Source: Candidatus Parcubacteria bacterium
Lineage (GTDB): Bacteria; Patescibacteriota; Minisyncoccia; Phycocordibacterales; CAIJYI01
Length of the DNA: 43,343 nt
Assembly: GCA_026395595.1 (NCBI GenBank)
Contig: JAPLYL010000001.1
Location: 72,174 to 115,516, forward strand
Reading direction: 5' to 3'
Below the pieces are notes generated by a model, which ran no database searches, was not told the origin of the DNA, and saw nothing but the letters and a program-made list of their open reading frames with translations. The translations under genes and the position numbers were made by a program. This document shows, one piece after another, positions 1 to 43,343 of this stretch. Numbering within the stretch: position 1 is the first letter of the stretch; each line of letters opens with the position of its first letter.

Positions 1-2039
1 TACGGTTTGTGACGGACGAGCTCGGTGATATTTCCCCCTTCTTCGTGACCGACATATCCGGGAGGAGAACCGATGATTTTTGAAACCGAGTGTTTCTCCA
101 TGTACTCGGACATGTCTATGCGAATGAGGGATTTCTCATCGTTGAACAAAAATTCAGCCACCGCTTTTGAGAGTTCAGTCTTTCCGACGCCGGTCGGACC
201 CAAGAACAAGAATGAACCGATTGGATGGTTCGGATCGGCGATGCCGACGCGAGAGCGTTTGATGGCATCGGAAATTTTTGTGATGGCGCTATTTTGTCCG
301 ACCACGCGCGCGCGAAGTTTCTCTTCAAGCATACCGAGTTTCGCGGCTTCTTCTTCCAGCATTTTTGAAACGGGGATCCCTGTCCATTTAGAAACTATAT
401 CGGCGATCTCGGCTTCGGTAATTTCTTCTTTCAAAATTCTCTGAGTGCTTTTCAGTTTTTTCAAACGAAGACTTTTGGCGGCAAGCTCTTTTTCGAGCGT
501 CGGAATTTTTCCATAACGGATTTCCGCAACCGTAGCCAAATCAGTGCGAGCTTCAGCGGTCTCCGCCTCAAGACGGAAAGCATCAAGCTGTTTCTTTATC
601 TCGCGGATAGCGGTAAGAATTTCTTTTTCATTCGTCCATCTCGTTTCAACATTGTGAGTTCTTTCCCGAAGATCGGCGATTTCTTTATCAATATCTTTCA
701 TGCGAGATTTTGCATTGTGTCCCTCTTGCGTGCCGGCTTCTTTCTTCAGCGCTTCTTTTTCAATCTCAAGGCGCATGATTTTACGATGGGCATCTTCAAG
801 AATCGCCGGTTTTGTTTCCAGAGAAATTTTCAGCATGGAAGCCGCTTCGTCTATGAGGTCAACGGCTTTGTCTGGTAAAAATCGGTCACTAATATAACGA
901 CCGCTCAAATTGACGGCGGAAATAATGGCATCATCGGTAATGCGCACTCCGTGATAGAGCTCGTATTTTTCTTTCAAACCACGAAGAATAGCGACCGCGT
1001 CCGGAATAGACGGTTCGTTCACTAAGACCGGTTGAAATCGACGAGTGAGCGCTGGGTCTTTTTCAATATGTTTTTGGTATTCTTTGAGTGTGGTTGCTCC
1101 GATAGCGCGAAGATCTCCGCGGGCGAGCGCGGGTTTCAGCATATTGGAAGCATCAAGAGAACCATCCGCTCCGCCGGCACCGACGATCATGTGTATTTCA
1201 TCAATAAAAAGAATAATCTTCCCTTCGGAATGTTCAATTTCTTTCATGATGGCTTTCAGTCTTTCTTCAAATTCTCCGCGGTATTTCGTACCGGCGACCA
1301 AAGAACCGATATCCAGAGAAACAAGTTCTTTGTCTTTGAGAGATTCAGGCACATCGCCTTTTGCCATGCGAATCGCAAGACCTTCAACAACGGCGGTTTT
1401 TCCCACGCCGGCTTCTCCGATGAGAATCGGATTGTTTTTGGTTCGGCGAGAAAGAATTTGCATGATGCGGGCAATTTCAACATCGCGACCAATGACCGGA
1501 TCAAGTTTATCTTCACTCGCGAGCTTGGTCAGGCTTCGCGTATAGCGTGAAAGCACTTTGGATTTTTTCGGAGCGCTGATATCGGTAATGTTTCCATTCT
1601 TAAATTCCTGCAAAATACGGAGCACTTCGTCTTTCGTAATTTTAAAACGAGCAAGAAGCTCGCGAGAAGTCTGAGAAATTTCTATAAGAGAAAGGAACAT
1701 GTGCTCGGTGGAAATGAAACTATCGTTCAAAGACTGAGAAACCTTGGCGGAATTTTCCAGAACATTGGCAATCTCCGGGGTCAGATACATCTGATACGAC
1801 GGAGACATGGTCGTGCCATTTTCATTCGTTTCAAGCACGGCAAGAAGAGAATCTATAAGAAGATTCTGATCGGTCTCCATTCTATCTAAAATGGCGATAA
1901 CAGGGCCTTCTTCCTGAAGAACGAGCGCGGCAAGAAGATGCAAAGAATCAACGTGGTTTTGCCCGCGTTCAATAGCCAATTCGTGAGCCCGACGAATAGC
2001 CTCTTTTGCTTTGGTGGTAAAATCTTTAAGTGGTGGCAT
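1..2039 (-). CDS. clpB: ATP-dependent chaperone ClpB (3' end runs off window)
   Basis: Not in ORF track; translated by hand from ATG 2039 ([22 protein letters not shown]). NBD1 Walker [16 protein letters not shown], coiled-coil middle domain, NBD2 [40 protein letters not shown]. Confidence 0.95.
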
Positions 2040-2113
2040 ATATATTTAGATAAAAAAGAAAAACCAATGATTGATTTTTCTTTTGTTTATGATACAAGAG
2101 TTGAGAAAGATTG

Positions 2114-2977
2114 TCAAACACCCGGCAAAGCCTCTATGGCCGCAGCCTGAGAGGCCGTCGGCTTGTCGGTTTTTGGCTTTTTATACTCATTTATGGCGCT
2201 TTGAATATGAGAAGAAGAAAGCGAAAAATCTTTCCCTTCTGATGAAACCATGTTGATTCCGATGACTTTTCCGTCAATTCCGAACATCGGGCCTCCACGG
2301 TCGGAAAGAGATAAAGAAATAGAATTCATAATCCGAGTAATGGGATTCTCTTTATCTTGAGATTTCACAACTTCCGAAACAATTCCTTGAGAAACCGTCC
2401 CGGCGCTTTTTCCTCCGAGAGAAAGCACGGTTTGTCCGAGTTTCGGATCAGTGAGTGCCAGCGGTGCTCCGCGAAGAGTAACGAGTTTTTTATCATCAAA
2501 TAATTCCAAAAGAGCCATGCCGGTTTTTTCGTCAACAAAAACTTTTTTACCCGTGTAAGTTTTTCCGCCAAGAAGAGTAACGGAAAATTCATTCCATTCA
2601 CCCAAGACGCCGGCATCGGTAGCGACCACGTTACCCCCGTCAGCAAGAAATCCTATCCCGCGTTTTTCTCCCTCGTTCGTTTCCGTTTTCGGAGTGGAAA
2701 TACTCACCATGAAGGCAAGGTTATTCTGAACAGAAGCAACGATTTGATCATTCTCTGTCAGAGAAGAAACAGGAGTGGGGACTCTGGTAACAGACGGCGT
2801 CGTTGTTCCCGTAACGACTCGTTCTATTGTCTTTTCCACAATACGATTGAAGGTTTGAGAAATAATAGGGGTCGTGTCGGTAAGCATGGATACGATAACA
2901 ATACTCGTTGCTGTAGAAGCAACGAAGCTTACCAAAAGGTTCAAAAGCACCATTTGTTGTTTTGTGAGATCTTCCAT
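2114..2977 (-). CDS. Membrane-anchored trypsin-like (S1C/HtrA-like) protease-fold protein, catalytic triad apparently lost
   Basis: N-terminal TM; GIGFL..VVATD..V, ALL, GQTVLSLG, GGPMFGIDGKVIGIN match the HtrA fold. Start set at MEDLTKQQ (TATTAT 6 nt upstream). Confidence 0.75.
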   Translation of the reverse strand: MEDLTKQQMVLLNLLVSFVASTATSIVIVSMLTDTTPIISQTFNRIVEKTIERVVTGTTTPSVTRVPTPVSSLTENDQIVASVQNNLAFMVSISTPKTETNEGEKRGIGFLADGGNVVATDAGVLGEWNEFSVTLLGGKTYTGKKVFVDEKTGMALLELFDDKKLVTLRGAPLALTDPKLGQTVLSLGGKSAGTVSQGIVSEVVKSQDKENPITRIMNSISLSLSDRGGPMFGIDGKVIGINMVSSEGKDFSLSSSHIQSAINEYKKPKTDKPTASQAAAIEALPGV

Positions 2978-3018
2978 AGTTCTATAATACCAAGAAAAAG
3001 AAAGAAAGTTAATAAGAA

Positions 3019-3049
3019 AAATCGCCGGACAACATTTGTCCGGCGATTT
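3019..3049 (-). terminator. Intrinsic terminator-like hairpin
   Basis: AAATCGCCGGACAA-cat-TTGTCCGGCGATTT, directly after the stop of the 3059-3496 gene. Confidence 0.6.
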
Positions 3050-3058
3050 GATTGTCAA

Positions 3059-3496
3059 TTACGATAATCCTAACGTCTTTGATTGTTCTTGAGTAATGAC
3101 GCGAACGCCCTGTTTGATGAGAATATCTTTCAAGAGCGCCACTTGGCTTTCAAGATGCGCAATCTTTTTATCTTTGCGAGCGCGATGTTCTTTTTCACTT
3201 TCGTAAAGAAACAACGCCCATGCTTCAAGATCGTAGATATATGCAGTATCGCCACCATCGCGAGACAAAACAAAGCGCTCGCCACTGTTGTCCATTAAGA
3301 CGTATGAATAATTCCAATTATCCACGAACGTTTTTTCAATGATGGCAAAAACCGTTCTTGAAGGATATTTTGCCAGCGGAGAAATTGAATCTTTTGAAAA
3401 ACATACATTATCAAGAATAACCCGCCTCCCGACCACACCTTTTCCATACAGAGCATCCAGTCTGACTGTTTCTCCATCTTTATAATACTCTAACAT
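3059..3496 (-). CDS. Hypothetical protein with C-terminal coiled coil (145 aa)
   Basis: ORF; start moved to MLEYYKDG because AGAGGAG lies about 6 nt upstream. Confidence 0.7.
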   Translation of the reverse strand: MLEYYKDGETVRLDALYGKGVVGRRVILDNVCFSKDSISPLAKYPSRTVFAIIEKTFVDNWNYSYVLMDNSGERFVLSRDGGDTAYIYDLEAWALFLYESEKEHRARKDKKIAHLESQVALLKDILIKQGVRVITQEQSKTLGLS

Positions 3497-3650
3497 TTTG
3501 TTCTCCTCTTCCGTCCGCGGTTTGGATTCGCCTACCATTAAAAAACGGGGCTTCCCGCAGACAAAGTTTTCATGCGAAACCTGCACAGGGTATAACGTAT
3601 AAAGCAAATTCAAAGAACTCTGCTTACCATAACAAAATAACAGAATGTAT

Positions 3651-4223
3651 TTAGTTTGTCAACCTCCCTTCCACTGTTTTCCAATCAATCGCGTCCCAAA
3701 AGGCTTTGAGGTAATCGGCTCGTTTCAAACCGTAATCAACCATAAAGGCGTGTTCAAAAACGTCCAGGACCAGCAACGGAACGGTTCCAATTAAAAGCCC
3801 GACATCGTGTTCGTTTATCCACGCATTGAAGAGTCTTCCCTCTTTTTTATCGTAGGCAAGAATAACCCAGCCGATACCGCGCATGGTGCCGGTCGCGAGA
3901 AAATCTTTTTTCCAGTTCTCAAACGAACCGAATCGTTCGGTTATTTTTTGATAAAATTCAGAATTGCCGTTTATAGCGAGGGCGTCTTTCTTCATGTTAT
4001 CAAAATAAAGTTCATGCAGATGCATGCCGTTCCATTCCCACGCAAAACGCCGTTTCGTTTCGGCATATTCAATGGAACCCGCTTCAACCGTTTCCGATTT
4101 TTCGGCAAATTTATTCACGTTCGCGACATATCCCTGATACAGCGTAAAATGATTTTTCAGCAGCGTCTCGCTGAACCCGGCAAGTCCGATCAAATGATCA
4201 TATTTTTTTGCTTCGTAAGCCAT
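3651..4223 (-). CDS. sodB: Fe/Mn superoxide dismutase
   Basis: NHFTLYQGY, NGMHLHELYF, FGSFENWK, GIGWV, DVFEHAF..DY motifs; metal specificity not determined. Confidence 0.9.
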   Translation of the reverse strand: MAYEAKKYDHLIGLAGFSETLLKNHFTLYQGYVANVNKFAEKSETVEAGSIEYAETKRRFAWEWNGMHLHELYFDNMKKDALAINGNSEFYQKITERFGSFENWKKDFLATGTMRGIGWVILAYDKKEGRLFNAWINEHDVGLLIGTVPLLVLDVFEHAFMVDYGLKRADYLKAFWDAIDWKTVEGRLTN

Positions 4224-4340
4224 AGTACTAATGGATTAAATTTTTAATCCTTATAGTATAGCACAAAAAAAAACAAGCTTACGTCCATGTTGTAAATTCT
4301 AGCATATGCTAGAATTTACAACATGGTTTCCCTTCATAAT

Positions 4341-5498
4341 CTATCTTGTTATTTTTAGGATTTTTGAGAGTTCGTTCACCGTACAAAAGAGGTCTTCTTT
4401 TTTTGTGTCGCGACCGAGAGTAAAACGCAAAGAGCTTGCGGATCGGTTTCTTCCGAAGCCGAGGGCTTCTATGACATGCGAAACTTTTCCGTCATGACTG
4501 ATATTAGCACAGGCGGAACCGGTGGAGCAGGAGATACCACGAGCATCTAACTGAATAACGAGCGCTTCGGCATCGGTTCCCGGAATGGAAATGTTGACGT
4601 TGTTCGGCAATCTTTTTTCTGCGCTTCCGTTTAAAACAGTTCCCGGAATTTTTTTCAAGATTTCGGCAATGAAGAAATCGCGAAGTTTTAGCAATCGCGC
4701 TGATTCTTTTTCTTTCATTTCTTCCGTGATTCTCATCGCTTCCGCAAATCCTTTCAAACCGGCGACATTTTCCGTTCCACTTCTCGCTCCTTTTTCTTGT
4801 CCTCCACCGAAAAGTATCGGGGAAATTTTTACTCCTCTTTTTACAAACAAAGCGCCGACGCCTTTCGGACCATATATTTTTGAAGCATTGAAGGTCATGA
4901 GGTCAACACCAAGCCGAAGAACGTTCATATCCAAATAATTTACGGCTTGGCACGCATCCGTATGAAAAATCGGTTTGCTTTTTGAATGGCGGATGACTTT
5001 CGCGATTTCCGCTATCGGCTGTATCGTGCCAATTTCGTTATTCGCATACATGACGGAAACTAAAACCGTGTTTTCTTTGATGGCTTCTTTTACGTCTTTC
5101 GGAGAAACCAATCCGTCGCTATCAACAGGAAGATAGGTAACTTCCGCTCCGCGTTTTTCCAGTTCGCGTGCGCATTCCAAAACGGAAGCATGTTCAATGG
5201 AAGAAACGATGAGGTGAAATTTTTTCGGATCTTGCACGACGCCAAAAAGAGCAAGATTGTTGGATTCCGTTCCTCCGCTCGTAAAGATGATTTCGTCGGG
5301 ATTGGCGCCTATCGCTTCCGCAATATCTTTTCTTATTTCCAAAAGAGCCTTCTTCGCTTCCACTCCTTCTTTATGGAGGGAACTCGGATTGCCGTATATT
5401 TCTGAACTAATCTTTTGCACAACAGAAAGAACCCGCTTGTCCAGAGGCGTCGTCGCGGAATGGTCTAAATATATGCATTTTGATTTTGAGCTTGACAT
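4341..5498 (-). CDS. iscS: Cysteine desulfurase (IscS/NifS family)
   Basis: IYLDHSATTP, FTSGGTESNN, HTDACQ, ASKIYGPKG, RSGTEN, STGSAC. Confidence 0.93.
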   Translation of the reverse strand: MSSSKSKCIYLDHSATTPLDKRVLSVVQKISSEIYGNPSSLHKEGVEAKKALLEIRKDIAEAIGANPDEIIFTSGGTESNNLALFGVVQDPKKFHLIVSSIEHASVLECARELEKRGAEVTYLPVDSDGLVSPKDVKEAIKENTVLVSVMYANNEIGTIQPIAEIAKVIRHSKSKPIFHTDACQAVNYLDMNVLRLGVDLMTFNASKIYGPKGVGALFVKRGVKISPILFGGGQEKGARSGTENVAGLKGFAEAMRITEEMKEKESARLLKLRDFFIAEILKKIPGTVLNGSAEKRLPNNVNISIPGTDAEALVIQLDARGISCSTGSACANISHDGKVSHVIEALGFGRNRSASSLRFTLGRDTKKEDLFCTVNELSKILKITR

Positions 5499-5520
5499 TT
5501 TAGTCAGTATAGTATATACT
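5492..5520 (+). promoter_or_regulatory. Sigma70-type promoter for the 5558 ORF
   Basis: TTGACA-17 nt-TATACT, overlapping the iscS start divergently. Confidence 0.65.
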
Positions 5521-5557
5521 ATTTCCAGTATTTGTCCAACAAAAAAGGAGTCACCCT

Positions 5558-5779
5558 ATGAACGCAGCACTCGCCTTTGTCATTTATTTTTTTATTTCCT
5601 CAATTGTTTTGATTATAACCGACTGTTTTACCGGGTACCGAGACGCTCTCGCCGCCCAAAATATCAGCATAGTGAAAAAGATAATTCATGGAACAGTATA
5701 CATGATCTCCGGTGCGGTTCTGATGTGTTTAATGCTCTACTATGGTCTAACGGATTTGGTGATTAAAATGCTTACGTAA
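5558..5779 (+). CDS. Small two-TM membrane protein
   Basis: AAGGAG SD, two hydrophobic segments, hairpin AGCACCG-caaca-CGGTGCT downstream. Confidence 0.7.
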   Translation: MNAALAFVIYFFISSIVLIITDCFTGYRDALAAQNISIVKKIIHGTVYMISGAVLMCLMLYYGLTDLVIKMLT

Positions 5780-5925
5780 TCAATCAGGATTTATCCGCCT
5801 CACAGCACCGCAACACGGTGCTGCTTTTGTATATATTGACTTTTTGTTAATCATGTTATATATTCAAGGTTGGTTCTATTACACCAATTGTTCTAGAAAA
5901 TTTATCATAATACACAATTAAGGAG

Positions 5926-6507
5926 TTGGCAATGACACCAACCAAAGATAGTCACACGATAAAAGCCGTATTGATACGGATAAGAAACAAAACCCCTGAA
6001 CTGCTGCTCTTGGAGCACAAGGTTCGGGAGGATACCGCCCCGCAAAAAAGAGGCGGAAAGTTCAAAGAATGGAGGCGTTGGGGTTTACCGGGCGGAAAAG
6101 TTGAACTCAATGAAAACCTACTTACGACGCTTATACGCGAGACATGGGAAGAAATACATCTTCGTCTGTCTGCGGAAATGTTCAAAGAAGAACACATTGT
6201 TCATTGTCCGATAAAACCATCACTTCGGGCCGGTTATGACACCCATCAAGATCATTATATGTTCGCCATTCTTCCTCAAGAAACGGAGATAGAAGAAATA
6301 GAGAGCGATAACGATGAAATTGTCCGTGGACAGTTCTTCCCTCTTGATAAGATACCCACACCGGATGACGCGCTTCCTTTTACCAGAAATCAGCTTCGCG
6401 GGCTTGTGGAAATGCTGCGTCATTTAATCGGAAAGGTGGAAGATGCCGATAAGTGGTCGGCGACCGTTGAGAAATGGGCGTACCCATACCTCACGACAAG
6501 AAAATAG
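5926..6507 (+). CDS. NUDIX hydrolase
   Basis: Nudix box GGKVELNENLLTTLIRETWEEIHL preceded by WGLP; AAGGAG upstream (start may be ATG 5932). Confidence 0.88.
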   Translation: MAMTPTKDSHTIKAVLIRIRNKTPELLLLEHKVREDTAPQKRGGKFKEWRRWGLPGGKVELNENLLTTLIRETWEEIHLRLSAEMFKEEHIVHCPIKPSLRAGYDTHQDHYMFAILPQETEIEEIESDNDEIVRGQFFPLDKIPTPDDALPFTRNQLRGLVEMLRHLIGKVEDADKWSATVEKWAYPYLTTRK

Positions 6508-6517
6508 TTTCAGAAGT

Positions 6518-6547
6518 CACGGCCTCGTAAAGAGGCCGTGTTTTTTT
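6518..6547 (+). terminator. Intrinsic terminator
   Basis: CACGGCCTC-gtaaa-GAGGCCGTG followed by T7. Confidence 0.75.
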
Positions 6548-6583
6548 GCATATTTCCTATTATTGTTATATAATTGCCCGCAT

Positions 6584-7042
6584 ATGGATACCACTTCTCT
6601 TCTCTATGTTTTTATCGTGCTCGCCGTAGTCCTTACTGTCTGGGTCATTCGCCTGGAAATAAAAATGAGTCGATTATTGGCCGGTCAAGACGGTAAAAGT
6701 CTGGAAACAAGTATTGTGACCCTTATTGGAAAAGTAGGAAAACTTGAAGGCGCCAGTATTGACGCGCATGCCAAAATAGCCGCTCTTCGCGCTCACTTGA
6801 GAAAAAGCATCCAAAGAGTGGAAACGATACGGTTCAATCCATTTAAAGGAACCGGTTCGGGGGGAAACCAAAGTTTTGTCACTTCTTTTTCTGATGAAGA
6901 CGGAAACGGCGTGGTCATATCAGGACTCTATGCGCGCGACGGAGTAAGCGTCTACGCCAAGCCGATTAGCAAATTCGCATCAGAATACAATCTTTCAGAA
7001 GAAGAGAAAGAAATAATAGAAAAATTAAAACAAAGAAGTTAA
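6584..7042 (+). CDS. DUF4446 family membrane-anchored protein
   Basis: N-terminal TM, coiled coil, IRFNPFK..GGNQSF....DEDGNGVVISGLYARDGVSVYAKPI, LSEEEKE. Confidence 0.8.
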   Translation: MDTTSLLYVFIVLAVVLTVWVIRLEIKMSRLLAGQDGKSLETSIVTLIGKVGKLEGASIDAHAKIAALRAHLRKSIQRVETIRFNPFKGTGSGGNQSFVTSFSDEDGNGVVISGLYARDGVSVYAKPISKFASEYNLSEEEKEIIEKLKQRS

Positions 7043-7047
7043 GAACA

Positions 7048-7095
7048 AAAATTTGGCGGTGAGACCGCTTGCGAGCGGACTCACCGCCAAATTTT
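7048..7095. terminator. Long hairpin (about 21-bp stem, UGCG loop) between the DUF4446 gene and infB
   Basis: AAAATTTGGCGGTGAG a CCGCT tgcg AGCGG a CTCACCGCCAAATTTT. Confidence 0.55.
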
Positions 7096-7123
7096 CGTCC
7101 TTGACCTTCCAATAAAAAATACA

Positions 7124-8659
7124 ATGCTACACATAACCAACAAAAAACCCGCCCCTATTTCCACTATCATGTCCCGTCCGCCTATCGTTACAGTCATGGG
7201 ACATATTGACCACGGAAAATCCACGCTTCTTGATTACATCAGGAAAGCAAATGTTGTTGGGGGAGAAGTCGGCGGTATTACGCAAAGACTTACCGCTTAT
7301 GAAGCTACTCATACGAATGAAAAAGGAGAAGTAAAAAAAATAACGTTCTTGGACACTCCCGGACATGAAGCATTTTCAAAGATGCGTTCCAATAGCGCCG
7401 TCGCTGCCGATATTGCTATTCTCATTGTTTCCGCCGAAGACGGAGTCAAAGCGCAAACCATTGAAGCATTCAAGGCGATAGACAGTTCAGGTATCCCGTT
7501 TGTCGTCGCTATCAATAAAATTGACCGCCCGAATGCCGACGTTGAACGAACCAAACAAACCCTCACCGAAAACGAAATATATCTGGAAGGATTCGGAGGA
7601 AATATCCCTTGGGTTCCCATTTCCGCAAAAACAGGCGAAGGTGTCCCAGAACTCCTTGAGATGGTTCTTCTTATCGCAGAAATGGAAGACTTAAAAGGAG
7701 ATACTTCTCTCAAAGCAGAAGGAGTCGTCCTTGAATCTCATGTAGATGCCAAAAACGGAGTTACCGCGACTCTCCTTATTAAAGACGGCGTTTTGAAAAA
7801 AGGTATGTATGTTACGTCACGCGGAGACATCGCGCCCGTCCGATCCATTGAAAACTTCCTCGGAAAAAAGATAGACCAAGCACAGTTCTCTATGCCCGTC
7901 AGTATCTCAGGATGGAGCGATCTTCCAAAATCAGGATCCGGTTTTAATTCCTTCCTTTCAAAAACAGAGGCAAAAAAGTGGGTAGATGAATTCCGCGAAG
8001 CCAGCCGAGAAGATACTAAAAATCACAAAGTGAACGAAGGAGCAAAGGCTGGTGTTCTCCGTATACCGGTTATCATCAAGGCCGAGGCCCTCGGAGCGAT
8101 TGATGCTATCTTGCACGAAATTAAAAAAATACAAGTTGAAAACGTTGAAATAAAAATACTGGGAGCAAGCGGAGGTTCCATTACGGAGAATGACGTAAAA
8201 TTGGCATCAAGCGACGGACACGGCATTGTTCTCGGCTTCGGAGTGGAAGCAGACGCAAGCGCCCGATCATCAGCAGAACGTTTTTCCGTAACCATTGCCA
8301 CTTTTGATATTATTTACAAAATGACAGAATGGTTAGCTGAAGAAATGGAAAAGAGGCGCCCAAGACAAGAAGTGGAAGAAAGAATGGGCGCCGCAAAAAT
8401 TATTCGCATCTTCAATACCGAGAAAAATTCTCGCGTCGTCGGAGGAAAAGTTACCGAGGGAGTTATCAATGTCGGAGACAATGTAAAAATAATGCGAAGA
8501 GATTTTGAAATCGGAAGAGGAAAAGTCATAGAACTCCAGCAGCAAAAATTAAAGTCCAAACAAGTAACCGAAGGACTGGAGTTCGGAGCAAAAATAGATT
8601 CCAAACAAGAGATAGCACAAGGAGATGTATTGGAAGCATTTGAAGTGGTGAGAAAGTAA
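7124..8659 (+). CDS. infB: Translation initiation factor IF-2 (short form lacking the long N-domain)
   Basis: RPPIVTVMGHIDHGKSTLLD, GGITQ, FLDTPGHEAF, NKID. Start may be ATG 7169. Confidence 0.96.
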   Translation: MLHITNKKPAPISTIMSRPPIVTVMGHIDHGKSTLLDYIRKANVVGGEVGGITQRLTAYEATHTNEKGEVKKITFLDTPGHEAFSKMRSNSAVAADIAILIVSAEDGVKAQTIEAFKAIDSSGIPFVVAINKIDRPNADVERTKQTLTENEIYLEGFGGNIPWVPISAKTGEGVPELLEMVLLIAEMEDLKGDTSLKAEGVVLESHVDAKNGVTATLLIKDGVLKKGMYVTSRGDIAPVRSIENFLGKKIDQAQFSMPVSISGWSDLPKSGSGFNSFLSKTEAKKWVDEFREASREDTKNHKVNEGAKAGVLRIPVIIKAEALGAIDAILHEIKKIQVENVEIKILGASGGSITENDVKLASSDGHGIVLGFGVEADASARSSAERFSVTIATFDIIYKMTEWLAEEMEKRRPRQEVEERMGAAKIIRIFNTEKNSRVVGGKVTEGVINVGDNVKIMRRDFEIGRGKVIELQQQKLKSKQVTEGLEFGAKIDSKQEIAQGDVLEAFEVVRK

Positions 8660-8750
8660 TAACGAATAGAAAAATAGAATAATAAGAAAATAGAAAGATT
8701 ATGACGACGACAAAATTTTTTCTATTTTATTATTTACATATTTTAATATA

Positions 8751-9074
8751 ATGCCTAATTACGAAGAAAAAGCAGGAAATCTTTTCAGAAGACTCGCAGG
8801 AGAATTTATCGCCAGAGAATCTAACCGCACGACAATGATAACCGTGACAAATGTTCTGGTACGAGAAAATGGACGCGAACTGACCGTATTTGTTACGGTT
8901 TTTCCCGACGCAGAAGAAGAAACGGCTCTTTCTTTCTTGAAGAGAAAAAGAAGTGATTTTCGCGAATATGTCAAAAAGAACACGCGTATCAAAACCATTC
9001 CCGTGGTAGATTTTGAAATAGACAAAGGAGAGAAACATAGACAAAGAATTGACGAGATTTCGCAAGGGATATAG
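8751..9074 (+). CDS. rbfA: Ribosome-binding factor A
   Basis: Follows infB; ITVTNV..., IKTIPVVDFEIDKGEKHRQRIDE. Confidence 0.85.
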   Translation: MPNYEEKAGNLFRRLAGEFIARESNRTTMITVTNVLVRENGRELTVFVTVFPDAEEETALSFLKRKRSDFREYVKKNTRIKTIPVVDFEIDKGEKHRQRIDEISQGI

Positions 9075-9093
9075 TATAGATGAGAGAGAAACC

Positions 9094-9165
9094 GGCCTGG
9101 TAGCCAAGTGGTAAGGCGAAGCTCTGCAAAAGCTTTATGCGGGAGTTCAATTCTCCCCCAGGCCT
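9094..9165 (+). tRNA. tRNA-Cys(GCA)
   Basis: GGCCTGG/CCAGGCC acceptor, AAGCT-CTGCAAA-AGCTT anticodon arm, U73. Confidence 0.95.
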
Positions 9166-9275
9166 CAAAGTAAGTTAAAAATGAAAAATTAAAAAACCAG
9201 AACAGAACATTGGTAATTTTAATTTTTTCTTGTTATTTTTATTTTTTCGTTTTTCCTTTTTCACTTACAAAATAA

Positions 9276-9359
9276 GCCTGAGTGTTGAAATTGGTATACA
9301 AGCGACACTTAAAATGTCGTGGGCGTAAGCTCATGTGGGTTCGACTCCCACCTCAGGCA
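9276..9359 (+). tRNA. tRNA-Leu(TAA)
   Basis: GCCTGAG/CTCAGGC acceptor, CGACA-CTTAAAA-TGTCG anticodon arm, long variable arm, GGTTCGACTCC. Confidence 0.95.
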
Positions 9360-9367
9360 CAAAAAAT

Positions 9368-9850
9368 ATGGAATATTTTTTAGCAAAAAATACAGAAGAA
9401 GACTTTCAGGGACTTTTCAAATTAGAGGAAGAGTCTGACCTGTACCATGTTGATATTAATGAGGGAACACCCTTTATCCGAGTTCCTTTTGTTGAACAAT
9501 CAAAAAAAGACTACCGCAAGGATTTTTCGGATAATTTTAAAAATAACCATTATCTGCTCTTTGCAAAAGACGATCACGAATATGTAGGTTGCATCTCGGG
9601 ATATATTGAAGAACTTCCGCAGGCATATCAATCTCGAAATATTGGATATCTGGACGATATTATCGTTGCAAAAAAACATCGAGGACAAGGTATCAGTTCT
9701 GAAATGCGAGATTTATTTTTTGAGTGGCTCAGATCAAAAAATGTATCTTATTGCACTCTTGATGTAAAGATAAAAAATACTGATGCTGTTGAAATATACA
9801 AAAAATGGGGTTTTAAAACTGATGCATTGCATATGTGGAAGAAAATTTAA
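9368..9850 (+). CDS. GNAT family N-acetyltransferase
   Basis: GYLDDIIVAKKHRGQGIS and N..AVEIYKKWGF; ORF-track start (9335) lies inside tRNA-Leu so start moved to 9368. Confidence 0.88.
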   Translation: MEYFLAKNTEEDFQGLFKLEEESDLYHVDINEGTPFIRVPFVEQSKKDYRKDFSDNFKNNHYLLFAKDDHEYVGCISGYIEELPQAYQSRNIGYLDDIIVAKKHRGQGISSEMRDLFFEWLRSKNVSYCTLDVKIKNTDAVEIYKKWGFKTDALHMWKKI

Positions 9851-9910
9851 CCCTTTGTTTTCTTTTCTTGATATGCTATAGTTTCAAATACAAACGAAGC
9901 GTCAGCGCTT

Positions 9911-9984
9911 CGGGATGTAGTATACCGGTAGTACATACGATTCGGGTTCGTATAGACCGGGTTCGATTCCCGGCATCCCGACCA
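9911..9984 (+). tRNA. tRNA-Pro(CGG), CCA encoded
   Basis: CGGGATG/CATCCCG acceptor, TACGA-TTCGGGT-TCGTA anticodon arm, GGTTCGATTCC. Confidence 0.95.
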
Positions 9985-10161
9985 TATTAAAATAACCTTC
10001 AATTGCGAAGGTTATTTTAATATGGTCGGGATGAGCGAGTGACCTGCGTCACTCGCGTCCGGGAATCGAAGATGTTGAGTCTGTCGCAGTGAGCCGGTGA
10101 GGCGAAACGAGACGAGAAACATGTACCGTCCATGTAATGGAAGATATCCCGGCATCCCGAC
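9974..10161. repeat. tRNA-Pro-linked repeat: inverted copy of the tRNA 3' half plus direct copy of the 3' end
   Basis: 27-bp perfect IR 9974-10000/10007-10033; 10059-10070 is the reverse complement of 9962-9973; TCCCGGCATCCCGAC occurs at 9968-9982 and 10147-10161. Confidence 0.85.
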
Positions 10162-10292
10162 AATTTGAATATCGCTCGCACGGCTCGCTGGGCGATTGAT
10201 GAAAACCTACGGTTTTCATACTTTCCCTTGCCTGACCTCAGGCACGATTATATGGTATACTAAATACTAATACTAAATTATATACTTTATGT

Positions 10293-10973
10293 ATGCTGTT
10301 TAATCTTTCGCAAAAAAAACTTGTTTTCGCTTCTCTGTTTTCGGCGATTATTTTAATTTTAATAACATGGCTTGTAAAAATCTCTCCGGCGTTGCAAAGC
10401 TTTGATGACTATGCACTCGCTTTTTTCGCGCAAGGACGATGTCCTTTTTCTAATGCCTTCTTTCTTGCCATAACCTATTTGGGGAATACGGAATTTCTTG
10501 TCTCTTTCTCTTTTTTTCTTTCTATCGTTTTTTATTTTTATAAAAAACTTCCCTATTATATTATTTTTATCGGAACCATTATCGGAAGTTCCGCTTTTGT
10601 GTATATTCTCAAAGATATCGTTGAAAGAGCCCGCCCTTCTCTTATCGCTCCCGTTTATCAAGAGACTTCCCTTTCTTTCCCCAGCGGACACGCAGCTCTC
10701 TCCGTTATTTTCTACGGAATGCTTGCCTACTTTTTCGCGCGTAATACCAAGATAAAACAAGTTCAACAAAATCTTCTCGCCGGATGGATCTTCCTCTTTG
10801 TCTTCATCGGATACTCCCGCCTCCACCTCGGCGTTCATTTCGTCAGTGATGTCATCGCCGGATACGCAACCGGGTTTTTCTGGCTTTCTCTCGGAATACT
10901 TCTTTTTGAACAGCTTATCTCCGAAGAATTGCCGTGGTGGAAAAGGTGTTTGAATAAATTAAAACAGAGATAA
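10293..10973 (+). CDS. PAP2 family phosphatase (undecaprenyl-pyrophosphate phosphatase-like)
   Basis: KDIVERARP, SFPSGH, SRLHLGVHFVSDV; multi-TM. Confidence 0.92.
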   Translation: MLFNLSQKKLVFASLFSAIILILITWLVKISPALQSFDDYALAFFAQGRCPFSNAFFLAITYLGNTEFLVSFSFFLSIVFYFYKKLPYYIIFIGTIIGSSAFVYILKDIVERARPSLIAPVYQETSLSFPSGHAALSVIFYGMLAYFFARNTKIKQVQQNLLAGWIFLFVFIGYSRLHLGVHFVSDVIAGYATGFFWLSLGILLFEQLISEELPWWKRCLNKLKQR

Positions 10974-10980
10974 TTTCCCA

Positions 10981-11017
10981 AAAAAATAACCCCGCAAAAT
11001 TTGCGGGGTTATTTTTT
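10981..11017. terminator. Bidirectional terminator
   Basis: AAAAAATAACCCCGCAAA-a-TTTGCGGGGTTATTTTTT between convergent genes. Confidence 0.75.
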
Positions 11018-11144
11018 ATTTAAGGTATGACGAAATATGAATGAATGTGTCGGAAGTTTCAGCATGGACATAAGCAACGGAAAACCAAACGACAAACGCA
11101 ATATATACGGCTCCGAGAAGGAGTACGTTTTTTCTTTTTTCCAT
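11016..11144 (-). CDS. Small (42 aa) secreted or membrane peptide
   Basis: Hand translation MEKRKNVLLLGAVYIAFVVWFSVAYVHAETSDTFIHISSYLK; its stop falls at the terminator. Confidence 0.55.
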   Translation of the reverse strand: MEKRKNVLLLGAVYIAFVVWFSVAYVHAETSDTFIHISSYLK

Positions 11145-11188
11145 TTGAGTAAAGAGATAAAAAATTAAAGGTAAAAAACAATAAATGA

Positions 11189-11366
11189 AGGGTTTGTAAA
11201 TAAATAAAGTGTTCAGTTCGGTTTCAGATTTTCATAAGATTTGATTTTTTCGATTGAGTAAACCTTGAAGCGTATCGAGATACGATGAAAGATTTGCGAT
11301 TGAGAAAAAATCAAAGATTAGGGAAAGATGGAAGCGAAAAGAGCACTTTATTTATTTACAAGCCCT
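11189..11366. mobile_element. 178-bp MITE-like fold-back element
   Basis: 26-nt terminal IRs (24/26) AGGGTTTGTAAATAAATAAAGTGTTC / GAGCACTTTATTTATTTACAAGCCCT plus internal paired blocks; no ORF. Confidence 0.55.
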
Positions 11367-11401
11367 CAGTATAACAATTTTTTCTAAAATTGCAATACTT
11401 T

Positions 11402-12154
11402 TTATCCCCTTGCCGCCTCTATGAACTTTTCAAAAAGAATTTTATTTTCCGGATGTTGCACTATCAACATTTCCGGGTGCCACTGAACGCCTAAAATCCA
11501 TCGGGAAACCATGTCTTCCGACTCTATTGCTTCCGCGACTCCGTCTTCTGCACGAGCACAGACGAGAAGTCCCGGAGCAATATCTTTTACCGCCTGATGA
11601 TGAAGACTATTTACGGTAATTTTTGAAAGAGGAAGAAAAGAAGCAAGCGCGGTATTTTCTGCAATAATCACCTCGTGTATCTCTTTTGGAAAGTACTCAG
11701 CCAAGGATATTTCTTTGTTATACTCATGATGGATATCGGTTTGAATTTCGCTCTGAATATCTTGATACAGTGTTCCGCCCATCGCGACATTGATAATTTG
11801 CGAGCCTCGGCAAACACCAAATATCGGTTTTCTTTTTTCAATAAAAATTTGAGCAAGCATTATTTCCAGTTCATCTCTTTCTTCGGAAATATCAGAGACA
11901 CTCTCGTGGATAGCAACAGCATCATATCGTTTCGGGTTTATATCCACTCCTCCGGGGATAAATAAACCTTGCGTCTTATCGGCAAGCAATTCCAGTTCAT
12001 CTCGGGAAAGACCAAGCGGTACAACGAGAGGAACAGCTCTACAGGCTTTCAAAACATCAAGATAAGAAGCATCAACCGATACAGTAGAAAATGATCCTCC
12101 TTTTGGAGAAGGTATGCGAAGCGAGGTAATAAGAATAATGGGCTTCTGTTCCAT
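11402..12154 (-). CDS. Peptidase C26 / gamma-glutamyl-gamma-aminobutyrate hydrolase (PuuD-like) glutamine amidotransferase
   Basis: PGGVDI, PIFGVCRGSQ, VNSLHHQAV, GVQWHPE. Confidence 0.92.
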   Translation of the reverse strand: MEQKPIILITSLRIPSPKGGSFSTVSVDASYLDVLKACRAVPLVVPLGLSRDELELLADKTQGLFIPGGVDINPKRYDAVAIHESVSDISEERDELEIMLAQIFIEKRKPIFGVCRGSQIINVAMGGTLYQDIQSEIQTDIHHEYNKEISLAEYFPKEIHEVIIAENTALASFLPLSKITVNSLHHQAVKDIAPGLLVCARAEDGVAEAIESEDMVSRWILGVQWHPEMLIVQHPENKILFEKFIEAARG

Positions 12155-12220
12155 ATAGGTATATTATACCACTATTTTAATAATTTGTACAGAAAATACT
12201 CTTCATGGTATTATAAAGAT

Positions 12221-13375
12221 ATGGAAACCGACCAAATTATTAAAGAGATCTTTAATCAGGAAGAGTACCTCAAAATAGGTGATGACTTGAAAAAGACAGG
12301 CGTATTAAAAGACCACATAGAAAAACTTCGCGAAAGGTATGCGAAGCGGTTCAGCGAAATACGCTTTGAACCCGAAGAGAAAATGTGGGAGATGATGGCG
12401 ATTGAAGACCTCTACGATACGATGACCTTCAAACACAGCGTTCGCGTTTCCGAGCTTACCTACAAGATTATCACAAAAAATCTCATTGCCCCGAACGGCG
12501 AGAATTTAATTCTTCAAACCTTTATTGAAAAAAGAGGAGTAAGCCTTCATGATATCACCGCGGCCGCTCTCGGACACGACATAGGAAAAATAAAAATACC
12601 GTTGGAGGTTTTACACAACACCCTCGGAGATAAGGAAATGAATCATATTCTGATTGATATGATCCATCGCGGAGTACGAAAAAAAGAAGTTTTTGAGAGG
12701 ATCGGTTTTAAGGAAAACGATCAAAAAAGCGACGAAGAAATTTTGGCTCAACTTTACCGCAAAGGTCTCCGAGCGGTAAACGTCGTTCCCCTCTCCGAAG
12801 CTTTCCCTGAAGAAAAACATCCCGGATTTTCCGAGATTTTGAAGAAACGAGGTTTCTCTCCGGAACAAACGATAAAACAGATTGCCGTATCGCATGAAGC
12901 GGCGGGGCAAAAGATATTTGAAATACTGGACGAACCGATTATCGCTGACTTGGTGGGAAATCATCACAATTATAAAAAGAAAGACGACGGAGAAATGAAA
13001 TACAAAATGAACATTCCCGCACTTCATTCGGAAGGCGTGAGCGATGAATTTGGGGTTCGCAATATCATTACCATCGCCGATCAGCTGGATTCTCTGCAAA
13101 GTTCTCGCCCCTATAAAAAAGCCATGACCAGACTTTCCGCCCTTGCCGAATTAACCCACCAAGCGGATACCGGACGAATGAACAAAAGACTTCTCTATCT
13201 CTGGATAGAGAATGAATACAAGGAACTGAAAGAAAAAATGGAGAATGGATCTCTTGATCCGATAACGTTGGAACAAGAACAAAAAAACATTGAACAAGTG
13301 AAAGAATTTTTAAAAAATACAAAAAAGATATTTAAAAAGAAATTTTCTTTCTTTTCCTTCTTCCAGAAGGGCTAG
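12221..13375 (+). CDS. HD-GYP-like metal-dependent phosphohydrolase
   Basis: TFKHSVRV, LGHDIGK, HEAAG, NHH, IADQLDSLQSSRPYK. Confidence 0.8.
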   Translation: METDQIIKEIFNQEEYLKIGDDLKKTGVLKDHIEKLRERYAKRFSEIRFEPEEKMWEMMAIEDLYDTMTFKHSVRVSELTYKIITKNLIAPNGENLILQTFIEKRGVSLHDITAAALGHDIGKIKIPLEVLHNTLGDKEMNHILIDMIHRGVRKKEVFERIGFKENDQKSDEEILAQLYRKGLRAVNVVPLSEAFPEEKHPGFSEILKKRGFSPEQTIKQIAVSHEAAGQKIFEILDEPIIADLVGNHHNYKKKDDGEMKYKMNIPALHSEGVSDEFGVRNIITIADQLDSLQSSRPYKKAMTRLSALAELTHQADTGRMNKRLLYLWIENEYKELKEKMENGSLDPITLEQEQKNIEQVKEFLKNTKKIFKKKFSFFSFFQKG

Positions 13376-13411
13376 CAACAAAAAAATCCGCTCACCGCGG
13401 ATTTTTCTTTG

Positions 13412-13485
13412 TGCCCAGGGGCAGAGTTGAACTGCCGACCCTTGGTTCTTCAGACCAATGCTCTAACCAACTGAGCTACCTGGGC
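13412..13485 (-). tRNA. tRNA-Phe(GAA)
   Basis: GCCCAGG/CCTGGGC acceptor, TTGGT-CTGAAGA-ACCAA anticodon arm. Confidence 0.95.
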
Positions 13486-13605
13486 ATTTTCTCAAAATTT
13501 TGTTTTTGTGTCTTTCTGTCCAAAACAGCTACCTGGGGCTGTTTTATTCTTCTGTCTATTGTCTATTTATACTCGTTTTTGGCTCTTTTGTAAAGAAATC
13601 GCGAT

Positions 13606-13845
13606 TTATGGCTTTGCGCCCGGAAGTAATTTTGAAGCCTGTTCATACAGATTCATCATTTTCTCAATATACGGCTGAGCATAGTAAAACGAACCGAACA
13701 TCAATCCGATAATAACAAACCAATAAAAAAACTTAAATACCCTTCCCCACATCATACTGGAGTGAAGATCACGCAGTAACTCGTTGTTCTCCTTCTCTAT
13801 TTTGTATGTTTCTTCTAAGAGCTTTTCTTCTTTTGGTTCCAACAT
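13606..13845 (-). CDS. Small coiled-coil plus single-TM hypothetical protein
   Basis: MLEPKEEKLLEETY..ENNELL..MMWGRVFKFFYWFVIIG..YYAQPY; TATCAT 7 nt upstream of ATG. Confidence 0.75.
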   Translation of the reverse strand: MLEPKEEKLLEETYKIEKENNELLRDLHSSMMWGRVFKFFYWFVIIGLMFGSFYYAQPYIEKMMNLYEQASKLLPGAKP

Positions 13846-13920
13846 GTTTATCATGATACCAAAAAATGAGAGGAAAATCAATTTTTGATATAAATGCAAA
13901 ATAATACTATAATCACTTCT

Positions 13921-14745
13921 ATGATCATAAACGGAAAACAGATTGCGCAAGAAATAAAAGATGCGCTTAAAAAAGAAGCGGCAACGCTTCCCCGAAAATT
14001 ACGGCTGGATATCATCTATGCCGGAACCGATCCCGTTATTGAAAACTTCCTCGGAATGAAAATAAGGGTCGGAAAGGAAATCGGTGTGGATACGATTGTG
14101 CACCGATTACCAGAATCTATTTCTCAAAAAGAACTCATCGCGCATATAAAAAGCATCGGGAGCGATTCGTCGGCTGATGGAATGCTTGTCCAACTCCCAT
14201 TGCCGGGAGGAATGGATATTCAAGAAATTCTAAACACCGTACCCCCGGAAAAAGACGTTGATGTTCTGTCTGATTCGGCGCTGAAATTATTTTCCGAAAA
14301 CAAAACTGACAACATTTCTCCTGTTGCCGGAGCCTTTATGGAAATACTTCAAAGGAACAACGTTTCTTTGAAAAGTAAAAAGATTGTTATCTTGGGTCGC
14401 GGGCGCCTTGTGGGAAAACCGTTCGCCATTTGTGTAGAAAGAGAGGGCGCGGATGTTACCTATCTAAACAGTACGACAGGAGATCCTGTTCCTCATCTTT
14501 TAAAAGCGGACATCATCGCCACGGGTATGGGAAAACCGCATTTCATCAAACCGGAAATGATACGCGAAGGTGTGATAATTTTAGACGGAGGCACATCAGA
14601 AAAAAACGGCAAAATAGTCGGCGATGCTGATCCCGCATGCGCCGAAAAATGCCAAATCTTTACTCCCGTACCGGGAGGAATCGGGCCGATTACCGTGGCA
14701 TTAATTTTTAAAAATCTATTGAATGCAACAAAACGACGAGTTTAA
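13921..14745 (+). CDS. folD: Methylenetetrahydrofolate dehydrogenase/cyclohydrolase
   Basis: MIINGK, GMLVQLPLP, EKDVD, GRGRLVGKP, TPVPGGIGPITV. Confidence 0.95.
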   Translation: MIINGKQIAQEIKDALKKEAATLPRKLRLDIIYAGTDPVIENFLGMKIRVGKEIGVDTIVHRLPESISQKELIAHIKSIGSDSSADGMLVQLPLPGGMDIQEILNTVPPEKDVDVLSDSALKLFSENKTDNISPVAGAFMEILQRNNVSLKSKKIVILGRGRLVGKPFAICVEREGADVTYLNSTTGDPVPHLLKADIIATGMGKPHFIKPEMIREGVIILDGGTSEKNGKIVGDADPACAEKCQIFTPVPGGIGPITVALIFKNLLNATKRRV

Positions 14746-14773
14746 TCCTCGTCGTTTTGTTATTTGTAAATTA

Positions 14774-15259
14774 TCAAACAAAGTATTCTTTTAATTTCTT
14801 TGTACTTTCTCTTATCTTTATCAATTCAAATTCATTGGAATATTCTTCTTTCGCAAAATCCATTATCTTCATGACATTATTAACTTTTCTTTTATACTCA
14901 AACATCCATGAGTGCCAAGGAAACATCCAAACATGAAAATGAGACGAGGAGCTTGGTTCTTCTTGAACGATAGTTATTTCGTCAATTCCCAATTTTTCTT
15001 TCATCGCCCTCCTGCATTTAATTAAAAAACGACAGAGGTCTGTTTGTTCGGCATCTGTAAATTCCAGAATAGATTTAACATGTCTTTTAGACGCGATAAT
15101 TACAAACCCTTCTATCGGATATTCAAAATCTTGTTCAGCAACAAAATATTCAGTTTCTGCGATTCTTTCGACAGGCAAAGAAACCTCTCCACTCTGAATT
15201 GAACAAGCGATACAATCAATATTATGTTCTGTTCCTGATATATCTTTTATCGTGACCAT
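14774..15259 (-). CDS. HIT-family nucleotide hydrolase
   Basis: N-terminal CIAC, PIEGFVII..KRHV, HFHVWMFP. ORF-track start lies within the tRNA scaffold so start moved to MVTIK. Confidence 0.75.
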   Translation of the reverse strand: MVTIKDISGTEHNIDCIACSIQSGEVSLPVERIAETEYFVAEQDFEYPIEGFVIIASKRHVKSILEFTDAEQTDLCRFLIKCRRAMKEKLGIDEITIVQEEPSSSSHFHVWMFPWHSWMFEYKRKVNNVMKIMDFAKEEYSNEFELIKIRESTKKLKEYFV

Positions 15260-15295
15260 AATCGTGACTTTCAGCTTTAAATTTTTAATCTTCGT

Positions 15296-15502
15296 TGGTG
15301 CCCTCGGCAGGAATCGAACCTGCATCAGCTCGCCCCGTTATAAATTGTCCTCTTGGCAGGAATCGGACCTGCATCAGCTCGTTAGGAGTGAGCTATTCTA
15401 TCCATTGAACTACAAGAGGAAAATTTATAACAGGGTGAGCTATTCCCCACCCGACTGAACGACATCAGTCGTTCGGGCGGGTATCCATTGAACTACGAAG
15501 GC
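15296..15502 (-). ncRNA. Outer tRNA-Arg-like scaffold with two insertions, one containing a whole tRNA
   Basis: GCCTTCG/CGAGGGC acceptor + ACCA, D-arm split by a 36-nt hairpin, canonical GCAGG-TTCGATT-CCTGC T-arm; anticodon loop replaced by 15333-15435. Confidence 0.75.
15348..15419 (-). tRNA. tRNA-Arg(CCT), nested inner copy
   Basis: CCTCTTG/CAAGAGG acceptor, GTTC-AATGGATA-GAAT D-arm, GCTCA-CTCCTAA-CGAGC anticodon arm, T-loop TCCGATT. Confidence 0.8.
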
Positions 15503-15512
15503 AGACGACGAA

Positions 15513-15588
15513 GATTTATGATTTAAGATTCAGGATTTATGAACACGCAGGTCGTCATTCTTAAATCTTTAATCATAAACCTTAAATC
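15513..15588. repeat. Inverted heptamer-repeat element (GATTTA(T/A))n ... ((T/C)TAAATC)n
   Basis: GATTTAT GATTTAA GATTCAG GATTTAT and complementary arm CTTAAAT CTTTAAT CATAAAC CTTAAAT. Confidence 0.75.
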
Positions 15589-15598
15589 CCCGTTCGTT

Positions 15599-15838
15599 CT
15601 AGAGTCCGAGAGAGCTGACGAGTCTTGGTTTGTCAAAACCGATAACCGGCTCGCTTTCCCCTTCTACGGTAATGACGGGAACCCCCATTTGTCCGGTAAG
15701 TTCCAACATTTCTTTTCTTTTTTCAATATCCGTCCCGACATTGTATTCTTCAAAAGGCACGTTATTGGCGGTGAAAAAATCTTTCGCCATTTTGCAATAC
15801 ATGCACGTAGAAGTGGTGTATATTTTTACTTTTTTCAT
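15599..15838 (-). CDS. Glutaredoxin-like (NrdH-redoxin) protein
   Basis: YTTSTCMYC, TGQMGVPVI, VIGFD. Confidence 0.9.
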   Translation of the reverse strand: MKKVKIYTTSTCMYCKMAKDFFTANNVPFEEYNVGTDIEKRKEMLELTGQMGVPVITVEGESEPVIGFDKPRLVSSLGL

Positions 15839-15965
15839 AAAATCTTTATATTATTGAATAACATACGCAGTATAGCACAAGAACACTTATTTGAAAATTT
15901 GCTCGGTTTTGCGCCATATGATACTCTTTCTAAAGAGATATGTTCAAAAAAAGGAGTAAGGAGAG

Positions 15966-16403
15966 ATGGAAAAAGTAAAAATAGATGCAGTAGCCTATCA
16001 TGAAGCGGGGCATGCCTTCGTTGCTGTAATGACAAACAAGATACGCGTCAAAAAAGTTTTTTATGACGGGGCGGAAGGATATACGGAGACCGAGTGGCTT
16101 TCGGGAAATATAAATTTTGAAAAACTTTGCTTTTTCCTCGCAGGAGAAATTTCCGAATACCGATTATCGGAAAATTTTTCAGAAATCAATTCCGGCATAG
16201 ACCGAAAGAACACAGAAGACGTTCTCTTCCTCATTTCAGGAAAAAGAGAAGAACAATATGCCTTCTGGCTGAAAGCGATAAAAACCGTTAACGAGTGGAT
16301 TGATGATCCGAAAAATGCGGAAAAAATAAAAAGAATCGCGAAAGATCTTATGATAAAATCAACCCTTTCAGAAGAAGATATACGGGCGATAATGAGCGAA
16401 TAA
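15966..16403 (+). CDS. Stand-alone M41/FtsH-protease-like zinc metallopeptidase domain
   Basis: AVAYHEAGHA, LAGEISE, SGID, TLSEEDI; SD AAGGAG. Confidence 0.75.
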   Translation: MEKVKIDAVAYHEAGHAFVAVMTNKIRVKKVFYDGAEGYTETEWLSGNINFEKLCFFLAGEISEYRLSENFSEINSGIDRKNTEDVLFLISGKREEQYAFWLKAIKTVNEWIDDPKNAEKIKRIAKDLMIKSTLSEEDIRAIMSE

Positions 16404-16438
16404 GAGAAACCCCGTGCGTCGTATCGCACGGGGGTTTT

Positions 16439-17104
16439 TTATGCCGTCTTCGGCAAAAAGCGATAACCTTCAGGAACAATAAGAGACTTCGGATCTTTTC
16501 CGTCCCATGATATTTTTTTATGAATGACCATGTCAGTGATAACCCACTGAAAAAGATGTTCAAAACCCTTCACTCTTTCCTGTAATATCTTCGGCGTATC
16601 AGTCGGATAGATTGGAACCGGATATTCAAAGAATACCGGACCTTTATCGTACTCGTCCGTTACGAAATGCATAGATACCGCCGTATCTTTTATATATCCT
16701 TTTTGATACGCATCTATGACCGCCCGATGAATATGTATTCCGTACATTCCACGGCCGCCAAAAGCAAGTCTTGCGGGGTGGATGTTAAAAGTTGTTCTCG
16801 GGTCATAACCTTCCATTTTCTTCAACCAACCAGAAAGAGCAACCCATTCACCCCCATGTTTGCGTATTACATAATTATAATTACGAACGTCATAAGGCCC
16901 GGGAAACCAAAGGAAACGGATTCCATTCGCTTCCGCTTTTCTTCTTATTCCCCCAAATCGATGAGAAGAAACCGCACCGACGATATTCGCATCTAACATT
17001 CCATTTTTTTGCGCGTCAACCAATGCTTCAAATCCGCTTCCTCCTTCTTTTTTTGTTCCAGAAGCAAAAACAAGCAATCTTGGTTTATTTTCTTTTTTCT
17101 CCAT
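16439..17104 (-). CDS. purN: Phosphoribosylglycinamide formyltransferase
   Basis: VFASG..GGSGF, LSGWLK, NIHPA, GMYGIHIH, HFVTDEYDKGP; AGGAGG before ATG 17104. Confidence 0.88.
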   Translation of the reverse strand: MEKKENKPRLLVFASGTKKEGGSGFEALVDAQKNGMLDANIVGAVSSHRFGGIRRKAEANGIRFLWFPGPYDVRNYNYVIRKHGGEWVALSGWLKKMEGYDPRTTFNIHPARLAFGGRGMYGIHIHRAVIDAYQKGYIKDTAVSMHFVTDEYDKGPVFFEYPVPIYPTDTPKILQERVKGFEHLFQWVITDMVIHKKISWDGKDPKSLIVPEGYRFLPKTA

Positions 17105-17147
17105 TCGTTCCTCCTGTAAAAAAACTCCAGATTTCTTTATATCATAC

Positions 17148-17183
17148 AAAGCAAAAAATCGCCATATGGCGATTTTTTGCTTT
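17148..17183 (-). terminator. Perfect 36-bp palindrome downstream of tRNA-Gly
   Basis: AAAGCAAAAAATCGCCATATGGCGATTTTTTGCTTT. Confidence 0.65.
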
Positions 17184-17185
17184 TG

Positions 17186-17256
17186 TGCGAGTAGGGAGAA
17201 TCGAACTCCCGCCCACTGCTTGGGAAGCAGCAGTTCTGCCACTAAACTATACTCGC
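17186..17256 (-). tRNA. tRNA-Gly(CCC)
   Basis: GCGAGTA/TACTCGC acceptor, GCTGC-TTCCCAA-GCAGT anticodon arm, AGTTCGATTCT. Confidence 0.95.
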
Positions 17257-17264
17257 GGGACGAT

Positions 17265-17336
17265 GATTTAAGATTTATGATTTATGAAAAAACGTAAACT
17301 TCGTATTCTTAAATCCTAAATCATGAATCGTAAATC
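17265..17336. repeat. Inverted heptamer-repeat element, same family as 15513-15588
   Basis: GATTTAA GATTTAT GATTTAT GAA ... CTTAAAT CCTAAAT CATGAAT CGTAAAT. Confidence 0.75.
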
Positions 17337-17347
17337 ACTTATTCATA

Positions 17348-17725
17348 CTACCTGAAAAAATTTAAAAATCTAGACCATGCGGACGGCTCGGGGGCTGACT
17401 CTTTTGTTGTGGTTGCTTGTGGAGTATCAACCACTAAAATAACTCCTTCCCCTTCCTTCCCTACCATAAATTTTTCTCGGATCTCGGATTCTTGACCTCT
17501 CTCTGTTTTCAAAAAACTTACTCTTTTTTCCAAGTCTGTTTTTCTTTCTTCCAGACTACGAAGTTCGGCTTTGGCTTCGTTCGCTTTCCGAACCGCTTCT
17601 CGATTGGTTTGATACAATCCCCATATCCGACTCGCAAAAAACACAAAAAGGATTGCTAAAAAAACCAGCATCGGACTAGAGTACATCAGCCGTCTTGTCT
17701 TTTGTTTTTCTTTAAAATCAAGCAT
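17348..17725 (-). CDS. Septum formation initiator (FtsB/DivIC family)
   Basis: Basic N-terminus, one TM, coiled coil, ESEIREKFMVGKEGEGVILVV. Confidence 0.78.
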   Translation of the reverse strand: MLDFKEKQKTRRLMYSSPMLVFLAILFVFFASRIWGLYQTNREAVRKANEAKAELRSLEERKTDLEKRVSFLKTERGQESEIREKFMVGKEGEGVILVVDTPQATTTKESAPEPSAWSRFLNFFR

Positions 17726-17762
17726 CTTGTTTTTGATATCTGACAATGATAGTATATCTCAT

Positions 17763-17876
17763 ATGGCATTCTTCAGCAAAAAAAATAAGAAAAAAGTGGA
17801 GTTTATTTGGGCAATTATCAGCGTTCTGGTAGCCATCAGCATGGTACTTTTGTATATGCCAAGTTTATTTCAATAA
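17763..17876 (+). CDS. Small single-TM protein (37 aa)
   Basis: Hand translation MAFFSKKNKKKVEFIWAIISVLVAISMVLLYMPSLFQ; -10-like TAGTAT 7 nt upstream. Confidence 0.65.
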   Translation: MAFFSKKNKKKVEFIWAIISVLVAISMVLLYMPSLFQ

Positions 17877-17950
17877 AGAAATTATCGAAAAAAAAAGACT
17901 CCTGAAAGTATTTTTTATAAGATTAAAAAGATACGCCAAAAACGAAACAT

Positions 17951-17978
17951 TTGATTTATTTTTTTATTCGTGTATACT
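17951..17978 (+). promoter_or_regulatory. Promoter of the candidate sRNA
   Basis: TTGATT-16 nt-TATACT with TG immediately upstream of the -10. Confidence 0.5.
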
Positions 17979-17985
17979 CGTAATT

Positions 17986-18147
17986 GGAGCGGAGGCAAGG
18001 ATTAGTGAGTTGCGACTCGCCCCTACCTTTGTAAAGACCCGGAACGGCACAAGGATGTGCTGCGAAAGGAAAAAATTAGCTTGTGTGAAAACATAAGTGA
18101 TTACGGAAAAGGACGAAGCACTTCGGTGTTTCGTCCTTCTTTTTTTT
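17986..18147 (+). ncRNA. Candidate stand-alone sRNA, GGA-rich (CsrB/RsmY/RsmZ-like)
   Basis: No ORF; promoter upstream; several tetraloop hairpins; 8 GGA; strong C(UUCG)G terminator 18109-18147. Confidence 0.6.
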
Positions 18148-18156
18148 CAAAAACGC

Positions 18157-18185
18157 TTGACAATATTGATTTTATAGTTTATACT
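18157..18185 (+). promoter_or_regulatory. Sigma70-type promoter
   Basis: TTGACA-17 nt-TATACT. Confidence 0.7.
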
Positions 18186-18217
18186 ATATTAGGTATTAAT
18201 GTTCTTGGAGAATTATA

Positions 18218-18484
18218 ATGTTGTCATTATTAAAAAAAATATTGATCGGAATTTTATTTGCATATATAGTGAGTGCAAACTTCTGGTTCACTACAGAAGG
18301 TGTTCTTTCTGAAATAAGAAAGGTGGACGCGGGAACCTATCATATCTATGTTGAAAAAGTAAACGTGAAGCCATTCAAAACAACGGTGGACGTAAAAATT
18401 AACTACACAGATAAACTTCCACAATATCGATATTGTGTAGACTCAAATATACTTTTCTTATACAAAGTCTATCTATGCGAATAA
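18218..18484 (+). CDS. Hypothetical exported or membrane-anchored protein with a C-terminal Cys pair
   Basis: N-terminal hydrophobic segment, GGAG SD, own promoter and downstream hairpin. Confidence 0.7.
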   Translation: MLSLLKKILIGILFAYIVSANFWFTTEGVLSEIRKVDAGTYHIYVEKVNVKPFKTTVDVKINYTDKLPQYRYCVDSNILFLYKVYLCE

Positions 18485-18514
18485 GCCTATCGCGAGGTAA
18501 AACCTCGCGATTTT

Positions 18515-20335
18515 TTATTGTTTCATCATTTTCAGGAACACCTCATGCGGAATATTGACCTTCCCTTTTCCTCTCGCCTTCATCTTCTTCTTCCCTCTTT
18601 TTTGTTTTTCCAAAAGTTTCATTTTACGCGTGATGTCGCCTCCGTACAAATAATCGGTTACATCTTTACGCATAGCAGAAAGTGACCTTGATGAGATAAT
18701 TCTTCCTAATGCCTGCGACTGTATTTTTACGACAAACATCTGTCTTGGTAAAATATTGTGGAGTTTTTCCACGGCATCTTCGGCCTCTTCTTGAATTCTT
18801 TTTCTTGAGACTACGCGAGTAAAGGCGACAACCGGTTCTTCGGCTACCAAGATATCCAAACGCGCAACATCGGCGGGGCGCATGCCGGTAATTTTGTAGG
18901 AGAGCGAAGCATAGCCTGAACTGGCGCTTTTTAATTTATCGAAAAATCCGCGCATAAGCTCGCGCAACGGCATATCCACTTCTGTGGCATTGCGATTCTC
19001 TCCAAAAAGTTCTGATGCGCCGACTTCCCCCTCGTGTTCATAAAGGAGCGTCATAATGTTGCCAACGTATTCCGGCGGCGTAATAATCTTCGCTTTTACC
19101 CACGGCTCGGCGACTGATTTGTACGAACCGTAATCAGGAAACAGCGCAGGCGAGTAAATCATTTTTTTCTCGCCATTTAAGTATTCAACTTCGTAGGTAA
19201 TAGACGGCGTAGCAATGATCATGTCCAAGTCAAATTCTCGATGCAGACGTTCGGTAATAATTTCCAAATGGAGCATTCCGAGAAACCCGCAACGGAAACC
19301 GCGACCAAGAGAACCGGAAGTTTCTTCTTCATACGAGAGTGAGGCATCAGTAAGACGAAGCCGTCCGAGTGCTTGTTTCAATAAATTGAAATCGTCCTGT
19401 CCTTCGGGATAAACGGATGCCCACACGACCGGCGCGGGATTCATGTATCCGGGAAGCGCAAGACTTGGACGTTTGAATGAAGTCACTGTGTCTCCGACAG
19501 AGGCAATACCCGGCTGTTTGATGCCGGTTACGATATATCCGATCTCGCCCGCTTTGAGAGAGTCTTGAGGAACTTGATCCGGATGAAAAATGCCGACTTC
19601 AAGCGCAATGAATTTTTCATTAGCCGCACTAAAGAGAAGTATGTCATTCTTTTTCACTTCGCCATTAAACATACGGACATACACAATAACTCCGCGATGC
19701 GTGGAATATTGGAAATCAAAAACCAGCGCGCGCGGAGACTCCTCCCCTAGGTCAGTCCTAGGGGTTTCGGTTTCTTCTTGAGGGGGTTCAATTTTCTCAA
19801 TGACGGCGCGAAGAACTTCTTCAACACCTTCTCCTGTTTTTCCGGAAACGGCAAGAACCTCATTAATGTTACAATCAAGAAGCTGTGCCACCTCAGCTTT
19901 TACCTCCTCCGTTCGGGCAATCGGAGAATCGATTTTACTGACAACAGGAATAATAGTAAGCCCGGATTCGCGCGCCATTTCAAGGGTGGTCAATGTCTGC
20001 GCCTGCACGCCCTGAGTCGCGTCCACGAGCAAAATAGAGCCTTCTACGGCTTTCAGAGCGCGGGATACTTCATAAGAGAAGTCTATGTGTCCGGGAGTAT
20101 CTATCAAATTCAACACATAGGGATGCCCTTGGTATTCGTACTCCATTCTGACCGGCTGCATTTTGATGGTGATGCCTCGCTCGCGTTCAAGTTCCATGGA
20201 ATCAAGTACCTGCGCCATCATTTTGCGCTTCTCAATCGTGTGGGTGATTTCCAACATGCGATCAGCCAAAGTGGACTTCCCGTGATCAATATGAGCAATA
20301 ATGCTGAAATTTCTGATGTTTTTTCTATCTAACAT
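18515..20335 (-). CDS. lepA: Elongation factor 4 (LepA)
   Basis: IRNFSIIAHIDHGKSTLADR, GFRCGFLGMLH, YGGDITRKMKLLEKQK. Confidence 0.97.
   Translation of the reverse strand: MLDRKNIRNFSIIAHIDHGKSTLADRMLEITHTIEKRKMMAQVLDSMELERERGITIKMQPVRMEYEYQGHPYVLNLIDTPGHIDFSYEVSRALKAVEGSILLVDATQGVQAQTLTTLEMARESGLTIIPVVSKIDSPIARTEEVKAEVAQLLDCNINEVLAVSGKTGEGVEEVLRAVIEKIEPPQEETETPRTDLGEESPRALVFDFQYSTHRGVIVYVRMFNGEVKKNDILLFSAANEKFIALEVGIFHPDQVPQDSLKAGEIGYIVTGIKQPGIASVGDTVTSFKRPSLALPGYMNPAPVVWASVYPEGQDDFNLLKQALGRLRLTDASLSYEEETSGSLGRGFRCGFLGMLHLEIITERLHREFDLDMIIATPSITYEVEYLNGEKKMIYSPALFPDYGSYKSVAEPWVKAKIITPPEYVGNIMTLLYEHEGEVGASELFGENRNATEVDMPLRELMRGFFDKLKSASSGYASLSYKITGMRPADVARLDILVAEEPVVAFTRVVSRKRIQEEAEDAVEKLHNILPRQMFVVKIQSQALGRIISSRSLSAMRKDVTDYLYGGDITRKMKLLEKQKRGKKKMKARGKGKVNIPHEVFLKMMKQ
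19744..19764. repeat. 21-bp AGG-N5-CCT palindrome inside lepA
   Basis: CCCCTAGG-tcagt-CCTAGGGG, encoding part of TPRTDLGE in a linker. Confidence 0.6.
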
Positions 20336-20377
20336 AGGTGTGATAATACCTCAAAATCAAACAAAGAGGAAGAGCAA

Positions 20378-22057
20378 CTATATTTCCTCTTGTCCCGGCG
20401 ATACCGGTTTTGCTTTCCAGAACTTGTGGTGAACCTCCGCTCTTACGGTTTCAAATTCGGGATTTTTCAAAAGCATGAGAACAATCACGCCAGCGGCTAT
20501 TCCTATAATTCCCGCTAAAAATCCTTGAAAGAAAACGCCGAGGAATTTGTTTTGATCAAAAACGAGAGCAAAGATATTCAGACCTTCGTAGGCGACAAAT
20601 CCCATCGCGAACGAGGCGGTCAGACTATGCCAGAAGGCTTGGGAAATTTCTTTGGTCATTCCTTTGGCAAATTCCCTTTCAAAGGCGACCCAGTGCAGGA
20701 CGGCATTCAAAATCGTACCAATGCTGTAGGCGAGCGGAAGAGCTATTACTCCGGCGCCTTCCGCTCCTTTAATTTTAAGGACTGATTCCATAAAAATTCG
20801 GAAATCATTTTGTCCGGCGAATACATGAATAAAAAAGAAAGCAAGAATGATTATCAGCACCGCACAGAAGAAATTCATGAAGAGCGGTTTTTTGGTATTG
20901 CCGGTGGCGTAATAGCCACGGGTAAAAAGCAGAATGAGACTTTGCGCGACGAGAGAGATGGTGAAGAGCGCGAGCGCTGCCGCAGTCAGACGAGTATCAT
21001 TCCAACTAAAACGACCGGATCCTAAAATAACGCGGACGATTTGCGCGCGGAGAACGATGAACAAAAAGATAACGGGAAGCGACCAGAAGATGATATGCTT
21101 GGCAGCATTTGTGATTTGCGCGGCAAATTTCTTTTTTTCTCCGTTCGCAAAAAGCCGCGCCATCGTCGGAAACGCAGCGACGGAATACGAAACGCCGATA
21201 ATGGACAACGGAACCGATTGGAGGTTGTACGAAAATTGAAAAATGGAAATGGAACCGACAGAAATAAGAGAAGCAAAAGTAATGAGAATAAGAACGGAAA
21301 TGTTGTTGATGGACATTGCCAGAGTTCTCGGCAAAGAAAGCAAAGTTACTTTTCTTATACTCTTCCAGTCAACAAAAGCGGAGAATTTCGGAAAGAAATC
21401 TTCTTTAAGGATGACGGGGAGTTGAATGATAAGGTGGAAGAATGCTCCGATAACGACGCCAAGAACGATTCCGAGAAGCCCGAACATTGGGTACAGAAAA
21501 ATAATGCCGATAATAATACCGAGATTGTAGAGTACCGGACTCAAAGCAAAGACAAAAAATTTATTGACTGACTGCGTAATACTACCGACGAGATTGGAAA
21601 GTCCGAGAAGGAAAGGGGAGAGAAGAAGCACACGGGCGAGAAATACTACTTGCGTTTGATCCGCCCAGGAAAAACCAGGCACCACATATGGAGCAAGAAA
21701 CGGCATCAAAGCAAAAATAAAAAGAGAAGCCGTGGCCATCGCCACAAAAAACAACGTAAAAATATCATTAAGAAATTTTTTCGCTTCATCGTGCCCCTTC
21801 CCGATTCTTTCTATAAAAAACGGAACGATGGCTGTCGCCGATGCGAACGAAGCAATGGAAACAAAAAGAAAATCAGGAATCCGAAATGCGGCATAGTACA
21901 TGTCCAGAGCATGCGAAGCGCCGAAAGAATGGGCGAGTAATCGGTCGCGTACTAAACCAAGCACCTGCGACAAAAGCGCGAAGATGGCCAGAAGATATGC
22001 CGCTTCATGCAAGCCTCCGAATTCTTTATGGAAAATTTTTAATAAGCGACTAACCAT
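20378..22057 (-). CDS. murJ: Lipid II flippase MurJ (MviN)
   Basis: LSQVLGLVRD, YYAAFRIPD, LSPVLYNLGII, SVAAFP; multi-TM. Confidence 0.92.
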   Translation of the reverse strand: MVSRLLKIFHKEFGGLHEAAYLLAIFALLSQVLGLVRDRLLAHSFGASHALDMYYAAFRIPDFLFVSIASFASATAIVPFFIERIGKGHDEAKKFLNDIFTLFFVAMATASLFIFALMPFLAPYVVPGFSWADQTQVVFLARVLLLSPFLLGLSNLVGSITQSVNKFFVFALSPVLYNLGIIIGIIFLYPMFGLLGIVLGVVIGAFFHLIIQLPVILKEDFFPKFSAFVDWKSIRKVTLLSLPRTLAMSINNISVLILITFASLISVGSISIFQFSYNLQSVPLSIIGVSYSVAAFPTMARLFANGEKKKFAAQITNAAKHIIFWSLPVIFLFIVLRAQIVRVILGSGRFSWNDTRLTAAALALFTISLVAQSLILLFTRGYYATGNTKKPLFMNFFCAVLIIILAFFFIHVFAGQNDFRIFMESVLKIKGAEGAGVIALPLAYSIGTILNAVLHWVAFEREFAKGMTKEISQAFWHSLTASFAMGFVAYEGLNIFALVFDQNKFLGVFFQGFLAGIIGIAAGVIVLMLLKNPEFETVRAEVHHKFWKAKPVSPGQEEI

Positions 22058-22064
22058 TGTTTTT

Positions 22065-22178
22065 AAATTTCCAATTTCAAATACCCAATTTCCAATAAAA
22101 TGTCCAATACCCAATTGTTAAAATAGTTTTTTGACATTTGGATTTTTATTGGAAATTGGTAATTGGGAATTTGAAATT
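22065..22178. repeat. Inverted heptamer-repeat element (CAATTTC/CAATACC ... GAAATTG/GTAATTG)
   Basis: 7-nt periodic arms that are mutually complementary, in the murJ 5' region. Confidence 0.7.
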
Positions 22179-22250
22179 ATTGCCTCTATTATATACGATT
22201 TCTCTTCATAATTACAGGAAAAAACGGCTTGCGCCGTTTTTCTCCAAAAA

Positions 22251-23285
22251 TTATTTTTTCTTTTTCTGATAATTCTGATTGGCAGCAACAACAGGAATGT
22301 GTTTTCTTTTATACTCCTCTACCACCACCAAAAGCGGACTCGCGAGGAAGATGGAAGAATAGGTTCCCATGGTTACGCCGATCAAGAGGATAAGAGCGAA
22401 GTTATAAGTGGAGGCGGGGCCGAAGACAAGAAGCATAACCAGCACCAAAATCAGGGTCAGTGAAGTGTTGATGGAACGAACAAAGGTCTGTTGGAGAGAA
22501 GCACCGACAACTTTTTCAAAATCCAAAGAAATTTTGTTTTTCAAGTTCTCGCGAATTCGGTCAAAAACGACGATGGTATCGTGTACGGAAAATCCGAGAA
22601 TGATAAGAAGCGCCGTAACAAAAAGGATATCCGCCTCAAAAGAAGGATTGAAATGTCCAAGAATGGCCAGCGCGCCGGTCGGAATGATAACGTCGTGCAT
22701 CAAAGAAATGACGACCATGACTCCATATTTTGAAGAAGAGACAGGAACGGATACTTTTCGGAAAGCAAAAGCAATGAAAAGCATGATGGCGAGAATAACT
22801 CCTCCGACTGCCACGAATGCTTTGGATCGGAGTTCTGTTCCCATAACAGGGCCAATGGAAGTAAATCTTTTTTCAACAATCTGTTGGGTGCCGCCAAAAG
22901 AAAGAACTTCAAGAAGTTTGGTATGTTCCGTGTCAGAGAGAGATTTGGTACGGATGATGTATCCGCTCTTCCCCGTTGGCTGAACGATAGCATCATTAAT
23001 TCCGTCTTTAACCAAAGCTTCTTTAACATCTGAGATTTTCGGAAGAGTCGTGGCAACGACGGGGGTAATAACATTTTCCGAAACGGGCGCGACTTCTACA
23101 CCTTCAGATACGATTATCGGAGTAGCAGCGGACGGGGCTTTCAGTGAGTATTCCGCCTCAAGAAGACTACCTCCAGTAAAATCAATACCGTAACGAACTC
23201 CGAAGATGTACATACTCGCAAATGAGAGAACGACCAGTACGGCGGAAATTCCAATGAATATATATTTGTGTTTGATGATAAACAT
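22251..23285 (-). CDS. secF: Protein translocase subunit SecF
   Basis: GIDFTGG, SIGPVMGTEL, GFSVHDTIVVFDRIRE, RSINTS, GTYSSIFLA. Confidence 0.96.
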   Translation of the reverse strand: MFIIKHKYIFIGISAVLVVLSFASMYIFGVRYGIDFTGGSLLEAEYSLKAPSAATPIIVSEGVEVAPVSENVITPVVATTLPKISDVKEALVKDGINDAIVQPTGKSGYIIRTKSLSDTEHTKLLEVLSFGGTQQIVEKRFTSIGPVMGTELRSKAFVAVGGVILAIMLFIAFAFRKVSVPVSSSKYGVMVVISLMHDVIIPTGALAILGHFNPSFEADILFVTALLIILGFSVHDTIVVFDRIRENLKNKISLDFEKVVGASLQQTFVRSINTSLTLILVLVMLLVFGPASTYNFALILLIGVTMGTYSSIFLASPLLVVVEEYKRKHIPVVAANQNYQKKKK

Positions 23286-23302
23286 AAAGATTTTTTGCGC
23301 GA

Positions 23303-24745
23303 TTAATTTTTCGCTCCGCTTCCGAAGAGGAACTTGGTAAACTTTGAATCTCCGTCAACTCCGATTGCCAAAAGCAAAGTACGGGTAACCGTAAGCGCGG
23401 TAAACATGGAAACAAGAACACCGATTCCGAGAACAAGAGCGAATCCTTTAATCATTGCGGTTCCAAACCAGAAGAGAATGACAGCACTGATGATAGTGGA
23501 AAGATTGCTGTCGCGAATTGAAGTCCAAGCGCGCGCAAATCCTTCAAGAACCGCATCATGAACCCCTCGTCCTTTTGCGAGCTCTTCTTTCATACGAGCG
23601 AAGATAAGAATGTTGGCATCAACGGCCATACCGATAGTAAGAATAAAACCGGCAATACCGGCAGCCGTCATCGTAACCGGAAGCGTTTTGAAAATTGCAA
23701 TCATAATCGCCGCATAGATAGAGAGAGAAATGGTTGCGATAAGTCCGGGAAAACGATACCAGAGCAACATGAAAAGCGCGACGACAAGAAAACCGTATAA
23801 ACCGGCGAGTAAGATGGATGAATATGCTTCGCCTCCGAGAGTTGAACCCACAGACTGAGTAGAAAGAAGTTCAATGGAAACAGGGAGCGCTCCCGAATTC
23901 AAGCGGCCGACAAGAGTTTTTGCTTCTTCAACGGTGAAAGAACCGGAGATAACGGCGTTGCCCGATAAAATTTCTTCATTGACTCTCGGTGCGGAAATAG
24001 GAGAACCGTCAAGATAGATCGCAACGGTTTTTCCGACATTCTCTCTGGTAATTTTTGCAAAGAGGTCTTTTCCTTGCGTATTGAATTCAAGAGCGACTTT
24101 CGGCTCGCCGAATTGACTCAGGTCAAGAGATGATTTTTTGAGAAATTGTCCGGTAAGTTCGGTGGAAGCATAGACATCTTCAAAAGCCAAAGGATTGATT
24201 TTTGACTGGTCAAACGGTGTTCCATTTTTCTGTGCTTCTTCAGATAACTTTTGGGCTTCTTCTTTTGCTTTCGTTATTGCTTCCATTTCCGCTTTCGGAC
24301 GTTCCACTTTGAATTCCAAAATGGGGGTCGCACCAATCATTGATACGGCTTTCTGGACATCAGTTACTCCGGGAAGTTCAACAATAAGACGCTGTTGCTG
24401 TCCGCCCTCTGTAAAAGAGCTTGACTGTTCAACCTGCACGAGCGGTTCCGCTACGCCAAAAAGATTGACGCGTCGTTCTATGACATCGCGAAGAGAGTTC
24501 ATGGAAGTGTTCACATCGGTAGCCTTCGTGCCAACCAATTTATTCGTGTTGGCTTTGTAAACAAGATGCGTTCCTCCTTGGAGATCCAGACCAAGCTTAA
24601 GAGAAAACTTTTGGAGAGAGGCTTTCGGGCTGATATTTACTTTGTCTAATATCGCAAAATGCTTTGATTCTGACGCGAAGTCAAAATATGCGAGTCCGAG
24701 GCCGCAGAGAACCAACAAGACCGCCAAAAATCTGGTTTTTTTCAT
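23303..24745 (-). CDS. secD: Protein translocase subunit SecD
   Basis: KLGLDLQGG, RRVNLFGVAEP, LNSGALP, GMAVDANILIF, IRDSN. Confidence 0.96.
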   Translation of the reverse strand: MKKTRFLAVLLVLCGLGLAYFDFASESKHFAILDKVNISPKASLQKFSLKLGLDLQGGTHLVYKANTNKLVGTKATDVNTSMNSLRDVIERRVNLFGVAEPLVQVEQSSSFTEGGQQQRLIVELPGVTDVQKAVSMIGATPILEFKVERPKAEMEAITKAKEEAQKLSEEAQKNGTPFDQSKINPLAFEDVYASTELTGQFLKKSSLDLSQFGEPKVALEFNTQGKDLFAKITRENVGKTVAIYLDGSPISAPRVNEEILSGNAVISGSFTVEEAKTLVGRLNSGALPVSIELLSTQSVGSTLGGEAYSSILLAGLYGFLVVALFMLLWYRFPGLIATISLSIYAAIMIAIFKTLPVTMTAAGIAGFILTIGMAVDANILIFARMKEELAKGRGVHDAVLEGFARAWTSIRDSNLSTIISAVILFWFGTAMIKGFALVLGIGVLVSMFTALTVTRTLLLAIGVDGDSKFTKFLFGSGAKN

Positions 24746-24900
24746 AAGTACAAGAAATTATATGCTTTTTACGCGATTTTGCAACGGTTGCAAAAAAGGT
24801 CGACGTATGTGTTAAAAAATACTTGACTTATTGGAATATACATGATATTATAAAAACCGATATTTCAGTTCCTTTCCATATTCAAACCAAGGAGAGACCT

Positions 24901-25545
24901 ATGTCTATTTGGACTCTTATTTGGGTGATTCCTTTGTTTTTTCTCTTTTTCTTTTTGAAAAAAGTTTACAAAGGTACCCTATTAGACAAAAAAGAACAAC
25001 TTTTACACCAAGACATTACCGTAGAAGACGAGCAAAAAAAATTTGCAACTATTGAGTTGAACGATCAAACAACCGAGGGTGTTGGCGCGATCGTGATTGA
25101 CATGCAAGACTATTTCATGAGCGACGAAAAACTAAAAATGGTAAAGAATCAGATTCCAATCATTTCTTTTTGCAGAAAAAACGGTATCCCTGTTGCTGTT
25201 ATAAATTATCACAAATGTGGCCCAATTACGGCATCACTTACTGACTCAACGTCCGGTTTACCTGTCTTTGAAAAAAGAAAAGATGATGCGTTTTCTCAAG
25301 AAGATTTCCAAAACTGGCTCAAGAAAAACGGGGTGAAAACATTAATAATCATGGGTGTAAATGCTTGCGCTTGTGTCTTTGAAACAGCAAACAGCGCTCT
25401 CAAAAACGGATACCGAGTTATAACGAATCATGAGATAATCGGGGGATACTGCGGGCATTCTTTTTGCTCAGGAGGAACACCGGAATGGTACGACAAAAAC
25501 ACCATTCAACTCAACACCCGTGAGGCAGAAATCACAGGGAAATAA
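24901..25545 (+). CDS. Isochorismatase-family cysteine hydrolase with N-terminal TM
   Basis: VIDMQ, EK..DDAF, GVNACACV..TA (Asp-Lys-Cys triad); AAGGAG SD. Confidence 0.85.
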   Translation: MSIWTLIWVIPLFFLFFFLKKVYKGTLLDKKEQLLHQDITVEDEQKKFATIELNDQTTEGVGAIVIDMQDYFMSDEKLKMVKNQIPIISFCRKNGIPVAVINYHKCGPITASLTDSTSGLPVFEKRKDDAFSQEDFQNWLKKNGVKTLIIMGVNACACVFETANSALKNGYRVITNHEIIGGYCGHSFCSGGTPEWYDKNTIQLNTREAEITGK

Positions 25546-25590
25546 ACTCTCTCCAAAAATATTTTGAGTTTTACTAATAAATAAAACCCA

Positions 25591-25622
25591 AAAATGCCAC
25601 CGAATAAAATCGGTGGCATTTT
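25591..25622. terminator. Bidirectional terminator
   Basis: AAAATGCCACCGA-ataaaa-TCGGTGGCATTTT. Confidence 0.7.
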
Positions 25623-25649
25623 ATATTTATGTGTCAGAAATCACCAGCG

Positions 25650-26822
25650 CTAATTTTTTAAGATCTTATCAATCCTCTCCACCAATTTTACCATGTCTTT
25701 TTCCTTCATCCCGCGAGTCGTTTCCGCCGCCGTTCCGAGGCGGATTCCGGATGGGTCAAAAGGTTTTCTGGTATCAAAAGGTATCGCGTTTTTGTTGACG
25801 ATAATTCCCTCTTTTTCCAAACGTTCGCTCGCCTCTTTTCCGGAAATGCCCGTTCCATTCTTCCACGTATCAACAAGCACGAGGTGTGAATCCGTTCCGC
25901 CGGAAATAATTCTCCATCCGCGTTTTTTCAATTCAGTAGCAAGTGCCTGTGCATTTTTTATTACCTGCTTTGCATAGACTTTGAACGCGGGAGTGTCGGC
26001 TTCCCCGAGAGCCACGGCCACACCGGCGATGGCATTCATATGCGGACCGCCCTGCAGTCCCGGAAAAATCGCTTTGTCTATTTTTTCAGGAAAACCGCGT
26101 TCATCTCTTTTTGAAAAGATAAGCGCCGCTCTGGGTCCGCGAAGGGTTTTGTGCGTAGTAGTCGTAACGACATCGGCATATTTGAAAGGACTCGGATATT
26201 CGCCTCCCGCAACCAGTCCGGCAAAGTGCGACATATCCACCATGAGTATCGCGCCGGACAAATCGGCAATGTTGCGGAATTTTTTGAAATCAATTTTTCT
26301 CGGATACGCGGTAAAACCGGCAACGATGATATCCGGTTTGTCTATCATGGCTTTCGTCAAAAGTTCTTCGTAGTTGATACGTTCCGTTTTTTTATCCAAA
26401 CCAAAGGGAATTCCTTTCCACGCATTGCCGGTAAAAGAAACTTTCTGTCCGTGAGTCAGATGTCCGCCATGCGCCAGCGACATTCCCATTATTTTTCTCC
26501 CCAACGGAACGAGCGCGGAATACACCGCAAGATTGGCGGGAGAACCGGAAAGAGGTTGAACATTCACCGCCCAGCTTTTTGGATTGAGTTTAAAAAGTTT
26601 GAGCGCACGATTTCGGCAGAGCGTTTCCACTTCATCAGTAACTTCATTTCCGCCGTAATATCGCTTGCCAGGATACCCCTCGGCATATTTATTCGTCAGT
26701 TCCGACCCAAGAGCAGTAAGAACATCAGCCGAAACAAAATTCTCGGAAGCAATCAAATTGACAACTTTCTTCTGTCGTTCTTTTTCTTTCTTTATGAGTT
26801 TTTCTATTTCTTTGTCTTTCAT
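25650..26822 (-). CDS. glyA: Serine hydroxymethyltransferase
   Basis: LIASENF, NKYAEGYPGKRYYGG, VTTTTHKTLRGPR, SGIRLGT. Confidence 0.97.
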   Translation of the reverse strand: MKDKEIEKLIKKEKERQKKVVNLIASENFVSADVLTALGSELTNKYAEGYPGKRYYGGNEVTDEVETLCRNRALKLFKLNPKSWAVNVQPLSGSPANLAVYSALVPLGRKIMGMSLAHGGHLTHGQKVSFTGNAWKGIPFGLDKKTERINYEELLTKAMIDKPDIIVAGFTAYPRKIDFKKFRNIADLSGAILMVDMSHFAGLVAGGEYPSPFKYADVVTTTTHKTLRGPRAALIFSKRDERGFPEKIDKAIFPGLQGGPHMNAIAGVAVALGEADTPAFKVYAKQVIKNAQALATELKKRGWRIISGGTDSHLVLVDTWKNGTGISGKEASERLEKEGIIVNKNAIPFDTRKPFDPSGIRLGTAAETTRGMKEKDMVKLVERIDKILKN

Positions 26823-26825
26823 AGG

Positions 26826-27887
26826 TCAATATAATAGCATACCGTCGCCGAAAGAGAAAAAACGGAAATCTTTTTGCATCGCTTCTTGATAGAGTTCAAA
26901 AAGTTTTTCACGACCGACAAAAGCCGAAACCAGCATAAGGAGCGAAGACTTCGGCACATGAAAATTTGTAATCATGCCGTCAATAAATTTGAACTTGTCG
27001 CCCGGGCGAATAAATAACCGTGTTTCCCCTGAATTACACAGGACTACCCTGTGTACACAGGGTAGTCCTGTGTAATTGTTTTGTGCCCATTGTTCAAGTG
27101 TCCGTACCGTCGTTGTACCGACGGCAATTATCGGCCGGTCTTCTTTTTTGGCTTTTATCAGCGCCTTTGCGGTCTTTTCCGGAATTTCATACCATTCTTT
27201 ATGAAGCTTTCCTGTTTTCAGCGCTTCTTCCGTAAGCGGAGCGAACGTTCCAAGATTGACGTGAAGCGTCACAAATTCAATTTGAATTCCCCGCTTTTTT
27301 AATTTTGCCAGCAAACGATTCGTAAAATGAAGTGAAGCGGTCGGCGCGGCAACAGAACCGGTATTCTTCGCAAACACGGTCTGATATTTTTCGCGCAATT
27401 GCGTTTCTGAAAGTTTCGTATTTTTTATATACGGCGGTATCGGGGTTTCCCCATATTTCATAAAAATTTTCTGAACATCTTTTATCAGGAACGACGGCTT
27501 CAACGTATAAATTTTATCTTCTTTTCCAAGCGCTTCAAAAAAGACCTTATCCGTCAAAAAAACTTTTTCGCCGACTTCCAAAAAATGATTTGTAATTGCC
27601 AAAATGTTTCCCTCTTTTTCTCCCACATAAAAAACTTCCACTTTCCCTCCCGTCTTTTTCTTCACATGCAACCGCGCCGGAAAAACTTTCGTATCATTCA
27701 ATACCAAAATCGCGCCTTTCGGAAGATATTTCCCGATGTTCGCAAACGTATCAAAAAACCGCTCGCCCGTTTCGCGATTATAAACAAGCAACTTTGCCGA
27801 ATCCCGTGGCGAAGCCGGCTCAGCAGCAATAAGCGCCGAGTCAAATTCATAATCGTATTCAGCTAATGTTTCTTCAAGGGATTTCAT
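26826..27887 (-). CDS. queA: S-adenosylmethionine:tRNA ribosyltransferase-isomerase
   Basis: NDTKVFPARL, PPYI, YQTVFA, GSVAAPTASLHF, TNFHVPKSSL, FRFFSFGDGML. Confidence 0.96.
   Translation of the reverse strand: MKSLEETLAEYDYEFDSALIAAEPASPRDSAKLLVYNRETGERFFDTFANIGKYLPKGAILVLNDTKVFPARLHVKKKTGGKVEVFYVGEKEGNILAITNHFLEVGEKVFLTDKVFFEALGKEDKIYTLKPSFLIKDVQKIFMKYGETPIPPYIKNTKLSETQLREKYQTVFAKNTGSVAAPTASLHFTNRLLAKLKKRGIQIEFVTLHVNLGTFAPLTEEALKTGKLHKEWYEIPEKTAKALIKAKKEDRPIIAVGTTTVRTLEQWAQNNYTGLPCVHRVVLCNSGETRLFIRPGDKFKFIDGMITNFHVPKSSLLMLVSAFVGREKLFELYQEAMQKDFRFFSFGDGMLLY
27032..27077. repeat. 46-bp perfect palindrome inside queA
   Basis: AATTACACAGGACTACCCTGTGT|ACACAGGGTAGTCCTGTGTAATT; peptide NYTGLPCVHRVVLCN is read on both strands. 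Confidence 0.9.
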
Positions 27888-27926
27888 GTTTTTTACACAA
27901 TATAACGGTATTACACTTCTGACAAC

Positions 27927-27955
27927 TTGACATTTACTTATTTTTTGTATATAAT
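27927..27955 (+). promoter_or_regulatory. Consensus sigma70 promoter
   Basis: TTGACA-17 nt-TATAAT. Confidence 0.75.
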
Positions 27956-27994
27956 TCGTTGTGGTTTTCAATTGTTTTTTAACAGGAGGATATT

Positions 27995-28360
27995 ATGTCC
28001 GACAAAATAGTTCCGCAAGAGAAAACATTCTGCTGGTTATTTGAAGAAACGGGAAAGGAATATCCTATGATCAGCCGTGTCTATTTATGGGAAAAAAATA
28101 TCGGGATCTCCCGTGTGTTAAGAGGAAATCTCAAAAATATGAACCCTCACCACACGATAGGATCTGGTTATGATCCCGATCTCTTTGATGCAGAACCAAC
28201 AGATGAAGATATAGCGGCATATGTCGCAAACTATGGCAAAGAACCATGTAATCCGGAAACAGGAAAGCCGTGGTCAGTCTATTTTGAAGTGGTCTCGACA
28301 GACAACCTTAAGACAGACGAAGAAGCATTATCTTTTTTGTTTATATCTCAAAAGCTTTAA
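27995..28360 (+). CDS. Hypothetical protein
   Basis: AGGAGG SD, consensus promoter, terminator-like hairpin at about 28380-28415. Confidence 0.78.
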   Translation: MSDKIVPQEKTFCWLFEETGKEYPMISRVYLWEKNIGISRVLRGNLKNMNPHHTIGSGYDPDLFDAEPTDEDIAAYVANYGKEPCNPETGKPWSVYFEVVSTDNLKTDEEALSFLFISQKL

Positions 28361-28413
28361 GGCAACAGGGGTAGAAACCAAAACCCGACTTACCAAAAGT
28401 AAGCCGGGTTTTT

Positions 28414-29550
28414 TTATATTAATCCTTTTTTAATCTTCTCCCGAAACTCCTTTGCCAAATTATTCAGATAATAAAGATTATGAAAAGTCACCAAGTGCAT
28501 ACCGGTATATTCTCCGGCGCGGTAGAGGTGGGCGAGGTACGACCGGGTGTAATTTTTACAGACGTAACAGCTGCATTTCGGATCAAGGGGCTTTTTCTCT
28601 TTGAGTAAGCTCGTCTTTTTCATGTAGATTCTTCCGCCGCTCGTGAAGGCAGTGCCATGTCTCGCGTAGTGGGTCGGGGCGATGCAGTCAAAGGTGTCTA
28701 CTCCGGCGCGGATCATGTATTCAAAATCTTCCGGATGCCCGACACCGAGGAGATGTCTGGGTTTTTCTTCCGGCAATTCTCCAAGAGTGCTTCGCAGCAT
28801 TTTTTCCATGTCTTCTTTTTCGTAGCCGAATTCTCCGCCGATAGCGAAACCGTCAAAAGGCATGGCGCCAATCGTATGGGCGCATTCTTTTCTCAAGTCT
28901 TCCCACTTTCCGCCTTGGACGATTCCATACATAGCCTGTTTTTTGTTTTTCTTTGCGTCCAAACATATCTTCGCCCAGCGATGCGTTCTTGCGATGGAAG
29001 TTTTCATGTACTCGTAATCCGCGAGCGGCGACGGACACTCGTCAAAAGCGAGGATAATATCCGCGCCGATTTTTTCTTGTATCGCGATGGATTCCTTCGG
29101 GCCGAGAAACAATTTCGCGCCGTCAACCGGAGAGCGGAACTCCACGCCTTTTTCCGTGATTTTGATTTTTTGCGGTTGCATGCCCTCTTCAATCGTTCGT
29201 TCTTCTCCTTTCTTCAAAATTTTCCCCACGCCGTGATCCGTTCCGAAGCCAAGCGAAAAAACTTGAAACCCGCCGGAATCGGTCATCATCGGACGTTTCC
29301 ATCCCATGAATTTGTGAACCCCGCCGTGTCCTTTCACCAATGTTTCTCCTGGTCGCAAATGCAGATGAAACGTGTTGGAAATAAGCATCTGAGTGCCCGT
29401 TCTTTCCACGTCTTCGGTTGAGAGCGTTTTGATGGTCGCCTTCGTTGCCACACCGACAAAACAAGGTGTTTCTACCACCCCGTTTGCCGTTTTGAGCAAC
29501 CCTAAACGCGCCTTTGATTTCTTTGATTTTTTAAGTATTTCGAATTCCAT
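28414..29550 (-). CDS. tgt: tRNA-guanine transglycosylase
   Basis: NTFHL, TDSGGFQVFSL, FDEC, GIVQGG, GVDTFDC, CSCYVC..H zinc site. Confidence 0.96.
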   Translation of the reverse strand: MEFEILKKSKKSKARLGLLKTANGVVETPCFVGVATKATIKTLSTEDVERTGTQMLISNTFHLHLRPGETLVKGHGGVHKFMGWKRPMMTDSGGFQVFSLGFGTDHGVGKILKKGEERTIEEGMQPQKIKITEKGVEFRSPVDGAKLFLGPKESIAIQEKIGADIILAFDECPSPLADYEYMKTSIARTHRWAKICLDAKKNKKQAMYGIVQGGKWEDLRKECAHTIGAMPFDGFAIGGEFGYEKEDMEKMLRSTLGELPEEKPRHLLGVGHPEDFEYMIRAGVDTFDCIAPTHYARHGTAFTSGGRIYMKKTSLLKEKKPLDPKCSCYVCKNYTRSYLAHLYRAGEYTGMHLVTFHNLYYLNNLAKEFREKIKKGLI

Positions 29551-29649
29551 TTCTAGACATTACACTACTTTTGTGGTTTTGTGAATGTTGACAATAAACA
29601 TACTTCGTGATAAATTAACGACGGAATAAACGAACAACAGGATCAAGAA

Positions 29650-29949
29650 ATGAAATTCCAATTTGGTATAGAAGTAAATGACCTTCCTGATTTTCTGGAT
29701 GGCAAAGCAGTAACCCTGCACGGGTATTGCGAAGATAAGAAAATAATCAGGGTTGAGCTTGACGACAGCGAAGTCGTCATCACCCGCAAACAAATTCGTG
29801 ATTCGTTTTTTGGAACATTGATAGCATTAAAGGAAGCAAAACCTCAATGGGAAAAACACCATTTTTCGGAAATAAAAAAACCTCCGAATAAGATAAGATT
29901 CCCAAAAACTGAAACGCCTTGCTTTATCGGCATGGAAGATGATGAATAA
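29650..29949 (+). CDS. Hypothetical protein, overlapping the start of the menA-like gene
   Basis: TTGACA promoter near 29588, AGGA SD, stop overlaps next start. Confidence 0.65.
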   Translation: MKFQFGIEVNDLPDFLDGKAVTLHGYCEDKKIIRVELDDSEVVITRKQIRDSFFGTLIALKEAKPQWEKHHFSEIKKPPNKIRFPKTETPCFIGMEDDE

Positions 29950-30850
29950 TATAAAAGTATTTTTTCAAAGTCTCAGGGTCTCCTTCGTTTCGGTTACCCT
30001 CTCAGGGGTTTTACTCGGCACCGCGACGGCTTTCTTTGTAACAAGAAGAATGGAACTGATTCCTTTTCTGGTCGTTGCTTTCGTAGCGGTAACCGGACAC
30101 GTCTCGGCAAATCTTTTCAATGATTATTTTGATCACCGTTCAGGAAACGACGTGATAAACAAAAACATCACCCCTCTTTCCGGAGGAAGTCGCGCCATCC
30201 AAGAAGGCGGACTGAGCGATTCAAAAGTATTGCTTTCCGCTTGTTTGTTTCTGGTATTAAGCGTGTTTGCAGGGTGCTGGTTCGTTTACGCGAAACAAGA
30301 TATGGATCTTGCCTATTTCGGATTAGCCGGACTGGTTCTGGGCTACGCGTATACCGCTCCCCCGTTCAAACTCGTCTATCGCGGACTCGGCGAACTGACC
30401 ATTATTATCACCTTCGGTCTATTCATCGTCGGCGGAGCCTATCTTGCGCAGACGGGAAATATCACCAATTCGGCGATAGTAACATCTTTACCGGCAGGAC
30501 TATTAACGGCGGTTATTCTTATCGTGAACGGATTTCCGGATCGCGTTGCGGATGAAACTTCCGGAAAAAGAACATTCATTGTCCTCTACGGAAAAGAAGT
30601 AACTATTCTTCTGATAAAAAAATTTGTTCTGCTTTCTTACGCGATAACCCTCGGCGGCGTACTGTCTGGCATTTTGCCTTTCGGAGCACTCGCCTGTCTG
30701 GTATCTCTTCCGATAGCCGTTCAATTTCTCAAAAAAGTTGACCGTATTGAAGAAGATTTTTTACCGGCCGGGATTGCCGCGATTGCCCTGCAGACAACAT
30801 TCGTTCTTTCAACCGCCTTCGGAATCGCCATAAGCGTTTTCCCTGTATAA
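29939..30850 (+). CDS. menA: MenA/UbiA-family prenyltransferase (1,4-dihydroxy-2-naphthoate polyprenyltransferase-like)
   Basis: NLFNDYFD..SGND, YTAPPFKLVYRGLGE, NGFPDRVADETSGKRT. Confidence 0.85.
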   Translation: MMNNIKVFFQSLRVSFVSVTLSGVLLGTATAFFVTRRMELIPFLVVAFVAVTGHVSANLFNDYFDHRSGNDVINKNITPLSGGSRAIQEGGLSDSKVLLSACLFLVLSVFAGCWFVYAKQDMDLAYFGLAGLVLGYAYTAPPFKLVYRGLGELTIIITFGLFIVGGAYLAQTGNITNSAIVTSLPAGLLTAVILIVNGFPDRVADETSGKRTFIVLYGKEVTILLIKKFVLLSYAITLGGVLSGILPFGALACLVSLPIAVQFLKKVDRIEEDFLPAGIAAIALQTTFVLSTAFGIAISVFPV

Positions 30851-30892
30851 AAAACACCCCGTCTCATTTAGTGAGACGGGGATTTTTATATA

Positions 30893-31147
30893 TTAATAGC
30901 GGTAAAGATAATCATCATCCGATAATTCTCCTTTATAATAACGACACCATTTTGAACCTTTTCGGTGCGGAAAATGATAGCCGTCGCAAAGGCATTTTGC
31001 TTTTTTATTTTCTTTCTTTTTTCGGTACCAGTCTACGCGATATTCGCCTCCACAAGAACATTTTTTCGGTTTAGGGTAAGAATCGGGGTGGAAATGAAAA
31101 GTTTTTCTCGTCCCGCATTTTTTGCATCGGCAAGGAAATCTTTTCAT
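30893..31147 (-). CDS. Small basic Cys/His-rich (zinc-binding) protein, phage-like
   Basis: CRCKKC, CSCGG, CLCDGYHFPHRKGSKWC; AAGGAGG SD. Confidence 0.75.
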   Translation of the reverse strand: MKRFPCRCKKCGTRKTFHFHPDSYPKPKKCSCGGEYRVDWYRKKKENKKAKCLCDGYHFPHRKGSKWCRYYKGELSDDDYLYRY

Positions 31148-31188
31148 TCTGCGCCTCCTTTGAAAAATCTCGGTTCAGTATACCAGAA

Positions 31189-32103
31189 CTAATCGGCGAT
31201 ACCAAATATCTTTTTGAGTTCCGCGATACCTTCTTCAAAAGAGACCTCGGGTTCCCAGCCAAGCAATTGTTTAGCCAAAGAATTATCCGCCAGCGTATCA
31301 TGCGGTTCCAAACGAGGGGCGATGTGTTCCACCGGACCCCCGATTGTTTTTGCCAGATGATTAATGGTATGATTTTTTCCCGAACCGATATTGATGATTT
31401 CTCCTTTTCCCACTGTCTCGCTTTCAGCTGCGAGGATATTCGCGCGAACCACGTCGCGGACATGGGTCATATCGCGAGTCTGAGTACCATCGCCGGTAAT
31501 CGTAATCGGTTTGCCTTCTTTTCTGAGACGCAGAAATAACCCGACAGCAAGAGCGTAGGCTCCGTTCGGATCAAGCTTTGGACCGAAGACATTAAAATAC
31601 CGAAGAGAAACCGTCGGAAGCCCATATACGTCACTCCAAAGTTTACAGTACATTTCGCCGATACACTTGTGCAGACCGTACGGGCTTTTCGGGTTGACCG
31701 GCATCTCTTCGTGAAGGGGCATGACATCTTGATCCCCATAAGCAGCGCTTGATGCGGAAAAAATAACTTTTGAAACGCCTGCGTCATGCGCCGCTTTAAG
31801 CACATTAAGGGTTCCGTTCACATTTACATCATTCGTTTCAATCGGATGTTCAATGGAGAATTGCACGCGAGGAAGAGCCGCGAGATGAAAAACGTATTTT
31901 GCTCCTTCCATCGCTTCCTTCATATCTTCCAGATTGCGAATGTCTTTCTCGTAAAAGTGAGCTCTCGGATCCACATTTTCGCGTTTCCCTCCAACAAGGT
32001 TATCTATGGCATGAACTTCATATCCTTTTTCAAGAAGAGCCTCCGTCAGATTTGACCCGATAAAACCAGCTCCGCCGGTGACTACTACTTTTTCGTTTTT
32101 CAT
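31189..32103 (-). CDS. NAD-dependent nucleotide-sugar epimerase/dehydratase
   Basis: VTGGAGFIGS, SSAAYG, YGLHK, LRYFNVFGP, GDGTQTRD. Confidence 0.93.
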   Translation of the reverse strand: MKNEKVVVTGGAGFIGSNLTEALLEKGYEVHAIDNLVGGKRENVDPRAHFYEKDIRNLEDMKEAMEGAKYVFHLAALPRVQFSIEHPIETNDVNVNGTLNVLKAAHDAGVSKVIFSASSAAYGDQDVMPLHEEMPVNPKSPYGLHKCIGEMYCKLWSDVYGLPTVSLRYFNVFGPKLDPNGAYALAVGLFLRLRKEGKPITITGDGTQTRDMTHVRDVVRANILAAESETVGKGEIINIGSGKNHTINHLAKTIGGPVEHIAPRLEPHDTLADNSLAKQLLGWEPEVSFEEGIAELKKIFGIAD

Positions 32104-32166
32104 TTTTTTATTTTGGAAATTATTTATTTTCCTGATAGGTATAACTTTTTCTACGGCAAAAAGTTG

Positions 32167-33510
32167 CTATTTTCCACTTCTTGAAAGGATTGTTCGTATT
32201 GTCAGAAGAGTAATCTTGATATCCAGCATAATTGACCGATTCTTTATATAGTAAAGATCATAGGAAAGTTTGTTTTTTGTTTCTTCTACATCAATGCCGT
32301 GATGAGGATGATTTTCGTGATAGATTTGCGCCCAACCGGAAAGTCCCGGCTTGATAAGATGACGAACATTATAGTACGGAACTTCCGCGACATATTGTTT
32401 TACCGGATCAGGAAATTCCGGACGAGGGCCGATTAATGAGATGCTTCCGCCGAGCACATTCCAAAGCTGGGGCAATTCATCTATACGGGTTTTTCTCAAA
32501 AATTCCCCTACGCGAGTAACTCGGTTCTCCTCTTCGCCCCACACGCCGGCGTCATCTCTGGTCATTGTGCGAAACTTCAAAAGGTGAATAATTCTATTCC
32601 CTTTTCCGACACGATCTTGATGACTGAAAATTTTTCCGCCTCCGTCCATCTTAATTGCTGTAAAAACAAAAGGATAAAAAAGGAAAGAAACGACGAGTGC
32701 TGCCAGCGATACGGCCATATCCATGAGACGCTTCAGCGTATCATATACGGGGTGCGAAGAAGAAGAAACGTTTTGCAAAAACCAGTCATACCGAAGGAGA
32801 GAAAGAGGGACCCGATCAAAAATATCTTCATAGACTTTGTGCATGTCTACGAAACTTACATTCGCAAAGATAAGATTATAGAGACGAGGAAGAAGCGGTT
32901 CAATCTTCGCGCTCTTGGAATCTACGACAATTACCGAAATGCCGTGTTCAAAAACCGGACGAACGAGATCGTCTTCCACATCAAATTCATCTTTCCCGAT
33001 ATCAAGGAAACCGACAAAAGATAAAGAGTATCGCGGATTATTATTCACCTCTTCATACAACTCCCGCACTTCTTTCCCCGTTCCGATAAGAAATGCTTTT
33101 TGCTTTTTCCGAAAACCGAGATAAGAAACGATCTTAACTCTCCAGATTAAAATAAAGACAAAAGAAATGACAAGATACACGAACAACAATACCTTGGGAG
33201 TAATAACCAATGCAGGGATAAAATAGAAAAAGATAACCGCGAGAACGCTATTGATTATTTGAGTGTTGAGAAGCAACGTCGGCAATCGACTTTTAAAAAG
33301 AAGAGTGTGTTTTCCATATAATCCGGCAGAGAAAAAACTGATTCCCCAAGCGGCAAAAATGAAGGAAAAAGGCAAAAGATGGTGATAGAATAGCTGCCCG
33401 GTCGGCATCTGAAGGTAACGGGCAAAAAGCGCCAGCCATAATGAAACGACAAAAACGAAAATGTCGCCCAAAAAGAGCAAAAGCCCTTCTTTCTTGTTAT
33501 AAATAGTCAT
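32167..33510 (-). CDS. Polyprenyl glycosylphosphotransferase (WcaJ/WbaP family)
   Basis: KRLMD, KFRTM, LRKTRIDELPQLWNVL, IGPRPE, KPGLSGWAQ, YDLYYI. Confidence 0.93.
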   Translation of the reverse strand: MTIYNKKEGLLLFLGDIFVFVVSLWLALFARYLQMPTGQLFYHHLLPFSFIFAAWGISFFSAGLYGKHTLLFKSRLPTLLLNTQIINSVLAVIFFYFIPALVITPKVLLFVYLVISFVFILIWRVKIVSYLGFRKKQKAFLIGTGKEVRELYEEVNNNPRYSLSFVGFLDIGKDEFDVEDDLVRPVFEHGISVIVVDSKSAKIEPLLPRLYNLIFANVSFVDMHKVYEDIFDRVPLSLLRYDWFLQNVSSSSHPVYDTLKRLMDMAVSLAALVVSFLFYPFVFTAIKMDGGGKIFSHQDRVGKGNRIIHLLKFRTMTRDDAGVWGEEENRVTRVGEFLRKTRIDELPQLWNVLGGSISLIGPRPEFPDPVKQYVAEVPYYNVRHLIKPGLSGWAQIYHENHPHHGIDVEETKNKLSYDLYYIKNRSIMLDIKITLLTIRTILSRSGK

Positions 33511-33562
33511 AATATATAGTATAATGTAAAATGTTGATTTGTTAAATAGTCAACCCGCCATT

Positions 33563-34714
33563 ATGGAACAAAAAACCGATAAAAAGAAAATACTGTACGT
33601 CATCACCAAATCCAATTGGGGAGGTGCTCAACGCTACGTTTTTAATCTCGCAACAAACTTTGCCGAAAAATATGACGTATCCGTGGCTCTTGGAGGCGAC
33701 GGCGAGCTGAAAACAAAACTGCAAAATGCGGGGATTCGCACTATCTCGCTTCCCTTTCTCAGAAGAGACTTTAACCCTTTTACCGATATTCTCGCCTTCA
33801 AAAAGATTGTGTCCCTTTTCAAAGAAGAAAAGCCGGATATCATACACGTCAACAGTTCAAAGATAGGAGGCCTTGGTGCGCTTGCCGGGCGCATCGCCAA
33901 GGTTCCAAAAATTATTTTCACCGCGCATGGATGGGCGTTCCGCGAAGAGAGGCCGGCATATCAAAAAATCATTATTAAGTTCTTATCGTGGCTCACCATT
34001 CTCTTGTCTCATTCCGTCATTACTGTTTCTGAAAGAGACGAGAGAGAAGGACTTGCTATGCCTTTTTCAAAAGGAAAAATTACCCTTGTCCGCAACGGTA
34101 TGGAAAAACCGGAATTTCTTTCCAAGGAAAAAGCGCGCGAAGCGATTTTAGAACAACAAGATTTGTCCCGCGAAAAAATAAAAAACGATGCGCTTTGGAT
34201 TGGAACTATCGGTGAATTGCATAAAAACAAAGGACATATGTATGCCGTGGAAGCTTTTTCAAAACTTCCAAAAAATATGAATGTTCTCTTCTTTATCATA
34301 GGAGAAGGAGAAGAAAAAAAAGCGCTCCAGCAAAAGATTAAAAAATCCGGACTTGAGGAAAAAATCTTTCTTCTTGGAAAAAGAGGTGACGCATCGCGTC
34401 TTCTCGGCGCTTTTGATGTATTTCTTTTTCCTTCCGTCAAAGAAGGGCTCCCTTTTGCTATTTTGGAGGCCGGCTCAGCAGGACTTCCAACCATTGCGTC
34501 GGCAGTCGGAGGAATTCCCGAAGTGATTACCGATATGGAAACGGGGATTCTCATCAGACCCAAAAATACCGACGAAATAATCCGCGCGATAGATTATGTC
34601 CTCAATCATCCGACCAAGACAAAAGACTTCGGGAAAAAACTGCAGGGTGTCATCAAAAAAGATTTTTCTCTTAAAAAAATGCTCGCGGAAACCGTAGCGG
34701 TATATAAAGAATAA
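33563..34714 (+). CDS. GT4 family glycosyltransferase
   Basis: GGAQRY, FTAHG, KNKG, PSVKEGLPFAILEA, VGGIPEVI. Confidence 0.93.
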   Translation: MEQKTDKKKILYVITKSNWGGAQRYVFNLATNFAEKYDVSVALGGDGELKTKLQNAGIRTISLPFLRRDFNPFTDILAFKKIVSLFKEEKPDIIHVNSSKIGGLGALAGRIAKVPKIIFTAHGWAFREERPAYQKIIIKFLSWLTILLSHSVITVSERDEREGLAMPFSKGKITLVRNGMEKPEFLSKEKAREAILEQQDLSREKIKNDALWIGTIGELHKNKGHMYAVEAFSKLPKNMNVLFFIIGEGEEKKALQQKIKKSGLEEKIFLLGKRGDASRLLGAFDVFLFPSVKEGLPFAILEAGSAGLPTIASAVGGIPEVITDMETGILIRPKNTDEIIRAIDYVLNHPTKTKDFGKKLQGVIKKDFSLKKMLAETVAVYKE

Positions 34715-34757
34715 GCAAAGATAAAACCCGCGCCGAAGTCTCGGCGCAGGTTTGTTT

Positions 34758-35162
34758 TTAATTCGCTTTTTTCTTGGGGACAACGGGAGCAAGGATCATA
34801 TTGATGAGATAGGTAATCTCTTTCAAATCTTCGGTTTTGTCGGCAAGCTCAGTAGGAACAAAAGCAACGTAATCTACTTGTCTTGGAAAAGAACGAAGAA
34901 ATTCTGCGTTGATATCGCCGTTGTAGTGCAGGCCATTATATTTTTCATGAGTATGGCCTTCAATATACAAGTATCCTTCATAACCGATTCCGTCGCTTCT
35001 CATGCGATAGATCCCGACAGTATCAGCGAGGCATCCTTGTCCCGGAGTTTTTCCGACCGCCATAACCGTCTTTCCTCCGCCGTCTTCCGCTAAAGCCAAA
35101 AACAGCCGTTCTTGGGGTGTTCCGGGAATACGGTCTTCCCCTATTCGTGTAATAAGTAACAT
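34758..35162 (-). CDS. Hypothetical protein
   Basis: ORF with AAGGAG SD before ATG 35162. Confidence 0.6.
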   Translation of the reverse strand: MLLITRIGEDRIPGTPQERLFLALAEDGGGKTVMAVGKTPGQGCLADTVGIYRMRSDGIGYEGYLYIEGHTHEKYNGLHYNGDINAEFLRSFPRQVDYVAFVPTELADKTEDLKEITYLINMILAPVVPKKKAN

Positions 35163-35291
35163 GATTTTTACTCCTTCAAGTAATTCAATTTCCAAAGAGG
35201 ATTATATCACGTTTTACAAAAAAAGCAATACTAATCTCCGTTTCTGTTCATACCCTTAATCGTCATAAACATCTCAAGTCTGCCGCTCCAC

Positions 35292-35352
35292 CAAGGACTA
35301 CCCTTCCCCCGTCGCTCCGCTTCGCTGCGTTCCTCCTTAAGGGTAGTCCTTG
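35292..35352. repeat. Intergenic AGG-N5-CCT doublet (REPIN-like)
   Basis: CAAGGACTACCCTT-33 nt-AAGGGTAGTCCTTG; core AGGACTACCCT identical to the queA insert. Confidence 0.75.
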
Positions 35353-35405
35353 TTTCCGCTATTTTTGCTGTAAAAATATGAGAAATTTTAAGGCGAGAAA
35401 AGTTA

Positions 35406-36536
35406 CTAACCCACTCCGAGAAATTCATGGCGTAAATCATCGCGATGAGCCGCGCGGTTGTATCTTCTCATTCCCATGAGAATTCCCAAACCGGTAAATT
35501 CAGTCAGCAAGTGCGAACCGCCGTAACTCATGAAAGGTATCGTGATTCCCGTTACAGGCAAAAGTCCGATATTCATTCCGACGTTGACTACGAAATGGCT
35601 GATAAAATAGATGGCAAGACCCATACCAAAAAGTATTTCAAAATTCGTTTCCCCCAGAAGCGCATTATGTAAAATTCGCCAGATGAGAATAGCAAAAAAG
35701 AGAAAAAGCAACACTACTCCCATGAACCCCCACTCTTCCGAAAAAGCAGCAAAGATAAAGTCGGTCTGATATTCGGGAAGGAAATTCAAACGAGATTGTG
35801 TCCCATATCCGACACCTTTGCCGAAAATTCCGCCCGAACCGATAGCAATCGTGGATTGGAAAGAATTGTATCCCGCGCCGCGGATATCGGCAAGAGGATG
35901 AATGAAAGTCATAATGCGCTGTTTTTGATACGGTTCAAAAACAAAATTCCAAAGGCCGCCGAAAGAAATGACGCCAAGCGTAAAAACCAGAATGATGTGT
36001 TTTTTTGAAATGCCGGAAACAAAAACCATTCCAAGCCAGATAAAAAGAAAAATGATGGCGGAACCGAAGTCCGGCTGAGCGGCGACAAGAACAAAAGGGA
36101 TAAAAGCATAAATTCCCGATACAATAATATGCCGGATATTCGCAATCTCAATATGTCGCCGGGAAAAGTATTTCGTGAGGACTAGAATGATAACCAGTTT
36201 CATAACATCGGCCGGCTGAAAAGCGGCGAAACCGACATTGAACCAGCTCTGCGCCCCTTTATAGACGCTCCCTACCGCAGCAAGAACAAGAAGTACGAAG
36301 CATCCGCTCAAGAACAAAGTAACAATAACCCATGTTCGTCGGAGAAACCGAAAATCAATAAAACTCAAACCAAAAAAAACGGCGGAGGAAATCGCAATCC
36401 ACGTAAGCTGTCTCATGGCAAAATTCCCCTTCCCTCCGAACGAACCCATGGTAATAACCCCGGCAAAAAGTATCGGGAAAGTGGAGAAAAAAAGTATCCA
36501 ATCAATGTGGAAGGTTCGTTTCAGGTGAGTAAACAT
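35406..36536 (-). CDS. rodA: SEDS peptidoglycan glycosyltransferase (RodA)
   Basis: GAQSW, FQPAD, QPDFG, YQKQRI, FLPEYQTDFIF, PVTGITIPFMSYGGS. Confidence 0.9.
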   Translation of the reverse strand: MFTHLKRTFHIDWILFFSTFPILFAGVITMGSFGGKGNFAMRQLTWIAISSAVFFGLSFIDFRFLRRTWVIVTLFLSGCFVLLVLAAVGSVYKGAQSWFNVGFAAFQPADVMKLVIILVLTKYFSRRHIEIANIRHIIVSGIYAFIPFVLVAAQPDFGSAIIFLFIWLGMVFVSGISKKHIILVFTLGVISFGGLWNFVFEPYQKQRIMTFIHPLADIRGAGYNSFQSTIAIGSGGIFGKGVGYGTQSRLNFLPEYQTDFIFAAFSEEWGFMGVVLLFLFFAILIWRILHNALLGETNFEILFGMGLAIYFISHFVVNVGMNIGLLPVTGITIPFMSYGGSHLLTEFTGLGILMGMRRYNRAAHRDDLRHEFLGVG

Positions 36537-36550
36537 GAAAGAAAATGTGA

Positions 36551-37321
36551 CTATCGTACGGGGATTTCAAAAGGATCTACGCGAGGAAGAACCTCAACTC
36601 TCGCAGGAGAAAAAACGAAAGCGATGGGCCAGGTAAAGACGACTTCAGAAGCGGAATAAGCGGAAATAGAGTCAACAACGGAAGCGCTGGCTGCCATCGC
36701 ATTATCTTCATTATCATAGACGATAGCAACGACATTGATATTTTGAACGCCTATGTTGTTTCTATTCGTGAGAGAAACCGTTACTCTCGGAGTCGGGCCA
36801 GTTTCAGGAATCGGAGCCTTTACGGAAATGTCCGGTTTTTGTCCTTCAATTTTTATCCAATCGGAAAACGAAAGAAATTCAAAAAAAGTTTTTTTTGGGA
36901 TTCGCTCACCCACATCGATGCGCGGTTCAAAAATAGCGAATTGTTCATTTGGCCTAATGTAGGTTTTCCCGACGCGTTCAGTAATAAAAACATCGTTTTG
37001 GTCGTAGAGTTTGAAACGATACGTCGCTTCTCGCACTCCAAGATTGGAATTCGGATTTTCTATATATGCCACGGCATTGTAAGCGCTCTTTCCGCTTTCA
37101 AAAGAACGCGACCACGAAACGATAGGCTTAGTAACCTGCGCCTTACAGACGACGGAACACGGCCCGCCGCAGTCGGGTCCTTCTTCTCCTTGATTTTGAG
37201 TTTTATCGGTACAGGAAGGAGGTTGATAGTATTTAGTCAGATAGACGATTCCTCCGATAAGAGAGAATACGGCTAAAATACCGAATATAAAAAACAATCT
37301 TCTTTTTGTTGACCAAAGCAT
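36551..37321 (-). CDS. Membrane-anchored surface protein with Cys-rich repeat and Ig-like beta domains
   Basis: TM then CTDKTQNQGEEGPDCGGPC; beta-rich remainder. Confidence 0.75.
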   Translation of the reverse strand: MLWSTKRRLFFIFGILAVFSLIGGIVYLTKYYQPPSCTDKTQNQGEEGPDCGGPCSVVCKAQVTKPIVSWSRSFESGKSAYNAVAYIENPNSNLGVREATYRFKLYDQNDVFITERVGKTYIRPNEQFAIFEPRIDVGERIPKKTFFEFLSFSDWIKIEGQKPDISVKAPIPETGPTPRVTVSLTNRNNIGVQNINVVAIVYDNEDNAMAASASVVDSISAYSASEVVFTWPIAFVFSPARVEVLPRVDPFEIPVR

Positions 37322-37399
37322 ACGGACAGTATATCAAAAAAAGAGAGGGGCGAGAATAGGACAAAAAATCCGCCACTCAAAGCGACGGATTTTGATATG

Positions 37400-37846
37400 T
37401 TATTTTTTTCTTTCGCCGTACGGTTTGCCGGTTATTTTTCCGTACATCATTCGCGCAAAATTCTGTTCGGATTCCGAGGAACTTTCTTTAATAATTCGTT
37501 CGTACTGTCCAAGTTTATCACCCCATCTTTCTTGATATTCTTTTTGTTCCGCTTCTCTCTTTGCTTTTTCTTCCCATTCTTTTTTCCTTTTCGCTTCGGC
37601 GATTTCAGCTTCCACTTCCTCTTTTGTTTTTCCGATATTGATATGCTCACGGTAAAAAGCAGCCGCTTCAGAAGGCGAAGTAACTTTTTTTACCGGCTCC
37701 GCTCTGGTCTCAAAATTCACCGGTTCAGTTCTTTCCGAAGACATTCTTTTAAAGAGTTCTTTGTCGTTCGCCCTATTGGCAGCATTTATACCGGCGCCTT
37801 CAAAAATCTTTTTAGGAGCCGGTTTGAATTCGTAAGTTTCTTTCAT
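37400..37846 (-). CDS. Hypothetical charged/coiled-coil protein
   Basis: 148-aa ORF, E/K-rich; hairpin downstream at about 37365-37392. Confidence 0.65.
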   Translation of the reverse strand: MKETYEFKPAPKKIFEGAGINAANRANDKELFKRMSSERTEPVNFETRAEPVKKVTSPSEAAAFYREHINIGKTKEEVEAEIAEAKRKKEWEEKAKREAEQKEYQERWGDKLGQYERIIKESSSESEQNFARMMYGKITGKPYGERKK

Positions 37847-37979
37847 AAAGTTCTCTTTATTTTATACCGTAATCTTACCATGAGCAAACGTTGTTCCGTC
37901 TATGTTGACAAGTGTTTATGTTTCGTGCTATTATAAAACACAGAAAAAACATGTTTTCACCTCACAAAAGGAAAAAATT

Positions 37980-38183
37980 ATGAGCATTTTTACGTTCTTT
38001 TCAAAAAAACCGAAAGTTAAAAAATTCAGATTCACTTACCAACAATTCCCGTTCGGCGAGTGGCTTGAATTTACCGTCTCCGCCCTTGATGAAAAAGCCG
38101 CCAGTCAATCGGCTGTTGAAGTTTTTCAAAAAATGTTTGATGAGAAAAAGACGGTTATGTCCACTTTCTATCTCAAAAAATAA
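37980..38183 (+). CDS. Small hypothetical protein (67 aa)
   Basis: TTGACA promoter near 37905; AAGGA before MSIFTFFSKK. Confidence 0.65.
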   Translation: MSIFTFFSKKPKVKKFRFTYQQFPFGEWLEFTVSALDEKAASQSAVEVFQKMFDEKKTVMSTFYLKK

Positions 38184-38207
38184 GCACAAAAAACAAAGGA
38201 AAAGATT

Positions 38208-38387
38208 ATGTTATTTATAGACTTAAAAGTCGGCGAAAAATTTTTCTTTTTGAACGATCTCTTAGCGCCAGAGGGGGTTCGAATTCGCGAGAAGACAGGA
38301 TTCAGTGAGTATCGTTCCCATGACAATGGAGCATTACACTTTGGCGGATTCGCCAGTTCCGAAGTGGTAGTAAAACTCAAAGGATAA
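38208..38387 (+). CDS. Small hypothetical protein (59 aa)
   Basis: Hand translation MLFIDLKVGEKFFFLNDLLAPEGVRIREKTG...VVVKLKG; AAGGA SD; terminator follows at about 38396-38431. Confidence 0.6.
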   Translation: MLFIDLKVGEKFFFLNDLLAPEGVRIREKTGFSEYRSHDNGALHFGGFASSEVVVKLKG

Positions 38388-38482
38388 AAGAAAGCAAAAG
38401 GGGTATGCGACCAGATGCATACCCTTTTTTTAATTAACGTTTTTGTTTACAAAAAGCCGGCATTTCTGCCGGCTACCTACTT

Positions 38483-38818
38483 TTATGAGATATCGAGATA
38501 TTTTTTTATCTTCTGTTCAAGTTCTTGCACATCTTTCGTCGCCGTATTCCAAATAGCCTCAACATCCAGACTAAAATAATCGTGAGAAACCATATCTCTC
38601 AAACCAGAAATTTCTTTCCATGGGACATCAATTTTTGATCTTATTTCCTCCGGAATTTTTTTGGATAGTTCCCCGATTATCTGTATTTGCATGATAACCG
38701 CGCTTTCCGTCTTACTGTCAATCAAAAAATCATTAAGACTCATTTGTCCCAGATACTCTTGTATTTTTCTGGTCGCGTCCAGTATTAAGTGAAGGTAAGC
38801 GTGATTATCTTTTTCCAT
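38483..38818 (-). CDS. HEPN (DUF86/HepT-like) RNase toxin
   Basis: IIGE..K, VPWKEISGLRDMVSHDYF (R-x4-H motif), IW. Confidence 0.88.
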   Translation of the reverse strand: MEKDNHAYLHLILDATRKIQEYLGQMSLNDFLIDSKTESAVIMQIQIIGELSKKIPEEIRSKIDVPWKEISGLRDMVSHDYFSLDVEAIWNTATKDVQELEQKIKKYLDIS

Positions 38819-39107
38819 AAAGAGGCTGTAAATCTTTAAAGATATATTCCCTGAAATATGGAACAACGGCACCATCGGAAATGATATCTACTTTTTTGTT
38901 GAAAATTTTTGAAAGCTCATCTTTCATACGAACAAAATCTAAAAGAGAAAGGGGTTTGTCGCCTTTTCCGATCAGAATATCCACATCGCTTTCGGTATTT
39001 TCTTCTCCTCGCGCATACGAGCCAAAAAGACCGGCATATCGCACGCCATACTTTTCAAATACCGGGGTCGCTTTTTCTGAAAATTGTTTTATTTTTTCTT
39101 CGCTCAT
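38805..39107 (-). CDS. Minimal nucleotidyltransferase (MNT/MntA-like) antitoxin
   Basis: LFGSYARGE...SDVDIL, KVDII; overlaps the HEPN gene start. Confidence 0.9.
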   Translation of the reverse strand: MSEEKIKQFSEKATPVFEKYGVRYAGLFGSYARGEENTESDVDILIGKGDKPLSLLDFVRMKDELSKIFNKKVDIISDGAVVPYFREYIFKDLQPLYGKR

Positions 39108-39233
39108 AATTTTATTTTATTACAGCCACCAAAAGATGACTGTTGACGCCTATTGGCGATGGTGCTCTCATTATAGCAAAAAACATACAAAAAACAAAAA
39201 AACGAGGCAAGACGGATCTTGCCTCAAAATTTA

Positions 39234-39440
39234 TCAATGGTCATCCTTTTTGCAACAGCAAGAATTTCTCTTGTTTTTCTCTTCCGAAATTCGGCTTATT
39301 CTGCCGAGTCCTATGCCTAAAATAAGAAACACTGCTGAATGTCCCTCAATAACACCGGCAATACCAAGTATTATCATAACAACAAGCGCAATCGGGGTAA
39401 CCCAGAAACTGTAATGTTTAAAGAATTGACTAAATGGCAT
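39234..39440 (-). CDS. Small two-TM protein with CCC/DDH tail
   Basis: AGAGGAG SD before MPFSQFF; TTGACA promoter near 39540. Confidence 0.6.
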   Translation of the reverse strand: MPFSQFFKHYSFWVTPIALVVMIILGIAGVIEGHSAVFLILGIGLGRISRISEEKNKRNSCCCKKDDH

Positions 39441-39591
39441 TTTTCTCTCCTCTATTTCTTGTACAATTTTCCTCAACAAAGTTCGCTTAAAAAATTCGTG
39501 AGTGTCTTCCGAATAAAAACTATCATACATAAGCAAATATGTCAAATAAAAAATACCGCTCTTTCAAGCGGTATTTTCCTTTGAGTTTTTT

Positions 39592-39702
39592 GTTCTGGCG
39601 GCTACCTACTCTTCCCCCGAAGGAGTACCATCGGTACTACGGCGCTTAACTGCTGAGTTCGAAATGAGATCAGGTGTGACCACCGCGTCAAGCCACCAAA
39701 AC
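39592..39702 (-). rRNA. rrf: 5S rRNA
   Basis: TGGTGGC..CACACCTGATCTCATTTCGAACTCAGCAGTTAAGC..GATGGTACT..GAGTAGGTAGCCGCCAG; flanking processing stem. Ends approximate. Confidence 0.93.
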
Positions 39703-40091
39703 AAAAAACTCAAAGAGTTTTTGTATTATAAATGTTACAGAATCGTTTCGCAAGCCTTTTAATCAAAAAATCGTAAAGTAAAAACGTGATTTTCAACTTT
39801 CCTAATAGGAATCGATATATTAGTACTTCTCGGCTCAACGCCTCGCAGCGCTTACACCTAAAGCCTATCACCTAATCATCTCTTAGGGATCTCAAACGAT
39901 TCCTCATCTTGAAGCTGGCTTCGATCTTAGATGCTTTCAGATCTTATCCATTCCCGACATAGTTACTCGGCGGTGCTCCTGGCGGAACAGCCGATACACC
40001 AGAGGTCAGTTCATTCCGGTCCTCTCGTACTAGGAACAAATCTTCTCAAGAATCAACGCCTGCAGTAGATAGGAGACCAACCTGTCTCACG

Positions 40092-40636
40092 CAACAGTAG
40101 CTGTTAGCTTTCAGCTTTTAGCTGTTAGCTTCACAACGCCGTCATTACTAACGGGATCGGACTATATTATAACCTGTTCAAAAATTGAATGAAGGTTGCT
40201 GACGTGTAGTCTCTACGGGCAACGCTTGCGCATTTTCCCTCGGTATTATCCTCGTTATTTTAACCTAACAGCTAACAGCTGAAAGCTAAAACCTCGCTCG
40301 GACTTCACCGATATAAGTCAACTTGATTCAAATATATTTCTATACTTGACCGCCGTGATTTGATTGATTTCTATCTCAGAGTCTTTTTTTAGACTCCTTT
40401 TTCTTTATTTCTTCATTTAGACGAAAATTCCTCGCGGGATTCAAACTGTTCATAAACCGTAGCCTATTACAGATTTGATATCTCTCCGCGTTTTCTATAT
40501 TTTTTGTAACTTATTTTCGTCGTCATTCTGAACTTGATTCAGAATCCACGTCGTTAACGCCGTGGATTGCGGGTCAAGCCCGCAATGACAAGAAGGTATG
40601 AAGTTACTTTCCACTTGTTGGATGTACCGTTTATAA
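40092..40636 (-). mobile_element. Group I intron (IA3-like) at 23S position about 2593, no intact homing endonuclease
   Basis: Interrupts AAACCGT|CGTGAGACAG; ends in G; CTTATATCGGTGAA, AATACCGAG, GTAGAGACTA, ATATAGTCC core; IGS TCACG-GCGGT (40349-40358) can form P10 and P1 with a U.G pair. Confidence 0.88.
40522..40589. repeat. RPE/REP-like palindromic element inside the intron
   Basis: GTCATTCTGAACTTGATTCAGAATCCAC...GTGGATTGCGGGTCAAGCCCGCAATGAC. Confidence 0.65.
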
Positions 40637-41293
40637 ACGGTTTGAACCCAGCTCGCGTATCTTTTTAATTGGCGAACAGCCAAACCCTTGGGACCTTCTC
40701 CAGCCCCAGGATAAGATGAGCCGACATCGAGGTGCCGAACTCCGCCGTCGATATGGACTCTTGGGCGGAACTAGCCTGTTATCCCCAGAGTAGCTTTTAT
40801 CCGTTGAGCTTCCCCCGCATCTAATGCGAAAGGTCGGATCACTTAGCCCCGCTTTCGCGGCTGCTCGGGATGTACCCCTTACAGTGAAGCCAGCTTATGC
40901 CTATACACTATCGGCACGGTTTCCATTCGCGCCTAGCTGACCTTTGGGCTCCTCCGTTACTTTTTAGGAGGATAGCGCCCCACTAAAACTGCCCACCAGA
41001 TACTGTCTCCGAACGTTTTTGCCGTTCAGGTTAGTGTATGCCTCGAAACAGAGTGGTATTTCACTGTTGGATCCATGACAACCAAGATCGTCACTTCAAA
41101 TCCTCCCACCTATGCTACGCAGTCACAAAACATACACAATATCAAGCTACAGTAAAGCTTCTGGGGTCTTTTCGTCTAACTGCAGGTAGCCGGCATCTTC
41201 ACCGGCACTGTATTTTCACCGAGCTACTCCCCGAGACAGTTCCCCAGTCATTACGCCATTCGTGCACGTCGGAATTTACCCGACAAGGAATTG

Positions 41294-41332
<39 letters not shown>

Positions 41333-41480
41333 CAGGGCTTATAACAGCCAGCTTGATATAATCGCACCACCGTTATTTGACCTTCTGGCATTGGTCAGGC
41401 GTCACCCCCTATACATCCTCTTGCGAGTTCGCAGGGAGCTGTGTTTTTGATAAACAGTTGCCAGGGAAACTTTCGCTGCG

Positions 41481-41633
41481 GCCGGCACCTTCATTCAAAT
41501 TTCAAATCTGAAAGAAGCGCTCAGCATAACAAACAAAATTTCTCTTATACCATATAATTTGAACTTTTTGTCTCGTCTCGTTTTTGTCGCTGACACCATT
41601 CTTCAACCTTAAAAGCTGAATGAAGGTGCCGGC
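41481..41633 (-). other. Insertion (IVS-like) in the 23S helix 63 region
   Basis: 17-bp perfect IR GCCGGCACCTTCATTCA/TGAATGAAGGTGCCGGC around a 119-nt AT-rich loop, next to conserved CCGTAACTTCGGGATAAGG. Confidence 0.7.
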
Positions 41634-42271
41634 AAGCCTTATCCCGAAGTTACGGCTGCTTTTTTGCCGAGTTCCTTGGGGAGCAATCACTCGTTCGCCT
41701 TGGTCTTCTCGACCTGACTACCTGTGTCGGTTTACGGTACGGATTCCGTGCATTTATGCTTAGAAGTTTTTCTCGGAAGTCTGCTCTGCCATATTCCTCA
41801 GGGTTTCCCCTAAAGTTTTCGCTCTTCTTGAGTTCTCCACTAAAGGACGTTCCCCGGATTTACCAAAGGAACTCTCTCAAAGTACGAACGCAAATCCAAT
41901 AATGCGCATAACATACAAAACTTCGTCACTCCATCGCAATGCAAGGAAGTCATGGAATATTAACCATGTGTCCATCGGATGCGGCTTTCGCCATCTCCTT
42001 AGGCCCGACTAACCCTTCGCTGATTACCATCGCAAAGGAAACCTTAGTCTTTCGGCGCGCGGGGATCTCACCCGCGTTGCGGTTACTTGTGCCAACATTC
42101 TCACTTCTTGACGCTCCACCATGGGTCACCCCTTTGGCTTCACTGCAGTCAAGAACGTTCTCCTACCACGCCCGCTTTCCGAAGAAAGCGGACATCCTCA
42201 GTTTCGGTACTACGTTTAACCCCGATCATCTTCGGCGCAAGATCTCTTAGTGAGTGAGCTGTTACGCTTTC

Positions 42272-42303
<32 letters not shown>

Positions 42304-43343
42304 TCACTGTCTGAGAAATTTCACCTCCTTAAGCGTACTTAACGTAGATTTAGGGACCTTAAATGGAGGTCCGGGCTGTTTCCCTTTTGACCAATGGAGC
42401 TTAGCCCCCACAGTCTAACTGCCGAGTAATGGCTTTCAGTATTCGGAGTTTGATAGAGTTGACGAGATTGCTCCCTGTTCAACTCTTCCAGTGCTCTACC
42501 CCTGAAAGGTAACCTCGACGCTAACCCAAAAGCTATTTCGGAGAAAACCAGCTATTACCTGAATCGATTAGCTTTTCACTCCTTGCCTCAAGTCATCCGA
42601 TAGTATTGTACGGCTAACCGGTTCGGGCCTTCTTTCGCCTTTCGGCGAAATGCACCCTGCTCAAGGCAAGCTCTTCAGGCTTCGGGTCTAATGTGTAATA
42701 CTAACGCGCTATTAACACTCGCTTTCGCTGCGGCTCCATCCAGTAACGGACTTAACCTAGGCAATACACATTAACTCGTTGGCTCATTCTTCAATAGGCA
42801 CGCCATGACGGGACAGCAAGCTGCCCGCTCTGACTCCTTGTAAGCATATGGTTTCAGGATCTATTTCACTCCCCTCACCGGGGTTCTTTTCACCTTTCCC
42901 TTACGGTACTTGTTCACTATCGGTCATCAAGGAATATTTAGGCTTGGCAGATGGTCCTGCCTGATTCACACCAGATGTTTGTGTCCTGTGCTACTCGGGA
43001 TCCTGCTCGCGTACGCTCCGCTTTCGACTACCGGGCTTTCACCGTCTCTGGCTGTACCTTCCAGTACTTTCATCTAGCTTCACGTATCACTTTATACAGT
43101 CCCACAACCCCGACAGAAATTGCTTCCTGCGGTTTGGCCTCTTTCGCTTTCGCTCGCCGCTACTTACAAAATCACTTTCTTGTTTTCTTTTCCTGAGGGT
43201 ACTAAGATGTTTCAATTCCCCTCGTTCGCCTCGCTAAAGATATTTATTCTCTCTAGGATACACCTTGCGGTGTGGGTTGCCCCATTCGGATATCACCGGA
43301 TCAAAGCCCTCTTGGCGGCTCCCCGATGCTTTTCGCAGCCTGA

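Follow-up and report, generated by a model that had tools for sequence, protein, structure and literature searches.

On the minus strand of the 43,343-nt stretch of DNA that was analysed (the window), a unit of 207 nt (positions 15502-15296, as read from the sequence) contains a complete tRNA-Arg(CCT) gene (15419-15348) flanked on either side by one half of another tRNA-like gene, to which it is joined by a 14-bp palindromic linker. The genome holding the locus is referred to below as G000 and its sister species as G003; L021 and L023 are metagenome contigs. All features are given on the minus strand. The unit begins with positions 1-21 of the outer tRNA remnant (15482-15502), i.e. the acceptor 5' strand GCCTTCG, U8-A9, the D-stem 5' strand and the D-loop (GCCTTCG-TA-GTTC-AATGGATA). 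A GC-rich hairpin of 36 nt (15446-15481) is inserted exactly between D-loop residues A21 and G22 of the remnant, and is followed by remnant positions 22-31 (15436-15445; GAAT-A-GCTCA), which make up the D-stem 3' strand, A26 and the anticodon-stem 5' strand GCTCA. The outer anticodon loop is replaced by the 5' linker arm CCCTGTTATAAATT followed by TT (15420-15435; the arm itself occupies 15435-15422). The inner tRNA-Arg(CCT) (15348-15419) has the acceptor strands CCTCTTG and CAAGAGG and the T-loop TCCGATT, and its CCA is not encoded. Next come a C and the 3' linker arm AATTTATAACGGGG (15333-15347; arm 15346-15333), which pairs with the 5' arm. The length of 14 bp given for this stem in a first-pass annotation, prepared from the sequence alone, is correct, with one of the pairs being G.U. 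The unit ends with positions 39-76 of the outer remnant (15296-15332), comprising the 3' strand of the anticodon stem (CGAGC), the variable loop, the T arm (GCAGG-TTCGATT-CCTGC), the 3' strand of the acceptor (CGAGGGC), A73 and CCA (15298-15296). The central claim of that annotation, a tRNA inside a tRNA, is borne out: the minus-strand parts are exactly as it described them, and both ARAGORN and Rfam call the inner copy.

Immediately upstream of the outer 5' end lies an AT-rich imperfect palindrome (15504-15590), which is a dispersed repeat of G000 with a second place upstream of tRNA-Gly(CCC), and which is not present at the corresponding place in G003 or L021. Further upstream, a glutaredoxin gene (15599-15838; Pfam PF00462, E 1.2e-18) marks the ancestral tRNA-Arg(CCT) site in synteny comparisons. 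The other neighbours recognised with Pfam are a weak HIT-like ORF, FolD and a formyltransferase-like gene; none of the seven neighbouring ORFs was assigned as an integrase. A search of the minus strand for σ70-like promoters and terminators, whose consensus may not suit the host phylum, returned none.

The folding energy of the 207-nt unit is -98.2 kcal/mol (z = -9.4; 0 of 200 shuffled sequences were as stable), and the predicted fold includes both acceptor stems, the hairpin, the linker stem and both T arms. The two tRNA bodies are nearly identical and their acceptor stems distinct, as had been claimed: inner and outer copies agree at 24/24 of positions 8-31 (positions 22-31, beyond the hairpin, are thus identical) and at 25/26 of positions 39-64, while their acceptor strands differ at 4/7 and 3/7 positions. 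The A31.C39 mismatch noticed earlier as a shared feature of the two copies is present, but is a genus-wide trait of tRNA-Arg(CCT).

Assembly support and further copies of the locus

A 977-nt Logan contig from run X1, which may well be the source run of the assembly, covers positions 15150-15540 with 0 differences at a depth of 137; in run X2, only the flanks were covered (depth 4). The junctions, for which spanning reads had been called for, are therefore crossed in full by an independently built contig. The same nested architecture was found in G003, L021 and L023, making four copies in total, each with its own substitutions; the L023 copy is incomplete, as the contig begins inside the linker. 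The flanking genes are 81-84% identical to their counterparts in G003 and L021, and the intergenic flanks are not alignable. An artefact of assembly from repeated tRNA segments might be suspected, since inner and outer copies share identical runs and contigs of relatives often break at such repeats, many GIY-YIG hits being located 60-140 nt from contig ends. The error-free Logan contig, together with three further assemblies with their own substitutions, rules out misassembly, and we give this explanation next to no weight.

The inner tRNA and its acceptor stem

ARAGORN identified the inner copy as tRNA-Arg with the anticodon CCT, and its score with Rfam family RF00005 was 59.1 bits, compared to a gathering score of 29. 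Among 38 tRNAs called by ARAGORN and 39 Infernal matches in G000 (0.98 Mb, 90.9% complete), the CCT anticodon occurs once in each set, so that the search for another tRNA-Arg(CCT), which the first-pass annotation had proposed, gave none in this genome at 90.9% completeness. The inner copy is 73/73 identical in G003 and L021, with one difference in L023. We conclude that the inner tRNA is the working gene, and the sole gene to be annotated at this locus.

The inner acceptor is a stem of the C1-G72 type, which is also present in other Arg tRNAs (L176, L022). The inner body is that of the genus, and the acceptor stem alone is foreign. For a foreign acceptor on a genus-type body, gene conversion and a chimeric origin are the only explanations that we can offer.

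Ancestry and decay of the outer tRNA

In G006, G004 and G002, which belong to the same genus, a plain single tRNA-Arg(CCT) gene directly follows the same glutaredoxin gene, and the same glutaredoxin gene end precedes a plain tRNA at L003, L005, L006 and L010. The acceptor of this single gene is matched by the outer acceptor at 5-6/7 positions of the 5' strand and 7-8/8 of the 3' strand taken with the discriminator, and by the inner acceptor at 3-4/7 and 4-5/8 positions. Because the plain syntenic gene of relatives resembles the outer copy, sequence comparison identifies the outer copy as the ancestral gene, now split by the insertion.

No anticodon-loop letters are left in the outer copy of G000. 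When outer composites free of inserts were prepared from G000, G003 and L021, ARAGORN found no tRNA in any of the six; in the comparison that had been suggested, then, the inner copy is called as tRNA-Arg(CCT) and the outer one, with inserts removed, is not. In the three complete copies, six pairs of the outer acceptor stem are invariant, one is broken in G003, and there are no compensatory changes. The outer T stem pairs in three of four copies, with one double change and one broken pair; the double change corresponds to the ancestral state seen in G006. G53 of the outer copy is mutated in G003, and in L021 the outer anticodon stem is lost, its 3' strand reading CGAAA. The outer CCA is encoded in G000 only (1/4 copies), the others having CTA, CTT or CAG, and the TTC and TCC T-loops swap between inner and outer copies among the four. 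These observations do not support several earlier proposals. The case for selection on both folds is undermined by the outer acceptor, which lacks compensatory change and has a pair broken in G003, and by the anticodon stem lost in L021. The differences between the two acceptors, put forward as evidence for such selection, reflect two pre-existing tRNA types. The idea that the two copies have complementary parts fails on the CCA, specific to G000, and on the swapping T-loops.

The outer 5' piece is identical (21/21) in G000, G003 and L021, and the hairpin is nearly so. This identity indicates change slower than expected of junk, for which function, gene conversion and a recent spread are all conceivable reasons. 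We propose that the outer halves, which no longer yield a tRNA, are kept as leader and trailer in the transcript of the inner gene.

Linker stem and predicted processing of the inner tRNA

The linker stem is kept in all four copies, and two of its pairs are altered on both sides. The compensatory change that had been looked for is thus found in the linker stem (two pairs) and not in the outer acceptor stem (none in three complete copies). The linkers of G003 and L021 contain 11-15 extra letters and form a stem 4 bp longer than that of G000; the remnant and the inner tRNA are 16 nt apart in G000, compared with 27-31 nt in the other two. In G003, L021 and L023, the linker arms form a perfect palindrome that takes in 4 nt of the outer anticodon-stem 3' strand.

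The 14-18 bp of the linker adjoin the 7-8 bp of the inner acceptor stem. Processing by RNase III calls for a stem of at least about 20 bp and for the enzyme itself; both were found here, RNase III being encoded at C1:51543-51932 (PF14622, 136.9 bits). G000 also encodes rnpA and a CCA-adding enzyme. Searches of the genome, at 91% completeness, gave neither an RNase P RNA of type A nor a true RNase Z. Of the RNA data, run X18 contained one foreign tRNA piece only; the RNA runs listed had small shares.

A pathway of precursor processing is likely, judging from the sequence and the enzymes encoded. Transcription from signals upstream of the old gene would yield a precursor of about 207 nt, in which the linker arms would lengthen the inner acceptor stem to a duplex of about 22-26 bp, acting as a processing stem. 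This stem would perhaps be cut by RNase III, and RNase P would next trim the 5' end. The 3' end would then be trimmed, and the CCA-adding enzyme would finish the inner tRNA.

The hairpin family

A pattern specifying 27 letters of the hairpin, which are nearly unchanged across phyla, was found at at least 123 loci with 125 copies among the matches listed, all in other genomes; the hosts are Patescibacteria, Bacteroidota and Ignavibacteria. Neither this pattern nor the junction between the linker and the inner tRNA had any match in viral_contigs. Among the matches listed, 21 copies lie inside tRNA-profile matches, all of them in loops and 17 at profile positions 18-23. Hairpins are located within tRNA-like pieces at at least 31 loci, and about two thirds of the listed copies are outside a tRNA context. 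Many hairpins of the family occur in loops of partial tRNA copies adjoining an intact copy, often near a gene for a 79-aa GIY-YIG protein. With a local profile, a GIY-YIG ORF was seen to adjoin the hairpin in 15 of the 123 listed loci, and Pfam confirmed all ten ORFs tested. Removal of the hairpin in silico restored a spanning tRNA in one locus (L043) and gave doubtful calls in L076. Since removal rarely gives a tRNA, the hairpin-bearing pieces are mostly partial copies rather than whole tRNAs with a single insert.

At least three records from other genomes contain 3-6 hairpin loci each. G000 has one copy and one variant, so that the hairpin there is not a many-copy sequence and was not spread by transposition within this genome; identification as a REP- or MITE-like dispersed hairpin was rejected for this reason. 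A search of 20 hairpin loci against Rfam at a permissive threshold returned only tRNAs and chance matches. The first-pass annotation knew of no described bacterial arrangement like the nested one, and our searches of the openly accessible literature (main texts) likewise turned up no account of such a hairpin, of bacterial tRNAs nested in this way or of tRNA genes associated with GIY-YIG genes.

GIY-YIG cassettes at tRNA genes

A sample blind to the hairpin was obtained with the 79-aa GIY-YIG protein of G000, encoded at C7:12061-12300, as a query, which gave hits in 54 of 151 genomes of the order; 30 loci were inspected. Half of the GIY-YIG ORFs in this sample (15/30) abut a tRNA. In nine of these 15, a copy of the 5' end of that tRNA is located just upstream of the ORF, and seven of the nine copies contain a GC palindrome that begins 12-25 nt in. 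As gap-tolerant alignment of the remnants over-extends, the usable results are limited to the number of upstream 5' copies (31) and the position at which the first insertion occurs. At control loci, 5 of 36 tRNAs were preceded by a 9-nt copy of their own 5' end. None of three GIY-YIG proteins searched was assigned to an NCBIfam family.

G000 itself contains a cassette at tRNA-Ala(TGC), with the hairpin at the same A21/G22 place; at the corresponding position, G003 has an empty site, and G003 gave no hit to the GIY-YIG protein of G000 at E<=1e-10. Two further loci are nested alike: L082 (tRNA-Phe), with a decayed ORF still inside, and L112 (tRNA-Arg TCT), without an ORF. L119 is a tandem array, as repeated homing would produce.

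The class of cassettes at tRNA genes was delimited in this analysis by a remnant upstream of the intact same tRNA, a GC palindrome in the D-loop of the remnant, and an ORF between remnant and tRNA whose stop codon falls in tRNA positions 8-10. The nested locus has the remnant (outer positions 1-31) and the palindrome. It has no such ORF, and is therefore assigned as a derivative or footprint of a cassette rather than a full member of the class. As none of the four copies contains a GIY-YIG ORF, the locus is tied to the cassettes by the hairpin and remnant layout that they have in common, and by analogy.

Discussion

We consider it probable (about 0.6) that the locus is an ancestral tRNA-Arg(CCU) gene interrupted by a hairpin and a replacement tRNA, and thus the footprint of a tRNA-targeting cassette that restores its target. 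The 36-nt hairpin would have been inserted in the D-loop of the tRNA-Arg(CCU) gene ancestral to a Nomurabacteria-type genus, and a complete, palindrome-bracketed replacement tRNA-Arg(CCU) would have taken the place of its anticodon loop. The source would be a class of selfish cassettes in Patescibacteria that enter tRNA genes, leave a hairpin-loaded remnant and supply a function-restoring copy; the nuclease gene of the cassette would now be missing at the nested locus. Recombination between inner and outer 3' parts would join mismatched acceptors and destroy the sole Arg-CCU tRNA, which may be why the nested form has lasted. The earlier annotation had offered a precursor scaffold, a tRNA decoy and the trace of a tRNA-targeting element that restores its target; the last fits best, without the selection on both folds that had been attached to it.

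Several other explanations must be weighed against this footprint. The whole 207-nt molecule could be a functional double-fold RNA with a selected outer scaffold, involved, for example, in stabilising, processing or acting as a decoy. The very stable fold (z = -9.4) agrees with such a role, as do the identity or near-identity of the 5' strand of the outer acceptor, the D arm and the hairpin across three lineages with unalignable flanks, and the pairing of the T stem in three of four copies; RNase P and the CCA enzyme require no more of a substrate than an acceptor stem with a T arm. However, the outer acceptor shows no covariation, one of its pairs is broken and G53 is mutated in G003, L021 has lost the outer anticodon stem, and CCA is encoded in one copy of four. 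The double change in the outer T stem may be inherited, since it equals the state of G006, and conservation of the shared parts can come from gene conversion, since T-loop variants swap between inner and outer copies. We regard a selected double fold as decidedly unlikely. A local accident of replication or repair (fold-back or template switching at the anticodon stem), with the hairpin arriving separately and the rest being neutral debris, has a somewhat better, though still low, probability. Linker arms that form a perfect palindrome with 4 nt of the outer anticodon-stem 3' strand in G003, L021 and L023 are what fold-back synthesis would give, and the inner body is identical to the outer one; short 5' remnants without ORF or hairpin are also present upstream of tRNA-Ile(TAT) and tRNA-Phe in G000, and upstream 5' copies occur at control loci (5/36). 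A simple duplicate would nevertheless look otherwise, as the inner acceptor differs at 4/7 pairs with one other change in 58 nt, and corresponds to an existing C1-type Arg stem (L176, L022). In addition, the layout of remnant, hairpin and intact gene recurs at many tRNAs near a nuclease gene.

Ligation of the outer halves after removal of the inner tRNA, as in a split or intron-containing tRNA, is highly improbable. The halves do flank an insert near the canonical intron region of the anticodon loop, and G003 keeps a 7-nt loop-like CTCGTAA. On an Arg body, however, this sequence would present the anticodon CGT (Thr), and in G000 and L021 the loop is missing altogether. The splicing endonuclease (PF01974) had 0 matches at E<=1 in G000 at 90.9% completeness, there is no group I intron match, and the four minimum-energy folds, judged by eye, are continuous helices with single mismatches, lacking the 3-nt bulges on a 4-bp helix that characterise a bulge-helix-bulge.

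Beyond the footprint itself, we tentatively suggest, at somewhat less than even odds, that the nested tRNA is a relic of an undescribed group of selfish elements of Patescibacteria, consisting of a 79-aa GIY-YIG gene and GC hairpins and carrying a spare tRNA copy, either the 5' half or the whole. Such elements would enter tRNA genes at their loops and repair the damage they cause by means of the spare copy, and not by splicing or att-site duplication; the conserved U8-A9-G10 of the abutting tRNA would provide the stop codon of the nuclease gene. The hairpins of the remnants may block the recombination that would delete the element. In a bolder variant, the hairpins would be tolerated in, or removed from, tRNA transcripts, and would amount to a bacterial, protein-dependent tRNA mini-intron. 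The homing model does not explain how the restored tRNA escapes cutting.

Genes for tRNAs are classic landing sites for mobile DNA, with att-site duplication by integrases and self-splicing introns as known safeguards; the nested locus and its relatives point to a third one, in which a spare gene, or half of one, is brought along. Group I introns occur in the anticodon loops of bacterial tRNAs, with homing endonucleases either free-standing or inside them. As with homing endonuclease genes, a small nuclease gene is tied here to an insertion at or close to a tRNA anticodon loop, and close relatives differ in its presence. In contrast to group I introns, function is restored by a carried gene copy rather than by splicing, and there is no ribozyme. 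No intron family exceeded its Rfam gathering score in the window, and a group I intron was rejected because the insert is too short and does not match a ribozyme core. Long leader-trailer duplexes cut by RNase III bracket mature rRNAs, and engineered 'tRNA scaffolds' embed an RNA in the anticodon arm of a tRNA; here, unlike in either case, a tRNA is what is embedded, and a decaying gene forms the frame around it.

Yeast mitochondrial GC clusters, repetitive hairpin elements of sponge mitochondria and Rickettsia palindromic elements are mobile hairpins of a comparable sort. Mobile GC-rich hairpins of reduced genomes and organelles, as treated in an excerpt of PMC2800124, resemble the present one in being short, many-copy GC-rich palindromes found in genes, including RNA genes, with the frame or fold being kept. 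The hairpin described here differs in having nearly the same 27 letters across phyla, in preferring tRNA-like loops and in being tied to a GIY-YIG gene. Upon integrase-type insertion at tRNA genes, the tRNA sequence of the insert keeps the gene working and a partial old copy stays (excerpt of PMC9897764, citing Williams 2002 and Reiter 1989); to the extent of that account, a tRNA gene target and a partial copy beside a complete one are common features. The insert of the nested locus, however, is about 104 nt (72 of them tRNA) and not kilobases, it contains a whole tRNA and leaves both old halves, and the related cassettes duplicate the 5' rather than the 3' part and encode a GIY-YIG nuclease rather than an integrase. 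An integrase-borne island was rejected on the basis of the size of the insert and of neighbours without an integrase. Disrupted tRNA genes of archaea and algae (split, permuted or with multiple introns, including non-canonical D-loop sites), as presented in excerpts of PMC3218864, PMC3978253 and PMC4390854, are alike in loop interruption and unusual order of pieces; the bulge-helix-bulge motifs and splicing endonuclease on which such genes depend were not found here, where the pieces stay unjoined and a spare gene does the work.

If the interpretation is true, it would account for many cases in which genomes of the candidate phyla radiation show 'partial tRNA' calls or broken contigs, assign a role to a highly abundant but unstudied family of tiny GIY-YIG proteins, and identify a 36-nt hairpin common across phyla. 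It would also provide a natural tRNA expressed inside a tRNA-shaped precursor, useful for studying the substrate rules of RNase P and RNase III.

Two short likenesses are recorded as leads only. The linker arms resemble inverted repeats that bracket GIY-YIG ORFs at their start codons (L162, L163, L164 and L180), and the 3' trailer resembles the trailer of a free tRNA in L022.

The nested locus and its ancestry

Read on the minus strand, the 207-nt unit (window 15502-15296) has the layout described in the first-pass annotation. It comprises, as read out from the sequence, outer tRNA positions 1-21 (15502-15482), a 36-nt GC-rich hairpin in the outer D-loop (15481-15446), outer positions 22-31 (15445-15436), a 14-nt linker arm followed by TT (15435-15420), the complete inner tRNA (15419-15348), a C with the complementary linker arm (15347-15333), outer positions 39-73 (15332-15299), and CCA (15298-15296). 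The inner copy was the sole ARAGORN call within the unit, as tRNA-Arg(CCT), and scored 59.1 bits against Rfam. The unit folds into the nested shape at -98.2 kcal/mol (z = -9.4), and 0 of 200 shuffles folded as well.

A misassembly was considered. The genome containing the window, G000, comprises 0.98 Mb in 8 contigs, with 42% GC, and is 90.9% complete. In a separate Logan assembly of sequencing run X1, possibly the source sample, a 977-nt contig of depth 137 covers 15150-15540 with 0 differences; a second run, X2, covered the flanks only. The same architecture was present in the same-genus genome G003 (90% identity across the unit), in complete form on metagenome contig L021, and on metagenome contig L023, which starts inside the 5' linker. 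Since the separate assembly agrees and the architecture recurs in three other assemblies, we conclude that the nested arrangement is not an artefact.

With the unit as a query against 41 related genomes, matches extending beyond the inner tRNA were found in G000 and G003 only. In G006, G004, and G002, which represent three further species of the genus, the glutaredoxin gene that also precedes the nested unit is followed directly by one plain tRNA-Arg(CCT). The outer copy agrees with this plain gene at 5-6 of 7 positions of the acceptor 5' strand and at 7-8 of 8 positions of the 3' strand plus discriminator, versus 3-4 of 7 and 4-5 of 8, respectively, for the inner copy; at body positions 8-31, both copies are equally like it. 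Because the relatives' single syntenic gene resembles the outer copy, sequence comparison indicates that the outer copy represents the ancestral gene and that the inner one arrived later. In the inner copy the acceptor stem (CCTCTTG/CAAGAGG) belongs to a C1-G72 type, also seen in three other Arg tRNAs of G000, in a free tRNA-Arg(CCT) at locus L022, and in a tRNA-Arg(GCG) at L176; despite this different stem, the inner body is of the local genus type. The inner tRNA is identical at 73 of 73 positions in G003 and L021 and differs by one T-loop letter in L023, while G000 and G003 are 81-84% identical in the flanking genes and unalignable in the intergenic flanks. A search for another tRNA-Arg(CCT) found none among the 38 tRNAs of the 90.9% complete G000, leaving the inner copy as the sole one.

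State of the outer copy

The strongest claim of the first-pass annotation was that both folds are under selection. When ARAGORN was run on outer copies with the inserts removed, no tRNA was called in any of six composites; the outer copy is no longer a tRNA. Its anticodon loop has no letters remaining in G000, is kept as CTCGTAA in G003 (where the linker stem is 4 bp longer), and is replaced in L021 by 15 unrelated letters, with CGAAA as the 3' strand of the anticodon stem. Pair counts over the four nested copies (64 pairs, 97% of cells paired) revealed two-sided changes at three pairs, two in the linker stem and one in the outer T stem. The latter (GCAAG/CTTGC in L023) can be inherited, because the plain gene of G006 has the same state. 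No covariation was found in the outer acceptor stem among the nested copies compared, and in G003 this stem contains one C.A mismatch and position 53 of the outer copy is a T. Given the lack of acceptor covariation, the broken pairs, and the lost anticodon loop, the claim of two selected folds is not supported, and the case for selection on the outer copy is weak.

The two copies had also been described as complementary parts, an argument that falls because the CCA and T-loop contrasts vary among the copies and occur in ordinary tRNAs. An encoded CCA is found, among the nested copies, only in G000, and is absent from most G000 tRNAs. The T-loops TTCGATT and TCCGATT exchange places between inner and outer positions, a pattern resembling gene conversion of one T arm by the other, and TCCGATT also occurs in single-copy tRNAs (the tRNA-Ala CGC of G000, L007, and L018). 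U55 is nearly universal in tRNA T-loops; single-copy tRNAs with C55 (TCCGATT) were seen at window 15348-15419, at G000 C5:47857-47928, and in L007 and L018; they occur in several genomes of the order. Across three lineages the outer 5' piece is identical at 21 of 21 positions, with little variation in the hairpin; such conservation exceeds that expected for junk and counts against reading the outer copy as a remnant.

Nuclease cassettes at tRNA genes

A complete cassette with a GIY-YIG nuclease ORF is present at tRNA-Ala(TGC) in G000 (C7:11987-12365). It consists of tRNA-Ala positions 1-22, a 32-nt GC hairpin, positions 23-29, the ORF, and the intact tRNA-Ala. The hairpin is related to the 36-nt one and likewise lies exactly between A21 and G22. 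The stop codon of the 79-aa ORF (C7:12061-12300) is U8-A9-G10 of the intact tRNA (C7:12291-12365). G003 has the empty site, in which the same upstream flank is followed directly by a plain tRNA-Ala.

To sample cassettes independently of the hairpin, the G000 protein was used as a query; 54 of 151 genomes of the order matched, and 30 loci were fetched. Half of the ORFs (15/30) abut a same-strand ARAGORN tRNA, whose first base is at -14 to +17 nt relative to the stop-codon end. Just upstream of 9 of these 15 ORFs, 9 nt or more from the 5' end of the tRNA are repeated exactly, and in 7 of the 9 a perfect GC-rich inverted repeat starts 12-25 nt into the piece; the hairpins at cassettes belong to several families. 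Upstream copies of a tRNA's own 5' end were observed for 3 of 38 G000 tRNAs and 5 of 36 tRNAs in control loci, so that 5' remnants are common in the lineage even away from the nuclease gene. Many matches lie 60-140 nt from a contig end (L153, L154, L159, L165, L174, L178, L179, and others). Since short-read assemblies seem to be interrupted at the duplicated tRNA pieces, cassettes are probably under-counted.

Relatives of the protein abound in Patescibacteria (184 at E<=1e-5, annotated only as "putative endonuclease"), and no NCBIfam model matched the protein. ORFs of the same family, bracketed by ca. 13-nt inverted repeats, are inserted exactly at host-gene start codons at L162 (a DNA ligase gene), L163, L164, L170, and L180. 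The host ATG and first codons are repeated on both sides, and the ORF stop overlaps the restored ATG (ATGA), a sequence arrangement that suggests hijacked translation starts with coupling.

The hairpin family

A pattern scan of species-representative genomes revealed at least 125 hairpin copies at no fewer than 123 loci, several copies being present in some genomes. Judged by record titles, the matches listed come from Bacteroidota, Ignavibacteria, and many lineages of Patescibacteria; a few are in bins with Gammaproteobacteria or Bdellovibrionales labels, which may reflect mis-binning. The pattern was not found in 2.9 million viral contigs, nor the sequence in the literature searched. A GIY-YIG ORF of ca. 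79 aa lies beside the hairpin at 15 of the 123 listed loci (local profile), and Pfam PF01541 confirmed 10 of 10 ORFs tested (E 2.5e-9 to 1.1e-13).

At 31 or more loci the hairpin lies within tRNA-like sequence, as judged from exact matches with an intact tRNA nearby or from a tRNA profile match after hairpin removal. The profile confirmed 21 copies: 17 are at profile positions 18-23, where the D-loop ends, two at 14, and two at 35; none is in a stem, and 13 are on the tRNA strand and eight on the opposite one. Taking out just the hairpin hardly ever yields a whole tRNA; the sequences that carry it are partial copies adjoining an intact copy of the same tRNA. About one-third of the listed copies lie in loops of partial tRNA copies and two-thirds in other contexts, often within short AT-rich repeats or the loops of other, unrelated hairpins.

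An AT-rich imperfect palindrome of short units similar to GATTTAAG occupies window 15504-15590 and 17257-17360, directly upstream of the outer tRNA-Arg and of tRNA-Gly(CCC), and is dispersed in G000 (C3:45742-45822, C7:26100-26550, C7:28934-28952, and C4:17056-17073). In loci from Bacteroidota and Ignavibacteria, the GC hairpin is flanked by similar short AT-rich repeats.

Origin and expression of the nested gene

Other loci are direct counterparts of the nest. In L082 (Saccharibacteria), tRNA-Phe positions 1-20, a hairpin of the 36-nt family, a few tRNA letters, and a decayed GIY-YIG frame precede the intact tRNA; after 2 nt, positions 30-55 are repeated exactly and lead into a second GC hairpin in the T-loop. 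At L112 (tRNA-Arg TCT), a 5' remnant and an intact tRNA are followed by a 3' copy with insertions in the D, anticodon, and T loops, the anticodon-loop one being a hairpin of the 36-nt family. L096 (Bacteroidales, tRNA-Arg CCT) has an intact tRNA, a GIY-YIG ORF, and a 3' remnant with a hairpin of the 36-nt family in the T-loop. By analogy with these loci, the nested locus fits a product of the same kind that lacks an ORF between remnant and spare gene.

The best reading is the third possibility raised in the first-pass annotation, the trace of a tRNA-targeting element that restores the gene it disrupts. The element would have inserted at about position 38/39, supplying the restoring copy. The usual cassettes would bring a 5' half and reuse the old 3' half; at the Arg locus, a whole tRNA with a different acceptor stem would have been brought in, and the old 3' half would be left over for that reason. 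Were the two 3' halves to recombine, the inner 5' strand would be matched with the 3' strand of the outer copy and the acceptor stem would be lost, which may explain the survival of the nest in four lineages.

The space between the hairpin and inner position 1 is too short for a promoter of its own, and transcription would start from the old gene's upstream signals. The linker arms extend the inner acceptor stem to a duplex of ca. 22-26 bp. RNase III would open this stem, followed by RNase P and 3' trimming and, lastly, CCA addition. G000 encodes RNase III, rnpA, and a CCA-adding enzyme; type A RNase P RNA, a true RNase Z, and a splicing endonuclease were not found in this 90.9% complete genome.

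The gene-restoring logic is shared with integrative elements that rebuild their tRNA target, as described in PMC9897764, and with homing endonuclease genes. The nest and cassettes differ in having no integrase, ribozyme, or bulge-helix-bulge, in restoring function through a spare gene or half-gene, in a GIY-YIG ORF that ends inside the tRNA, and in GC hairpins in loops of the discarded piece. No description of such a tRNA-restoring arrangement was found in the openly accessible article texts searched.

Further observations in the genome and window

At C8:112206-112349 in G000, the intact tRNA-Ile(TAT) gene has upstream of it a 5' half (weak Infernal tRNA match, 23.7 bits) that covers positions 1 to ca. 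38 with two substitutions, is followed by a 30-nt AT-rich spacer, and has no hairpin or ORF. The intact tRNA-Phe(GAA) gene (window 13411-13485) is preceded, at a distance of 40 nt, by a 14-nt near-copy of its 5' end (13526-13539, minus strand); such tRNA-Phe copies were flagged also in L004 and L010. With its intron option, ARAGORN predicted a tRNA-Tyr(GTA) with a 222-nt insert (C5:86991-87283), which could be either a spurious prediction or a further interrupted tRNA; G000 has two plain tRNA-Tyr genes. Among the 38 tRNAs of the 90.9% complete G000, none was found for Asn, Asp, Met, Ile-GAT, Lys-CTT, Gln-TTG, Thr-TGT, or Leu-TAG; these may lie in the unassembled 9% or be hidden by similar interruptions.

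At window 39799-43343, a 23S rRNA match spans model positions 61-2925 in 3545 nt, ca. 680 nt in excess of the model length. The gene probably contains at least one insertion, a feature known from candidate-phyla bacteria.
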